Part shown: positions 1 to 64,000 of the stretch, in pieces
Position numbering within the stretch: position 1 is the stretch's first letter
How the letters are laid out: each line of letters begins with the position of its first letter
Origin: Basidiobolus meristosporus CBS 931.73
Taxonomy: Eukaryota; Fungi; Basidiobolomycota
Length of the DNA stretch: 64,000 bases
Direction of reading: 5' to 3'
Assembly (NCBI GenBank): GCA_002104905.1
Contig: MCFE01000310.1
Coordinates: 1 to 64,000 of the forward strand
Notes under the pieces: generated by a model
The model's input: the letters and a program-made list of their open reading frames with translations, nothing else
What the model was told of the DNA's origin: nothing
Database searches by the model: none
Position numbers and translations under genes: made by a program

Positions 1-325
1 CAGGAAGATTTTGTTGTTGAACAATGCGCTTATATATCATGCTGTCTATCCACGAAATGTACCAATCCATGTCGTACCAGGTTAAAATTAGAACATCCCA
101 CGGTATAGGTGATTTATTAATGGCGGTTAGCAATATAGGGCCTGAATTTGGTATGGAAGCAAATCTTGGCCTCTTCACATATCTATTAGGATAAATTTCC
201 ACTCGATTTGAGAGAATGTAACACTTGAGTAATTACTGCTAAACATCTATTTCAGGCAAATTCGCAACCCATTAATTGTTTCTATGTCGGAATATCCTTT
301 ATTGGAAGTGATCTTCACGGAATGA

Positions 326-1756
326 TCACAATTCATTCAGTGCACTTTCTGGTCTTCCATGGGTGTACGTGTGGTTCAGAATATTTAAAACGGTTGCCTG
401 GGAATACAATGATGGTTCACCAATGGTATTCGACTAGCTCACTACGTCAGGAACTTACCTCGAATCTGTGGAAAGTCCCGGTTGTTTGCCAACCAATATG
501 AGGCAACAATGTTACTCGATCACAGGAGAGCAGATAAGGGTCCACCATTGGCTCGTTTTCATAGACATCCAGTCCCGCGGCAAAGATCTTGATTTGGGGT
601 TAGAACTGACATCTCTGAGTTGTATGAACTCCACCACTGACCTTGCCTGACTTCAAACCACTGACCAAAGCGGCTTCCTCAATTATCTTTCCTCGCCCAG
701 TGTTGACGATAACCACATTATCCTTCATTTTCTGTAAGGATTTTTCGTTGATTAGATGGCAATTGTCCTTATTGAGGGGAGCGTTGATGCTGAGGATGTC
801 AATGGTCGCAAGGAATTCATCAAGCGGCAAATATGTTGCTTGGTATAATTCCTCCTCTAATGAGAGTTAGTTCAACTATTTGGGTTCGTGATGAGGACAA
901 TTAGCTATCCAACCAGATTTACTCAAAGGCTGACGGTTATGGTAGAATATTTCCACATCAAATCCGAGGGCACGTCTAGCCACCGACTGGCGAGAGGTAC
1001 ATCAGAACCCCAACTTGTATGCTTGTTCGGAGCAACTCACGTACCTTTCCGATCTTTCCCATGCCCAAAATACCTAACTTCTTTCCCTTCATGTCCATTC
1101 CCATCTGGATGCCATCTCTCCATAGGCCTATTGTAAAGTTAAGAAATGACCAGGAGCAGCTCTAACCTTGGACAAGAGTACCTTTCCGCAATAATTGCTC
1201 GGCTTGATACGTTTGCCTACACGCTGAAAGAATCAGGTGAACGGCTATCTCAGCAGTGGAATCGCATGCTCCACCAGGCACATTGGTGACCCAGATTCCT
1301 AAGCCAAAGGATTAGTTCAAGATCCGGATTTATTGTTAACTGGCCATACCTCTGCTTGTGGCTTCTTCCAGATCAACATTATCGTACCCAGCTGCACCAA
1401 TGGCGATCAGCTTTAGGCTGTCAGGCAACAGAGAAAAGATCTCATGGTCGAATCTTTCGATCTATGGTTTGAAGAGGGTCAGATTGAACAACAAGATGCG
1501 TAAACCATCACCATACTATTTCGAATTCTATGAACAGAATGGCGAATAGATCATCGTAGTAGCCTTCTTTGAGATTCTTTATAAACATCTCTCTGTTTGG
1601 TTCGGTATGGAACTGCCGTAGATAATGAGTTAGTAAAGAAATGGAGAAGATCAGCAGTATACTTACTTTGAAATTAAATTCCGATGACAACTCTTCGTAT
1701 AACTCACTGGCATGCTCCAGGGTACCCGAAACGAGAACTGTAGGCTTGATGGTCAT
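326..1756 (-). CDS. D-isomer-specific 2-hydroxyacid dehydrogenase (glyoxylate/hydroxypyruvate/hydroxyphenylpyruvate reductase-like), multi-exon
   Basis: Spliced translation gives MTIKPTVLVSG..., WVTNVPG, Rossmann KLGILGMGKIG, FYHNR, NTGRG (Arg), AAGLDVYENEP (Glu), LLPHIG (His). Stop TGA at 328-326 after GT-AG introns read manually. Confidence 0.9.
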
Positions 1757-2257
1757 GGTTGGTATGATGACCGTTTTACAACAGCAGAGCGGTATTTAAA
1801 TTTCGTTCTCATGGTAAGCTTCGCCGGACCAATATATACAAAGAGTAGAGCAACCCGGGATAGGTCAAGAATCTTCTGAAACCAATGAGCGTGTAACAAC
1901 AACATTGTCGATCATATCCTCTATGGGGTAAATAACGTTACAGATGGTTACGGTAATAAGCGGTATCTTACTGTGTTGTAGTACCAACTTTGCCACCAAT
2001 TTTGGGGGAATGTTTCCCGATTCTTAATGCAGTGGCAGAATTGATGAAGGTGGTCATGATGGGTACTGTGTGCAACAGGTACAAGCTCTCCATTCCGAAC
2101 AACCATTTTCCATTGGGTGCACCGGGCATCCCATTCGGCTGCTACTATTTGTCCGTAGTTTGGAGGCCCGAACTTGATACCAAACTGGAAGGCTTCTAGA
2201 TAGATATAAGAAGGAAGGATTTTCTATCAACACCAACCATCAAAGCTTCCAAGTAAA

Positions 2258-3932
2258 ATGACTGTTGAAGAACCCACTTCATTGATTGAGGTCAACTCCT
2301 TTGTCGCAAATCTCCCGGTTACAGATGGTTCGTCGCAAAGCAATATCACCGGGTGCCCGAAAACTAATCCTTGCTCTCTAATAGTCAGATCTTTATTCAA
2401 CCAAGCTACAATTCAGTACCAATCCAGTAACCTTGGCCATGGATTCATGAAGTAAGCGGCATCCGTGAAGTGCTGAATACCTTGGTTCTAACGAAGCATA
2501 CAGTTTTCCAGTTCCCGAGTTCATAAAGGAAGCTGCAGCCGGCATCATCCAAGCTGATGAGTTCAACCAGTATGCCCCTCCCCGTGGAGTGCCAAGGCTT
2601 CGCCGGGTACACTTTTCACAACTCCCATTGGGTTTTCACACCAGACCCTAACTGTTTCCTAGGCACTTGCAAAGGATTATTCACCAAAGATTGGACGGGA
2701 GCTTGATCCCGAGAAAGAGATCATCATCACGGCAGGAGCCAACGAAGGCTTACTCAGTATTATGCACTCATTTTGCAAGCCAGGTAATAAGTAACACCTT
2801 GTTGCACTTTCGGGGATTTCCCGGCTAAACAGCTTTGCAGGCGATGAGGTGATCATGTTCGAGCCATATTTCGATGCCTATGTGGTAAGATCTTTGTCGA
2901 CGCCATCCATAAGTGGTTTCTAACAGTCGTCTTTAGTCTCATATCAAAATGCTCAATGCAACCCCTGTCTACTGCCCATTACGCATCAACCCCAGCACCG
3001 ACTGTAGCAAGCCATACTCGTCATCTGATTACTACATTGATATTTCTGAACTGCGTTCCAAAGTATCTCCAAGAACCAAGATGATGATCCTCAATTCACC
3101 GCATAATCCGTTTGGGAAGATATTTAGCAGAGAGGAGCTCCGGGAGATCGGCCAAGTAGCCATTGAGAACAACATTCTCATCGTTAGTGATGAGGTGGTA
3201 AGTGTGGATAAATCCAGCCCATCATCTGGCAACACCGGTTTAATCCGCATATAGTATGACAGGGTCGTTTTCTCGCCCAACCAGCTGGTGCGAGTGAACT
3301 CTATCCCTGAACTGTGGGATCGTACTATAACTGTTTACAGCGGAGGAAAGAGCTTCGGGATCACTGGATGGCGTATCGGGTGGGTGGTTGGACCACAGAA
3401 ATTAATGCGATACGTTACTGGGGCACATGCTGAAATGGTGTACTGTGCCAACGCCCCCCTACAGGTAGGCATTACTGCAGGTCATAACGGGTCTTTCATT
3501 CCACTTATTTCCCACGATTAGGAAGCAGTTGGGCTTGCCTTTGAGCAAGCGGAATCCAACGGATTCTTCACTAAGCAGCTGGCAAAGTACACCCGTCTCT
3601 GCCACAAACTCATGGATGCCTTCGATAGAGTTGGCTTGCCATACGTCATTCCGCAAGGGGGTATTTTCTTGCTAGTGGATACCTCCAAGGTGCGTATCCC
3701 AGCCCACTTGGAGTTCCCTGAAGAAATTGCATCCCGGGGTGAAACGTACAAGATGTGCTACTTCATCACACGAGATATTGGGGTCACCGCTATACCCGCA
3801 ACTGAATTCTATTCCTCTAAGCATGCCTACCTGGCACAGAACATCCTTCGCTTTGCATTCTGCAAGACCGATGACATCATCGATGAGGCAGCCGAACGTC
3901 TCCAAAAACTCACCCAGTACATAATGGACTAG
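2258..3932 (+). CDS. PLP-dependent class I/II aminotransferase, kynurenine/glutamine transaminase (Bna3/KAT-like), multi-exon
   Basis: Exons encode SLFNQ...NLGHGFM, QYAPPRG, ITAGANEG, FEPYFDAY, LNSPHNPFGK, SDEV, the PLP-Lys motif SGGKSFGITGWRIGW, and LRFAFCK. Confidence 0.9.
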
Positions 3933-4293
3933 ATCCATCGATGTATGACAAGATAATGAACTAAAATCACCATTGTATGACAAGATCGCATAAATCTCAA
4001 TAAATATCAGTAATCCTAACTTGGCACTTTACTCCCACGGTAACACAGTATTCACAACAATCAGTTAAGCTTAGTTTATTGAGGAAATCATAGCTATTTA
4101 TCATGTTGGTAGTGTTGTGGAACAGTAGACCAGTGATCCATCGAGGCAAATTTTATTAGCGACTGTAAAGGTGCAGGATTCAGACAGAATGATAGCAGCG
4201 GCGATGGTGTAGGATTAAGCCAAAATAATAGCAGTTGTGACAGTGTAGGATCACGCCATAATTAAGGTTTCATTTTGTTTTATTCACCGGACA

Positions 4294-5823
4294 TTAGTTG
4301 GCCATATTGACTTTAGATACATTCTCATGTCGTGGGATAAATTTGGCATCGTAAGGCAATGGACTGAAACTCTTGGTAAAGCGAACAGTCTCGACATCGA
4401 TGATATGCCCTGGTTCGTGGGGTTCGATTCGGAATGCCCACAAAAGTCTAGAGATGACACAGAACAGTTCACGCTCCGCCAAGAAGATTCCTGGGCATCC
4501 ACGGCGACCAATACCAAAGGCGAAATGATCCCGCTTATGGATGTCGCCGATGTGAGCAAGGTTCGCGGCCGACTCCTCAACGCCGAGATAACGATCAGGG
4601 TTGAATTGATGAGGATCCTTGTGTCGCTTAGGATCAAAGTCAATGGTATACGAGTTCAGCAACATGATAGTGTTTTTAGGAATGAAGTAGCCCTTGTAGG
4701 TATCATCATTGGAGGTAGCATGGGCAATTCCTAGGAAGGACTTTGGACGATAACGCATGGTCTCCTTGATGACGGCGCGGAGGTAAGGCATCTTGCTCTC
4801 GTCACTTGGAAGAGGAACACGATCACGACCGACTACTTGGTCCATCTCCTCATGAATTCTCTCCTGAATTCCAGGATGATTGGCCATTAATGCGGTGAAC
4901 CACATAAGCATAATTGATGGACCATCTGAGCCGGCAATCATCATAGCAGCACACAGATTCACGATATCAAGCTCTTCCAAATCGTACTCGCCCTGGTTCT
5001 CCAGGATATGCTTTGCAAAGCAAGGAATTGCCACTCCTTGCTCTATCTCTTCCTTCAACTGATTCAAGAACTTAAGGGCAAGTCCCTCTCTGCGATCGCG
5101 GAGTGCTGTGGCCTTTGCGCGTAGACTGGTAGGAAGCCATCTCAGGATGGGGAATAGATCTAACATTCTGGATGCCTTATCAACGGAAGTGATGCCGAAC
5201 ATCTCGTCGTTAACGTACTTCAATTCCTCAATCACAGGATCGTTGACATCTTTAACGCGATAGCCGAAAGACATGGTCAAGATGGTGTTGAAAGAGAATC
5301 TGACCAGACTAGTGGCAGGGTCAAACGATTTTGCGCCGGATTCACCTTGCTCAAGCAAGCTTTGTACCAAATCCCTAGACTCCTTTTCGATGATTGGCTG
5401 GTATGACTCGACAACATATGGGTGAAGGGTGCTATGGACAAGCTTACGGAGAAGTCTCCAATAGTCACCGTAAGGGGCCATGGTAATGGAGCGACCACCA
5501 CGAGCAATAATCTCGGTAGCAAGATAACCTTGGCTACGGGAATTATAATTACGCCCACGGATAATAAAGAGATCCCTGGCAATGTCAATGTCGTTGACAA
5601 CGACAATCAGCTGAGAACCAACGCGGACGGATATCAAAGGCCCGTATTTTTTGCTCCACTTTGTAAAAGTCTCGTAAGGCAAGTTTCCGACATCCAAGAG
5701 ACTGCCGATGATCGGCCAACCACGGGGCCCTGGGGGAAGAGGGCCAGGATAGCGACGACTATGGTAGATACCAAGGCCAATTAAAATTAGACCTAGTATC
5801 ACGGCGATGGTGTTATACTCCAT
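4294..5823 (-). CDS. Cytochrome P450 (microsomal, clan CYP64/CYP2-like), intronless, 509 aa
   Basis: N-terminal TM anchor, PPGPRGWP hinge, ExxR (ETMR), PDRY, heme motif FGIGRRGCPG. I-helix reads AGSDGPS. Confidence 0.95.
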   Translation of the reverse strand: MEYNTIAVILGLILIGLGIYHSRRYPGPLPPGPRGWPIIGSLLDVGNLPYETFTKWSKKYGPLISVRVGSQLIVVVNDIDIARDLFIIRGRNYNSRSQGYLATEIIARGGRSITMAPYGDYWRLLRKLVHSTLHPYVVESYQPIIEKESRDLVQSLLEQGESGAKSFDPATSLVRFSFNTILTMSFGYRVKDVNDPVIEELKYVNDEMFGITSVDKASRMLDLFPILRWLPTSLRAKATALRDRREGLALKFLNQLKEEIEQGVAIPCFAKHILENQGEYDLEELDIVNLCAAMMIAGSDGPSIMLMWFTALMANHPGIQERIHEEMDQVVGRDRVPLPSDESKMPYLRAVIKETMRYRPKSFLGIAHATSNDDTYKGYFIPKNTIMLLNSYTIDFDPKRHKDPHQFNPDRYLGVEESAANLAHIGDIHKRDHFAFGIGRRGCPGIFLAERELFCVISRLLWAFRIEPHEPGHIIDVETVRFTKSFSPLPYDAKFIPRHENVSKVNMAN

Positions 5824-6103
5824 TGTGTGTGAGGATTGGACTCGTAGATTTGTCTATTTATATAGAAATCTATGGACCGGCCTTCATCTAACCATAAAGC
5901 CCGTATCAACCAGGGCCCCATACAGAAAGTTACACCACCGCTTACTTTTGTCTAACAGGAAATTTCCACCAGTCGGCCACCTCGCTTTGCCTGGAAATAT
6001 GAAACTTCTCGACGACAGCAAATAGGCGGCGTGATTCTTCCGTTTGAGCACCCACATAATTGCTAAACCAGGCAAGGATCGTTCATCACCATATTAGTAT
6101 CAC

Positions 6104-6120
6104 TTACCCATGATGGGTAA
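6104..6120. promoter_or_regulatory. Perfect inverted repeat TTACCCAT-G-ATGGGTAA in the P450/E1 divergent promoter; candidate dimeric TF site
   Basis: 8-bp arms with a 1-bp spacer, read directly from the sequence. Function is inferred. Confidence 0.3.
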
Positions 6121-6655
6121 ATACCCTCGCCGGGAGAAATGTAAGTTACCGCATCGTACATCCTACCCGTCCAGGAGATATGCATGATTGGATTCGGAGA
6201 TGACAAAAATCAGCACAGGAGAACGTTGTTACTCAAATTATTCATATTGGCTCGAACCTGACACTCTGGGGATGGTTCTTACGCCTGTGTCCAGGGACTT
6301 GAGTGTTCACAGGATGATCTTCCCTTTTTTTGGGTTCCGAAGAAGCCGGCAACATTTTAGGTGCCCAAGGTACATGAGTAACTTTCTTTGGAATGCTTTG
6401 ACCCTGTAGAATCGTAAACGGAGTAATACAATGCTATTGCACGACATCCACACCAAGCTATTTTCAACAACGGAGAGATACTTGTACAAATCAGTTATGA
6501 TACGAGGCGCAGATGGGAGATAATTGGTGATTCTTGAAAAGCTCTCACCGAACTCTTCTCATGGAAACTAATAAATAGCGCAAAACGAGTGCATCTCAAC
6601 TCATCGGCAATAGATCTTCCGTTTTCAAGAACTTTAACCTGGCCAGCGCATCAAG

Positions 6656-9636
6656 ATGACTGTATCCTATCCTGTTGAATCCACCTTCTACGGCCCTCGC
6701 AGCCTCAAGAAAGCTCCAGTGTCAGAATGTTGGTACCTTCTCTGGCCTCAAGCTCCGGCCTCCCAAAGCTAACGCATCTTTTCCAACTTAGACTCTGCCG
6801 CTGAAATCGAAAATCGTATTGAGAACAGCAACCTCGTTCGCCTTGTGGAAGCCTATCGCACATTTGGCCATCGTGGAGCTAAGATCGATCCTCTGGGCCT
6901 CTGGATTCGCGAGTGAGTGATCTATAGCACAGTGAATGCATAGTAGAACCTACCAACTAAACTACGTCCTAGCCGCGATGCATCCCTCAATCCAGGATTA
7001 TATGGATTAACCGATATGGATCAAATTTTTAACCTGGAAGGTACATGCACCATCCTCATGAGAAAGTGAAACAGTGACTAACGCTGCTGCCAACCTAGGG
7101 ATCGTCAAGTTGAGCGGACTCAAAAAAGCCACCCTATCTCAGATCATTGATCACTTGGAGAAGACCTACTGCGGCCACCTGGCCTTTGAATTCATGCACA
7201 TTGCGGTAAGATTACCTACGCCAACCAACCACCACCTGGTATTGTACTAATCCTGCTCAGGATGACAATGTTCGCAGGTGGTTTGCCGACAAGGCCGAGA
7301 CCTACCTGGCCACCACCTTCAGCACACAGGAGAAGGAGAAGTTCCTGGAGCTTATCACCAAATCTGAAACGTTTGATCACTTCATGCTTCGTGAGTGCGG
7401 TCGCTTAAAGCAATTCAGTATTGAGGGTACCGAGAGTGCCCTGATCGCCCTCCAACAGGTTTTGGAGCATGCCAGCAAGAATGGAGTTCTGGATGTGGTC
7501 ATGTGCTTAACCCATCGCTGCCGTATGCAAATTATGATGGAGATCCTCGGCGTTCCACAAGCCTATTTATTCAGAAAATTCCAAGGTCTCTCGGAATTCC
7601 CTGATGACATTCCATCCCACATCATTGGTGATCTTGTATACAATGCTCAAGCATCCATCGATCTGAATTTGGGTGGGGAGAACCCATTGCATGTATCTGT
7701 GGTCCCCAATCCATGCCATCTGGAACTTGTCAACCCGGTGGCCCTGGGAAAGGTCCGTGCTAAGCAGGCTGACTACCTTTCTCGGGAAACTGAGGATTAC
7801 AAGGTGGAAGACATGGTAATGAGCGTCCAGATGCATGGAGACGGCGCTTTCACTGGCCAAGGTGTAGTGACTGAGACTTTGGGGCTTACCAACCTCCCTC
7901 ATTTCACCACTGGAGGCAGCATCCATATAGTTTTGAACAACCAGATTGGTGTTTCCACTGATCCCATCAATGGTCGTTCTACCATGTACTCTTCCGACAT
8001 TGGTAAGATGGTGGAAACCCCAGCGATCCATGTGAACGGTGACCACCCCGAATTGGCTGCTATCGCCGGAAGAATTGCTGTCGATTATCGCAAGACGTTC
8101 GGCAAGGACATTATCATTGACATGATTACTTATCGTCGCCGCGGCCACAACGAGACTGAGGATCCATACTACACTCAGCCGGTGATGTACAAGGAGATCG
8201 AAACCCACGACGGTCTTCCAGTTGTGTACTCCAAGCAGTTGCTTGAGGAAGGAGCCGTCGATTCTATGAACTTGATCGAGGAAACCAAGAAAACCCACGA
8301 CAAGTATTTAACTGAATGCTTCCAGAACGCCTCCAAATTCAAGGTGGAGCCATCTCATCTTCTTGGAAAATGGAAGTCCATGGTTATTCCCGAGGAAACC
8401 ATCAGTAAAATGGACACTGGCGTTGATTTGGAAATTCTCCATAAAGTCGGACTCCAATCGGTCACTGTTCCTGAAAGCATAGAGGTCAACGCCAAGGTCA
8501 ATGAGGTGAACATTCAGCCCCGTTTGAAGCAGTTACAGCAAAGAGACAACATTGGTTACCCAGCAGCCGAGGCAATGGCCCTTGGCTCCCTCCTACTTGA
8601 AGGATACGATGTTCGCATTTGTGGACAGGACGTTGCTCGTGGTGTCTGTATTCCCAGACACACCATGATCACTTGCCAAAAGACTAACACCAAATACGCC
8701 CCATTGAACAAGTTGTCTGACAACCAAGGGCGTTTGGAATTGGTAGATAGTCCTCTTGGCGAATTGGCGGTAATGAGTTTCGAATACGGCATGTCCTTGG
8801 AAACCCCCAATCGCTTGAATATTTGGGAGGCTCAATTGGGCGACTTCTACAATGGAGCTCAGGAAGTCATTGATGGCTTCATCTCTGGCGGAGAAGAGAA
8901 GTGGCTCAGACAGTCAGGATTGGTCCTTGTGTTGCCTCACGGATACGATGGTGCCGGTCCAGAGCACACTTCCTGCCGTATTGAAAGATTCCTTCAGCTT
9001 TCCAGCGATCGCTACGACGTGAATAACCCTGACATTCCTAACAATGTCAACTGGCACGTAGTCAACTGCTCGACCCCCGCACAATACTACCACGTTTTGC
9101 GTCGTCAAATGAAGCGTAATTTCCGCAAACCCCTCATTGTTGCCGGCCCTAAGAAATTGATTCGTCTTCCAAATGCTGTCTCAAGCATGGACGACATGGC
9201 CCCCGGTACATCTTTCCAACCAGTAATTGCCGATGGTGAGGCTGATATCAGCTCAGTCCAAAGAGTTGTATTTGTGTCCGGGAAGTTGTACTACGAATTG
9301 CTTGAGCAAAGAGAGAAGAGAGGTCTTATCAACCAAGTTGCGTTGGTAAGAGTTGAGGAATTCTCACCCTTCCCCAAGAATGACCTTGAGGTTGAGATCC
9401 GCAAGTATGCCACTGCTACTGAATTCGTTTGGTGCCAAGAGGAAACCCAGAATGGCGGTGCCTGGAACCATATGGAGCCTAGATTCAATCAAATCTTGCC
9501 CAACGGACATAGAATCAAGTATGTTGGCCGTGGACCTTGTGCTGCTCCCGCTAATGGTATCTACATGATGCACCTTCGCGAACAAAATCAAATCCATGAG
9601 GATGCTTTCACACTTGCCCCCTCAACTTCTGCTTAG
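6656..9636 (+). CDS. DHTKD1: 2-oxoacid dehydrogenase E1 (OGDH/DHTKD1 family), divergent; several 5' introns
   Basis: 5' exons encode NLVRLVEAYRTFGHRGAKIDPLGL and FEFMH. The long exon has NPCHLE, the ThDP motif HGDGAFTGQG...LNNQIG, YRRRGHNE, WEAQLGDF, LPHGYDGAGPEHTSCR and WCQEETQN. Confidence 0.88.
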
Positions 9637-10047
9637 TCTGATTACTAGTGATGTTGAAGCCTTGACTGCATTTTGTATTTTTTATCTTCTTTAATTCCTA
9701 TTTCTGCCTACTCATTGATAAATAAAATGAAGGATGCTATCAATATACGATCATAGTTACTTCTGTATGACATTCAATCAACGATCCCTTTTTATAGCAA
9801 AGCCGGGTTTTCTCTGGGCACGCATCTCCAAGATGCCCTAAATGATATTTAGCTATAGTTAAACTATGCCATTTCGATTGATCGTTTGTAATCAGCAGCC
9901 TATCCTTGAGCTAATCGTAAAACCTCCATCCTTTATCTCTGATCCTACTGAATATATGAGTGCACAAACAATTGGGAAGCATGCGAGGATGTCTAATCAT
10001 AACTTTACTTGAGCAGACAGGGACAGTCTATCAGCCTATGTTTCTAA

Positions 10048-10824
10048 CTACAATTTACGCCTTTTCCGTTGCTGGCCCCGCTCGGTAGGCTGATGCTGAT
10101 TCGGTACACGCTTTAATGAATTACCCTGAATAGGTGAGGCAAACCAGTTCCTTATTTTTTGAACAAAGGAGCTGGACTTCCCGCTATCGACAGTGTTTCC
10201 ACAGGAGCTACCTGTACAGAGGAAATTGAAGCAATGGATTTTGCTCTTCTCTTCTTTCGACTGGTAAGCTTCGGGAAAAGTGGTTCTATTTTTCTCTAAA
10301 GGGATATTTTCCTTCTCCGGTGAGGCTTTAAGTAGGGTTCGAGAGGGAGGGCGTCTTGGAGAGTTTTTCGAAGCTCTGCAAGTTGAAGATTTGGGCTGAG
10401 AGGATCTCCTTGAAACTGGTCTAGCACTGGCCTCGTTTTGGTGAAAGTTTGGTAGGAATACGGAGTTATTATGATATGGGAAACACTTCGGTGGCGGTGG
10501 CGCTTGACAGTACCATACGAAATTCGTATCCTTCGATGCTTTACTTTTTTCTTTAATAGGGCGATACGCAGTGGGATTACGATTGGTCTCGCTTTCAAGT
10601 GGCGGGGTAAAAAGGGCTGACGGGTATGGTAATGGAGTATTATGGTCAATGGACTTATTTGGGGATGGTTCGATCGTCTCCTCCTCTTGGAGTTCAGCGG
10701 ACCTTTTCCTAAAAGTATTGAAACTACAAGAGGAATGGCTGGAGACTGAGCCACTCACTGTGCGACCTTTACGAGAGGATTGAGTTGAATATCCAGAGTC
10801 CGAATTGGTAGCGTCCTCATTCAT
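10048..10824 (-). CDS. Hypothetical Ser/Pro/Arg-rich, probably disordered protein (258 aa) with a basic C-terminal NLS-like RKRRKL
   Basis: Single ATG-initiated ORF filling an intergenic gap. No family motif recognised. Confidence 0.55.
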   Translation of the reverse strand: MNEDATNSDSGYSTQSSRKGRTVSGSVSSHSSCSFNTFRKRSAELQEEETIEPSPNKSIDHNTPLPYPSALFTPPLESETNRNPTAYRPIKEKSKASKDTNFVWYCQAPPPPKCFPYHNNSVFLPNFHQNEASARPVSRRSSQPKSSTCRASKNSPRRPPSRTLLKASPEKENIPLEKNRTTFPEAYQSKEEKSKIHCFNFLCTGSSCGNTVDSGKSSSFVQKIRNWFASPIQGNSLKRVPNQHQPTERGQQRKRRKL

Positions 10825-11540
10825 ATTTCTAATCGGAGCGTAGTATGGTGCAGGTCGTTATGTTGTGTTTATACTTCAAGAGTCAAAGCACTAGTAAAGG
10901 AGGAACTCACCAAGAGAGGTTAACTACTCTTGAGAGCATGTAGTCTCAATCTATACTTTCGAAGCTTCAAACTCCTCAGTATCAATCAAACAAAGCCAAC
11001 GAAACAGGAAAAACAGAATATCACACAAAATTGTCTAATAACAGAGCTTTAAATAAGATGTATTCACATCGGCTAGTGAAAATCACTTCTAATATCAGAA
11101 TACCAATTCGCAGCCAGGAAAAAGAAAAGCAAAGCACCTATTGAGTGGTATCACAAGGCAATCAACATACTCACCATGGGGTTGCATTGCTACCATGTAT
11201 CATTCTATAACTCTCACGTTGACTAAATGTGTTAATCTTGATCAATCATGTGACATGGATGTATAAGCTTTTCTATATGCTTATAAATGCGCTTGTGACA
11301 TGCATTGTATTCTCGGGTAGAGCCAAGTGCGTGCATGAAATCATATATATGCATGGCGGATGTTATCTCGGCTACCCTACTTATTTCGAGAAATGGCAGA
11401 CGCGAAAACCACCAGATCAAATTAAATATGGATCTCGAGTTTATTCATTTGAAATGGGCCAATTGTGATGGATTAGTTTGCCATGAAAATCAACGGAAAC
11501 ACGATTAGTGCTGCTCAACAACGGACACACCCAATACAAT

Positions 11541-13887
11541 ATGGAGGTGTTGAGAGGGACTTTGGACAGCCAGCTGCCGCTGATCGAGAAGGCCATCGAA
11601 GAGGCTGACTTTCTGTCTTTTGACGCCGAATTTTCAGGTGCGTAAATCATCTGCGCTAACAAGAGGCATTGGTTGAATACCTCCGGCGTGAAGGGATCTT
11701 TATACAGTCGAGCTTCATATACCACGGTGCCTGTCTTAATGCATTTTAGAATTCATTTCATATATGTTTAGGTTTGCACAATAGCTTATCGCTTCGTAGT
11801 CATCCTTTGGACGACCTGCAAACGCGTTACGAAAAGTACCGAAAGAATGCCCAAGAATTTCTGGTTGTGCAATTTGGCTTGACTTGCTTCAAGTGGAGTG
11901 GTGAAGACGACAAAGGCTTTCTTGCAAAGCCGTTCAATTTCTATGTGTTTCCAACCACCACGTCCGGGAGGGCCCAACTTGATCGTGTTTTTGTTTCACA
12001 AAGTTCCGGCCTAGATTTCCTTGCCAAGCACGGTTTTGATTTCAACAAATGGGTGTATCAAGGTGAAAAATCCCTTCATTCAATTCCGCTTTGCTCGTTC
12101 GAGGCATGCTTATATGCACATCAACTCACATTGATTCAGGTATTCCATACATGACGGTGCAGGAAGAGAAAATATATGTGGAGAAGAAGATGCGCGAGCT
12201 AAATGGGAATATGCCTGATGTGCAAGTGGATGAAAATTGCCAAGCTTTTGTCAACGAACTCTGGTAATACTTGAGTTAACTGACAAGTTGAGCGGTGTAT
12301 TTCATGCTTACCCAACGTTTACCAACTAGTCAAAATATCGATGATTGGCTGACTATTGGACAGGAAAACTATCTTAACATCGATGTCAGTAACGGTTACC
12401 GACGACGTTTAGTGTATCAAGAAGTTCGTAACCGGTAACACATCGTTTTCAGCATTCGCACCGCACATGTTCCTGGTCTAATTCTTATTTTGCCCTCTCA
12501 GCTATGGACCCGAGCTGGTTGCTGAAGGCCGCCAAGGCTTCATCAAGATCAGCAAGACTTCTGATGAAAGTCGAACCAAGCTGAAAGAAGAAAAAATCAA
12601 ATTGTTCGAGGTAATTTTATCCCTGACAACGAGTTACCGCTCTCTTCTGACATTACTTTGTAGCACGATGTGCAAAGAGCTATTGGATTTCGTAAAATCA
12701 TCGATTTGATATGCAGATCAAAGAAGCCCATCATCGGCCACAATATGTTTCTGGATTTGTGCATGATATACGAACAGTTTTTTGAACCATTGCCCGAACG
12801 ATTCGAAGATTTCCAGAGAAAAATCCATGAGATATTCCCCAGGTAGATTACTCAAAGCTAACGTCTTCCCTATCAGAACACTGGATTTAACCTTGATGTA
12901 TTAAGCTTATACGATACAAAGCATCTAGCCTCTCGGATTTTGGGATTGGAGGTAGTCACCATAACACTTTAGTTGAATCCTTCGCTCACCACTAACCCGT
13001 TTGGTCAGACTTCCTTTGGCGACTCCAGCCTTAGTGAGCTTATCTCACGTGTTAAGGGAGCCGCCTTCGCCTCTCCCGACATTCGTAAGTGGAACTTGGT
13101 GTTCACGAAGGCCGACAATTCTAACACCTTAAACGATAGAAATACATTACGAACATCCTCGTTATTGGTCTGATTCGTATTTCCATGAAGCTGGCTATGA
13201 TGCTTATTGCACTGGCTTCGTATTCCTTAAACTTGGCGGATATCTTGGTTAGTGTACGCTAAGGCGACCTCGGTGTACAGTTGTCTGACAAGATACTCTA
13301 CCATTAGGTAAAAAATCCTTGCCGACCTCAAAAGAGAAGCAAAAAGTAGAACATTCATCGGAATACGTTTACGATTATGAGAGCATGTCATCGGTTGAAG
13401 ACAGTAACTGGGATTATGCTACTGGCCGCGAAATAACACCTGCAACCGTATCCCCACCACCATTCGAGATCTTCAAAATTCCAGAGATAACAAAGGAAAA
13501 GAACAGGCTTCATTTGGTCAAGTCAGATGTTGATTCATTCAGTTTAGAAGAGCCCAACGGTAAGGCAGTTTCTTTCACTGAGCATTAGCAATCCACCCTA
13601 ACCTAAACACCCCCGACTTAGTCATGTCTCTTGAGAAACCCAATGTATTCTATGTCAAAATCGTGGAACCAGCGCCAACCAAATTTTCGCCCAAGCTACT
13701 TACGCAACACCTTTACAAAACATACGGCAATGTATTTATTTACTCTCTTAAGGAAAATCAGTGCTTCCTCACTTTCAAAAATGTAGTTGATCTTGAGGAT
13801 GTCAAGGGTCTGCTCAATAGTACGCCTGGCTTGAAAGTGGAGATGATGAGCTACAAAAATTATGTTGATAATAAAGCTGTACTTTAA
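11541..13887 (+). CDS. PARN: Poly(A)-specific ribonuclease (CAF1/DEDD family with R3H-like insert), multi-exon
   Basis: MEVLRGTLDSQLPLIEKAIEEADFLSFDAEFSG, VVQFGLTCF, KPFNFYVFP, SSGLDFLAKHGFDFNKW, GHNMFLD, YDTKHL, HEAGYDAYCTG. Confidence 0.9.
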
Positions 13888-14065
13888 TACCACAGATGCT
13901 CATTTTCATAGAAGGTACCGTTAATGATCGACCGAAATTCCAATTAAGGAATCACGTTCGCTTAAATAAATATATATAAACTCCGAGTATATTGGTGATC
14001 CACAAGTGTGTTGGTGAAATATTTCATTCAGTTTTATTAACAAGTTACTCTATTTCAAGGAAAAT

Positions 14066-14444
14066 TTACAAAGTGTTGACGTTGCCGAGAGATTGGCAAG
14101 ATTGTTGGACACGCTTGATCATGGTCTTCTCAGACTCACGGATGAAGACACGAGGATCGTAGTACTTCTTGTTAGGCTTGTCGGCTCCCTCGGGGTTGCC
14201 AATTTGGCCTTGGAGGTATCCCTTGTTCTTCTCGTAGAAGTTCTTGAGACCTTCCCAGTAAGCCCATTGGGTGTCGGTATCGACGTTCATCTTGACAACA
14301 CCGTGGGAGACAGCGGTCTTGATTTCATCCTCAGTGGAGCCGGATCCTCCGTGGAAGACGAAGTAGACAGGCTTGTCAGACTCGCACTTCAATTGCTCCT
14401 TGACGAAGGCTTGGTGGACACCCAAAAGCTCAGGCTTGAGGACA

Positions 14445-14483
<39 letters not shown>

Positions 14484-15143
14484 GCAGCGGCAATAGTGAA
14501 CATGTCGGTGATGGTGGAGAAGTTGCGGTAGACATCCCAGATATCCTCGGGGGAGGTGAAGAGGGAGTCCTTGTCGACGTTGGAGTTGTCAACACCATCT
14601 TCCTCACCACCGGTGATACCGATCTCCATCTCCAAGAGACAGCCCATGGGGGCCATACGCTTCAAGTAGCTCATGCAGATCTCAATGTTCTCCTCCTTGG
14701 GCTCCTCGGAGAGGATCCAACATGTGGGAAGAGAAGAGGGGCTCGCCGTGTTGCTTGAAGTAAGCCTCATCAGCTTGGATCATACCCTCGAACCAAGGAA
14801 GGAGCTTCTTGGCGCAATGGTCGGAGTGGAGGACAACGGGGATTCCGTATTCCTTGGCAACGGCACGGACGTGGTGGGCACCAGCGATGGCTCCGAGGAT
14901 GCTGGCCTTTTGGCCCTCGTTGGAGATACCCTTACCGGCGTAGTAGGCGGCACCACCGTTGGAGAATTGAACAATGATGGGGCACTTCAAGTCACGAGCA
15001 GCCTCAAGACAGGCGTTGATGGTGCTGGAGGAGGTACAGTTGACAGCGGGGATGGCGAACTTGTTCTCGCGAGCGTAGTTGAAAAGCTTTCTAAGGTTGT
15101 CACCAGTGACAACACCAGCGGGAACGATATCAAGAAGACCCAT
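14066..15143 (-). pseudogene. FBA1: Fructose-bisphosphate aldolase class II, copy A, +1 frameshift (extra G at 14713-14714); pseudogene or assembly error
   Basis: Span is 1078 nt versus 1077 for the intact copy C. Sequence reads gagGatcc where copies B and C read gagatcc. Otherwise near-identical. Confidence 0.8.
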
Positions 15144-15740
15144 ATTTAATTACAAAAGTGAATACTTTGTGAAGAATAAATTTCGCGATTGACACCTCAT
15201 TTATATTAGCGTTCCTCTGTACCGAGTAACAATTGTCAACTTGAGCTGATGCTGAAGATAGTCCTATTCTGGTTGATACCCGATTTATTTGCTGATAACC
15301 TGCATTTGCCTACGCTTCGTCATTAAGATCATCCCATTTGATAGCATTATACCTGGGCCAAATCTCAAACTGTTTTCCCACTTGTCTAGCCTTTGAAAAT
15401 ATATGGAAATTGGCTATTCATGCTGTGTTTATTATAAATAATATCAAGGCGATAGTGGCCATCATCTGGATACTTTGGGATACTTTTTGGGAGAACCCGG
15501 AAACAAGTAGCCAACCTGATCCAATCACTGTACCGTACGCTATAGAAATGCTAAGAAGGAAATTCTTTCTAATAGAAAAAAATATGACCATTACATTGCT
15601 ACGTGGTTGATTCAAGCGTCATACCACGTCGTTCATAATCAGCTATAGTGGTTTGAGCAGGTTTAAAATGTAACAGAAGAAAAGATAGGACATAATAGTC
15701 TTTTATTATTCTAAGTGGTTAAGACTAAACGATTGGAAAT

Positions 15741-16119
15741 TTACAAAGTGTTAACGTTGCCGAGAGATTGGCAAGATTGTTGGACACGCTTGATCATGGT
15801 CTTCTCAGACTCACGGATGAAGACACGAGGATCGTAGTACTTCTTGTTAGGCTTGTCGGCTCCCTCGGGGTTGCCAATTTGGCCTTGGAGGTATCCCTTG
15901 TTCTTCTCGTAGAAGTTCTTGAGACCTTCCCAGTAAGCCCATTGGGTGTCGGTATCGACGTTCATCTTGACAACACCGTGGGAGACGGCGGTCTTGATCT
16001 CATCCTCAGTGGAGCCGGATCCTCCGTGGAAGACGAAGTAGACAGGCTTGTCAGACTCGCACTTCAATTGCTCCTTGACGAAGGCTTGGTGGACACCCAA
16101 AAGCTCAGGCTTGAGGACA

Positions 16120-16158
<39 letters not shown>

Positions 16159-16816
16159 GCAGCGGCAATGGTGAACATGTCGGTGATGGTGGAGAAGTTG
16201 CGGTAGACATCCCAGATATCCTCGGGGGAGGTGAAGAGGGAGTCCTTGTCGACGTTGGAGTTGTCAACACCATCTTCCTCACCACCGGTGATACCGATCT
16301 CCATCTCCAAGAGACAGCCCATGGGGGCCATACGCTTCAAGTAGCTCATACAGATCTCAATGTTCTCCTCCTTGGGCTCCTCGGAGAGATCCAACATGTG
16401 GGAAGAGAAGAGGGGCTCGCCGTGTTGCTTGAAGTAAGCCTCATCAGCTTGGATCATACCCTCGAACCAAGGAAGGAGCTTCTTGGCGCAATGGTCGGAG
16501 TGGAGGACAACGGGGATTCCGTATTCCTTGGCAACGGCACGGACGTGGTGGGCACCAGCGATGGCTCCGAGGATGCTGGCCTTTTGGCCCTCGTTGGAGA
16601 TACCCTTACCGGCGTAGTAGGCGGCACCACCGTTGGAGAATTGAACAATGATGGGGCACTTCAAGTCACGAGCAGCCTCGAGACAGCGTTGATGGTGCTG
16701 GAGGAGGTACAGTTGACTGCGGGGATGGCGAACTTGTTCTCGCGAGCGTAGTTGAAAAGCTTTCTAAGGTTGTCACCAGTGACAACACCAGCAGGAACGA
16801 TATCAAGAAGACCCAT
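15741..16816 (-). pseudogene. FBA1: Fructose-bisphosphate aldolase class II, copy B, -1 frameshift (missing G at 16686); pseudogene or assembly error
   Basis: Span is 1076 nt. Sequence reads gacagcg where copies A and C read gacaggcg. ATG at 16816. Confidence 0.8.
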
Positions 16817-17320
16817 GTTTAATTAATACAACAATAAAATTTGTTGTCTATTTCGACGTCTCTGATCAGTATTTTATACCTGATCGACATTTTTACTGTG
16901 GGTCTAAGGCCTTGTCTAGGCATCGGATTAGATTATAAAGGATAATTCGCGAAATCCAGATTGTCGCATTGTTATTATCTTGGTAATTTAGGATTTGCTC
17001 CTGCCCCAGGTAATAACATATTTGGTAATGAATTATGAATCTCGAATCTTAATGACATGGTGAAGTCGGATTGAGGATTCCGTAGTTGGAGTAATTAGAT
17101 TGATTACACTTTCCTTAACCGCTAACTCGGCAAATACCAATGGATGAATTTATGTTAGAATTGGCGTGTCCCTAGTCCATGGATGGTTCGCCAGAATCCT
17201 GATTTCCATATATGGGCACTGTTTATATTTCATAGACCTTAGCATAGATCTGAGTATTGTTTTTACAGCATTTTATTTGTAGGTTCGTATGAATTTAGTT
17301 GCTATTTCCTGTTAGTAAAT

Positions 17321-17699
17321 TTACAAAGTGTTGACGTTGCCGAGAGATTGGCAAGATTGTTGGACACGCTTGATCATGGTCTTCTCAGACTCACGGATGA
17401 AGACACGAGGATCGTAGTACTTCTTGTTGGGCTTGTCGGCTCCCTCGGGGTTGCCAATTTGGCCTTGGAGGTATCCCTTGTTCTTCTCGTAGAAGTTCTT
17501 GAGACCTTCCCAGTAAGCCCATTGGGTGTCGGTATCGACGTTCATCTTGACAACACCGTGGGAGACGGCGGTCTTGATCTCATCCTCAGTGGAGCCAGAT
17601 CCTCCGTGGAAGACGAAGTAGACAGGCTTGTCAGACTCGCACTTCAATTGCTCCTTGACGAAGGCTTGGTGGACACCCAAAATCTCGGGCTTGAGGACA

Positions 17700-17738
<39 letters not shown>

Positions 17739-18397
17739 GCAGCGGCAATGGTGAACATGTCGGTGATGGTGGAGAAGTTACGGTAGACATCCCAGATATC
17801 CTCGGGGGAGGTGAAGAGGGAGTCCTTGTCGACGTTGGAGTTGTCAACACCATCTTCCTCACCACCGGTGATACCGATCTCCATCTCCAAGAGACAGCCC
17901 ATGGGGGCCATACGCTTCAAGTAGCTCATACAGATCTCAATGTTCTCCTCCTTGGGCTCCTCGGAGAGATCCAACATGTGGGAAGAGAAGAGGGGCTCGC
18001 CGTGTTGCTTGAAGTAAGCCTCATCAGCTTGGATCATACCCTCGAACCAAGGAAGGAGCTTCTTGGCGCAATGGTCGGAGTGGAGGACAACGGGGATTCC
18101 GTATTCCTTGGCAACGGCACGGACGTGGTGGGCACCAGCGATGGCTCCGAGGATGCTGGCCTTTTGGCCCTCGTTGGAGATACCCTTACCGGCGTAGTAG
18201 GCGGCACCACCGTTGGAGAATTGAACAATGATGGGGCACTTCAAGTCACGAGCAGCCTCGAGACAGGCGTTGATGGTGCTGGAGGAGGTACAGTTGACTG
18301 CGGGGATGGCGAACTTGTTCTCGCGAGCGTAGTTGAAAAGCTTTCTAAGGTTGTCACCAGTGACAACACCAGCAGGAACGATATCAAGAAGACCCAT
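17321..18397 (-). CDS. FBA1: Fructose-bisphosphate aldolase class II, copy C, intact, intronless, 358 aa
   Basis: HSDHC, GNVHGVYKPG, FHGGSG, KMNVDTD and NKKYYDPR motifs of the yeast-type class IIA aldolase. Confidence 0.97.
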
Positions 18398-18744
18398 ATT
18401 GAATTGAATTAAATAATAACAACTTGAATTTTCAGCTCATTCGATATGGAGTCTTTATATGACTCCACTGAACGATCTGGGCCTTGCGTTCTGGCGGTGA
18501 TTATGTCAAATAAAATCCAGAAACTCTACAGATTGATGCAACATGATAAGATTCATAAGCACGCTCAATTTAGAAATCAAGCTCCACCGTCGAAGTCGAA
18601 ATAATTTGGAAGAAGGGATATGATTACCAAGAAATTGGATGGAGATTTACTTTTGTGTATTGGCGCGATGGTCTAGCGCATTGCGTTTAACATACCCTGA
18701 CTAGAACCATGTGTGTAACAATGAAATAATGGGCGAACGAAAGA

Positions 18745-18850
18745 TTTATCCAATCTGTTACATCTAGCATGGTTTATCCAAAATATCAGATCAACAACAT
18801 CTAGCATGGTTTATCCAATCTGTTTAATCTCGCATGGTTTTTGCAAACAG
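18745..18850 (+). repeat. Imperfect direct repeats; 22-bp ACATCTAGCATGGTTTATCCAA at 18760-18781 and 18797-18818 plus degenerate copies
   Basis: Read directly. Lies upstream of FBA copy C. Confidence 0.75.
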
Positions 18851-19167
18851 ATTGCAGATTAATGATTGGATTGAAATGGATGTTTCCAATCCGTGAAATC
18901 TTGATTAGGTATCAGTCTTGCTTATCTAGGTAACCTTCGTAGCTCCCTCTCGGATCGGATGTTTGATTTTGTGAAAAGAAGGAGAGTTGCACATGCACTT
19001 ACCTTTAATAGAACATGTGGATGTGTACTTCTCGAAATGTTAATGTTATTAATTCACTTCAACAACAACAACAACGATGAATATTAGGAATACATAAAAG
19101 GGCAATGGGTTTATATATGGATGCTTTGAGTGGTGCTTTTCTTGACAGAATTAAGGGCGAGTATAGC

Positions 19168-22100
19168 TTAGTCTAACTTGGACTTTTGAGGGGGGCTAAT
19201 GTAGGTGCGGCTCACAAATTTGAGAACCTCATCAATAACGATGATCGGGAACGAAATCCAAAGGACCGCCTGCCATTCCTCCCAGTTAAGAGCAGTGATG
19301 GAGAACAAAGAGGTAAAGAATGGCACGTAGAGAATCATCATGTGGAGAACCATAGAGATGATAATAGCGACAACAAGATACATGTTGCGCCAGAGAGGCA
19401 TGGTGAAAATAGATTGGTTCTCACTGAGACTGTTGACAGCGTTGAACATCTCAATGGTAACCAAGATGGATAGACTGACGGTGGTGGCGCGGTGCGACAT
19501 GATATTGGTGAACATGCTACATCCAAGTTCTGGGAACAACTCACTGCATTGATGGAAGTGAGTTAATTGATGGAAGGTGATTTGTGGGCCGCCTGCATAG
19601 AACATGAACCACCAAGCATAACCAAATACTGTGGCGCAACCAACATAGATACCAATAACCATGTAACGGAAGAACAACCAACCACCAACGATAGGCTCAC
19701 GGCCGTTTCTTGGGGGTTGCTGCATGATGTCGTGATCGGGTGGGTTGAAACCAAGAGCGGTTGCGGGCAATCCGTCGGTTACCAAATTCACCCACAACAA
19801 TTGCACAGGAATCAATGCTTCGGGCATTCCAAGAACAACAGTGAGGAAAATACTGACAACCTCACCAATGTTGGAACTGATCAGGTAACGAATGAATTGT
19901 TTCACATTGTTGTAGATGGCACGTCCCTCCTCCACAGCCTTCTCGATGGTAGCAAAGTTATCATCAGCAAGGACCATGTCAGCAGCAAGCTTGGCAACAT
20001 CGGTACCAGTTCCCATTGCCACACCAATATCAGCCTTCTTCAAAGCAGGAGCATCGTTAACACCATCACCAGTCATAGCAACCACATGGCCAGCAGCCTG
20101 CAACAGATCTACGAGGGCGCTCTTGTGGGTAGGTTCAGTTCTTGAGAATAGGTTGGCGCGAAGTACAGCATTCTTCTGCTCCTGAGGGGAGAGGTCGTCA
20201 AACTCGCGTCCAGTATAGGACTTTCCGGTCAAATCCTCATCCTCGCCAAATACTCCGATCTTACGGCAAATGGCTTCGGCAGTGTTCTTGTTGTCACCAG
20301 TGATCACGATAACGCGGATACCAGCAGTCTTGCACTTCATGATTGCATCACGTACTTCGGGGCGGGGGGGATCGATCATACCAACCATTCCAATAAAGGT
20401 CATGTTTTGTTCATATTCGATAAACTTGGTGGGGTCCCTCAAATTCCATTGTGATAGGTCATCGGATAAACCACTCACCGTGGCTAAGCCAAGGCATCTC
20501 AAGCTCATTTTGCCGCCATATTCATACATCTTGCGGAGGATGTTTTCGCGGATTTGTGGAGTCAGCTCGACTTCGGCTCCAGAGGAACCAAGGCGAACAC
20601 GGGTGCATCTCTCCAACACAGACTCAGTAGCTCCCTTAACATAAAGACAGGCTTGGTTTTCGGGGGTGCGGCCGGTCACAGTGACAAGCACAGACATGGA
20701 TTTGCGATCTCTGGAGAACTCAAATGTAGCCAAACGACGGGATTTTCTCTCGATGTGTTCGTTGCAGGCAGCGACACGATCAGCCTTCGACATCTGTCCC
20801 AACTTTTCGAACAAACCCGAGTCGGCGGTACCCAACTTTTCAACCAGAACTTTCATGGCCGCCTCGGTGGGTTCACCAATGTTGGTATAATGGTTGGTAT
20901 TCTTATCATATGAAATCTTGGAATCGTTACAGAGTGCGCAAATCTCAGTGAGCTCACTAACAACAGGGGATGCTCCGGCCAAATTGTTTACAACCTCTCC
21001 AGAGGCAGTTTTGACGGATCCTTCGGGAGCATAGCTGGTGCCATCAACATGGTATTCGGAAACATCGCCATGTTCGTTATTAATAACCAAGACTCTTTGT
21101 ACTGACATTTGGTTGGTGGTAAGGGTACCGGTTTTATCAGAGCAGATGACACTAGTACAGCCCAAAGTTTCGACAGAGGGGAGGGAACGCACGATAGCGT
21201 TCTTTTTGGCCATCTTCTTAGTACCCAGGGCTAAACAGGTGGTGATAATGACTGCGAGACCTTCTGGAATGGCGGCCACGGCCAATGCCACGGCAATCTT
21301 GAAGTAGTACACGGCGCCCTTGAGCCAACCATTGTGCGAGGGATCGTTGAAATGACGGATGTTGACGAGCCAGACCAAAATACAGATTACGGAGATAACC
21401 TTCGCCAAGGAATCACCGAAATCGTCCAACTTCTTCTTCAAAGGAGTCTTCTCGGAAATCTGAGAACTGATGCTTTGATGGATATCACCAATAGCAGTCT
21501 TGGATCCGGTTTGAACGACAACGGCTCTAGCTTTACCCAAAACCACGGTAGTGCCAGAGAACATAATGTTGACCTGGTCTTGCTTGACGGCTCTAGCATC
21601 TTGGATTGGCTCGATCTGCTTGTTGACACTGACGGATTCACCGGTGAGGATGGCTTGGTCGATACGAATAGAGCTGGAAATGAGTTCTAGTACACGGCAA
21701 TCGGCAGGAATCTTGTCACCAACGGAGACGTTGATGATATCACCGGGAACAAGCTCAACTGCGTTGATTTTCTGGACTTTACCATCACGTAAAACATGGG
21801 CTTCATCTGGGGAATACTCTTTCAAGGCCTCAATGGCCTTCTCTGCGTTCGATTCTTGGATAACACCCACTGTAGCGTTTGCGATAAGAATAAGCAAAAT
21901 GACCATAGGCTCGACAAAAGCGGTCCCAGACTCGTCTTTGTCATCCTCCAGGAAGGCCAAAACAAATGATATAGCGGCGGCGATCAACAGAATAACTACC
22001 AGTTGATCTTTGAATTGCTCAAGGATTAATTCCCATAAAGGGGTCGACTCCTCCTGGGGTAATTCATTTTTTCCATATTTCTTGAGCAGGACGTTGGCCT

Positions 22101-22185
22101 CTTCCGTGCTCAAACCTTGACTAGGTTTCACCGAGAAGCTGCTTAGGACCTCCTCGGGAGTCTTCACGAAACTATCATCCATCAC
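19168..22185 (-). CDS. SERCA-type (P2A) Ca2+-transporting P-type ATPase, intronless, about 1005 aa
   Basis: LTGES, AAIPEGL, phosphorylation site [53 protein letters not shown]. The SERCA-specific EQFKDQLV and [13 protein letters not shown] are present. Confidence 0.97.
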
Positions 22186-22970
22186 GGGGATTGATGAAGG
22201 GTGGATGGAAAGACAAGAGGGATAACAAAGAAAATCAAACTATTCCCCGAATTGGAGGGCAATTTAAATGGCTCTTGGCTAAAAAGAGGGGCATGGTTCG
22301 GTTGAGGAGGGGTCGCAATTTCCTGTGTAATGTTGGCACCTGAGGTGGGGCCAAAGAGAGGACAGCTGCTGCGAGATATCATGTTGGACAAATATCAGTA
22401 TCTTACAATTAATTATTGATTCATTTAACAGTTCTGATGGAATTCAAGCTCCAATCAGTTGGAACAATCTCCACGGGCTGTTGCTAGATCCAATGAAATG
22501 TCAACACAACTAATCTGTTGGGATACCCACCCTAACACAATTCTACTGGCCCAACTGACCACTCAGAGCCCCCCAGCAAATAAGTGGGTAGATTAATTAA
22601 TCTAGCAAATCAAAGCTTAGGTCTCATTCTCATTAGCCCTTCGCTTTATGCTAAGCCATTTTGGGCTGAAGATGAGTCCGAGTTGATAAGCAATGGAGGA
22701 ATACCACACAGTTGAATGGAGCCACCATGGTTGAGCATCAATCTCACATTGGCTACAGCATGATTTATTATTCTTACAAGGTGCTGAGGTGTTCGAGCAA
22801 ACATCATCTTGCGTGATAGTTTGGCATTCAAACAGGGTAAACAAGGTGGATTATCCAGGAACGAATGTACAGCTCTGTACAACATTCTAACCAGCGAAGA
22901 GGTATACACACTATCCACACCTATACACTTGCATGAGCTGCTGGGGGAAGCACATCGCATACAGCGCGGC

Positions 22971-24073
22971 CTACTCGATCAGCGTTTTTGCATCAACTGG
23001 TTGAGCGAACATTGGCGGGTTTGCTGGGGTATTGAGCATCATATGTGCCAGGGCTAAATCCAGACTAAAGTCAGAGTCAGCATCAATCTCCTCATCCTCA
23101 TCGTCGTCCTCACTTATGTAGTCATAGAGGTCATATATCGAAGCGCGATACATATCTTCTTGGGTTTTGGTGGTGAGAAATTGAAGAAGGGATTCGACGT
23201 CGTGGGGAATGATAGCTCGCCAGAATCCGATTTGCATATACTTGGAAGGAACCTAGCTTTCGAGTCCGTATTTGGATTGGGGGTTCTGTCAGAATCGGTG
23301 TATGTCTGATTTGAGCGACCGTTGAGTGTGGCAAAGGTGAGGGCTCGGATTTGATCTTTGGTTATGTTGGCCTTGGTTTTATAAGCAGAAGTGTCCAGCA
23401 CTTTTCCTCTCTGATGTTGGTGATGGCTAGATCCGGACTCTTCCACCCGTTGGGTGAATGACAGCTCATCGGCTGGGTGCTCAATATGAAAAGCGGGGAT
23501 GCTGGAACTAGCCATAATCAGGGTGGGTGCCGATATTTTTCCCTTGCTTGTCTTCCTACTCAAGAATCTTAATTGTAGTTTGTCGGATATCATTTTCATT
23601 TTGGAGTTTTTTCGTGCCAGCGTTGGTTGGGTTGAATCGCTGCGCGGCTTGTCCTCTAATATAGACTTCGATCTAGGGGAGTCAGGAGGGACTATCTCAC
23701 AGTAATTATTGTTTTTTATCAATGTCTCATCGTAGGAGACGGAGCGCATGTTCTTTGGATTTTCAAAAGAAGCAGGTCCACTGGGGGATGAGTTTGGACG
23801 ATCTTTTGGTAATTTCGAGCGGTCACGCTTGGAAAAAATTCGTTGACCGCGAATTGTATCAGCCTTGGCTTTCAACGACATTGCTCTTGCAAGAAGTTCA
23901 GCAGTATTCAGGTGAATGCTAGTAGCTCCAAGGACGACATTTATACCAAATAGAAGGAAACTAGGCTTCTCAGAATACAATGTAGTAACAATGGATCGGG
24001 TGACTTGGAAGATTCGATAACCTCTGGAACAGCAATCAAGAACGGGTCTAACCCAAATCCGATCAGTGTCCAT
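22971..24073 (-). CDS. Hypothetical Ser/Lys-rich protein with an acidic C-terminal stretch; one likely intron joins ORFs 23114-24073 and 22971-23237
   Basis: A GTATAT...CCAAG intron (about 23240 to 23160) joins RFLP to KDMYRASIYDLYDYISEDDDEDEE in frame. No family recognised; start uncertain. Confidence 0.5.
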
Positions 24074-24174
24074 TATGTATGTTTCAATTTCAAAGCTTCA
24101 AGCACGCACATGATCCCCTCCCCATCCAGCTGAGCTTCAAGTGCTCATTCTAAATCCAATTTTTTATATATGAT

Positions 24175-24228
24175 GCCATCCCTTTCGAGCTAGCCATCCC
24201 TTTCGAACTAGCCATCCCTTTCAAACAT
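24175..24228 (+). repeat. 18-bp tandem repeat x3 (GCCATCCCTTTCGARCTA)
   Basis: Units at 24175, 24193 and 24211 read directly. Confidence 0.85.
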
Positions 24229-24600
24229 GCTACCCATCATGTCTTGTAGGAGTCGTACGTCATTTAATGGGAGTCCAATGATGATATTAAATTGATGGTT
24301 TCATTCTCTACATGGTGGTCACAATACAGCCTGAGTACATCCATTCTACACTTAGTCAGAGTACATGCCACCTCTATGATAGTCTAGCCATTTGCGCTTT
24401 CCTTTGACTCGGTGCGGGAGTTACCCAACTGCTAATTCTAAATCTAATTTAAATCATTTCGAATCTATATTTATGCTCCAAACTAAACAGAATCAGGTGA
24501 CTTTTGTCATAAAGTTACTTAGAATGCTAGATATCGGTATGAGTGTTTGACTCTTATCTTTGGGCGTAAACATGTCACTGCAAACGATTTTGGTTGAAGC

Positions 24601-27600
24601 ATGGACGCGAAGATTAGTTCCTTCCGAAGTAAGATAAAACATCAATACTATATGCATTGAATCTGTCTTAGCTGACATTCCTTTTTTCAAAGTGGTTGAA
24701 GTTTACTAGATTGTACTTAGATCAAAACATTCAGGATGAGAATGTAGACAATGCCAAAGAATTGTGCGGTAATATGTATCGGACTACATCTTTTTAATGT
24801 CATTTGCTAACATTTAGGCTTTTGATAGATCTGCTTCTAAAATCTCTTCGCTCCTCTCCGACACCCAGTCCTATCTTATTGGAGTATCTCGAGGAAGCTC
24901 TTGCTTCTGAATCCTTGATATCTGGAGTTGTATTTTTAACCGTGCTCTCGGAAGAATACTCTAAATCTCTTTGTTTCGAGCCCACACAACTACGCGCGTT
25001 ACTTCCATTGATTGAGACCACCCTGGCTGAGCTGAATTTTAGACTGCTCTCCCTAGACGTTGATAGCAATGTATGGAAAGCACTTAGCAGCACTAGTGTT
25101 ATGCTTTGTCGCATCATACAGAACGTCGCCAGCTACACCTCCCATCTATCTGATCACAAACCCGGAGACGATAGTATAGTTGTCATGGACATAGACAAAC
25201 CCGACTTGGACATAGAAATGCCACAATTAGACGTAGCTGGAATTGAAGGTGGGATGGATTTGGAGCTTGCTTACACAACGCCTAGCGAGTCTATAGTGCC
25301 ACAAGAAGCAAGAGCACCTAAAGACATTGGCACCGCCACTCACATTGACGAGTCTCCCTGGCCAATTCAGGCGATCACCACCGACCTACCCACCGATTCT
25401 ATAGAAAGTCTAACATATGAAAATGCCGAGAAAGCAGCTTCATTGCTGAGCAACATTTTTGGAGACGAGAAGCTTCGCCCTATATTGTTGAAATATGTTG
25501 TGAAAGATATAGGTACATATCCATATTTGTTGTGCCAAGGAATTATCGAGACTGATACACTGTCATGCAGCAATGTGGGAAACACTTCGTTCTGCCATCC
25601 TGGAGACTCGTATCTCCCTCGGTGCACTGGGCGAAAGAATTACCAGGAGTCGACCTATGATGTCTCTAGCGTCATGCATACACCTTGTCTTGGATGACGG
25701 GGGTAACAAAGGCAGCAACACGTATTTGCAATACAACAACTTTCGCAATGAGAGTGATGGAAAATGCATCCCCTCATCGTCCTTATATTTCCTGGTATAT
25801 CATTTGGTGAGTAACATATCCCTGTAATCAAGTATACATCTCCCTTGACTTACTCTATGCTGATGCTGTTAGATGTATCGACGCCCTGTTTTGCCGGATA
25901 ATCTAGTCCTCTCAAGATTGCAGAAACTGCAAAGGCTCATGGTAACTATGGCCAATGTGCGCAAATGGGTAGATATTCCATACTGAATGATGTTTCATCT
26001 AATGGTAAAGGGCGACGATCAACTCTTCTATTTGGAGCTGTGGATGGCAGCACTTACGGGAATGGCCGAGTCGTGTCGGAACAAGGCGGCTGTCCGGCTA
26101 CAGCTTCTTTGGAAGAGCTTTATTCTGGTCAAGGTATTCATTCTTTAGTCCATGTCCGATTTCTGCCAACTCACATGTTATCAGCTTCCTGTGCTTATAT
26201 CCAAACTAGAGAGCTCAAGAGTCGAGAAAAGCGATGCTATCGACACACCAGCATCATCACAGGTTTGCCAAAATTCGTCTACCTCCTATTGCAGAGCAAG
26301 CAATAATTTGGTGATCTTTAGTCGATTGCGTTGGAGCATGCGCTGCGACACCTATCAGGCATGAAGGGGCTACTCAATTGTTGTCGCACATCCATTTCTG
26401 AAGAGTCAGATGCCAGCGAGCCGTAAGAGAACAAATTGCTAGAACACCCAATTTCACTTGAAATTTAAAAATCAAACCAGGCCAATACTAGGGGAGATAT
26501 TCAAGGTTTGCATCGAGAAAAATCTGATTGGGTCCGACCCAGTCTTTGGTGGTGTTGTAAGCCATCCGAAGCCATCCAGCGGAGCCTCTAGTGAAGTACT
26601 GATTCCTTTTTCGTGGAGTGTTCGGCAAGTGAGCTCTAATGTCGACCATTTGCATTTAGACCGTCGAAGCCTCTACTCAAATAATCCTCAACGATCCATC
26701 TAATGAGAATATCGAGCGTCTTGTTCTTACCACTCTGGCCCATTTCGAAAACCAAGACATCCATATCGACGTCATTAAAAAGGTAATGGCCTACTAGCAC
26801 TCGCACATAATACTCCTTTATGCATACTCATAATCCAATAGTTGATTGTTACATGGACAGAGAATAGCCAACTCAAGCCACTTGGATTCTTGTGTCAAAA
26901 TCTTATTGAAAACCCGCAGCTCCTGGACACGATAGTCTTGATGCAACATCCCAAGGACATACTAGCTGGGTTCGAAAAGTTCTGTAACAAATGGGGGTCC
27001 GATTCTTCCGAGCCGCGATCATCAGGAGATTACGAATCCTTTGGATACGCATTCATTCTTTTTGTGACAATCATTGAACGGTACAAGGTAACGTGGGTTT
27101 AGCCTGCCGTTCAATCATATCATTTGCTAATCCACCTTTGCAGTTACAATCTGAGCTCGAAAGTATACTCCAATTCCCTACTGGGTTTTCGCGCTCGTGG
27201 TTTCTGAAATCCTCCACTTCCTTGTTTTCGAATTCTTCGTCGACGGAAAATGGGCGCATTGGAGAGTGGATCGATGCTCTCTTTGTTAAAAAGGAACTCA
27301 AAGACGATTTCATCTGGTACGTTCGATTCAAAGGGATCTTAAGGGAGTATTGTTCGTAATCCATCATTCCAGTCAATATTCTCCACAAGATATCCTCAGT
27401 TTGATGCCGCTGATCTTTGAGGCCTCTCTTGATGCATGTGACGCGCAGATATTAAATTTCGATGCACTAGTCGAATCATTCGAGCTTCTGCTTCAACCAG
27501 CCACTTCATTCTCGGCAATCGGGGTAGTTCTCTATCTATGTGAGGAACTGACGCGCTCTAGGTAAATACAAATGCGTTTCCATTTGGGTGTTCGATTTGC

Positions 27601-28638
27601 TTTAATTTTTCAAATGGCCGTTCTACAGACAAAATCCGCTACTAGTGCCTGACATTTTGAAGGCTCTACTTCTGAATGATAAATTCCCGTCTCACGTGCT
27701 TCGGGCCATTTCTGAGCGAGTAACCGCTGCCATCGGGACAAGTATTGAAATTGAAACTCAACTATGGAAAGTCAAAGAAAAGATAATGCTTACAGTCGGG
27801 GATATTGGTAAGGGTTTGACTAGTTACGCTGGATTCAACGGGATATTCTAACTCTTGAATTTTCAGCCATCGCGGAGACTTTGCACAATCCTGGTTCTAC
27901 TTTCAAAAGATTCCGACAAGCGTTTGAGGCGATTGTCCAAACCGGAAGATGCAAGTTCGTCAAGTCCAATTCGTGGGATTTATCCAGAATCCACCATCTT
28001 GACATCGATCTATTCCGGGATGCTCTTGAGTTTGGTGGCCCGAGACTCTTTGTTCGAACCATTGTGCAGGTACGTTCATTCATGATCTTGCCAGTCGCAA
28101 ACATGCCATGTGTTAAGCTATTTACGTATAGGAAATGGTCCAAGCAAGCAACACCAAAGGGGCTCTACGTTCAGGCAAGTCACAGCGATAGTAATGATAG
28201 TTGTGTATCCAGACATACTAATAGTGTACTGTGTATACAGCTGAGTTAGGGGCATCCTTAATCACCACCCTACTGGTAAATAGTAACAAATATTTGTTAC
28301 AACCAGCAAATCTCTTTACTCTTTTGTTGCTGGATATCACACCCAATGTGGTACTCACAGATTTGAAGATGTATAACCAAGGCTATATGTTTGGTTGGTT
28401 TATTATGCTCACGATAGTTCTCATGGAGGAGGAAGTGGTGATTCCCGAAATGCATCAGAACGTCGTGGAGATATTCATCGTGCGCATGCTGAAGTTCGTT
28501 AAACAGTACGGAATGGCAGATTTGAATACCTTCCAAAAGTCACTTTCCTCCCACCCTCTCTCTGGGTTCTTTGATGGAATGTTGTCGAATCGTGAGGTTT
28601 TTGTTAGATATCCTCGCACAAAATCACACTTCACGTGA
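24601..28638 (+). CDS. MED5: Mediator of RNA polymerase II transcription subunit 5 (Med5/Nut1), many introns; ends approximate
   Basis: Exons encode PILLEYL, SGDYESFGYAFILFVTIIERY, RIGEWIDALF...DD and LLQPATSFSAIGVVLYLCEEL, resembling conserved fungal Med5 blocks. Length is appropriate. Confidence 0.7.
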
Positions 28639-29147
28639 TGGAGTATATCATGTGTAAATATGATAAGCCTCACGATTTGTAAATTTTTCATGGCTGTTTC
28701 TCCTTCACACTCGGATGCTCTTTACTTCAAACGGCGTGATAGGCTCGAGAATAAATTATTAAGACGTCCCATATGAAACCACCTCCTGATGAAATTGTCC
28801 GTCATTCTCGTCTACCCGAGAAGTCAGAATAGACTGACTGCCTCGGGAATATTAGGGCCAACCAGATATTAACCCGAGCCTCAATTCCTAGTAGACGGAT
28901 TCCAATCAGTCCTTCTAACATTGTTACAGTTACACACACGAGAAACCTACTTGTATCAAGTCCGGTAGCTTTTCACTTTTAACTCACAGATTCGCCAGAT
29001 CAACCCTCAAAACACCGCGCCACAAACACCTATACGACCTCGACAGCTGGTGCATCTGGGGTTTCCTCCTTTGGTAATCATCTTTATATCTTTGTGGAGC
29101 TTGGAATATCCGGTATCTAGGGAGAGCTGATTCAATACCAGTGGCAT

Positions 29148-30575
29148 ATGAAAGCACTGAAATTGGGAATAGCTTTTATACTGGCGCTTATACAGGCAGC
29201 TTACTCCCAAGACACTGTATTCTCTCATGTAAGTATCAATTCTCAGATCCTGGCGGAAAACAAGGCTCAGAAGGAAGCATACGATCAAGGTCTACAGGAC
29301 GCTTTCTTCACCCTTAAAAAGTTGGCCGATAAGGCCATTCTGAATAACTCCGTCTACACTGTGACCAACAAGAGTGTTCTCGCACCCAGTAACGACCCTC
29401 ACGACTACCTCTCGTTGGCCAGATACTTCTGGCCTAATAGCAACTCGCCAGATGGCCTACCATACATCCGCCGCGATGGATACATCAACCCTGAAATCGA
29501 GTTGGTGGCCGACTACAAGTTGTTCCGTACTCTGGTAATTTCCCCTTGATCAGTTGTGTTCTAGTATCGAGAACTAACGGGGCTTGCTGTAGGTACGAGA
29601 GGTCCAGGTCCTGGGCTTAAGCTATTACTTCTTTGAAAACGACACATACGCTGTCAAGGCGATTAGCCGTCTAAGAACATGGTTCCTGGATAATTCCACT
29701 CGGATGAATCCTCATCTACAGTTCGGCTCATTCATCAAGGGACAAACGGAAGGACGTCGTACGGGAATCATCGATCTTAGCCCAATACACGAAATATTTG
29801 ATGTAATACCATACTTGCAAAGCTCTCGTTTCTGGTTGTCGTCAGATTCTGAAGGATTTAAAAACTGGCTACTGGCGTATCTGAATTGGTTGGATAGCAG
29901 TGAGCACGGGTTGCTGGAAAGAACCTCGCAAAATAATCACGGTATGCCAGTCACACTTTCCGATGAATTCGAGTCACTGGCCCTAAACATAGTCCTCTAG
30001 CTACCTATTTTGACTGCCAGTACATTTCGATCGCGATCTTTCTTAATCGCAAGGATCTGGCCATCAGGGTGGCCCAAAATGCTACCTTGGCGCGTATCTC
30101 CTCCCAGATAGCTTTGGACGGATCGCAGCCACATGAAACTGCACGTGTGGCCTCATGGTTCTACTCGGTCTTCAACCTCAACGGGTTAATGCTGCTGGCC
30201 ACTCTGGCATCTAGAGTGGGGGTGGACCTGTGGCATTTTGAAACGTCCGACGGTCGCAGCATCCGCAAAGCAATAGACTACCTCCTGCCCTATGCCCGGG
30301 ATCCGCAGAAATGGCCGTTCGCTAATGTAGGCGGATTTAATTCCACAGTCCTGTACGCCAAGAGCCTACAGACTGCCTACCTAGTCTATCAAAACCCTGA
30401 ATATCTTAAGGCCTCCAATGACCTACTTGCTGGCTATCACACCAACCACAATTTCACGCGGCTCTTTCAACCCTACAAAATGTTTCACCAGGCAGAGAGT
30501 TCAGCCAGCACACTCAATCAGGTCGTACTGACGGTGTCTTGGATTACTACTTTTATCTGCCTTCACCACCTCTGA
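29148..30575 (+). CDS. Secreted, probably GPI-anchored alginate-lyase-domain protein (PF05426-type, PL38-like polysaccharide lyase), 2 introns
   Basis: Signal peptide MKALKLGIAFILALIQAAYS; PSNDPHDYLSLARYFWP, PYIRRDG..NPE, MNPHLQFG, GIID, NNHATY, DGSQPHETAR...YSVFNL; hydrophobic C-terminal tail after AESSAS. Confidence 0.85.
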
Positions 30576-30882
30576 GGCTCGTTTTCTGAAGCTCATTCCC
30601 ATATCATATACTGTCTCCCCTGTACTATACTATGTTTATGCTCGATAAAGTAGCCCCTGATTGCAAGATATATGCATCAAATTCACGAGGTCTAGATGAA
30701 ACGCATACACCTACCTTTGGAGCTGGAAATACCGCTCTGTTGAGGCTGGGTGTACTTGATCAACAGGTAGGTGTAGCGGATCGCACATGCGCGCTCTTGT
30801 AGATCCATTCACGGAGGTTTAAATACGCCGCCCGTCACATCCGATGCAGATCGATTTTTCTCTACTGGATGTTCATAGAGTA

Positions 30883-32822
30883 ATGCCATCCATTTCTCAC
30901 ATCCTCTTTGCCACTCTTTTGGTTTTCTCTCAATTTTGGAATAGAATCGAGGCTAGTGACTGCCAATACTTGCGTGAGTCCTTTTATCCAAGCCTGCTTG
31001 GCCCCTCGGACTGGTACAACAAACGGGGCTGGTCGGACTCATCAAACCTGGATTGTTGTAATTGGTTTGGTGTTGTTTGTAAGCATGATCGTGTGGAACA
31101 AATGTAAGTGCAGCGGTGGCAATGGTTTCGAGGGCAATGGTTTCGAGGCATCCAGCTAAATCTGGTTTAGAATGTTCGTCGACAACAACCTTGGTGGCAC
31201 TTTACCCAAGGATATAGGGCAGCTGAAATCTCTAAAAGTGCTGTTGGTATGATTCTTGATCATCAACAAATCCTCCATTCTTACACAAATCACCATCACA
31301 GCTCCCTGATCAACACTCGAATATCTGGTACTATTCCAGCCTCAGTCGGGTCCTTGCATCGATTAAGAGTATTGTAAGTCTGGAAAGTTCCCTTCGACTG
31401 GTGTTTCTCTAATCCATTTCTTCCAACTCCAGCTCTATCTTTCGTTCTCGATTCGTTGGCTCGGTGCCTAAGGAGTTGTTCCAGTTACCCCTTCGATACG
31501 TGTAAGCCCAAAATTCCCGCGCCTAGTCTTGATTAACTTCTCACATTGTCCCCAGCAACTTGAATGAGAACAAGCTCGAGGGAAGCATTCCGTCCACCAT
31601 CAGCAACCTCCGAATCTCATCATACATGTAGTCCATCTTTCTTATCAATTTCAACTGGCTATATGCTAACGGGCTTGAATATTTCAGTGGCCTGCGTGGT
31701 AACAATTTTACTGGGCCCATCCCTAACATCCAGTTGGTCAATGAAACTGCGCATTGCGATCTGGGAGGGACCAACAAGTGGTCATGTAAGGCACCAAAGG
31801 TGCCGACAACCTGCACTGGCATAGGGGACTTGAAAACATGCGACTGTACGTGCTCCGTCATCAGTAACTGTCAATCATGCCTGTCATCTCATTTCCATTA
31901 CTAGTGATGGCGACTCCTTCCGACCAGTCCCCCACGGCTTCTGGCTCAGCCACCGCAGCCTCTGATAGCTCGAATAGCCTAAAAAATATAATCATTGGCA
32001 TGTCCTTGCTGGGCGGGGTGATAGTGATAGCCATCATTACCCTGCTGATTACCTGGAGACGGAAAAAACGTAGAGATAGAAGTATGGTTTCTTTCATTGC
32101 CACCAGCGTGGGTATAGCGGTGACTAATCCTAAAGCGTTTGATCGTAGGGGCGATCGCTCAAGGAAAAGAGAGGATGCAGGAAGATCCCTCACCGCAGCA
32201 GCTTGAGACCGCCCAGGAAGCTGACTTACAGAGAGATATGGACTCAGTCATAGGCATCGCCTCCACCTCCAAAGTGGTACCTGAAGCAAGCGCTCCTCAG
32301 CCAATATTGGATCCCGCCTTCAACGAGCCTAAACACAAGGGCCTCCTGGGATTTTTCATGCCGCTACCATTTATGAATGCACGAAATAGGTCGAAGTCAA
32401 ACGAGGAGTCAATGTCGGAGATCCCACCTAGGCCTTCTCCGAACCCTCAACGAAGATCGATAATCAACCCTAGCTTCTGGAAACAACGGAAGTCGTCTTC
32501 CTCAGCAAGTAGAAATCTGAAGAACAAGCCTCCTCCTATCAAGATCGTACCATTGGAAGATCTGCAAGGAGTGAATTCCGCACCCACATCTCCTCGGACC
32601 CCTCATACTAAAGCCAGTAGAGGCTCCTTCTCAGCCCCTCCATCCCCTAAATTACAGAACAAGGTGCCGCGCATACCATACGACCCGCCAGTGTCCCCCA
32701 TATTCGAAAAATACTTGGCCGAGGCATCCAAGCCTGTGCCGCCACTTACTTCACTTCACATATCTACTGGGCAAGTACAATACCCGAAAGACAAAAAGTG
32801 GAGTCAGTTCAAATTAAAATAA
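30883..32822 (+). CDS. Plant-type LRR receptor-like single-pass membrane protein without kinase domain, 8 exons
   Basis: Exons 30883-31103, 31171-31242, 31302-31373, 31433-31501, 31556-31627, 31688-31845, 31905-32081 and 32149-32822 splice in frame. Order: signal peptide, W..SSNLDCCNWFGVVC cap, about 5 LRRs, Cys-rich linker, Ser/Thr stalk, TM IIIGMSLLGGVIVIAIITLLITW + RRKKRR, Pro/Ser-rich tail. Confidence 0.85.
31118..31147 (+). repeat. 15-bp tandem duplication GGCAATGGTTTCGAG x2 inside intron 1 of the LRR gene
   Basis: Read directly. Confidence 0.8.
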
Positions 32823-32942
32823 CCATTGCATGTCCACAGTTAACCAAGTTAACCGTAGATTAAAATGACCCATTCACATTTATTGCGCATTTCTCATTCA
32901 ATACTCCATGTCTGTCGGGCTCCAACGGATTCTATAAAGATG

Positions 32943-34135
32943 TTAGTTACCACGAACCAACGTGACCATCACCGTGATGTCGTCGATTTTCCTATAGATG
33001 GCTGTTAGATACTGCATATGAGAAGGTGGCCATCTCGACATACCCGCCAATGGTGTTTTGGGCGCCGGCCGCACGTGCTCCCCTGGCCCATGGAGAAACC
33101 CGTCTATTGTCCATTGCCAACCGTCGCGCAACGAAAGTCAACGTTTCGGCCAACTTCTGCACCCCATTTGAGATCTCTTCGTCTTTGGAGTTCTCTCTGA
33201 ACTCTTTCAGCTCGCTTTTGAACATCTTCATTACAGAAACGGTGTCCTTATCGTACACATTGTCAAAGTATCCATCGGTGCCCAAAATCACCACGTCATT
33301 ATCTTCTAGTTGATGCGAGCCACGAAACGCCTTAGATGGTTCATCCAAGCAGTAGCTGTCGCGATTTGGATGCTCTTTAGGAAGCACCGTAAGCTGGTAA
33401 GGGCAATTGAAATAATGCTGTTGTTCTTTTGAACGGTACAGCACTTGGTCATCACGAATAATTAAATAAGAGGAGTCTCCGAGGGATGCAGACTCCATAT
33501 TGCCAGTGGTTTTGGAGAGTCCTAAGAGGCAGGCAGTACTACTCCCTAAGATATACAAGCCTCAGCGTCCCGCCACTTATAAGTTTGGGTTGAACAATAT
33601 GTACCAGCATAGACCTTCTCCTCCTGAACCAATTTCTCGTACGCTTGCGATAGTATATCCCCTGGGTGAAGTGAGTTATCCACTGCCGAGTCCGCTATTA
33701 TGCCGCAATTGTTCATGAGGGTCCAAGAAAATATGGCCGGGTCTACACCTGACTTGAGATTGAAAAAATCTGGGTTTTAGACTTTGAGAATGGACAGTAA
33801 AAAGCTAGAAAGCTTCAAGGGATATAACCTCAACCCAACCGCCTACGCCGTCGGCAACCCCTTAAATCATCGACATAAACGAGCCGTTAGTTGGTTTCGC
33901 GTTCAGAAGTTTATCCTACCCAAAACGCCACGGCCATACCTAGAATTGTACGACTCCTCGTGGAAGCTTCAAAGAAGGCGTCTTCTCCTGCATCTACTTT
34001 GCCAGGCAATTCCGGGGTTTTAGTAGGGCTCATGCCGAGTCTGGGCGCCAACGAGGCTTGAGAGTTCTTTATGGCTCTTGGGATTTTGGGCAGCCAGCTA
34101 CTCCCCACGAAGTATCGGAAAGTTGGCGTTTTCAT
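32943..34135 (-). CDS. PTC7: PP2C-like phosphatase of the PTC7 family, multi-exon
   Basis: DAGEDAFF, VADGVGGW, GSSTAC, LGDSSY, EQQHYFNCPYQL, VILGTDGYFDN, GGKIDDITV. Confidence 0.9.
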
Positions 34136-34349
34136 GGAGGTTCGAAGCAACTTGATACCAATTCCCACACCTACTCAACTGAAGATTTACCAAAAGTTTG
34201 AGCGAACCCAGTGATGTCAATGGAGATTGATTTGGATAAATCAACCAAAAAATCCACCCAATTGAGAGTGACTCGATAGTTGTCACTGGCGAGGCTGAGA
34301 TATGCCCCATAGCTCAGTTATGTGAGAGCTATCTGTATCAACTAAAGCT

Positions 34350-34906
34350 ATGACGTTGGTTCCGGTGCCCAAAGCTTCCAGGGGGACAAAGAGGTAGCCG
34401 AGAGCTCTTTGATAGTCAAGAGCATGCTACAGGATCTTGGTATTTCTGATATGCCTTTGCCTTTGCCAAACGTTACAGAGGCTGTTCTTGGTAAGGTTAG
34501 TCACACCTTTTGCACTGCTAGGGTGTGTACAAGTTGCCTTGGAATGTAGCATACGTTCACAGGTTATTGAGTATTGCGAGCATTACCGGAACGGTACCGA
34601 GGCTTTTACCGGAGTTGAGCTGAGGGAGATGGTCGTAAGCGAATGGGATCAAGCTTTCCTCAAGGCAGATTACGGGCTGTTAATGGGGGTTATTGAGGCA
34701 GCTTCGTATCTCAATATCGAGCCTTTGTGGTATGCCCAAGCGAACAACCCTCTTGAAATGAGAAAGCTTACTTGATATTTACTATCTCTAATAGTGGTGT
34801 TGGTTGTAGAACTCTTGCTGACATAATCCATGGTCGAACACCCCAAGAGTTTCGGAAGATCCTCAGGATCGAACTTGAACCCTTGGAGGTGCCTGATGAT
34901 GAATAA
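34350..34906 (+). CDS. SKP1: Divergent SKP1-like protein with an apparent 1-nt deletion near codon 5 (pseudogene or assembly error), 2 introns
   Basis: QSFQGDKEVAESSLIVKSMLQDLG...LPLPNVTEAVLGKVIEYCEH...SEWDQAFL...AASYLNIEPL...GCRTLADIIHGRTPQEFRKIL. The ATG at 34350 (MTLV) is out of frame with the rest by 1 nt. Confidence 0.75.
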
Positions 34907-35161
34907 GCGGCAATTCTTGTGGAATGGAATGCATGACTCCAAATATCCCTTCAGGAAGCTTTTACCTGACCAAAACTCACCATCAATCTCTCGCAAATAT
35001 GCAGCATTACTATATATGCTCACGGTCACTGCCTTCATATTTAGTAGGAGTCAAGTCACATCACAATTCGTTGATCAAGTTTAAAAAATCTGGGTTGTTC
35101 GAATCCGATTCCACTTGCAAATAAACTACCCTAATTCGCCCGAAGATACCCACACCACACA

Positions 35162-36115
35162 ATGTCTTTGTTAGGGTATCGCCCTTCAAAAGAACTCTGC
35201 ACTTACACTAATTGTTATTGCGAGGAGAACATCTATCTTTTGTGTAAGCGTATACTAGAGGAAAGTGGAAGCTTAGAAGATGTATATGTAACCTTTATCT
35301 CAAATAAAGAGCAGAAGGTAAGTTGGCTCAACAAATTGCTTCCCATTTCGCCTCTTTACTGCACGTGCTGAAGTGGGCTGGACTTTCAGATTCCCTTGTG
35401 GTCCCAAGCGGCAGCAGAAGTTGGGTACCCGGTGGTATGGGTGAGTTCAATCGTGCGATACATTTCCGTTGGACAAGGGTGAATAATCATGCTGTCTCTT
35501 TGAAGGATTATCACGTTATACTGGTATGGAAGGGAGCAGCAAGGTACTGATTGGAGTGCGCCCAGTTTTTCGACCACAGGTTTTGATCGCTTTTCTTTAG
35601 CCTGGTGTACGATTTTGATTCCATCCTGCCCTTCCCTTGCCCCTTCAAAGAATATTGTGAGAACACTATACCATCGGCGATTCCGTTACCCGACATCTTT
35701 CACCGGTTAGTTCACCTACTCTACGCTTACTAAGAGCAACCAACTAATCCCTAGTCATAGGAACTACCGTGTCATTTCGGCCGCTGCTTATCTCGCCACG
35801 TTCGCCTCCGATCGTAGCCATATGGTATATCGAATAGTTTGCATTTACTTGGTTGGTAGAACAAAGTGTTTATCGATTGGAGTTTAGAGAACTGAATCTG
35901 GATGGATCAAGCAGCCTCCGACATACGAACCAATCTTCACACAAGGTAACGAGCTGGCAGAGCTCTCTGATTCCAAGATGTTGAACTCATAACTTCGCTA
36001 TATATCAGAGAGTCGGATGAATCTTCCTGTCTTCATTGACATGATCAACAACCTGCAATCCAATGCGTATGGGAAGGTGCTGAAGGAGGAGGAGTTTCTG
36101 GAGTACTTCGGTTAA
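35162..36115 (+). CDS. NTAQ1: Protein N-terminal glutamine amidohydrolase (WDYHV1/NTAQ1), multi-exon
   Basis: YTNCYCEENIY (catalytic Cys), spliced VVW|DYHVIL, VYDFDS, FASDRSHM, PPTY. Confidence 0.9.
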
Positions 36116-36254
36116 ATTTGAGCATCACAAGCGCGGTCTATAATTTATTCCCGACTCCAGAATAAACAACTCCTCAATGTCAAAATACATTATATATATA
36201 TATATAATATGTCAAATAATTTGTACAATTCTAAGCCAAGTTGAATGGTTCGCG

Positions 36255-38152
36255 CTACACACAAAGTTGAGCTAATGAATCAAATCTGCTCGTGGTGAAT
36301 TCCAGGATGCAGCTGTTGAATCTAGATTTTCTGGTCTTAGTTTGGTCAGATAATTTCAGCAGATTGGTGTGAAAGCTTACTCAGTAATATTGTCGACCAC
36401 ACCGACATACAGGCAATCCGACTCCTCCTCCGGGAAGCTAATGCCTGCTATCTCACCAAAGAAATCGATTTCTTGAGAACGGTCCAGAGATTGAGCATCC
36501 AAGATGTGTATGAAGTCGGCTGGCTCTGGGTTGATATGGTGTTTGGTGTTAGCAAGGTGCACCAAGGTTTACTTGGCGAAGAATGAGCTTCAATACCTGC
36601 AGCCACCAGGAATCTCCCATCGGGAGAATATCGTAAGGATCTGACTGCTCCCATCTGAGTCTCGAAGACTGAGAACGATTTTGCGAAATATCTAGTGTCA
36701 TACAGCCTATCCCCTACATGTTAACATCTCGGTGAATGTGTATTGTGCCGTAAGAATCATGTACCTTAATGTCATATCTAATAATATAATAAAAGATGAG
36801 GGTCTGATACAGTCCTTGGTTGCAAATAGTCAATCTAACCTTGGTTTCCCGTGGCCAAAACTCGCCCGTCTGGGCTCCAACATGTAGCAAATGAATAGTC
36901 AACATGCCCCGATAATGTGTTGATAACTTGAAGATTGATAAGTATATTATCTATTGGAAATTTGCTGACTCGATCACTTACCTTCTCCAGATTCGGCGTT
37001 TAAAATTGAGCAATTGGTATCGTCTCCCACCACAGAGAGTAATCTTCCATCAGGGCTTACTACTGCACACTTTCGGATTAATCAGCGGATAAGTTAGTTT
37101 GCCATTTAGGATGGGTGAGCGAAGTGGATGTTCTCACGTTAACGGGCCAGTCAAAATCGAACGTCTTGGTTATTTGCAGAGTTTCCAGATCCATTATGCG
37201 GATACAGCAGTCATTACTCGATATAATAGCCTGAAGAGCTATACAAGATCGATTGTGAATACAAGTAGATATTTGCATCCCAACGATTTCTGTGCCAACC
37301 TCCACTTCGTGACCGAGACATTTCCATATGATTCGTGATCCCATTTAAACTTTTGGTAACCGTTCCGGAGCGGAGATCGTTTTCTTCTCGTAAATTTTGG
37401 CAAAGAACTTCCCCATTGAACCCTGGAATCAAGGTTAGAGAACATTCTTGGCGCAACCGAGTATATATCATGCTTACCCCCCACGAGTAACAGATCTTCT
37501 TTACAAAGCAAGCTGCTTGCTTTAAAGTTGAGCAAGCTTGGATGATCCTCGTAGTCGATTATAGTCTGAGAGGTTCTAGAGACAGGAGACCAATGCTCAA
37601 CACCGTAACTCGCTAACATGTTTCGGAAAGACTCAAATTTAACTACAGGAATAGCCGAGATCAACGTATATGAGCTCCATACATGTATAATAAACATCAT
37701 TCTTGCTACCAGCCCATAGTAAATTCCTCAGTTGGAAATGGGCAATAAAACAGGTATCCCTGAGTGATGCGTAATTAAACTTGAAGAAATTCGCATCATT
37801 CCGCAAAGGCGATATCTCCTGTAGTATCTAGTGTGAGATGTTTTCAAAGGAACCTCAATTTGCAGATATAAAAACCTTCAAGATCGCTTCCCGGGAAGTA
37901 GAGAGACTACGATAATTGGAATACTTCCTAAGTCTACAGAGTCTCAATGAATGATTGCTTAAGTTTGCTTCCTTAATACAAGTGCCTGACCTTTCCCGAC
38001 GTAATTTTTCCCGGTTGCGCTGACCATAATCCCAAGAAAACCCTTGCTGTGGCGAAATCGTCCTTTTAGAAAAACATTCCTCAAAGTATATTGAGGGTTT
38101 ATACACATACGATATCAGTTCCCTCGCGAAGATCTTCCGGAGTGACCTCCAT
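36255..38152 (-). CDS. Conserved uncharacterised WD40-repeat protein (S. pombe C2A9.03-like/DUF2415-type), many introns
   Basis: Spliced MEVTPEDLREGTDI|QGFSW, ITNHM, SSNDCCIRIMD, FDWPVN, MGAVRSLRYSPDGRFLVAAEPADFIHI, QEIDFFGEIAGISF. Confidence 0.75.
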
Positions 38153-39154
38153 CTTGTAGAAACATCAATATCACCAGGAATGATCTTGGCAGAAGGACAA
38201 GCTGGATTCTCACCTTGTTGAACACCTGAATGTTAGGGGTATACCTCTCTAGCAAAAGTTGTGTTAAGAATAGCAACACTTGAAGATGTTCAGAATCAGT
38301 ATTGGTAAATACGTTTTGGTTGGTTATCATTAACGAGCTCGAACGCTCCAGAAGTTTGATAGACCAGCTGGTATTCCATGTGAATGCTTTTGTGAGGACA
38401 CTGGCGATATTAGAATAAGGACTGCTAATGGTAAAGAAAGTATTTAAACAAGATATCGATGGTATATGTTGACTTTTCCAGTAACAGCTGTACGCTTTCA
38501 AATACCAAGTATCACAGCAAAAATCACGTGGATTATGGTGAGGATATAGAACCAATTAACTACAGAACAAGACACAGCTGATGCATCCTTTGGATAAATA
38601 TAGATGCATGTGAGCATACAATATTATAGATGATCACTCGTGAATTGTCGGGTGTAGATTGAATCTCCAACAAGGCCCTCTCATTCTAGAACTCAGATAA
38701 ATAAAGATTCAATATAAAACACAGCTTAGCCCTAGCGCCTGTAATTGTTCCTGTAAAGATGCTGCTAGGGGATGGGATCCTATTCTTCGTTCGATAAGCG
38801 GGCGTTGTCCGGACCCATGTTGTACAGCCAAATGCGTGATAAATTGCTCTGCTGTCAGTTGACTGTTAGACGATCCTTACCAATTAACTATCAATTAGTC
38901 CATCACTGTCCCAGTTTCCAATATCGACAAAGGTCAGGAGCAGCCTTCCGACGTACAATTTGGTAGTGTCGCAGTCCAAATACAAGCCACCTGTGAATCG
39001 AACATTGACTCGTTGGCCCCGATAAGCAGCTACTTAAAACAGGTCTATTGCAACTTTACATACAGGCTTGCTGCTTGCTTTACTTATACATTTTAGTCAA
39101 ATAGGTAAACAGACTCAAGTACAGAGATGGCTGATGCTGGCAACTTTATTCCTT

Positions 39155-40969
39155 TTAACCAAGTATTACACAAGCAACTACGAAGCTTAAATTAATGGTA
39201 ACCAGTATAAAACTATGCTTCCAAGACAGTGGCCTCTTCATTGTTCGGAACCCTGAAGTGATCACCTGGGGAGTGGTACGAGTAGCATAGTGAGGGTTTT
39301 CTTTTAATTTGTACCCAAGAGCTCTGAATACCTTTAAAATTCCTGGACCAAATGCACCAGCTACCAAGCCTACCCCTGGTCTATCCAACTGTACTCCCGT
39401 TTCGGCGCTTGGTCGCATTAGGAACTCCAAAGAGCCCTTGTACTTTTCGCTATCGAAATGTGAAATGCTGCTGCCTTTTGTAAACGTAGTTGGGCTGTAG
39501 AGCGAGATCCCTGTCTCAGCAGTGATGCTAGCAGCATTTACCAATTCTGTTTCGTTATATGACGATTCTTTCTCCTCCTCACTTGGAAATGAAAAAACAA
39601 GGCCATTTGGGACGGTTGCAAAGCTGAACAAGGCCTGGGCTGCGAGACCGCCAGGTGTCAAACTAAACGCCTTCAACCACTCCGCTTTAGGTGAAGGGGG
39701 TATTGCGTTGGCAGAGTCCATTATCGACCTCTCGTAGCTATTCAATTGGATATTTTCTTTGCCAGCTACCAGATATTTGTCGAAAATGTTTAGCTTGCGA
39801 AAGCCCGTTAGCTTTCCTGAGCCCGGATCCTCCTCCTTCAGTGGGGGAGTAATCATGTTGAGACCGTCAACATATTTGTTCCAAGAAGAAGCGAATCCTA
39901 AGTATTCATTGATATTAGTCCAATTATTGCTGTCTGTAATGGAGCGGCGATTGCATACCCAATCCATGGAGCAGCTCGTGGATCACTACATACAATAGCA
40001 ATGAGGTCAGATCAACGAGCTTGGGCAACTGACAAGTGATAGAACATGCCTATGTACTCAAATTCGTATTGGTTAGACTTAATTGGACCGTCTTCCTGAG
40101 CGGGTTTCGATAATACTGAATTAGTATCTACGCCTATACACATGTCAGCAGCTTCTTACCTGGAACCAGACGGAGCTTCGCCGATCTGAGTTATGCTCTA
40201 TATTTGTTGTGAGTAAGGCAGAGCATAGGGACGGGGTGACAAGATGAACTCACCCACCTGCAATAATATCGAATTTAGTAAAAGCGAACTGGACTCCTAA
40301 CTGCTTAACTAAAGCCTGGTTGCACGAGTTAGCAAGGCCCAAAAAGATTCAACTGCGGTGCTTCATACTTGAGGATACATGTAATTGGAGTCGATGGAGT
40401 TTTCCTCGAACCCTTCCATAGCCCAATAAGAAGCAGCGCTTGCCTGACCCAAGGTGTTGGATTTACAAAGACGACTCATTTTCGATTCACAGAATCTCCT
40501 GATTTAGCACTATCAGAATCAACCCTATGTATGGTTGGTCGAATATAAGAAGCGTGTACCTTATATTCACTTGGATAGTTATTGGGGATTTGAGGTCCAG
40601 TACTGCCGTTATTCGTTGACCAGCATTTTCATAGGCATTTCGAATCTTCGTGCAAACATCTTCTTTCGTAGTGGGGTTTGCACATTTGAACTCCTCAACA
40701 ATAAACATATTTTGGGAGCTGCTGAGCACGCTTGCGGTACTCTTCCGATCGCCGGGAAGAGCCCAGGTGAGGTTAGACACTGGTTCATATTCAACGGCCT
40801 CTACATCAACAAGGTCTACCCTTTCCAACGGACGAATCATACTCCATTCATCACTTTTGAAGCCAAAAGTAACTGGAGAGCTTTGTAAAATAAAGAGCGA
40901 GCATGAGAGAGCAACGAACCAGAACTTTGTAGAGCTTCCTATCCAAGACAAAGTCCTTGTGGTTTTCAT
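39155..40969 (-). CDS. Secreted or membrane-anchored zincin-like metalloprotease (HExxHGLGF family), multi-exon
   Basis: N-terminal signal sequence, spliced YPQ|ALVKQL, YVVIHELLHGLG|FASSW (about 39957-39980), GSSISHFD...FLMRP, C-terminal hydrophobic helix. Confidence 0.75.
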
Positions 40970-41433
40970 TCGGACCTAACAGAGTTCGAAGGGTCGCACG
41001 AAGCTAAATTCTTTGAAGGGCCACTGTAGCATAGATTCGTAGATCCTCCCCTTACTACAAATCTGGATGAAGGTAGTGCGCTATTGTATCGGCTTACTGA
41101 GAGGACGCTCTTACAATAGTTCTCTCTTAGCACCCGTCTGTTCCGACCAAGAAAGTAGAAGCAACTTGACCAAGTGCTCATATATTAATGTATGTTTCAT
41201 TATTGATGACAGAAATCGATCATGAAACCCTCGCCACGGATGTATAAATCCGGCTTGTGTTTCATTTCCTGTTTGAGAATGTTGCGAATATGACAGTCAA
41301 CAATTTCAACTCCACGATGAGTTGTGCGATGGTAACAACTTCCAGTTTTATGCTTCTAATTGAACAGATTATGAGTTTATTAAAATGCAGCTGTGTATAC
41401 AAATTCATGATAAAAAGAAACTATGTAGACATC

Positions 41434-42297
41434 CTAGGCGTAGTGTGGATCGCTCTTGAAGAGCTCAGGAATCTTTTCAATACCCGCTTGACCAAAGTTC
41501 CAAGCGGCAGCGAGAGCTGCGCAAATACCTCCGGAAATCCCTGCGGCACGGAAACCGGCTAGTAATGATAAAAAGATTAGATCCGAAATAGTGAAAATAG
41601 ATGTTTCTTCACGCATACCTGTGGATTTGAAGACTGCGCCAGAGAGAGCTGCTGCACCAATACTGTTGAACATATCGTGTTGGCCACGAGCGGCACCAAT
41701 TGAGCTGTTGAAAGTATTGTACATCATAGCTAAGGAGCAGAGTTTAATATACGACTAAACATGGTGCATTGTGTACCAATGCCTCTTACCAATAACACCG
41801 AGAGAGTTTCCGACGAAAGGACCACGGCGTGTACAAGAGTTGAGTACAGAGTTCACGCGCAATTTGAAGCTGTTTCCATCAGGCTTTCTAAGACCTTCCA
41901 TAAGACCCCATGCACCGCCAGCGGTAAGACCTATGGCAACCAAGCTGATCAGTACTCCGTACCTTTACAAGGGTAGTTTCATCCAGAGTCTCATAAACAA
42001 GGTTCACATACCGAATAAGTAACTTGTACCGGTACCATAGCACAAATCATCACTCCAACCTCTGCTAGGCAAGGCTCCAGCAACGGGCTTTTGACCAACG
42101 TTAACGTTGGAGCCCATTTGGTCATCAAGGAATAAATATTCAACACCTCCGAATGCAGAAATGGGATGCAACTTATTGGAGCTGACATCCATGCTGCCCA
42201 AAAAGTCACTGACGTTCACAGTGTCTTGAGGGAATTCATTGCTGGCGTAGGTTTGTTGAGGGAAAGCCTCTCCGTTTTCTTCAGAAGTAAAAGACAT
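41434..42297 (-). CDS. TIM23: Mitochondrial inner membrane translocase subunit Tim23, multi-exon
   Basis: LPSRGWSDDLCYGTGTSYL, GGAWGLMEG, KLRVNSVLNSCTRRGPFVGNSLGV, AALSGAVFKST. Confidence 0.95.
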
Positions 42298-42674
42298 GAT
42301 ATGGGTATGAATACGTACAGGAAATGATATATAAATGGGCGGGCAATATACGAACCAAGAAGGATGAGGAATATGTATTCAGGTGTCCAAGGTGATCTTG
42401 AAAAATTTTCGTTCGAAAATTCCTGGGCTCTGATTGGACTCGAGACTACACAATGGATAATCTACTCCAGAGAAAAATTGATCTGTCTGACACAATTGGT
42501 TTGCTACTCAGTGGGAACTTGAGCTTGAGCCTATTCAATTCATTCGTCAATGGGATGTTAGATGAGGGTTCTTTTTTAGAACTGGTGATTAAGCAGTCCA
42601 CTGATGGAAGTGTAAACAAATAACGTGCTCTTGGGCTCATATTCACATTGGTTGGTTGAACGCAGAATACACCC

Positions 42675-43373
42675 ATGCTACCACTTGACAAACTTGAACT
42701 ACCGAGATCCGTGTTGGTGGAGATTTCAAAGGAAGGGGTTTGTATATTCTGAATGCAGCTTGAGCGTGATTGCGAGTTGACCATTGAACAGTTGCCTTCC
42801 GGGAGTATAATCAACAAAGAGGCCAAGTCGGCCATATCCAGGGCGGCGGTTGTGTTTATTAGCTATCTAACAGCAGTGTATCCTTTGAAACTTTTTCCAA
42901 CACTTCCTTTGCTTCCCTGTTTACTTCCTCAACTAAAAAACCCAGTGCTAACGAGCATGCCGGGACGAAGAAAACCATCTCAACCAATAATGTATTGCAA
43001 GCACTGAGCACTGTAGAGTTTTCCGAGTTTATACCAACCCTGGAACTTGAGCTTATGGGTATATTGAACGCTAACCCGTTTGTGCAAAGTAGCATCTGGA
43101 TAATTGACCCCGATTCTTGACATTTTGATAGAATATCGACGTATGATGAAGGAGAAGAAGGAGAGTAAGGCCAAAAGCAATGGCTCTACCTCTGCTGTAG
43201 AAGAAGAGGCTGGCGATGACCTCGAGGAGACCTGCATTGATGATCCGACGAGCCCTGTAGCTAGCGTAAGAAAGCGAAAAGTATCCATTGGATCTGAAGA
43301 GGAGGAAGAGCCAAACAAAAATCGCAGAACGAATGGATCAACTCAATCGCTTGAATCTCCTTCATCCGCATGA
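42675..43373 (+). CDS. DPB4: Histone-fold protein, DNA polymerase epsilon subunit D / CHRAC17 (Dpb4/POLE3), multi-exon
   Basis: MLPLDKLELPRSVLVEISKEG|LPSGSIINKEAKSAISRAAVVFISYLT...KKTISTNNVLQAL..EF, followed by an acidic/basic tail. Confidence 0.85.
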
Positions 43374-43489
43374 GCCTCTGCACCGGCTGAATCTTCTTCA
43401 TCCCTGTGAGCCTATGCATCGACCGAATCTCTTCCATCCCTATGAGCCCATACATCGACCGAATCTCTTTCATCCCTACGAACCTATCC
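43353..43489 (+). repeat. 36-bp tandem repeat, about 3.8 copies, overlapping the DPB4 stop codon
   Basis: GAATCT recurs at 43353, 43389, 43425 and 43461. Confidence 0.9.
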
Positions 43490-44054
43490 GTGTAATCGTT
43501 GCTCTCTAACGGGATTGGAACAAACTTGTGATCATCTGAAAACTGGTTTGCTTAGTCCGTGGGCCATCATGAATAAAATTAGTCACAGTCCAAGGAAATA
43601 TCAAGGAGCATGGTGTCTTGCATTAATTTACAAATCTAGGAACAACCAAGCTACGATTTTTACGTTCATCAAACATTCAGGTGAAGATTTTTGATTTGCA
43701 TGAGGAAGTGAATTTAAGCAAAATCTAGCCACCAGGTAGGAGCAGTACGTAATGAACATCACGCACAGAACCAGATTTTAGCAAATACCCCAACTAGGGA
43801 GAGGGAAGTGGTTGTGTGGATTCCAAGACACTCCATCACAACGGCGTTCCTTCTACAAGACGTGTAAAAACATCCCATAAATGGGAGAGATTTTTCCAGT
43901 GCATAAAGTGGTTTATGATTCGTGTATCAGTGAGGTTAAGCTGGAACGATGGAGGTTAAGGCTGTTGGCCTTATCGCATATGCGAATACTGTGAGACTGG
44001 TTTGGAAATCGCTGACATGACAAAAACTCTCCGGGCAAATAAGGTGATGCTACT

Positions 44055-44102
44055 ATACGATGGCTGCATATCTCACCAATACGATGGCTGCATATCTCAC
44101 CA
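44055..44102 (+). repeat. 24-bp perfect tandem duplication ATACGATGGCTGCATATCTCACCA x2
   Basis: Read directly. Confidence 0.9.
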
Positions 44103-44742
44103 GATTGGATATGAGAAACAGGGTACTAGTGGCTGAATCTGCCAGGATGGAATCAATGGAGTCTGCCCTGTGGTAGGATGCCTTAGAGTAGCTTCCAGTA
44201 TAGAGCCAATGATGCTCCAAATGTCATCAGGAACAGCTTGAGAATGCCACCCACAAAATATCTTAGTTGGTGAAGAAGGCAGAGCTCAAGGCAAATACGA
44301 GATCTACAAATTACAATTGATGCTCCAATATAGCGCCACCTCAAGGGAGATCTTGAGTAAATCTGTCAAGTGGTTGCTGGTCTTGGAGTACCACCAAACC
44401 GGCTTTTCTTGTGGGCAATGTCTCTAAATGCATCTTGATCCAAGAGTATCTGCCACCAATTGGTGCAGTATGTTTCTGAGGCAATATCATGCAGAGCCGT
44501 TAAAACTTTGGGATCCGAAGTAACGGGCTTAAGGGATGCTAATTGGATTTCAACACTGTGTTATTGGACTGGTAACGTAGCTCTGGTAGCAATAATAGTG
44601 AGTATTAGATACAACTGAGCTGGCCGTAGTCTCACAAACCTGTTTACTGGGAGGTGAGGTGAAGCCTAGTGTGCTATTCGACCGAAACAGCCCCACCTTG
44701 CTGCATTTTTTCTAGGTTTGGGTTGTTTTTCTAGTGGTGGGT

Positions 44743-44829
44743 ATGTACACCATTTCACCTCCGCCCTTTCGAATCACCATGTACACCATTTCACCTCCGC
44801 CCTTTCGAATCATCATGTACACCATTTCA
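44743..44829 (+). repeat. 36-bp tandem repeat, about 2.4 copies (ATGTACACCATTTCACCTCCGCCCTTTCGAATCAYC)
   Basis: Units at 44743, 44779 and a partial unit at 44815, with no spacers. Confidence 0.9.
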
Positions 44830-45227
44830 ATTTCCGTAAAGCGCTTCTCCTTGTCACTCGTTGCTAATGACGATCGCATGGATTGTACAGTTCATCAATC
44901 GATTGTTTGATTATCCACGCCCTGGCGAAAAAAGGAAAGATTGGAGTCAATCATCATGGAAGAAGGCTTACATACACTGACATTCATATTGATATGGGGG
45001 TTTTACATTAGCATGTAGTGGTACAGATCCAACTCCAATTTGGCTGGCTTATCCGCCTTCAGGTCGCATGTGGCCAAGGGGAATAGGTTTGATACAGAGC
45101 ATAGGGGCCATGGAGTTGGGGAAAACCCATTTCCTGTTTCGCCGTCGCTATATAATGGGAAAGTCGGTCACTCTCTCGATTCAAGAAATACGTTCCTCTC
45201 CAGTTCATTCATTTTTCCAAATATAGC

Positions 45228-45974
45228 ATGAGATATCCTAGCAACGACCAGAATTCAGCGGAATGTCCCATTCTGCCCAGTCCGCGTTCTCTCTTCCCAG
45301 AGATATTCAGCGAGAATCCTCAGATCAGTAGTGCTTTTAAGCCGAAGATCGCAACCTCCAGCTCCCACACAAATCTTGACAAATCCTTAGGTTTTGGTTT
45401 TGTTCAAAAACACAACGCGCTAAATCTCTTTGGATGTTGCGAGGTCGGCTGCAACTGCGATGCAAATATGTTGGGTGGTTCATCGCCTTCAGATACCTTC
45501 TCCAGCCCCTCATCATCGTCTCCAACCCCATCCTCTCCCGGTGGTTTTGAAAGCTTGCTACAGACTCAAGAGCGCAAGAGAAGAGCGGAGGATTACGCCC
45601 CGGATTATTTCACGTATCCTAGAGCAAAGACTCACAGAATGGACTCTAATCCTGGGCCATTTGGATTCACCGCCACTGAGATCGCTGATAATCCCGTCAA
45701 TCTTCAAAGGCCATACCCCCTTACTGCAAGCCCAGCCAAATCTATGCCGACGACCATTCGTAAGCCATACCAATGCACATTCTGTGGCAAACGCTTTGCC
45801 CGTCCCAGCTCGTTGAAAACACACACATATTCACACACTGGTGAAAAGCCATTTGTGTGCCCAGAAGAGGGTTGCCATAGTCAATTCTCTGTCCTATCTA
45901 ACCTTCGTCGCCATGCCAAGTTGCATGCCAGCATGAAAGGAGAACATGCTGACGCTATGAAGAACTACTCATAA
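45228..45974 (+). CDS. Two-finger C2H2 zinc-finger transcription factor, intronless
   Basis: YQCTFCGKRFARPSSLKTHTYSH-TGEKP-FVCPEEGCHSQFSVLSNLRRHAKLH, preceded by a Ser/Pro-rich N-terminus. Confidence 0.92.
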   Translation: MRYPSNDQNSAECPILPSPRSLFPEIFSENPQISSAFKPKIATSSSHTNLDKSLGFGFVQKHNALNLFGCCEVGCNCDANMLGGSSPSDTFSSPSSSSPTPSSPGGFESLLQTQERKRRAEDYAPDYFTYPRAKTHRMDSNPGPFGFTATEIADNPVNLQRPYPLTASPAKSMPTTIRKPYQCTFCGKRFARPSSLKTHTYSHTGEKPFVCPEEGCHSQFSVLSNLRRHAKLHASMKGEHADAMKNYS

Positions 45975-46782
45975 TACGCCTAGTATCAATGGTATTCTTT
46001 CATTCATGTTTCGATGTATTATATGTATTTTTATGACAAGTCTGCTTTCTAATTCTTCTCATCATCCCTGAATCCATTTCTAAGCGTCGTTTCTCCACAT
46101 GTTTCCTCACAACTCGAATGTATTATTATATGTAAAGTAACCAACTGCGTGGGTTATATGTTCTATTAGTCAATCACTAATTGAATTAAAGTTGTTCTCA
46201 ACTCCATTTCATTCCATGCACGGCCCCAACGTCGTTTGGCGGACCGGGTATTTCCGACATACCTCCCCAATTTCCCGCTCAACTTTATTTCGCCACCTGC
46301 GTGCATTGAAATGTTGGAGTATTTAATTTCCAAGCAAACACTTTTGTCTCCTTAAACACTCGGCTCATCCCTGCAAGAACGTAAATGGGAGGGCAGCCTA
46401 TATTTTGGATTCCATAGGATCTAGGGAGGGCAATTGACTCCTACTTCAACTGGATCGAATATTAGAATGCAACCCCAGATATGATACTTGGCAACAGTCT
46501 GACTTTTTTGGATGAAACTAGCTCAATATCTCCACTTTTGGCAATACATGGTTTAGATTGAAGTGCATCGCCATGCAAGGTTGGTAATGGATCTGTTGAT
46601 CGCCCAAGCTCTTCGCTCTCCAATTCATTTTGAATACATAGCTGACTAACTTAGAGCCAAATTTAATCAAATCAACTCTCCCCAATTTCCCAAGTAAAGG
46701 AATGTCTACTCTACACAAAATTCTTATTTGAAACAAAATCACTTGAACAAGTGTCGGTGAATACTGCACCAAATACAAAGAG

Positions 46783-49240
46783 ATGGATCCTTCACTCGCA
46801 CCAGAAACAGTAGGTGATGCTTTTGATCAGGACTTGGAGGAGCAAAGTTTGGATTTTCAGAAGTTACTGAGAACCCCTGTGAGCGATTATTATGGCCTCT
46901 TGAGTATCCCCAAAACGGTACCTATCCTTATTGTCCATTGGATGCTGTTTCTTTGAAAACTAAGGATGTTCTCTTGTTTGGCTTGGGTTGGTAGGCGAAT
47001 CTGGAAGAAATTGAAGCTGCTTACAAAAATGCCTGTGCCTCGCTTCATCCCAACAACTATTCCGAACAGGAACTAAAGGATTTAGCGCAAGTAAGATTCG
47101 AAGCTGTACAACGCGCGTATGATGGTACGTTTCATGTTCATGAGACCAGCACTGAGGAAAATTGCCGATATATGTGAGATTCAAACCATGCTTCTCAATG
47201 TCTAGTTCTTGTATCCGTAGAGAAGCGTCCTATTTATGACCAGTACGGCGAAAAAGGCCTTAATAGCACCGGGGAGGTGGGCCCGAGAATCAAAACCCCC
47301 AAAGAGGTACACTAGAATGCCCAAAATAGCTGTATACAAATACTAATATCACTCTATATTGGTATTTAAAAGATGGAAGAAGAATACGAGCGTATGATCC
47401 AGAGAATACATGAGAAGGAGTTGGAGAATATCGTAAATACAAAGGTTGGATTGCTTCCACTCTACGCTCTACCATCTTGCTATTAACACTCCTGTATTGA
47501 TTAGAGCCAGATTAATCTCGGCCTTGACATGTCCTCCGTGTTTGACCCATACTTTACACGCTACAACGAACCTGGCCTAATGAGCAGACTCTCAAAGTGT
47601 GGTATTAGCCAGCTTGAACTTAAGCATTCGATCCAGGTATATCGTATAGAGACTTTCACCTTACCGCCAGATTATCAACAACAACATTTTAGACAAACCT
47701 CTCAGACAAGACTGTGGCCATTCTACGCGGAAACATGAATACAAGAAAAGGAATGGGTGGTGGAAACATTCTCGGAACGGTCCGACACACCTTCAATCCA
47801 CATCTGTGGGCTGAGGTAGAGCTGCATTCATTCAGATTTAATTGATGGCATTCATTGTTGACGTGCGTGTGTTCTCTAGTTTACCACCTCTTTATTCGAC
47901 CCGAAATTTGTTGGGGCCAAAGTGTTCCATACACTTTCAGCCAATAGCTTCCTGGTTGGTGAGACTTACACCGGCACGTGGCGCGCCCCTCCTGTAGTTC
48001 GACTGACTGCCGGAAGACGTATCGGAGAGGAAACAACAGGATATGTCAAGTTCAAATCCGGGCAGTATAGTATAGGACCATGGGGGGAATACTATGGCAA
48101 CGTATTTGATTTCGAACAAGAGTTTTCTACCGCAGCGGTCGGCATGTCTAGACAAAATCGCAATAGTAAATGCTCCGTCGAGTTTCAGGTAAAATATTGG
48201 CGTGATGAGTGCACCGAATGTCTCCCCGTTGACAATCCTTTATTCCAGGCAGGTGCTGGGATGTCACGCATCTCTTTTAGTTACATAAGAAAACTCAACG
48301 CTGCGACCAACGTTCGCGCTGCGCTCAATTGCACAACCAACGGAATTATCGCGGCCATCGGTGGGGACACGAAGGTTTCCGAGCATAATAGAGTAGGACT
48401 TGCGGTGGAGTCTGGAGACAGCAACGGTGTTACTCTCAAACTCAGGTATTATTCATTTATTGTTCGCGTTCCATTTGCACTATACTCACTTCATGTCGAC
48501 TTAGACTAAGTCGCCTCGGACAACGCTTGTCCCTGCCTATTATGCTAACTCCAGAGTTTGATCTTTCTTTCACTCTGTGGGCCATCGCCGCTCCATCCGT
48601 TAGCTTTTATTTGTTGGATAGATTGTGGCTTTCACCCAGAAGAAAACGATTGGCAATCGAGTAAGTGGTCTTTAGGTCAGATTCTGGCGATTATTGGATG
48701 ATTGACAGGTATTTTCTGCAGAAAAATCGAAACCCTTAGGAGCCATCACAACGAATATTTGGAAGAACGCAAAAAGGAGGCGGTTGATGCCATGAGACTC
48801 ATGAAGGAAGCGGTCGGTCGCAAGCAGCAGCAGGAAGACTCCAAGAATGGTACTTTTAACAACTGGTCTTCGCTTTTTCATTTGTTAACGACTTCCATAT
48901 CCAGGTCTGGTCATTACCCAAGCACTCTATGGCAATTTTGAAGAATCCCGCACGATTGATGTTACCATTGCTGTTCAAGCATTGGTAAACAACTCCCAAC
49001 TGATCATCGCTGGCGGCCATTCTAAGGTATTCCATGAACCACACTTGACTTGTACTCAACATGTATTCTTACCTTCCATTCCAGTCCAATATCATTGGAT
49101 TCTACGATCCTTGCTTTGGCTCTCGCAAGCAGCTCAACATTTCGTACAAGTTCCAAGGTCAAGAGCATCAAGTGACCATTGGAGATACTAGCCCCTTAGC
49201 CTGCCCCATTCGTGAACATATGCGCGGTCCACATTACTAA
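46783..49240 (+). CDS. DNAJC11: DnaJ homolog subfamily C member 11-like (J domain + C-terminal DUF3395), many introns
   Basis: DYYGLLSIPKT|ANLEEIEAAY...LHPNN...AYD|VL...KRPIYDQYGEKGL. C-terminal IDVTIAVQALVNNSQLII...GFYDPC...KQLNISYKF. Confidence 0.85.
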
Positions 49241-49446
49241 ACAAACGTTTTGGGCATAGAAATAACATCAGGCAAATATTATGGCATTCATCTATGTCGG
49301 ACAGAGATCACCATAATTTCACATTTTGCATTCCAAATTCACACCACGAAAAATAAACATAGGATCTGTTTAGTGTATCTTGGCTCCGTCTGGTGCAAGA
49401 TTGTAAGAAGGTAGGAGGTCAGCTCTAGGTGTTTATTGATGAGAGA

Positions 49447-52400
49447 TTAGTGGCTTCTAGTGTGTGTAAAACTGAGTTTGGGGGAGATATGGTATTTCAA
49501 TGGTTCAGGTGTGATTTGAATTACTAAGCATTTGGAATTGATGGCATGCTGTGTCTGAAGCCTTCTGCATTGGTTGAGAATGAGGTTGTCATATTTCGGA
49601 ATGTCCGGCTCAACCAGTTTGATCAAATGGAACTCGATGTAACAGTTGGCTAGTTTAAGGATATCAGTAAGTCTCTCAAAATCGTCATGAACCGTAGCCA
49701 CGTTACCAGTCCACGCATTCTGTTTGATGTCCAGTTTGGTGTTTAATTTGAAACAGTACGGCCGTATGGGGGTGAATTTGGATGATGACGGCCAGAAGGA
49801 TTCCACCGATCGATCAGGATATGTAACCTATTTCAAAGGATTAGATCGCACAACCGCAGGCTCAAACAGGAAGCACTCACCTGAAGACCGATTGTTCCAA
49901 CATCAACAACGTTATACAATTCAGCCTCAATTTGTACTCGTAACGGAATCATTGACAAATACTCCACGGGCTTTTCCGGGTTGGTGATGGGGGAGATTAT
50001 TTCACCAGCAGTTTGTTTGATAGTGCTTCTGAGATCAGGCCTCAGCAGAGTAAACTCCTAGAGCTCTGATCATGAATAAAATGTATGATTGCTACGAATG
50101 GTCTTAAGGAATACCGTAATATGCGGCAACAGCAGAAAGAGATAGTTGGGCGCAGCAGAGCTCTGGATTTTGATGAGTTCGGATTTCAAATGATCGATCC
50201 CGGCAAGACATATGCCCTCCCGTTCTGATATCCTGTCAAGATGGGTTGGTAATGGACCTTGGAGATACATGGAATAGGGCTTACCTTTGAATGTATGTGA
50301 TCCTGTTTACAAATAATTGTACATTTTCCTGTAGACTAAATTGACTGCTCATTGTTAGTTGAACTATGTATGCACCAGGCTCAAAGCCCACTGTACCTGC
50401 TGCTACCGTTTAGTGATCCAATGAGCCATAGTGTATTTGCCAACAAGCGGATGTGGATTACGTCAAGTTTGGTGGTTCCAGTCAATCCCAGGAAGGTTTT
50501 CTCCAAGCGATACGAGATTTCTAGCAATTTGGACGCCAATTGAGGAGCCATGTTCATGAAGCCGAGCTGAAGGTGAGCTTTCTTGGCCTTGGAAAATCAT
50601 TAGTGCGCCGAATATGTGCAGTCGTAGATCTCAGACTCACTTGAACTATCATCGTGTAACATTCTAATAACAATATACAAAACTGCGCTTTGCCAACAAA
50701 TAGTGGCTTGAGTTGATTGATATATCCAAGATCCCTGGTTAACCAGCGGTGTTAAAAGACAACAAGCGACACGATGGGGCATGTTGGTGGCCATACCTGG
50801 TGCAATTCTCAATGATCATATCCACGTCCAGATGCTTATCCAAGAAGATTGTCTCGTAGATCTCTTGCACTCTGGTGAAGACCCTGTTTGTGAAATCCGT
50901 AACATGTGCTACGTTCATTAGGAAACATTAGCATCGATGATATACCCATCAAGCACAGGCACACTTCAATATATACCATCCGAATTTGCAATATCCAGCT
51001 TTTGGCACCCATAGGTGTTGCTCTCAGCAGATACAACAATACCCGAAGACTGCATTGAAAATGTGTTGGTAGGCGGCAATGAAAACAGTGGAGAACTCTG
51101 TAGAATACCTCGACGTCAGGGAAGCAGCCGGGAAACTTGCTCTGTAGGTATGGGTAATGTTTGTAAACAAATTTCGGCAGTATGGGAAGGATTCTGGTAT
51201 TTTTGACCGCGGCGTTCATAACCAAAATCAAGTGACCAACATCTACAGCGAACTTTAGCAATTGAGGACAATTTGCTGACATCGGTTAAAGAATCATTAC
51301 ATTGTGGGTCATCTGGATTGGCCTCGCGGGTCATGAAGACCTTGTCCAGTTTAAGTAGATCGGCCACCTGCGTTTCTAAAGCACGTATCAATGCGACAAC
51401 GCCCATCACTCAATCTGCCAGTACATCAAGGTAGCATACCGATCATCTCGTTGTGGCGTTGCCCAATCTCTCTAAAACATTTGTATATGGACAGTTGGTC
51501 CCCTGGATACCGATTCATGTTGTTCATTAAAGCCTCTAGAAACATGGTGATACACCCTCCAGACTCCATGAGCACGACCCTAACCCATACTATCAGCAAA
51601 CGAGCAATAGATTTGTTCTGAAGTCAACCTTACTTGAGCATTCCATGGACAGACTCTCTGACTATTCGGTTGGCGTCTTCCAAAACACCCAGTACGATTT
51701 GCAACTGCTCCGCGTCCAACTTGATCAAGAATTTGCTTCCGATTTTCCGCAAACTATTAATGGCATTGAGGCGAACATGGTCGATATCATCGTTAAACAT
51801 ATCTATAGGGTTGAATAAGATGATGGCGTCAAGAAGTGAGTGGCGGAAGCGTCGACAGTTGATTAGAAATATTCACTTACCCACCAGGAAATCAACAGCG
51901 CGAGCGGCAAACTCCTCGGAATACATGCATAATTCGCAGATAGAATCTATTCAAATACCCATCAACACTAATCCAAGTCCATAAAGCACAAGCGGTAACT
52001 AACCTACGGCAGCATTCCTCACCTCCTGGTACTCATCTTCCAGTCCGTGAATGAATGCACCACAGGCCCCCGAATCCAGTAATCTGAATTCATCAGATTC
52101 GACATCCAAGTCACCCTCTGGCGTGGGTATGCTTTTTCCTTTCTAAGGATATCGGGAAGAGACGAGTCAATTCTCAGGCTGAAGCCACAACTACTAGAAG
52201 ATCGAATAGTTACTTGTTTTCCTTTGGGTGTTGGAGCGCCCCCAACTGTTCTGTGGGTAGGTCTTTTCAGATGCGACATGACTTTTTTGCTAAACGTTTG
52301 CGAGAGAAATTTGAAATCAACATAACGGTAGCCACCCATGATGCTGCACGCCTAAGAGACATCAGCCACTGCACTACAACACAACAATCCACTGCCATAT

Positions 52401-53414
52401 CTACCTTGGTTCGGACCTTTACGGATATGTCGTTTACCATGTCACATATCTTTACAAAAGCGTCATCCACAAGACGAATCTGCTCGTTAACAGTTTCGTG
52501 TGGGACTCGAACCATATGCTCTGGATACGTAGTACTCAACACCCTATCAATTAAGCTATGCGTAAGTAGAGACGAATTTCGAGACACGCATCCACATTGT
52601 ATACCAAATCAGCTGCAACGCCTCGGTTCGGACTTCCTCGAAATCGTCCTTCAGAGCCGATAAACTCAGTCGGTATATAATCAGATCCAGTTTGTATCCG
52701 CGCAAATGTAATTGATACAGAGTATGTAATGATGTCTAAAGTATCCCAAAGTAAAAAGGGCTGTGAGCACCCATGTTTGGATACGCATCATGTTGCTGTC
52801 AAAGACATACTTGACGAACTCGTGGATCTCCGTCAAGGGCGTAGTTCCCTATAATCATTTGCAACTCCCTTGAAGTAAGCACTCTAGGATCTACCACTTT
52901 TTCGAGAGCCTGTTCACTCCATGAAATCAAACTTATCCAAGCTATTAATTCTATGCAAGCTTTACGAATCAAGTATTGCTGGTCCGACAATTCTAAGATC
53001 AGGGTGGAGGTGTATGACTTCAACTGATCCAATACAGGCTTTACAGTAGCGAAGATTCTTGACCTGTGTAAATGGGCTGGTTAGTGCATAACATGGCAAA
53101 ATGGGTATATTCACTCCACATACTTTAAGTAGCCATATTAGCTTGCTATAAGTGGTATATCGGACAGTTGTCGATTTTGAAGAGGCCTATGAAGAGGAGC
53201 ATTTGTAAGCAAGAGGATTTATTTTGTACATCCAGTCTGCTCGAAGTACAAGAATTGAGATCAATACCTCGTTTAAAAGTGTTTTGACTAACTCTTGAGA
53301 ATCCACCTGCTCGTTCAGATCTGAACTAATACTTTCTGGTAACTATCGATTGACTTAATTCAGCTATATTGCTAATGACCGCTATGTTCATTCACTTCTT
53401 CATACCTTAGTCAT
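49447..53414 (-). CDS. INTS4: Integrator complex subunit 4-like HEAT-repeat protein, many introns; 3' end approximate
   Basis: DGDPRVR, QIRLVDDAFVKICDMVNDISVKVR, QTFSKKVMSHLKR and RLLDSGACGAFIHGLEDEYQE|VRNAAV match INTS4 blocks as I recall them. Confidence 0.8.
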
Positions 53415-53659
53415 AGAATTGGTGGTCAATGTCTTTCAAACACCACCAGATTGATTGGTATCCTGTCACTGATATGGCTGTGACCGAACAATTTTCTAAT
53501 TTGCAAATTGATGAATACTTCAATCATGCTTTTATGCAAATGTTTAGGATGGCTATGATCTGTTCCTTTCGACAGATATGGCGACATCTACATCCCAGCA
53601 ACCCACCTAAACATTTCCGCTAGCGTTTCTCGCAACTTTCATTCTTCACGTCACTCGAG

Positions 53660-54136
53660 ATGACAGATTATCTTGGTTACGGTTTTGGTGCTGCTGTAGC
53701 TGCTGGTGGAATTCTTGGCTATGCAAAAGCTGGTAAGTATTAGTGAACACATTTCCCGTTCCCATCCGTTATTAACTTAAGTGTAGGTAGTAAGCCCTCG
53801 CTAGCCGCTGGTCTCTCCTTTGGAGGGCTCATCGCCTATGGCGCTTCCAGAGTTAGCGAAAACCCTAAAGATGCTCATGTGGCTTTTGGTACACTATGCT
53901 CATTAACAAACATGCAACGAAGCGTAACTAACATGTATGATTTGTACAGGTGTGAGTGCCGTGCTTTTATGGATCATGGGTAAGAAATACTATCGTGGTA
54001 GAAAGTTGATGCCTGCTGGTATTATTGCACTTCTCAGGTAAGGTTGACCAAAAATATTATCATATACCCTTGCTAAATGTTTTACGCTTCCAGTCTGGTC
54101 ATGACCACTCGTTATGGGTATTTCTTGAAGAACTAA
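53660..54136 (+). CDS. TMEM14 family small membrane protein, 4 exons
   Basis: [37 protein letters not shown]...MGKKYYRGRKLMPAGIIALLS. Confidence 0.9.
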
Positions 54137-54243
54137 CTGCCTGTTTACTACACCACTCGTAGTGATAACACTCATGATTGGAAATGTTTATTGTCTGTCA
54201 ATAAATAAAGATGTATTTACATGTCAACACTGGTCGAAGCTGA

Positions 54244-54988
54244 CTAATTTTTGCCAGTAGAACCAAAGCCACCAGCGCCACGCACAGTTTCTTCCAAATC
54301 CTCCACAACTTGTACTTCAGGTGTCACGATTTTCTCAAGAACCAATTGAGCAATACGATCACCAACGCTGATTTTGAAAGATTCTTCCTTGTTGAAGTTG
54401 AACAATACAACACCAAGGTTTCCCTAGAAATGTATTGAAAGCCAGCTTAGTCGCGACGAACATCAATCAGATTGATAGATCAAATAATAATAACCCTGTA
54501 ATCTTCATCTACAACTCCTGCGCCTACGTCAATGAAGTTCTTGACAGCGAGTCCACTTCTGGGTGCGACCCTTCCGTATGTACCGGGAGGAACGTGAATA
54601 CTTATGTCAGTCTTGACAACAGCACGAGTTTGGGGCTCCATAACGACGTCCTCAGCACTTGGATAGGGCTATTAGTGAGTTCTCTCAAATACACCGAGTC
54701 AAAATATATATACCTGAACAAATCGTAACCGGCAGCACCAGAACTGCCTCTGGCAGGAGCTTTGGCTTTGTCACTGAGGAGCTTGACCTTTAGGGAAGGG
54801 ATTCTCTCGGTTCCCAAGTCAGAAGAGCATCTGCGCTTGGGGATTTTGGTAGCACCCGAGTCACAGGAATCAGTGGGGCTTGGAATTGCGTTACTAGAAC
54901 CCATTTGTTTGAAGTGATATGTCCCGAGGCGTGAAGTCAAAGGCTGTGAGAAAACTCTCAAACAAAGCTGTCGTCGTGTTGAAAACAT
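54244..54988 (-). CDS. DUT1: Trimeric dUTP pyrophosphatase with an N-terminal extension, 2 introns
   Basis: [42 protein letters not shown]: all five dUTPase motifs. Confidence 0.95.
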
Positions 54989-55191
54989 ATCAGTATTTAT
55001 GAAAATAAAATAATGAAAACACGCCACGGAACGTGTAGGCAATCCCTGAATAGTGAAGAAAAACAAACTCTGTTGATTATGTGGGATTGCGGCATGATGT
55101 GCTCTGAAACTACGGTGGTTTCAAATTACAGATACAATCATCGGAATTGTCGATATTTGGGGGTCACGTTGATGGTCATTGAAAAATACGA

Positions 55192-55225
55192 GCGCGTCAT
55201 AAGGTTGTGATTAATTAAAACGCGT
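55192..55225. promoter_or_regulatory. MCB-like boxes (GCGCGT 55192-55197, ACGCGT 55220-55225) in the DUT1/HAP5 divergent promoter
   Basis: Motifs read directly. ACGCGT is the MBF element typical of fungal S-phase genes; function here is inferred. Confidence 0.35.
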
Positions 55226-55348
55226 TATTTAAATGAGATACGTTTTTCGAGGCAGTAGTCGTGAATGGATTTTCACGAGAATTTTCATTTTAATTTATAT
55301 ACATCAAAACACCCAATAAGCTTTGTGAGTTTGTAGACTGCAGCTTTA

Positions 55349-56475
55349 ATGTCTTTACCTGCCTCTTCTTCCAGCCAGTTGCCCTATCAAAGTATGACCC
55401 CCGTTGCAAACACAGGTTTGGAACATGTGGCAACTGGGTATCCACAAGTCCAATCCCAAAACCAACCGCCAGCAGTACACGTAGCCGCCAGTCACGCCCA
55501 GGCTCAAGGCCAAGCTGCCAACCAACAACTCTCGCAACAAGATCAATTCTTACAGAACTTCTGGGCAAGCCAGGTTTCTATTGCAGAGACATACGAGTCG
55601 GACTTTAAGCTGCACCCACTTCCTTTGGCTAGAATTAAAAAGGTTATGAAGACTGATGAGGACGTCAAGGTAATGTGATATTACTTTGTACCAGGCAATA
55701 CACGATCTCATCGCTAACCAAAAGTTCCCCTGTTGCTTGTTTCACCTCAAATCCGCCTTAATTAGATGATAAGTGCTGAAGTAAGCATTCTACTCGTGGG
55801 CCTTGTGTCATACGTTTGAGCTAACGCTTATTTAGGCGCCCATTCTTTTCTCCAAAGCCTGTGAGATATTTATTACGGAGATCACTATGCGTGCCTGGAT
55901 GCATGCAGAAGAAAACAAACGCCGAACTCTACAGCGAAGTGATGTAGCGAGCGCTGTGAGCAAGTCGGACCAGTTTGACTTCCTTATTGATATCGTACCT
56001 CGCGAGGACCTGTCTAAGGCTAAAAGGCCTAAGGAGGAGGTAAGAACACACGCGTTTAGTTTTCAATTTGACCTCACTAAACATGTCGTATCTAGTCTGA
56101 GATTTACGATCCAAATGCCTATGCCGCTTATTACCAGGCTGCAGGCCTTTCACAATACCAAGGGGTAACTTTGATGGCTTAACAAGTAATATCTATTTCT
56201 CTTATTTATATTTTACTCTTCTCCGAAGGGACTTGCTGTAGATCAACGCGTAATTGATCCTGCCTATTACCAGCAGGTACGACTGTATGTCACTTATCTT
56301 GTACTTTACACATGCTCAACCAGCTATTTAGTTTACCCAAGAGCAGCTTCAGCAGTATCAGCTTCAGTTGCAGCAGCAGATGCAACAGTCCCAGCAATAT
56401 CAAATGCGTGCACCTACCGGGACAGCTTACACGACGCCGGGTCAAGGGCAGCCACAGCAATCATCGCAAGAATAG
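55349..56475 (+). CDS. HAP5: CCAAT-binding factor subunit NF-YC/Hap5, multi-exon including a 15-nt micro-exon (55766-55780, MISAE)
   Basis: [17 protein letters not shown]|MISAE|[54 protein letters not shown], with a Gln-rich tail. Confidence 0.95.
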
Positions 56476-57298
56476 TAAACGGTCTACTCATTCATTTTGC
56501 TTGTGCACGACTTCAATTAGAATCACCTCGAAATGGGACCAGCTACCTAGCAAACTCCCACTAGACTTGGTCGTCAACGCGCGGGTCTTCGCCCACAAAG
56601 TTAAACGAGTTTCACCATTTCGTAATGTCCTTTTCCCCGACTTCGGGCAATTTTTATGCATATAGTTTTTACTTGGTTTTTGCCTTTTCTTTATTTCTGT
56701 TCGATTTCGATTTCGATAAATATTTGTGATAATCGTTTTAATCCCTTTGAAGATGTAGTAGATGGTAATATTAAATCTTCTTGAAACCCACAGTTTGTGA
56801 TTCCTCGATTGTTGGTTGCAGCGCGGATTGTGTATATATGATAGCGCCAGGAGATGCACACCCAAAGGTTAATGTCTTTCAACAATGCCTGGCTCATGAT
56901 TAGTGATTCTGACAAACAGAATGAAGTTGTTACATGGACCATAAACAACGTTGCATTAGGATACAGGCTGAGTCCGGTGAATTTTAGGGAATAAATAATG
57001 GTTTTCATTTCGGTTGGGCATGCAGAGGGCCGAAGTGAAAGGGCACAATAATTCAAACAATGATGGCAATAATTTATATTGTTGCTAGAGGGCAAGGTAC
57101 TTGAATTCATTCATTCAAAGGTATATATGTTGGATACCGGGATCCTGTGCCTACGGAGGCTTTTCTCGATTAATATATATTGTCTGTCAGCCGAATACGA
57201 AGTGTATATCTTGAATACTCTTGATTCTAAACCCTCAGCTGTTCATTGCTGACAGTTCTTCAAAAGTGCTTACTCACTGACCATTGGTTATCAGCGTC

Positions 57299-57916
57299 AT
57301 GGCAAACAACCTCCTTCCTTTTGAACACGCCCAGCTGGCCACATTTTCGAAAGAGAAGGTGTACTCCTTGTCAAGACTGGCTTCGGAGCTGATGTTTACC
57401 ATGCTCCACAAGAAAGAAGAAGGGTCGTGTCGAGTGACAGGAGCCTTTTTTACCCACTTCTGCCATAATATAGTTTCGAAAAGCTCGATATCGACCGCAA
57501 CAGTGTATCTGGCCCTGAAATATGTCCAAAGGATCAAAGAACATGCCGCGGTGTTGGAAAAGGAACAGGATTTCGAATTCAATTTATTCCTTGCAGCGGT
57601 TGTCCTTGCCCACAAGAGTCTCGAGGACTGTACTTATGCTAATCGCACCTGGTGCCAATTGAGTGGACTATCGTTGAACATACTAAATCAATGGGAGAAA
57701 AGACTGCTCTCCATGATTAAGTACAACACCCATGTGTCTGCCGAGGAATTTTTCCAGTGGTCACTCTACATTCGCCAGTTTGAGCGTCATAACACAAATT
57801 TAATTCAACCCCAAGCAGCACCTACAACTGGGCGCCGTTGGTCTTTCCCCAACGTGCATCAGGGTGGCAACGTAATGGGAAACTCTTGGGAACCCATATC
57901 TGTGCGTCGGAGATGA
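57299..57916 (+). CDS. Pho85-type cyclin (Pcl/Pho80/Clg1-like), intronless
   Basis: Cyclin box: TVYLALKYVQRI, LFLAAVVLAHKSLEDCTYANRTW, LNQWEKRLLSMIKYNTHVS. Confidence 0.88.
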   Translation: MANNLLPFEHAQLATFSKEKVYSLSRLASELMFTMLHKKEEGSCRVTGAFFTHFCHNIVSKSSISTATVYLALKYVQRIKEHAAVLEKEQDFEFNLFLAAVVLAHKSLEDCTYANRTWCQLSGLSLNILNQWEKRLLSMIKYNTHVSAEEFFQWSLYIRQFERHNTNLIQPQAAPTTGRRWSFPNVHQGGNVMGNSWEPISVRRR

Positions 57917-58478
57917 TGTCCACGCCATTCACGGCTGTATGGAACAATATTTTATATCTTAATCGCATTCAAATATCCCCCCTCCCAAATATCTAATCGA
58001 AATCGGCGAAACTTTGGCAGAAGCTTAACTAACTTCGCATTTATCATGGATATATGTACATAATGAAACTAACATGCTTATCAATGAAGACATAAAGCGC
58101 TATCTATTAGAAATCCATATCGCTAGGTTGCAGCGGGGCCCTGGTGCAACATTCCTGTTAACGCTCCAAACAGGTGGGTAGCGTGGTCCCTTAAACACAC
58201 GGTTGTTTAAATCTTTTGTAAGGGCTTCATGATCAATGGTCTCCTTTTCCATTTAAAGAGAAAGCGCTGTTGATATGGTTGTGTTACAAATTCCATCTTC
58301 GATGAGAATGTGAGTCATTTAATGGCTTAGCCATTAATAAATATCGCTGATGACGAGTTGAAAACGCGTGGACGTACCGCTTTAGGTATAAATACAGATA
58401 CGGGTGGCGTAGGAAATACCGTTTTCCGTATCACTGTAGCTTTCTTTATCGTTGCTGTACAACTTGCTTTCGTTTGTC

Positions 58479-60677
58479 ATGAGGTGGCCGCACTATTACT
58501 ACCTTGTGCTTGCTGCGACAGCATCTGCTCTTCGGCCATTCACTATTGAGGATTTAGTCAGTCTTGATAGACCCTCTGCCGCAATCCCCTCTCCAAATGG
58601 GCACTGGGCTGTTTTGAGTAAGGCACAGTATTCCATTGAAGAAAGCAAATTCTATAAAAATCTTGTGCTCATAAGCCTAATTACCGGGAAGGTACTTCCA
58701 CTTACTACACCAAATACCTATGGAGATAGAGAACCCATTTGGCTTGACTCTACTACTGTTGGCTTTATTTCAGACCGAAGCAACTCCTCCCAGCTATGGT
58801 CAATCTCCATCGACTTGCGCTCTGAACCCGTGCAGGTCACAGAGTTCCCGGTTGGCATAGCTAATATCAAATACAACACTGAAATGTCACTGTTGACCTT
58901 CACTTCTTCGGTGTATGAAGATGGGTCCTTGGAGGAGGCAGCCCGTCTAGATAACGAGAAATCGAATCGGTTTGACTCGGCCCTGGTATATGACGAGTTG
59001 TTTGTTCGTCACTGGGATCATTTTGTTCAGAGCAAGAAAACGCAGATATTTTCAGCACGTTTGGAGAGAAGGCGAAACGCGTTCAACCTATCTTCCCGAC
59101 CTGTCAATATCATGCAAGAAACCCCTTTACAATCCCCAGTTGATCCCTTTGGCGGACCGCAAGACTACGACGTTTCCCCTGACGGTAAGGAAGTTGCCTT
59201 CCTAGCAAAGAAGCCAGGCAGAGATCAAGCTTGGGAAACAGACACCAAAATTTATATTGCGCCTATCTCAGGCGACAAAAAGCCAATTACAATCACCGAA
59301 TCAAACCGGGGAGCCTGTTCTTCGCCCGTTTATTCGCCTAGCGGGAGATACCTGGCTTGGTTACAGATGGAAACCCCAAAATACGAGTCTGATCGGCGCA
59401 GAGTCGTCTTGTACGACAGGTCTAGCGGAGAGCGTAGATATTTAGTTGAGGACTGGGACAGAAGCCCTTCAGCACTCAGTTGGTCCAAAGACTCGAAAGT
59501 CTTGTATGCTATTTCTGAAGATGAAGGCAAGGCAAAGTTGTTTTCTATCAACGTCCGACGCAATGGTCTTTCACAGCTGTCGCAGGATCATTACGCTTGG
59601 GGGTTGAAACCCTTCCGTGGGTATTACGGGCATATGCTTGTGATGCAGAACTCCTTCACGTATCCATCTGAAGTGTACACTATCTCGCCCAGAAGCGGAA
59701 GACTGGAGCAGCACACGGACTTCCACAAGAGCAAGCTCAAGGATGTATTCATGTCCAAGCCAGAGGAGTTTTGGTTCGAAGGCAGTTATGGAGACAAGGT
59801 GCACGGGTTCATTTTTAAGCCCATCAATTTTGACCCATCTCAGAAGTACCCTCTGGCATTTTTGATCCATGGTGGGCCCCAGGGCGCGTGGACTGACGGC
59901 TTTAACTTCCTGTGGAATCCACAGATTTATGCATCGGCAGGATATGTTGTTGTTGCTATTAATCCCCGAGGCTCTACAGGCTATGGACAGAAGTTCACCG
60001 ATCAAATCAATAGAAACTGGGGTGGTGCGCCTTATCGCGATCTAATGATGGGGCTTGACTTTGTTCTTGATGAGTATGATTTCATTGATGGCTCCCGCAT
60101 GTGTGCCCTGGGCGCTAGCTATGGCGGCTACATGATCAACTGGCTGAACGGACACACCAAACGATTCAATTGCCTGGTCAATCACGATGGTGTTTTTGAT
60201 ACCATTGACCTCTACTACTCGACCGAAGAGCTGTATTTCCCCGAATTCGATTTCGGCGGCACCCCATGGGATCCGGTGGCGAAGCAGGTGTATAAGCATT
60301 GGTCCCCTGCCAAGTTCGTCTCTCGATGGACCACCCCCACATTGGTGATACATGGCGGCAAGGATTACAGAATCGTAGACGGAGCTGGCCTGTCCACCTT
60401 CACAGCTCTGCAACGCCAGGGTGTCCCATCACGTCTGGTGTATTTCCCTGATGAGAATCACTGGACCCTCAAGCCTGGAAACTCCATCCGTTGGCACCAC
60501 GAGGTGTTGGGTTGGCTAAACAAATACACCTCAGTGAAGGACCAAGCGATATTCCAATCTCAAGAAGAAGCTTTCCAGAGCTGGAATGTGTTCCAGGAGG
60601 ACCAAGTGACCACGGAAGCGCCATACAACTCCACTCTCGGGTGGGATGATGAGTCGATGTCGCCCTGGATGATGTAA
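58479..60677 (+). CDS. DPP5: Secreted dipeptidyl-peptidase V-like serine peptidase (S9C), intronless
   Basis: Signal peptide from the ATG at 58479, WD40-like beta-propeller repeats, LIHGGPQ, NPRGSTGYG, nucleophile GASYGG, Asp in DYRI, His in ENHW. Confidence 0.93.
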   Translation: MRWPHYYYLVLAATASALRPFTIEDLVSLDRPSAAIPSPNGHWAVLSKAQYSIEESKFYKNLVLISLITGKVLPLTTPNTYGDREPIWLDSTTVGFISDRSNSSQLWSISIDLRSEPVQVTEFPVGIANIKYNTEMSLLTFTSSVYEDGSLEEAARLDNEKSNRFDSALVYDELFVRHWDHFVQSKKTQIFSARLERRRNAFNLSSRPVNIMQETPLQSPVDPFGGPQDYDVSPDGKEVAFLAKKPGRDQAWETDTKIYIAPISGDKKPITITESNRGACSSPVYSPSGRYLAWLQMETPKYESDRRRVVLYDRSSGERRYLVEDWDRSPSALSWSKDSKVLYAISEDEGKAKLFSINVRRNGLSQLSQDHYAWGLKPFRGYYGHMLVMQNSFTYPSEVYTISPRSGRLEQHTDFHKSKLKDVFMSKPEEFWFEGSYGDKVHGFIFKPINFDPSQKYPLAFLIHGGPQGAWTDGFNFLWNPQIYASAGYVVVAINPRGSTGYGQKFTDQINRNWGGAPYRDLMMGLDFVLDEYDFIDGSRMCALGASYGGYMINWLNGHTKRFNCLVNHDGVFDTIDLYYSTEELYFPEFDFGGTPWDPVAKQVYKHWSPAKFVSRWTTPTLVIHGGKDYRIVDGAGLSTFTALQRQGVPSRLVYFPDENHWTLKPGNSIRWHHEVLGWLNKYTSVKDQAIFQSQEEAFQSWNVFQEDQVTTEAPYNSTLGWDDESMSPWMM

Positions 60678-61111
60678 TGAGAATCACACACGTACAGGCG
60701 AATCACCTAGCAAGTCCGCCTAACAAAGCACTCAAAATAAAGCATTATTCAATTCATTTGTCAGCAAACAAATCTCAGGATGATATGACTGCTAATCAGA
60801 TTCGGATATATATCTTAGATTGAAATTAAATCAAATCTATTGCTTGTACCAGTGATTCCCAATCAGCTTCGATTCATTGGTAAAGATAATATGATTCAAT
60901 GTAAGAAGTGCAGTGTCCCGCTGTAGTTAAATTGCTTGATATTTCCTTTCCATCCCCATAATCCTTCCACAATCCTACCTTAATCCTGCGTGCTTCTATT
61001 TTAGTGAAATATATGTCATCGCACTGAATCATTATTTCGCTTCTTTCCCTACCACCTGTTGTTTTACAGAATAGATTTTCCCTAGTTTTGTTTGTACTGA
61101 GCTAGCTCAAC

Positions 61112-63871
61112 ATGGTGCGCTCAGTGATCCATATGATTTTCACCAAACACGCCAAACTTATAGAAAACTGTTATCCCAGACAAACGTCCCAAAAAGGCCC
61201 CAAGCCAAGTGAAACTTCTTATCTCATATATTACGCAAGTTCCAGGCCCGTGAAGCTGCTGAAGGTCGCGCGTTACCTGGAAAGGCGAGTTGCCCAAGAT
61301 GCAAGCAGAAAAAAGTTTACTGATATCGAGGTCTCCCTGGCCATATGGAATGAATTGCTTCAAGGTTGTGCCCGAGATGTCAATTTATTTGCCAAAGGCG
61401 TGTTGAGTTCCCTCGAAATTGTCCTTAAAATTGGGGCTTACGAGTCTACGCTTGCTGCTGTGCAGACTGTATGTTCTCCTTCAAAGTACGTTTCAAGTGG
61501 AGAGATTCTTATGTTCGTTGTCCCATTTTTAGTTCTCCCTGTTTTGCTCGAACTACGATGGCACCTCTCTCGGCATTGATAGTGAACTAGCCTCGCTCTT
61601 GGATACTTTGTTGACCGAGTTTAGTAGCTGGTCCCAGTTATCAGACACTTCTTCGGAAATCAACCAAAGGTATCATCTTATTGGTGTGGATTTCTCCTTT
61701 CGCAGCGTGTCTGACCCCTCTCATTTTTACCAAGAATGCGTACCCTCGGCATAAAGGCGCTCTCTAGTTTTGTTACCTCACTGTCTGGTAAATCGACATA
61801 CGCAAAAAGATACCTCGGCTTTATTTTACCTGCGCTTCTATGTAACATCGACATTGCTCAGCTTCACCCTACGTAAGGCACTTTCATATCCATCGCACTT
61901 CATCCAACTCTAAAATCTCAGCGATTTTCTAGGGAAAATGCCAAAACGATCAACCTTAAATCGCTGAACACAATGGATGAAGACCTAAATGAGCTTGCAT
62001 CGATTTGTTTGGCAAACTTATTAAACAACACCAATGCTGCCAACATTAGTGTGATCAGCAAGCGCCTATTCAGGTGGGTTGTGGGTCGAAACCTCCTGTT
62101 GGGAAGTGTGCTCACCTTACTCCAACAGATATCTAGACGAAACTCGTGCTTGGGATCGCCACGAGAGCGTAATCGATATCATCCGCTACATCTTGGATAC
62201 AATGGAGGTAGTTCTAGTGCATTGATCTTGGCTCAATCCGGAATACTAACTGAATTCGTCAACATGCCAGCCAAGATACCGGTTTATGATCATTAACGAG
62301 ATCATCAAAAGAATCGACGCAGAATCGCTAACCCCCAAGAAGCATACGCTCACAGGATTGCTCGTATCACTTCTGTTGAACCACACACTAACACCTGGAA
62401 TCTCAATCCTGGAACTCCTCGGTGCCCTGGTAAACTACTTCAGTGAATGCTTGAAATCTGGTGATATGGCCGAGGAGCTTGTAACCATAGAGAACAACCT
62501 AATCAACGCGATCGGCGCTTTGGCAAAAAACATCTACTACGTAGATCAAATCACTGATATCCTCTCATATATCCTCGGGAAGATGAAAATCAGCGAGAAG
62601 CGTTCCGAGATTGACGGAGTCCCTGCCTCCTTGTTCAGAGTGAAGATGCTGCAATGTTTAACCGCTGTACTGGATAACAACAAGGTAGCATCCGCATCCA
62701 ACTCGATTGTTCCTCGAGTCACTTTTCGGGTGATATCTCTTGCCCTCCCGCTATTGAAGAGCGAATCCTTGGGTAAGCTGTTGATGTTCCGGACCACAGA
62801 CACGAGATGATGCTAATCCGCTTCTTAGAAATCAGAAAGGCCTGTGGTGGTTTCTTGTTGGCGTGTGTTGAGAGTGAAAATATCGGCACCAGCCACATTC
62901 CTAATCGTAAATTGACCATCAACAGCCGTCTTGTACGTCGTAACTCCAACCCCGATCTGAAATTCCGGAATTCCATCCACAAAATACTCGTTGACTGTGT
63001 GACAAAGAAATCGGCTGCTCCGGTGGACTTTGCCATAGCATACGCCATCTTCAGCAAGATGCTGCACCGCTACGTGTTTGATGAGCTGATCCTAACCGTC
63101 CCTGTGATGTTTAAGCTTCAAAAATTCAACGAGGCCAATGTGGACGGGGATTTCGCATCCAGGGTATTGCTGGACCAGCTGGTGGGCCTCTATATTCGTC
63201 GTCTTGGAAGCCAGCTAGACATTGCCGAGGTCGTAGACCAGGCGGAGCAAGTCGTCGAGAAACGAAAACTAGCGGACCAATGGTTCTCTCTGTTCGGTGA
63301 CGACGAGGACGAGAACCTTTCCAACCTCAGTGATCTATCAATGAACGATCTAAACGCCAAAAGCCTCGGCCCTGCGGACTATCAGTCTATCCCACTATCC
63401 TTCCATGATATCCTGAGAGTCCTTAACCATCGAGTGGAATTGAAAAGACGCTTCACAGAGTTGGAGAAGCAGCTGACCACGGACAACTCCATCTTCATCA
63501 CGGAGGATTCTAAAAAGCTCATCAGTCGGACCATCTCCTCAACCTCTAGAGTGATGCATGGCCTAATCCCCAAATTTACATTCCCGACCTTGCATAAGGC
63601 AGAGTACAAATCCAATGGAATCCGCAAACCAGTGAAGTTTGAGACGCTCAAGGAGGCCCTTAAGCTCTCCTGGGATTCCATCAACGAGCACGACGCGGAT
63701 TCATCGGTTAGACGCACCCCCTCCCAAACCACCAATTCAAAGAGATCGCAGAGGAGCACCCGCTCCGACATGTCCACTCTGTTGAAAACCATCACAACCA
63801 GCTCTTCCTCGGCATCGTCTTCCCTGGTGAACACTCCACGATTATCCTCAACCTCATACACGCAGGTTTAG
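61112..63871 (+). CDS. EFR3: EFR3 (PI4-kinase plasma-membrane anchoring armadillo-repeat protein), multi-exon
   Basis: KHAKLIENCYP...PKPSETSYLIYYASSRPVKLLKVARYLERR is the conserved EFR3 N-terminus. Later YYVDQITDILSYI is also conserved. Confidence 0.88.
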
Positions 63872-64000
63872 TTCCCTTGGTTGATCCAGGGCTACAAAGC
63901 CGCCGCGTATACCTAACTGTAGAGAAAATTCCCCGTCCGCTGAGCCTTCTCGTTGTAATCTAACCCCCTCCTTAATAAAGCAATGCTTGTATTCATCTTC

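What the first reader, a model, noticed from the sequence alone, without database searches (positions are those of the whole stretch)
326..9636. Candidate undescribed 2-oxo-acid / amino-acid metabolic gene cluster built from two head-to-head gene pairs
Seen: four consecutive enzyme genes form two divergent pairs, 2-hydroxyacid reductase(-)/aminotransferase(+) sharing about 500 bp and P450(-)/E1(+) sharing about 830 bp. Established: Bna3/KAT-type transaminases turn aromatic or hydrophobic amino acids into 2-oxo acids, GRHPR/HPPR-type reductases reduce 2-oxo acids to 2-hydroxy acids, and ThDP E1 enzymes decarboxylate them. All three therefore act on the same class of intermediate, and P450s of this clan often hydroxylate small aromatics (for example phenylacetate 2-hydroxylase CYP504). 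Both the E1 and the P450 carry unusual active-site substitutions, as expected for specialised copies. Inference: a co-regulated pathway of the type amino acid -> 2-oxo acid -> hydroxy acid or aldehyde/acyl product -> oxidised product, for catabolism or specialised metabolite synthesis. I know of no described cluster with this composition.
Basis: partly seen in the sequence, partly recalled or inferred. Interest (0 to 1): 0.82.

Follow-up and report, generated by a model that had tools for sequence, protein, structure and literature searches.

The report
Four-enzyme 2-oxo-acid gene cluster candidate
Four neighbouring enzyme genes in the fungus Basidiobolus meristosporus, three of them shown to be specialised rather than housekeeping copies, probably form a small pathway for an amino acid and its 2-oxo acid, but co-expression and the substrate are untested.

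Summary
The window is the start of contig MCFE01000310.1 of Basidiobolus meristosporus CBS 931.73. It carries four adjacent genes in two head-to-head pairs:
- a D-2-hydroxyacid dehydrogenase (326-1756, minus strand);
- a Bna3/KAT-type aminotransferase (2258-3932, plus);
- a P450 (4294-5823, minus);
- a DHTKD1-type E1 (6656-9636, plus).

Three of the four are specialised copies.
- **E1:** it belongs to a clade of seven proteins among the 120 best relatives. The clade keeps the catalytic histidines but has replaced all three ligands of the substrate's far carboxylate.
- **P450:** it has only two orthologues. All three lack the I-helix threonine.
- **Aminotransferase:** it is about 53% identical to the canonical Basidiobolus BNA3, over its largest exon.

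Evidence on linkage is mixed. In a 'Borealophlyctis nickersoniae' assembly the P450 orthologue lies head-to-head with a 2-hydroxyacid dehydrogenase, and that assembly also holds a rewired E1. Against a cluster, the other E1 paralogue loci and two canonical BNA3 loci lack these partners. Synteny with B. ranarum is uninformative.

I put a real cluster at about 0.5. The scan had already noted the rewired E1 at another locus of this genome (s1-199500).

The parts
326..1756 (-). D-isomer-specific 2-hydroxyacid dehydrogenase gene with several exons (328 aa), of the glyoxylate/hydroxypyruvate-reductase type
   Evidence: Gene call and Pfam families PF00389 and PF02826. The best solved relatives of the exon pieces are glyoxylate reductases 3wnv, 6bii and 2dbq, and D-lactate dehydrogenases. 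The motifs that in this family carry the catalytic Arg and His are present: VNTGRGK and LLPHIGW (role assignment from my knowledge of the family).
1757..2257 (.). 501-bp divergent spacer between the dehydrogenase and the aminotransferase
   Evidence: Gene calls. It shares one 9-mer, CCATGAGAA, with the P450/E1 spacer and with its B. ranarum counterpart. This is weak: 30 of 500 shuffles do as well.
2258..3932 (+). Bna3 / kynurenine-aminotransferase-family class I aminotransferase gene (428 aa), a divergent paralogue
   Evidence: Pfam PF00155 on three exon pieces. The best solved relative is yeast BNA3, 3b46, at 1.7e-29, followed by KAT I and KAT III. The piece 3522-3929 is 53% identical to the canonical Basidiobolus BNA3 proteins P0447, P0421 and P0422, which are 83-87% identical to each other. 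The motifs NSPHNPFG, SGGKSF and the C-terminal RFAF are present; from my knowledge of KAT enzymes they carry the PLP-site Asn, the Schiff-base Lys and the carboxylate-binding Arg. 82 of 102 near-invariant family columns are retained.
3933..4293 (.). 361-bp convergent spacer between the 3' ends of the aminotransferase and the P450
   Evidence: Gene calls.
4294..5823 (-). Intronless microsomal-type cytochrome P450 gene (509 aa) from a very small orthogroup
   Evidence: Pfam p450 at 7.8e-92. The N-terminus is hydrophobic and followed by a PPGP hinge. Only B. ranarum (about 91-92% identity) and P0122 (62-71%) are close; the next relatives are 36-38% identical.
4906..4947 (-). P450 I-helix AMMIAGSDGPSIML, in which the conserved acid-alcohol threonine is replaced by Gly-Pro
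   Evidence: Alignment A1: all three orthologues have AGSDGP, while nine relatives have [AG]Gx[DE]T[TS] or a similar sequence. Coordinates checked. The Cys-ligand motif FGIGRRGCPG (within 4483-4524) and ETMR (within 4744-4770) are canonical.
5824..6655 (.). 832-bp divergent spacer between the P450 and the E1
   Evidence: Gene calls. It is poorly conserved with B. ranarum apart from short islands such as TTTATATA, AATATGAAACTTC, GTTACTCAAA and TTCTCATG.
6656..9636 (+). DHTKD1-derived ThDP E1 gene (914 aa, P0001) with a rewired substrate pocket
   Evidence: Pfam E1_dh, Transket_pyr and OxoGdeHyase_C. The best solved relative is human DHTKD1, 6u3j, at 5e-239. In the tree it pairs with B. ranarum P0002 as sister to the other four B. 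meristosporus rows in the tree.
7405..7437 (+). E1 'region 1', LKQFSIEGTES: the equivalent of human Tyr190 is Phe
   Evidence: The role of Tyr190 comes from PMC7340257 and PMC8146983.
7621..7656 (+). E1 motif IIGDLVYNAQAS: human Ser263 becomes Tyr, and His264 (His in every canonical DHTKD1 and OGDH-type row checked except two Coemansia paralogues) becomes Asn
   Evidence: His264 contacts the substrate's epsilon-carboxyl in the post-decarboxylation intermediate (PMC8146983).
7933..7962 (+). E1 motif LNNQIGVSTD: human Tyr370 becomes Val
   Evidence: Tyr370 and Tyr190 together sandwich the epsilon-carboxyl.
8623..8667 (+). E1 motif GQDVARGVCIPRHTM, where canonical enzymes have RGTFS[QH]RH
8932..8991 (+). 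E1 'loop 3', LPHGYDGAGPEHTSCRIERF: the catalytic histidine (human His708) is retained
   Evidence: The equivalents of His223 (in HRCRMQ, 7504-7536) and His435 (in GHNE, 8131-8157) are also retained. Roles.

Best explanation
The four genes are a small metabolic gene cluster, possibly cut short by the contig end. It is built from specialised copies of enzymes that all act on one amino acid / 2-oxo acid pair.

Proposed route (inferred, not shown):
1. The Bna3/KAT-type aminotransferase interconverts an amino acid and its 2-oxo acid.
2. The glyoxylate-reductase-like dehydrogenase interconverts that 2-oxo acid and the D-2-hydroxy acid.
3. The DHTKD1-derived E1 decarboxylates the 2-oxo acid on ThDP. 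The product would be an acyl group passed to a lipoyl-E2, or an aldehyde or acyloin if the enzyme works alone in the cytosol.
4. The P450, which lacks the usual I-helix threonine, oxidises the substrate or a product.

The E1 keeps its catalytic histidines but has lost all three ligands of the distant carboxylate. The 2-oxo acid is therefore probably not 2-oxoadipate or 2-oxoglutarate. More likely it has a neutral, hydrophobic or aromatic side chain.

What is shown: gene identities, arrangement, paralogue status, the active-site changes, and a partial recurrence of linkage in a second genome. What is inferred: the common substrate, the order of steps, co-regulation, and whether the pathway is catabolic or biosynthetic.
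For: 1. Four enzyme genes lie next to each other with no other gene between them, as two head-to-head pairs with 501-bp and 832-bp spacers.
2. The copies are specialised.
   - The E1 clade has Tyr190 to Phe, His264 to Asn and Tyr370 to Val, but retains the equivalents of His223, His435 and His708 (residue roles).
   - The P450 orthogroup of three proteins has AGSDGP in place of the acid-Thr pair.
   - The aminotransferase is a separate paralogue. Over its largest exon it is 53% identical to the canonical Basidiobolus BNA3 proteins, which are 83-87% identical to each other. Its PLP-site motifs are intact.
3. On L006 (JADGKA010002873.1) the only close non-Basidiobolus P450 orthologue (62-71%) lies head-to-head with a 2-hydroxyacid dehydrogenase about 570 bp away. 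That dehydrogenase's exon pieces match the window gene's exons in order at 47-52%.
4. The same assembly carries P0093, the only non-Basidiobolus member of the rewired E1 clade (100% SH-aLRT). Its motifs KQFSIEG, VST and RGVCIPRH match the window copy rather than the dispersed paralogues.
5. If any of the three partner families had appeared beside that P450, I would have counted it. My rough estimate of the chance of that is below 1%.
6. L006 and L007 do not look like Basidiobolus DNA. Their GC is 0.52-0.54, their GC3 is 0.63-0.69, and their tetranucleotide correlation with Basidiobolus loci is at most 0.18, against 0.40-0.62 with a main contig of that assembly. The linkage therefore recurs in a different genome and in a different arrangement.
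7. None of the four predicted N-termini looks like a mitochondrial presequence, and the P450 has a membrane anchor. This would fit one cytosol/ER-facing pathway (inference).
Against:
- At least five other rewired E1 copies lie at four other B. meristosporus loci (L003, L004 with two copies, L005, L092). None has an aminotransferase, a P450 or a 2-hydroxyacid dehydrogenase nearby. This enzyme type therefore does not need the partners in cis.
- The canonical BNA3 loci of B. meristosporus and Syncephalis lack such partners too.
- Synteny with B. ranarum (P450, E1, unknown gene, CAF1) is ordinary congeneric collinearity. That contig ends 296 bp past the P450 in repeats, before any aminotransferase.
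- The L006 dehydrogenase is not demonstrably a strict orthologue. Over the best-conserved piece the window gene is as similar to an ascomycete glyoxylate reductase, 3wnv (about 51% by my count), as it is to L006 (47%).
- No pathway regulator, transporter or core biosynthetic enzyme was seen to the right within about 10 kb.
- The shared promoter 9-mer is not significant.
- The origin of L006 and L007 (genuine chytrid DNA, a contaminant, or a transfer) is unresolved.
Confidence: 0.5

Rival explanations
1. The adjacency is chance or historical. Basidiobolus meristosporus has many duplicated metabolic genes. Four of them happen to lie side by side without forming a pathway or being co-regulated.
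For: - The rewired E1 family has at least six copies scattered over five loci with unrelated neighbours.
- Head-to-head pairs are common in compact fungal genomes (established knowledge).
- There is no regulator or transporter nearby, no significant shared promoter motif, and no expression evidence.
- The only closely related genome shows collinearity that extends into plainly unrelated genes.
Against: - Three of the four genes are rare or divergent specialised copies.
- Two very rare gene types, the P450 orthogroup and the rewired E1, co-occur in just three assemblies among billions of proteins.
- The P450 orthologue again sits next to a 2-hydroxyacid dehydrogenase in a compositionally different genome.
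Confidence: 0.3
2. It is a lysine/tryptophan catabolic module of the known type. The aminotransferase would make 2-oxoadipate from 2-aminoadipate, or act on kynurenine. The E1 would be a true 2-oxoadipate dehydrogenase feeding glutaryl-CoA through the mitochondrial E2o/E3. The reductase would make 2-hydroxyadipate as an overflow product.
For: - The E1's best solved relative is human DHTKD1 (5e-239). The aminotransferase's is BNA3/KAT.
- Both families belong to tryptophan/lysine degradation (established knowledge).
- No canonical DHTKD1 from Basidiobolus appears among the 120 best relatives, so some copy may have to do this job.
- A Tyr190Phe change alone lowers human E1a efficiency only about 5.7-fold (PMC8146983).
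Against: - All three residues that contact the epsilon-carboxyl of 2-oxoadipate (Tyr190, Tyr370, His264) are replaced, and further pocket motifs are changed as well.
- The predicted N-terminus has acidic residues and no long basic presequence, unlike canonical fungal DHTKD1.
- The aminotransferase is of the KAT I/III (Bna3) type, not the AADAT/Aro8 type that usually handles 2-aminoadipate (established knowledge).
- This reading gives the P450 no role.
Confidence: 0.1
3. It is the visible edge of a larger secondary-metabolite cluster lying beyond the contig start. The aminotransferase and the 2-hydroxyacid dehydrogenase would supply a D-2-hydroxy acid building block, as in depsipeptide pathways. 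The P450 and the E1 would tailor it.
For: - The 2-hydroxyacid dehydrogenase is only 325 bp from the contig end, so the left side is unseen.
- Amino acid to 2-oxo acid to D-2-hydroxy acid is the known supply route for fungal depsipeptides (established knowledge).
- Another P450-NRPS candidate cluster has been noted elsewhere in this genome (s1-239877; unchecked).
Against: - No NRPS, PKS or terpene synthase is called within about 10 kb to the right of the E1, and none is evident in notes on the rest of the window.
- L006 shows only the dehydrogenase and the P450.
- An E1o-type ThDP enzyme has no known role in such clusters.
Confidence: 0.1

Closest known systems
Human/fungal 2-oxoadipate dehydrogenase E1 (DHTKD1, E1a) with an upstream aminotransferase in lysine/tryptophan catabolism
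   Same: The E1 fold and domain order match, and human DHTKD1 is the best solved relative (6u3j, 5e-239). The catalytic His223, His435 and His708 equivalents and the ThDP-site motifs are retained. The logic is also the same: an aminotransferase feeds a 2-oxo acid to the E1.
   Different: All three epsilon-carboxyl ligands are replaced (Tyr190 to Phe, Tyr370 to Val, His264 to Asn), and the motifs HRGRLN and RGTFSQRH are rewritten. No evident mitochondrial presequence. The aminotransferase is of the Bna3/KAT I-III type, not AADAT. The genes are physically clustered with a P450 and a reductase, which is not described for DHTKD1.
Yeast BNA3 and mammalian KAT I/III (kynurenine aminotransferase / glutamine transaminase K)
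   Same: Best solved relatives (3b46 at 1.7e-29, then 1yiy, 2zjg and 3fvs). The PLP-site motifs are retained. The gene falls within the Zoopagomycota Bna3 group in a tree of its largest exon.
   Different: It is not the orthologue. B. meristosporus has a canonical copy, P0447, on another contig. The window copy is about 53% identical to it and does not group with it. Twenty of 102 near-invariant columns differ.
Fungal catabolic gene clusters for aromatic compounds, such as the homogentisate/tyrosine cluster, and phenylacetate hydroxylase CYP504
   Same: The concept is the same: a few non-homologous enzyme genes of one degradative route sit side by side, often as divergent pairs and sometimes with a P450 (established knowledge).
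   Different: The composition is different. No ring-cleavage dioxygenase or hydrolase is present. No relationship of this P450 to CYP504 was found. An E1o-type ThDP enzyme is not a known member of such clusters.
Branched-chain 2-oxo acid dehydrogenase E1 and the Ehrlich pathway
   Same: Transamination of a hydrophobic amino acid is followed by ThDP-dependent decarboxylation of the 2-oxo acid, or by its reduction (established knowledge). This is the chemistry proposed here.
   Different: BCKDH E1 is a heterotetramer from a different E1 lineage. Here an E1o/E1a-type scaffold appears to have been re-tooled, and nothing shows that it uses an E2.
CYP73 cinnamate 4-hydroxylase and the CYP1/CYP2/CYP17-like microsomal P450s
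   Same: Nearest solved structures (6vby at 8.9e-57; 4r20, 2hi4 and 6oyu at about 1e-55). It has an N-terminal anchor with a PPGP hinge, and canonical ExxR and Cys-ligand motifs.
   Different: Identity is only about 30%. The I-helix threonine of the acid-alcohol pair is replaced by Gly-Pro in the whole orthogroup. In other P450s, loss of this threonine goes with atypical oxygen activation or substrate-assisted catalysis (established knowledge).

Membership tests
DHTKD1 / 2-oxoadipate dehydrogenase E1 (E1a) | E1_dh + Transket_pyr + OxoGdeHyase_C architecture, and closest similarity to DHTKD1 rather than OGDH | tested here: met
   Pfam. PDB: DHTKD1 6u3j at 5e-239 against OGDH-type enzymes at about 1e-190. 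The gene sits on the DHTKD1 side of the tree.
DHTKD1 / 2-oxoadipate dehydrogenase E1 (E1a) | Catalytic histidines (human His223, His435, His708) | tested here: met
   HRCRMQ, GHNE and PEHTS are retained. Roles from PMC8146983 and PMC7340257.
DHTKD1 / 2-oxoadipate dehydrogenase E1 (E1a) | Ligands of the substrate's epsilon-carboxyl (Tyr190, Tyr370, His264) and the pocket residue Ser263 | tested here: not met
   The residues here are Phe, Val, Asn and Tyr. The same holds in all seven clade members and in none of the other 113 best relatives.
DHTKD1 / 2-oxoadipate dehydrogenase E1 (E1a) | Mitochondrial targeting and use of the E2o (DLST) core | tested here: inconclusive
   The annotated N-termini start at FYGxR, contain acidic residues and lack a long basic extension, unlike canonical P0006 and P0029. 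No targeting predictor was available, and an upstream exon cannot be excluded. An in-frame stop lies 18 nt before the ATG: the stop-free frame starts at 6638 and the ATG is at 6656. E2 binding cannot be tested here.
Bna3 / KAT I-III aminotransferases | Class I fold with the PLP Lys, the NPxG Asn, the Asp/Tyr pair and the carboxylate-binding Arg | tested here: met
   Pfam PF00155 on three exons. The motifs SGGKSF, NSPHNPFG, SDEV...Y and RFAF are present. Best PDB hit is BNA3 3b46.
Bna3 / KAT I-III aminotransferases | Orthology to the single housekeeping BNA3 of the species | tested here: not met
   The canonical copy P0447 lies on another contig. Identity is 53% over the largest exon, and the two do not group together.
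Cytochrome P450 | FxxGxRxCxG haem ligand loop and the ExxR motif | tested here: met
   FGIGRRGCPG and ETMR. Pfam at 7.8e-92.
Cytochrome P450 | I-helix acid-alcohol pair ([DE]-T) used for oxygen activation by typical monooxygenases | tested here: not met
   AGSDGP in the window gene, in B. ranarum and in P0122. Relatives have [DE]T.
D-isomer-specific 2-hydroxyacid dehydrogenases (glyoxylate/hydroxypyruvate reductase group) | Catalytic and NAD-binding domains, with the Arg and His catalytic residues | tested here: met
   PF00389 and PF02826. VNTGRGK and LLPHIGW are present. The best solved relatives are glyoxylate reductases. Substrate specificity was not tested.
Fungal metabolic gene cluster | Contiguous non-homologous enzyme genes that plausibly share an intermediate | tested here: met
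   Four adjacent genes with none between them. A shared 2-oxo acid intermediate is inferred from the family chemistry.
Fungal metabolic gene cluster | Linkage conserved beyond background synteny in other genomes | tested here: inconclusive
   - For: L006 has the P450 orthologue next to a 2-hydroxyacid dehydrogenase, and the same assembly has a rewired E1.
- Uninformative: B. ranarum.
- Against: none of the paralogue loci or canonical BNA3 loci has the partners.
- A metagenome scan found no further orthologues.
Fungal metabolic gene cluster | Co-regulation of the members | not testable with these tools
The promoter-motif comparison gave only a weak 9-mer.
Fungal metabolic gene cluster | Pathway-specific regulator or transporter within the cluster | tested here: not met
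   The right flank holds an unknown protein with no Pfam domain, then CAF1 and three aldolase genes. The left flank is off the contig.

The most novel reading that the evidence does not exclude
A previously undescribed cytosolic pathway module that has moved, or been retained, as a unit between Basidiobolus and a chytrid-like genome. In it an E1o/E1a-type ThDP enzyme has been re-tooled to work on a 2-oxo acid without a distal carboxylate, possibly without any E2 as a decarboxylase or carboligase. It would work together with a threonine-less P450, a dedicated KAT-type aminotransferase and a D-2-hydroxyacid dehydrogenase to make or degrade an unknown small molecule.
Probability: 0.2. Interest if true: 0.8.

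Novelty: new variant of a known kind. Interest (0 to 1): 0.6.

Why it matters
Metabolic gene clusters are well known in Dikarya but poorly charted in early-diverging fungi. No described cluster, to my knowledge, includes an OGDH/DHTKD1-type E1.

If the cluster is real, it gives a genomic context, and so a route to the substrate, for a whole clade of DHTKD1-derived enzymes. These keep their catalytic machinery but have lost every ligand for the substrate's far carboxylate. That would be a new specificity on a scaffold of medical interest, since DHTKD1 is linked to 2-aminoadipic/2-oxoadipic aciduria and CMT2Q.

It also points to a tiny P450 orthogroup with an atypical I-helix, and to possible co-inheritance or transfer of the module between distant fungal lineages.

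If the adjacency is chance, the E1 and P450 peculiarities still stand as separate, smaller findings.

Tried and rejected
1. **RNA evidence.** Co-expression is untested.
2. **Spliced models.** Under the operators' rule, the aminotransferase and the 2-hydroxyacid dehydrogenase were searched only exon by exon, by reference. The joined proteins were never built or submitted. As a result no full-length homologue search was possible for them. The B. ranarum orthologue of the aminotransferase and the paralogue count of the dehydrogenase remain unknown.
3. **Exhaustive search with the 136-aa aminotransferase exon.** The best representatives were only 49-50% identical, and none was closer. The top hit, P0241, is a 938-bp soil metagenome fragment with no useful context.
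4. **Word search with the proxy P0242.** It recovered the canonical Basidiobolus BNA3 proteins but not the window gene, which is itself evidence of divergence.
5. **Metagenome scan with the P450 orthologue alignment.** It returned 80 loci. None is an orthologue: long matches are 21-42% identical.
6. **B. ranarum contig end.** The 296 bp past the P450 stop are tandem repeats and three TTAGGG units, with no aminotransferase coding sequence. The test is inconclusive.
7. **Shared promoter motifs.** One 9-mer is shared by both spacers and the B. ranarum spacer (30 of 500 shuffles match this). Nothing is shared with L006. I rejected this as evidence.
8. **Strict orthology of the L006 dehydrogenase.** Similarity to the window gene (47-52%) is no higher than the window gene's similarity to an ascomycete glyoxylate reductase over the same piece. 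The L006 piece itself finds no solved structure at E of 0.01 or better. Inconclusive.
9. **Reading the downstream unknown gene as a regulator.** It has no Pfam domain.
10. **Literature.** No paper in the held library links Basidiobolus with DHTKD1. None of the ten listed results of the cluster search concerned Basidiobolus gene clusters. Two searches for the E. coli E1o histidine numbering found nothing, so residue roles are cited from the DHTKD1 papers instead.

Full report
**Source and anatomy**

The E1 open reading frame is 100% identical to ORX91699.1 of Basidiobolus meristosporus CBS 931.73. The window is the first 64 kb of contig MCFE01000310.1, which is 97,724 bp long.
- 326-1756 (-), 328 aa, 2-Hacid_dh;
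- 2258-3932 (+), 428 aa, Aminotran_1_2;
- 4294-5823 (-), 509 aa, p450, intronless;
- 6656-9636 (+), 914 aa, E1_dh / Transket_pyr / OxoGdeHyase_C.

The divergent spacers are 501 bp and 832 bp. A 361-bp convergent spacer lies between the aminotransferase and the P450. My own Pfam scans of exon pieces and long ORFs agree. To the right follow a small protein with no Pfam domain, a CAF1 gene and three class II aldolase genes. To the left the contig ends 325 bp beyond the dehydrogenase, so the set may be incomplete.

**The E1**

Its best solved relative is human DHTKD1 (6u3j, 5e-239), ahead of the OGDH-type enzymes. B. meristosporus has at least six copies of this gene type:
- the window copy, P0001;
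- P0003 (locus L003);
- two tandem copies of P0004 (L004);
- P0005 (L005);
- the partial P0027 (L092).

I built a quick IQ-TREE tree of 36 proteins. All Basidiobolus copies plus one outside protein, P0093, form a clade with 100% SH-aLRT support on a long stem of 1.13 substitutions per site. Within it, the window copy pairs with its B. ranarum orthologue P0002 (86% identity in that alignment). That pair is sister to the other four B. meristosporus rows in the tree (P0003, P0004, P0005 and the partial P0027).

The whole clade shares rewritten pocket motifs:

| Canonical motif | Clade motif |
|---|---|
| KRYGLEG | KQFS[IL]EG |
| HRGRLN | HR[CT]RMQ |
| GDVLSH | GDL[VL]YN |
| NNQxGYTT | NNQIGVST, NNQVSVTT or NNQINVST |
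| RGTFS[QH]RH | RGV[CF]I[PA]RH |

The DHTKD1 structure literature gives the residue roles. Tyr190 and Tyr370 sandwich the epsilon-carboxyl of 2-oxoadipate. His264 contacts it after decarboxylation. His223, His435 and His708 are catalytic (PMC7340257; PMC8146983). In this clade the three carboxylate ligands are Phe, Val and Asn, while the three catalytic histidines are kept.

Only these seven of the 120 best relatives carry the rewired set, and no canonical DHTKD1 from Basidiobolus is among those 120. They are a property of the clade, not of this copy alone. My analysis was made before I saw it, and it adds that the clade is not strictly limited to the genus.

The annotated N-termini of the clade start at FYGxR and contain acidic residues. 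They lack the long basic extension of canonical fungal DHTKD1. An in-frame stop lies 18 nt upstream of the ATG: the stop-free frame starts at 6638 and the ATG is at 6656. This suggests, but does not prove, a non-mitochondrial enzyme.

**The P450**

Pfam gives 7.8e-92. The nearest solved structures are CYP73 cinnamate 4-hydroxylase, CYP17, CYP1A2 and CYP1B1, at E of about 1e-55 to 1e-57.

Among 5.8 billion clustered proteins it has only two close relatives. One is the B. ranarum orthologue (91%, 92%). The other is P0122 (62-71% by segment). The next hits are unnamed Agaricomycete P450s at 36-38%.

The haem-ligand loop FGIGRRGCPG and the ExxR motif are canonical. The I-helix reads AGSDGP in all three orthologues where relatives have [AG]Gx[DE]T[TS]. 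I found nothing that links it to CYP504.

**The aminotransferase**

Its exon pieces hit PF00155. The best solved relative is yeast BNA3 (3b46, 1.7e-29), followed by KAT I and KAT III.

An exhaustive search with the 136-aa last exon found nothing closer than about 50%. A word search seeded with the Coemansia BNA3 protein P0242 returned the canonical Basidiobolus BNA3 proteins: P0447 from B. meristosporus, and P0421 and P0422 from B. ranarum. These are 83-87% identical to each other and 54-57% identical to other Zoopagomycota proteins. The search did not return the window gene.

Over the last exon the window gene is 53% identical to those canonical copies. It falls in the Zoopagomycota Bna3 group without joining them. 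The PLP-site motifs are intact and 82 of 102 near-invariant columns are kept. It is therefore an extra, functional-looking paralogue beside a housekeeping copy.

**The 2-hydroxyacid dehydrogenase**

It carries PF00389 and PF02826. The motifs VNTGRGK and LLPHIGW are present; in this family they hold the catalytic Arg and His (role assignment from my knowledge of the family). The best solved relatives are fungal and archaeal glyoxylate reductases and D-lactate dehydrogenases.

Its paralogue status could not be tested.

**Linkage in other genomes**

- **B. ranarum.** The 10.8-kb contig L002 shows P450(-), E1(+), an unknown gene(-) and CAF1(+), the same order as the window. This collinearity runs on into unrelated genes, so it is not evidence of selection. 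The contig ends 296 bp past the P450 stop, in tandem repeats and three TTAGGG units, before any aminotransferase could appear.
- **Paralogue and canonical loci.** None of the other E1 paralogue loci has any of the partner families. The same is true of the canonical BNA3 loci of B. meristosporus and Syncephalis.
- **A second assembly.** The informative case is assembly GCA_027604605.1, labelled Borealophlyctis nickersoniae.
  - On its 3-kb contig L006 the P450 orthologue P122 lies head-to-head, about 570 bp away, with a partial 2-hydroxyacid dehydrogenase. That gene's exon pieces match the window gene's exons in order at 47-52% identity.
  - A 2.2-kb contig, L007, carries P0093. This is the only rewired E1 outside Basidiobolus, and its motifs match the window copy rather than the dispersed paralogues.
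  - The same assembly also has a normal chytrid-type DHTKD1, P0025, on a 31.8-kb contig.
  - L006 and L007 have GC of 0.52-0.54 and GC3 of 0.63-0.69. Their tetranucleotide correlation with that main contig is 0.62 and 0.40, but at most 0.18 with Basidiobolus loci. They are not Basidiobolus DNA. Whether they are genuine chytrid DNA, another organism or a transfer is open.
  - Over the best-conserved piece, the window dehydrogenase is as similar to an ascomycete glyoxylate reductase (about 51% by my count) as to the L006 gene (47%). The L006 piece finds no solved structure at E of 0.01 or better. Strict orthology is not shown.
  - Even so, my rough estimate of the chance that the one visible neighbour of this rare P450 belongs to one of the three partner families is below 1%.
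- **Metagenomes.** A scan with the P450 alignment found no further orthologue.

**Regulation**

The P450/E1 spacer is poorly conserved with B. ranarum. One 9-mer, CCATGAGAA, occurs in both window spacers and in the B. ranarum spacer, but 30 of 500 shuffles do as well. I do not count this as evidence.

**Weighing the evidence**

For a functional cluster:
- uninterrupted adjacency of four enzymes whose family chemistries meet at a 2-oxo acid;
- three of the four shown to be specialised copies;
- co-occurrence of two very rare gene types in the same three assemblies;
- a rearranged recurrence of the P450-dehydrogenase linkage in a compositionally different genome.

Against it:
- there are no expression data;
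- the other rewired E1 copies live without these partners;
- no regulator or transporter is present;
- the status of the small contigs is unresolved.

I put a real cluster at about 0.5 and chance adjacency at about 0.3. A conventional lysine/tryptophan module and the edge of a larger biosynthetic cluster each get about 0.1.

The mechanistic proposal is inference from family chemistry and the pocket changes. An aminotransferase makes a 2-oxo acid that lacks a distal carboxylate. That acid is either reduced to the D-2-hydroxy acid or decarboxylated on ThDP, and a P450 oxidation step is attached.

**Novelty**

Clustered catabolic or biosynthetic genes are a known kind. This composition, with a re-tooled E1o/E1a enzyme and a threonine-less P450 in an early-diverging fungus, is not described in the library searched or, to my knowledge, elsewhere. 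I rate it a new variant of a known kind, with moderate to high interest that depends on the expression and enzymology tests listed.

Noticed in passing
L006:285-2976 and L007:74-2036 (GCA_027604605.1, 'Borealophlyctis nickersoniae'): Two small contigs carry the only close non-Basidiobolus relatives of the window P450 and of the rewired E1. The same assembly also has a normal chytrid DHTKD1 (P0025, L089). Their composition resembles the main assembly, not Basidiobolus. The origin is unresolved: an ancient paralogue, a horizontal transfer or a contaminant.
   Followed up: partly
L004:3332-14570 and L092:1486-5085: The dispersed rewired E1 paralogues are duplicated as an E1 + F-box-protein unit: twice in tandem on L004 and once on L092. 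Acyl-CoA metabolism genes lie a few kb away (an AMP-binding ligase and Htd2 on L004, an enoyl-CoA hydratase on L092).
   Followed up: no
P0001-P0005 N-termini (window 6656 onward): Basidiobolus rewired E1 models start at FYGxR with acidic residues. They lack the long basic presequence of canonical fungal DHTKD1 (P0006, P0029), so these enzymes may not be mitochondrial.
   Followed up: partly
P0099 and P0107 (Coemansia javaensis and Coemansia sp. RSA 2336): A second Coemansia DHTKD1 paralogue has GDMLVD instead of GDVLSH (Ser263 to Val, His264 to Asp) while keeping the other canonical motifs. P0099 lies next to a canonical copy, judging by consecutive locus tags on one 19-kb contig. This looks like an independent, milder pocket change.
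   Followed up: no
L002:1-200 (B. ranarum contig JASJQH010000662.1): The contig starts with about 20-bp tandem repeats (CTATTCTTGTCTATTTCAAT-like) and three TTAGGG telomere-type units just downstream of the P450. This probably explains why the assembly breaks there.
   Followed up: no
L090:8001-15953 (B. meristosporus contig MCFE01000482.1): The canonical BNA3 (P0447, modelled at only 383 aa, probably truncated) has a second class I/II aminotransferase gene (510 aa) 4.7 kb downstream.
   Followed up: no
window 10051-10857 (-) and L002:6147-6914 (-): A serine-rich protein with no Pfam domain is conserved in position next to the E1 in both Basidiobolus species. It is modelled as 107 aa in one and 255 aa in the other, so one of the models is probably wrong.
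   Followed up: partly
window 1804-1815 and 6554-6563; L002 spacer 1827-2682: The 9-mer CCATGAGAA / TTCTCATGG lies about 50-95 bp upstream of the dehydrogenase and E1 start codons and is kept in the B. ranarum P450/E1 spacer. It is not statistically significant (30 of 500 shuffles).
   Followed up: partly

What the first reader, a model, noticed from the sequence alone, without database searches (positions are those of the whole stretch)
7500..8670. OGDH/DHTKD1-type E1 with rewired substrate-binding motifs
Seen: the ThDP/Mg motif (GDG..F.GQG...NN) and NPCHLE/GHNE are kept, but other near-invariant blocks are changed. GDVKYHL (OGDH) / GDVLSHL (DHTKD1) becomes GDLVYNA at 7627-7647 (His to Asn); HRGRLN becomes HRCRMQ; GQDV.RGTFS.RH becomes GQDVARGVCIPRH; EAQFGDF becomes EAQLGDF. 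Established: the His of GDVKYH (E. coli SucA H260) binds the distal carboxylate of 2-oxoglutarate. Inference: the enzyme probably takes a 2-oxo acid without a distal carboxylate (aromatic or aliphatic), a specificity not known for this family. The long uninterrupted ORF argues against decay.
Basis: partly seen in the sequence, partly recalled or inferred. Interest (0 to 1): 0.72.

Follow-up and report, generated by a model that had tools for sequence, protein, structure and literature searches.

The report
Rewired DHTKD1-type E1 enzyme paralogue
A fungal (Basidiobolus) copy of the 2-oxoadipate dehydrogenase E1 enzyme keeps its thiamine-diphosphate catalytic residues, has replaced every residue that normally holds the substrate's far carboxylate, and is under strong purifying selection, so it most likely acts on a different, still unknown 2-oxo acid.

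Summary
Window 7261-9636 (+) is the last exon of a five-exon gene (6656-9636) of Basidiobolus meristosporus. The gene encodes a 914-aa E1 closest to DHTKD1, not OGDH.

- **Active site.** All cofactor and catalytic residues are kept. The five residues that recognise the distal carboxylate in DHTKD1 are all replaced (Y190F, S263Y, H264N, S288C, Y370V). Each is invariant or nearly so in 114 canonical DHTKD1 sequences.
- **Relatives.** The same signature is fixed in five full-length gene models: four B. meristosporus paralogues (one of them tandemly duplicated) and a B. ranarum orthologue. It also occurs, at only 57% identity, in a partial protein from an assembly labelled Borealophlyctis.
- **Not the only copy.** A canonical DHTKD1 exists in the same genome.
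- **Selection.** dN/dS against the B. ranarum orthologue is about 0.03.
- **N-terminus.** The protein lacks the N-terminal presequence extension of canonical copies.
- **Neighbours.** It is head-to-head with a P450, a pairing conserved in B. ranarum. It lies next to a BNA3/kynurenine-type aminotransferase and a D-2-hydroxyacid dehydrogenase.

The most likely reading is a neofunctionalised ThDP E1 acting on an uncharged or hydrophobic 2-oxo acid derived from an amino acid. Substrate, partner and location are untested. The scan found the same subfamily before, on other DNA (s1-199500).

The parts
6656..9636 (+). Whole gene for the DHTKD1-like E1 (914 aa, P0001). Exons: 6656-6728, 6792-6912, 6973-7040, 7099-7205, 7261-9636.
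   Evidence: 100% hit to the B. meristosporus protein P0001. Called gene. Exon-by-exon translations match P0001 and the introns are GT-AG. An in-frame stop lies 7 codons upstream of the ATG (read).
7408..7428 (+). 'Region 1' KQFSIEG (canonical KRYGLEG): Lys188 kept; R189Q, Y190F, G191S.
   Evidence: role of Tyr190 from PMC7340257
7510..7530 (+). THRCRMQ in place of the near-invariant PHRGRLN
   Evidence: 107 of 119 sequences have PHRGRLN; THRCRMQ occurs only in the 5 divergent copies
7627..7647 (+). GDLVYNA in place of GDV(L/I)SH(L/I): S263Y and H264N (the position of E. coli SucA His260), preceded by a 2-residue longer active-site loop
   Evidence: Ser263 and His264 contact the distal carboxyl of the modelled adipoyl and glutaryl phosphonates (PMC7835950)
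7708..7728 (+). NPCHLEL: S288C; His289 and the V-conformation wedge Leu290 are kept
   Evidence: PMC7340257 and PMC7835950
7834..7965 (+). ThDP/Mg2+ motif, HGDGAF...GQG...NNQIGVSTDP: Asp333 and Asn366 kept; Y370V and P373D in 'loop 1'
8134..8163 (+). 'Loop 2' RRRGHNETED: His435 and Asn436 kept; W433R, D439E, E440D
8638..8661 (+). RGVCIPRH in place of RGTFSQRH (T600V, F601C, S602I, Q603P)
   Evidence: 107 of 119 sequences have RGTFSQRH
8746..8790 (+). DSPLGELAVMSFEYG: the cofactor-activating Glu640 is kept; N635D and S639G flank it
   Evidence: role of Glu640 from PMC7340257
8827..8847 (+). EAQLGDF in place of EAQFGDF (F665L). In OGDH, Phe747 and Phe750 of the partner subunit line the substrate pocket. 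That these two are the phenylalanines of this motif is my inference from their spacing.
   Evidence: 112 of 119 have EAQFGDF; PMC12655727
8956..8979 (+). GPEHTSCR: Glu707 and His708 kept; S709T
4294..5823 (-). Intronless, membrane-anchored cytochrome P450 (509 aa), head-to-head with the E1 gene across an 832-bp spacer
   Evidence: Pfam p450. Best PDB matches are CYP73, CYP17 and CYP1 types. The same divergent P450-E1 pair exists in B. ranarum, where the P450 is 91.6% identical.
2258..3932 (+). Class I/II aminotransferase of the BNA3 / kynurenine aminotransferase / glutamine transaminase K type (428 aa, multi-exon)
   Evidence: Exon pieces hit yeast BNA3 (3b46, E=1e-27) and KAT I and KAT III.
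326..1756 (-). D-isomer-specific 2-hydroxyacid dehydrogenase (328 aa), head-to-head with the aminotransferase
   Evidence: An exon piece hits glyoxylate reductase and D-lactate dehydrogenase structures. A homologue about 50% identical sits head-to-head with the 68%-identical P450 on contig L007.

Best explanation
The gene encodes a functional thiamine-diphosphate E1 enzyme of the OGDH/DHTKD1 fold. It descends from a duplicate of the fungal 2-oxoadipate dehydrogenase E1 (DHTKD1), and its substrate pocket has been remodelled.

**Shown**
- The cofactor and catalytic apparatus is intact.
- The residues that recognise the distal carboxylate of 2-oxoadipate or 2-oxoglutarate are all replaced by less polar ones or ones that cannot carry a charge.
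- The new signature is conserved under strong purifying selection across several paralogues and two or three species.

**Inferred**
- The enzyme still performs ThDP-dependent decarboxylation of a 2-oxo acid, but one whose side chain is uncharged and probably hydrophobic (aromatic, thioether or aliphatic).
- A plausible source of that 2-oxo acid is the neighbouring BNA3/kynurenine-type aminotransferase.
- The acyl or aldehyde product would then feed the divergently transcribed P450.

**Open**
- The enzyme may hand the acyl group to a lipoyl-E2.
- Alternatively, because it lacks the N-terminal presequence extension, it may work alone in the cytosol as a decarboxylase or carboligase.
For: - **Family.** Pfam E1_dh, Transket_pyr and OxoGdeHyase_C. 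Best solved relative is human DHTKD1, at 758 bits against 583 for OGDH. The tree places it inside fungal DHTKD1 on a long stem of 1.05-1.31 substitutions per site, with short inner branches.
- **Active site.** Lys188, His289, Leu290, Asp333, Asn366, His435, Glu640 and His708 are kept in 5 of 5 copies. Y190F, S263Y, H264N, S288C and Y370V are replaced in 5 of 5 copies. Four of these five are invariant in 113-114 of 114 canonical sequences; Tyr370 is Tyr in 107 and Phe in 7. Residue roles come from PMC7340257 and PMC7835950.
- **Engineering precedent.** The title of Shim et al. [quoted passage not shown]
- **Pattern of change.** 49 of 277 highly conserved columns are replaced. They are enriched in the four literature-defined active-site loops (odds ratio 2.7, p=0.024). 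Most pocket changes go toward hydrophobic residues (T600V, S602I, Y370V, F665L, R189Q).
- **Selection.** dN=0.08 with saturated dS against the B. ranarum orthologue. All copies are intact.
- **Deep conservation.** The signature is also kept at 57% identity in P0241.
- **Canonical copy.** Canonical DHTKD1 P0006 is in the same genome, and its first intron is at the same position (my reading of the exon ends).
- **N-terminus.** 13 residues precede the conserved YG motif, against a median of 40 in canonical proteins.
- **Context.** 2-hydroxyacid dehydrogenase, KAT-type aminotransferase, P450 and E1 lie within 9.3 kb as two head-to-head pairs. The P450-E1 pair is conserved in B. ranarum. Homologues of the P450, the 2-hydroxyacid dehydrogenase and the variant E1 co-occur in a second, distant assembly.
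Against: - No biochemical or expression data exist; no RNA run was listed.
- Lys188, His289 (the E. coli His298 position) and His708, which also approach the substrate, are kept.
- Three changes (Y190F, S263Y, and Glu at 707) are simply the OGDH states, so a shorter polar substrate is not excluded.
- The other paralogues sit in unrelated neighbourhoods. Apart from the conserved P450 pairing, the cluster context may therefore be coincidental.
- The N-terminal YG.R segment, the counterpart of the human E1a region 24-47 that is the candidate site for binding E2o, is retained. That argues for continued E2 dependence and hence against a cytosolic stand-alone role.
- Some copies have Ser/Arg-rich N-termini that could still target mitochondria.
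- The AlphaFold model was poor in exactly the active-site loops, so pocket geometry was not assessed.
Confidence: 0.6

Rival explanations
1. It is still a 2-oxoadipate or 2-oxoglutarate dehydrogenase E1 isozyme. The substitutions retune affinity, regulation or chain-length preference for a dicarboxylic or otherwise polar C5-C7 2-oxo acid. One candidate is 2-oxoglutaramate, the product of glutamine transaminase K-type enzymes.
For: - It passes NCBIfam's equivalog cut-off for OGDH E1 (927 bits against 764).
- Lys188, His289, His435, Asn436 and His708 are retained.
- Y190F, S263Y and Glu707 are the OGDH states.
- Asn at 264 can still hydrogen-bond.
- The neighbouring aminotransferase is of the KAT / glutamine transaminase K type.
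Against: - All five residues assigned to the distal carboxyl are replaced, four of them invariant in 113-114 of 114 canonical proteins and Tyr370 nearly so.
- The other pocket changes are toward hydrophobic residues (T600V, S602I, Y370V, F665L).
- The genome already has a canonical DHTKD1.
- The long stem branch followed by conservation is the pattern of a functional shift.
Confidence: 0.22
2. It is a catalytically dead or non-enzymatic derivative (a pseudoenzyme, scaffold or regulator), or a decaying duplicate.
For: - 18% of highly conserved columns are replaced.
- The family is multi-copy.
- No expression evidence is available.
Against: - Every cofactor-binding and catalytic residue tested is kept.
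- dN/dS is about 0.03, with intact reading frames in six copies and two species.
- The new signature is conserved at 57% identity.
Confidence: 0.06
3. It is a self-resistance copy: an inhibitor-insensitive version of the DHTKD1/OGDH target encoded beside the genes that make an inhibitor.
For: - The genus is rich in secondary-metabolite genes (PMC7466969, listed).
- A housekeeping-type enzyme is duplicated next to tailoring-type genes (P450, aminotransferase, reductase).
Against: - A resistance copy must keep the native substrate contacts; here all are replaced.
- It lacks the presequence extension needed to replace the mitochondrial enzyme.
- No core biosynthetic gene (PKS, NRPS or terpene synthase) was seen among the ORFs of 150 aa or more in the window.
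- The other paralogues are not in such contexts.
Confidence: 0.04

Closest known systems
Human DHTKD1 (2-oxoadipate dehydrogenase E1a; PDB 6u3j, 6sy1)
   Same: - Same three-domain fold.
- It is the best sequence match (758 bits over 775 residues).
- Same ThDP/Mg2+ ligands, Leu290 wedge, Glu640, His435 and His708.
- The window protein falls within the DHTKD1 branch of the family.
   Different: - Y190F, S263Y, H264N, S288C and Y370V.
- Changes in RGTFSQRH, EAQFGDF and PHRGRLN.
- An active-site loop 2 residues longer.
- No N-terminal presequence extension.
Canonical DHTKD1 of the same genome (P0006, 973 aa)
   Same: - Same genome.
- 53% identical.
- Shared position of the first intron (my reading of the exon ends).
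- Same domain set.
   Different: P0006 keeps every canonical motif and has a 58-residue basic N-terminal extension. The window protein has neither.
Engineered E. coli SucA (E1o) His260/His298 variants (Shim et al. 2011, Biochemistry 50:7705; cited in PMC8146983)
   Same: The histidine of GDVKYH is replaced. [quoted passage not shown] It is the laboratory counterpart of the natural H264N change seen here.
   Different: Those are single laboratory substitutions in a bacterial 2-oxoglutarate enzyme. Here a whole set of pocket residues changed naturally, and the His298 equivalent is retained. I could not read the paper itself.
Mycobacterial KGD / 2-oxoglutarate decarboxylase (PDB 2xta etc.)
   Same: It is an OGDH-family E1. 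That is a precedent for E2-independent chemistry in this fold. It matches at 540 bits.
   Different: It still uses 2-oxoglutarate and keeps the histidine triad. It is bacterial and allosterically regulated.
Variant E1 fragment P0241 (assembly labelled Borealophlyctis nickersoniae)
   Same: It carries the same rewired signature at every motif and groups with the Basidiobolus clade with SH-aLRT 100. The same assembly has homologues of the P450 and the 2-hydroxyacid dehydrogenase side by side.
   Different: It is only 57% identical, partial (582 aa), on a 2.2-kb contig and on a very long branch. Whether it truly belongs to the chytrid, came by transfer or is a contaminant is unresolved.

Membership tests
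OGDH/DHTKD1-type homodimeric E1 (ThDP-dependent 2-oxo acid dehydrogenase E1, SucA family) | Domain architecture E1_dh + Transket_pyr + OxoGdeHyase_C | tested here: met
   Pfam E-values of 4e-36, 4e-35 and 3e-48. NCBIfam OGDH E1 equivalog 927 bits against a cut-off of 764.
OGDH/DHTKD1-type homodimeric E1 (ThDP-dependent 2-oxo acid dehydrogenase E1, SucA family) | ThDP/Mg2+ binding and catalytic residues (Asp333, Asn366, Leu290, Glu640, His435, His708; human DHTKD1 numbering) | tested here: met
   All are identical in the five divergent copies; roles from PMC7340257.
OGDH/DHTKD1-type homodimeric E1 (ThDP-dependent 2-oxo acid dehydrogenase E1, SucA family) | Assembly with a lipoylated E2 and reductive acylation of it | not testable with these tools
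   Conservation of the E2-contact segments known from HDX was inconclusive. No E2 sequence was available by reference.
DHTKD1 (2-oxoadipate dehydrogenase E1a) functional orthologues | Phylogenetic placement within the DHTKD1 branch | tested here: met
   It lies inside or at the base of fungal DHTKD1 with a holozoan DHTKD1 outgroup. Its DHTKD1 score exceeds its OGDH score.
DHTKD1 (2-oxoadipate dehydrogenase E1a) functional orthologues | 2-oxoadipate pocket: Tyr190, Ser263, Tyr370 and Asp/Glu707 | tested here: not met
   The states here are Phe, Tyr, Val and Glu. Three of the four are changed in all five copies.
DHTKD1 (2-oxoadipate dehydrogenase E1a) functional orthologues | Distal-carboxyl contacts His264 and Ser288 (E. 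coli His260 position) | tested here: not met
   Asn and Cys in all five copies and in P0241; His and Ser in 114 of 114 canonical sequences.
DHTKD1 (2-oxoadipate dehydrogenase E1a) functional orthologues | N-terminal mitochondrial presequence | tested here: not met
   13 residues precede the YG motif, against a median of 40. Acidic residues lie in the first 10, and an in-frame stop lies 7 codons upstream of the ATG. No targeting predictor was available, so location itself is inferred.
OGDH (2-oxoglutarate dehydrogenase E1o) | Histidine of GDVKYH plus Phe/Tyr/Phe pocket | tested here: not met
   Phe190 and Tyr263 match the OGDH states, but His is replaced by Asn and Phe370 by Val. The overall score to OGDH is lower than to DHTKD1.
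Fungal metabolic gene cluster (co-localised pathway genes) | Conserved co-localisation of the member genes across species | tested here: inconclusive
   The P450-E1 pair is conserved in B. ranarum, but that contig ends 296 bp beyond the P450. The P450 and 2-hydroxyacid dehydrogenase are adjacent on L007 in another assembly. The other E1 paralogues lack these neighbours. Co-expression was not testable.

The most novel reading that the evidence does not exclude
This is the first natural OGDH-family E1 that has abandoned dicarboxylic substrates. It would be a presequence-less, probably cytosolic and E2-independent ThDP decarboxylase or carboligase acting on an aromatic or other uncharged amino-acid-derived 2-oxo acid. 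It would work as part of a compact four-gene module of KAT-type aminotransferase, D-2-hydroxyacid dehydrogenase, P450 and E1. Three of those components (the variant E1, the P450 and the dehydrogenase) recur in a second, distantly related fungal assembly; an aminotransferase was not looked for there.
Probability: 0.25. Interest if true: 0.8.

Novelty: new variant of a known kind. Interest (0 to 1): 0.66.

Why it matters
As far as I know, all characterised members of the OGDH/SucA/DHTKD1 E1 family act on dicarboxylic 2-oxo acids of five to seven carbons. A naturally evolved, selectively maintained branch that has lost the whole carboxylate-recognition set would have several consequences.
- It would extend the substrate range of this fold.
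- It would show in nature what the E. coli His260/His298 engineering showed in the laboratory.
- It would supply a ready-made scaffold for ThDP carboligation or acyl-CoA formation from non-dicarboxylic keto acids.
- It is a caution for annotation: profile models call the protein '2-oxoglutarate dehydrogenase E1' well above their curated cut-offs.
- Its association with a P450, an aminotransferase and a reductase hints at an undescribed amino-acid-derived pathway in early-diverging fungi, whose specialised metabolism is barely explored.

Tried and rejected
- **Expression and transcript 5' end.** No RNA sequencing run was listed for the gene.
- **Structure model.** AlphaFold2 on the 16-sequence alignment gave mean pLDDT 65, with every active-site loop below 50. 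This is expected for a monomer without cofactor. It gave no information on pocket geometry, so no fold search was run.
- **E2 dependence.** I compared conservation of the HDX-defined E2-contact segments. These segments are poorly conserved even among canonical proteins, so the result was inconclusive.
- **P450 identity.** Homologues carry only generic names. The nearest relatives are 36-38% identical agaricomycete P450s, apart from one 68% hit, so no pathway could be inferred.
- **Shared neighbours among paralogues.** None of the other loci (L002-L004) contains the P450, the aminotransferase or the dehydrogenase.
- **Contamination test for the Borealophlyctis contigs.** GC and GC3 differ modestly from the canonical chytrid gene, and so does intron density. 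This is not decisive.
- **Horizontal transfer from bacteria.** Rejected, because the clade nests within fungal DHTKD1. I also read a shared first-intron position with the canonical copy.
- **Exhaustive representative search.** Not run. The word searches already resolve close relatives, with a score gap from 1280 to 940 bits, and a motif-region search was more targeted.
- **Joined protein model.** Searches used the terminal exon by reference or the database protein P0001.
- **Shim et al. 2011.** I could not open PMC3190642, so only its title is cited.
Full report
**What is there**

The window comes from Basidiobolus meristosporus CBS 931.73; the predicted protein matches P0001 at 100%. The exons are 6656-6728, 6792-6912, 6973-7040, 7099-7205 and 7261-9636. 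All introns are GT-AG, and each exon translation is found in P0001.

The protein has the three Pfam domains of OGDH-type E1 enzymes. Its best solved relative is human DHTKD1, the 2-oxoadipate dehydrogenase E1, at 758 bits. That is well ahead of human OGDH (583 bits) and E. coli SucA (567 bits).

**Check of the observation**

EAQLGDF (8827-8847) lies just beyond the given end.

I aligned 119 DHTKD1-type proteins returned by the homology search. GDLVYN(A/S), THRCRMQ, NPCHLEL, RGV(C/F)I(P/A)RH and EAQ(L/I)GDF occur only in five Basidiobolus proteins. The other 114 carry GDV.SH, PHRGRLN, NPSHLE, RGTFS.RH and EAQFGDF almost without exception.

**Which residues changed and which did not**

I used the residue roles given for human DHTKD1:
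- ThDP/Mg2+ ligands Asp333 and Asn366
- the Leu290 wedge
- the activating Glu640
- His435 and His708 for acyl transfer
- pocket residues Tyr190, Ser263, Tyr370 and Asp707 (PMC7340257)
- modelled contacts of the distal carboxyl with Ser263, His264 and Ser288 (PMC7835950)
- docking contacts Lys188, Tyr190, His435, Asn436 and His708 (bioRxiv 10.1101/2020.01.20.913012)

The split is clean. Lys188, His289, Leu290, Asp333, Asn366, His435, Glu640 and His708 are identical in all five divergent copies. Tyr190, Ser263, His264, Ser288 and Tyr370 are replaced in all five, by Phe, Tyr, Asn, Cys and Val. Four of these five are invariant in 113-114 of 114 canonical sequences; Tyr370 is Tyr in 107 and Phe in 7.

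In total, 49 of 277 columns that are at least 90% conserved in canonical DHTKD1 are replaced in every divergent copy. Of these, 34 are fixed to a single new residue. They are enriched in the four active-site loops defined in the literature (10 of 30 against 39 of 247; odds ratio 2.7, p=0.024). A wider set of segments gave a stronger result (p=4e-6), but I chose that set partly after seeing the data.

Other pocket-side changes also remove polarity or bulk: T600V, S602I, F665L in EAQFGDF, and R189Q. In OGDH, Phe747 and Phe750 of the partner subunit line the pocket (PMC12655727). I infer from their spacing that these are the two phenylalanines of EAQFGDF.

The engineering precedent is Shim et al. 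2011. [quoted passage not shown] I could not open the paper itself.

**Not the lineage's ordinary DHTKD1, and not decaying**

The same genome holds a canonical DHTKD1 (P0006, 53% identical) with all standard motifs and a 58-residue basic N-terminal extension.

The divergent form exists in several B. meristosporus loci:
- the window copy
- P0003
- a tandem pair of P0004
- P0005
- a fragmentary gene model, P0031

There is also a B. ranarum orthologue, P0002, at 86-88% identity.

In maximum-likelihood trees these proteins form one clade (SH-aLRT 100). The clade sits on a very long stem (1.05-1.31 substitutions per site) with short inner branches, inside or at the base of fungal DHTKD1. Its exact attachment is unresolved and may be affected by long-branch attraction.

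From the exon ends, I read the first intron as lying at the same position in the window gene and in P0006. That fits a DNA-level duplication.

The terminal exon is intact in all six copies. Against the B. ranarum orthologue, dN is 0.08 with saturated synonymous sites, so dN/dS is about 0.03. The recent tandem pair gives 0.09. Relaxed selection is excluded.

**A relative outside Basidiobolus**

A word search restricted to residues 165-285, the most rewired part, returned one further protein. P0241 is 582 aa, partial, and comes from the assembly labelled Borealophlyctis nickersoniae. It carries the same signature at every motif: KQFSIEG, THRTRMQ, GDLLYNA, NPCHLE, NNQINVSTDP, RGVCIPRH, DSPLGELAVMSFEYG, EGQLGDF and GPEHTSCR. 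It is only 57% identical overall, yet it joins the Basidiobolus clade with SH-aLRT 100. The same assembly also has a canonical DHTKD1, P0027.

The new active-site signature is therefore conserved over a deep divergence, which is strong evidence that it is functional. It also means that the earlier scan note calling the subfamily genus-restricted (s1-199500) needs softening. Whether the small contig is genuinely chytrid, a transfer or a contaminant could not be settled by GC3 or intron density.

**Surroundings**

The window begins at the start of the contig. Its first 9.6 kb hold four genes in two head-to-head pairs:
- a D-isomer 2-hydroxyacid dehydrogenase (326-1756, minus strand)
- a class I/II aminotransferase (2258-3932, plus strand) whose exons match yeast BNA3 and the kynurenine aminotransferase / glutamine transaminase K structures
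- an intronless, membrane-anchored P450 (4294-5823, minus strand)
- the E1 gene (6656-9636, plus strand)

The divergent P450-E1 pair is conserved in B. ranarum, where the P450 is 91.6% identical. That contig ends just beyond the P450.

The P450's only close relative elsewhere is P0122, at 68% identity; the next best hit is 38%. P0122 is in the same Borealophlyctis-labelled assembly. There it sits head-to-head with a 2-hydroxyacid dehydrogenase about 50% identical to the window's. So three of the four genes co-occur in two distant assemblies, which favours a functional module.

Against this, the other E1 paralogues have unrelated neighbours, and co-expression could not be tested.

**N-terminus**

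Four of the five divergent proteins start 13 residues before the conserved YG motif. Canonical proteins have a median 40-residue extension there, basic and free of acidic residues. In the window gene an in-frame stop lies 7 codons upstream of the ATG.

Absence of a presequence extension is therefore observed. Cytosolic location is only inferred. Some copies have Ser/Arg-rich starts, and the segment that is the candidate site for binding E2 in human E1a (PMC8146983) is retained.

**Interpretation**

Best reading (confidence about 0.6): this is a neofunctionalised ThDP E1 that decarboxylates an uncharged, probably hydrophobic 2-oxo acid. That acid is plausibly produced by the neighbouring aminotransferase, and the product would pass to the P450.

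Rivals:
- It is still a dicarboxylate or polar-substrate isozyme, possibly acting on 2-oxoglutaramate (about 0.22). This is supported by the retained Lys188, His289 and His708 and by three changes being OGDH states.
- It is a pseudoenzyme or decaying copy (about 0.06).
- It is a self-resistance copy (about 0.04).

**Comparison with known families**

By fold, cofactor site and phylogeny it is a member of the OGDH/DHTKD1 E1 family, and NCBIfam scores it above the OGDH E1 equivalog cut-off. However, it fails the tested features that define a 2-oxoadipate or 2-oxoglutarate enzyme. I found no paper linking Basidiobolus and DHTKD1. I rate it a new variant of a known kind.

The scan had already met this subfamily on other DNA of the same genome (s1-199500).
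- the orthologue and the dN/dS estimate
- the residue-by-residue split between kept and replaced positions
- the missing presequence extension
- the conserved P450 pairing and four-gene neighbourhood
- the distant relative that shares the signature

Noticed in passing
L007:285-2976 (assembly labelled Borealophlyctis nickersoniae, 3-kb contig) compared with window 326-1756 and 4294-5823: A P450 68% identical to the window's sits head-to-head with a 2-hydroxyacid dehydrogenase about 50% identical to the window's. The next best P450 hit anywhere is only 38%. This patchy, linked distribution between a chytrid-labelled assembly and Basidiobolus suggests co-inheritance with loss, transfer of a module, or contamination.
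   Followed up: partly
window 14066-18397 (- strand): Three tandem genes for class II fructose-bisphosphate aldolase (PF01116), of 345, 338 and 358 aa.
   Followed up: no
L003:3332-6309 and L003:10001-12978: The P0004 paralogue is a recent tandem duplicate. The two copies differ by dN 0.003 and dS 0.037, and an F-box gene follows each copy.
   Followed up: partly
window 5824-6655 compared with L005:1827-2682: The P450-E1 intergenic spacer has largely diverged between B. meristosporus and B. ranarum. It keeps short identical blocks: TTTATATA near 5857, AATATGAAACTTC near 5996, GTTACTCAAA near 6227, TTCTCATG near 6556, and CACATCAAG just before the E1 ATG. These are candidate shared regulatory elements.
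   Followed up: no
window 10048-10824 (- strand): A Ser/Pro-rich 258-aa ORF without Pfam hits lies just downstream of the E1 gene. A 255-aa gene without Pfam hits occupies the same position in B. ranarum.
   Followed up: no
P0031 (B. meristosporus, 611 aa): A further member of the divergent clade is annotated with most of its middle part missing. This is either a faulty gene model or a truncated copy.
   Followed up: no
B. ranarum assembly: Only one divergent copy (P0002) was returned for B. ranarum, although the tree implies that the P0003-P0005 lineage split before the two species diverged. Those copies are either lost or missing from the fragmented assembly.
   Followed up: no
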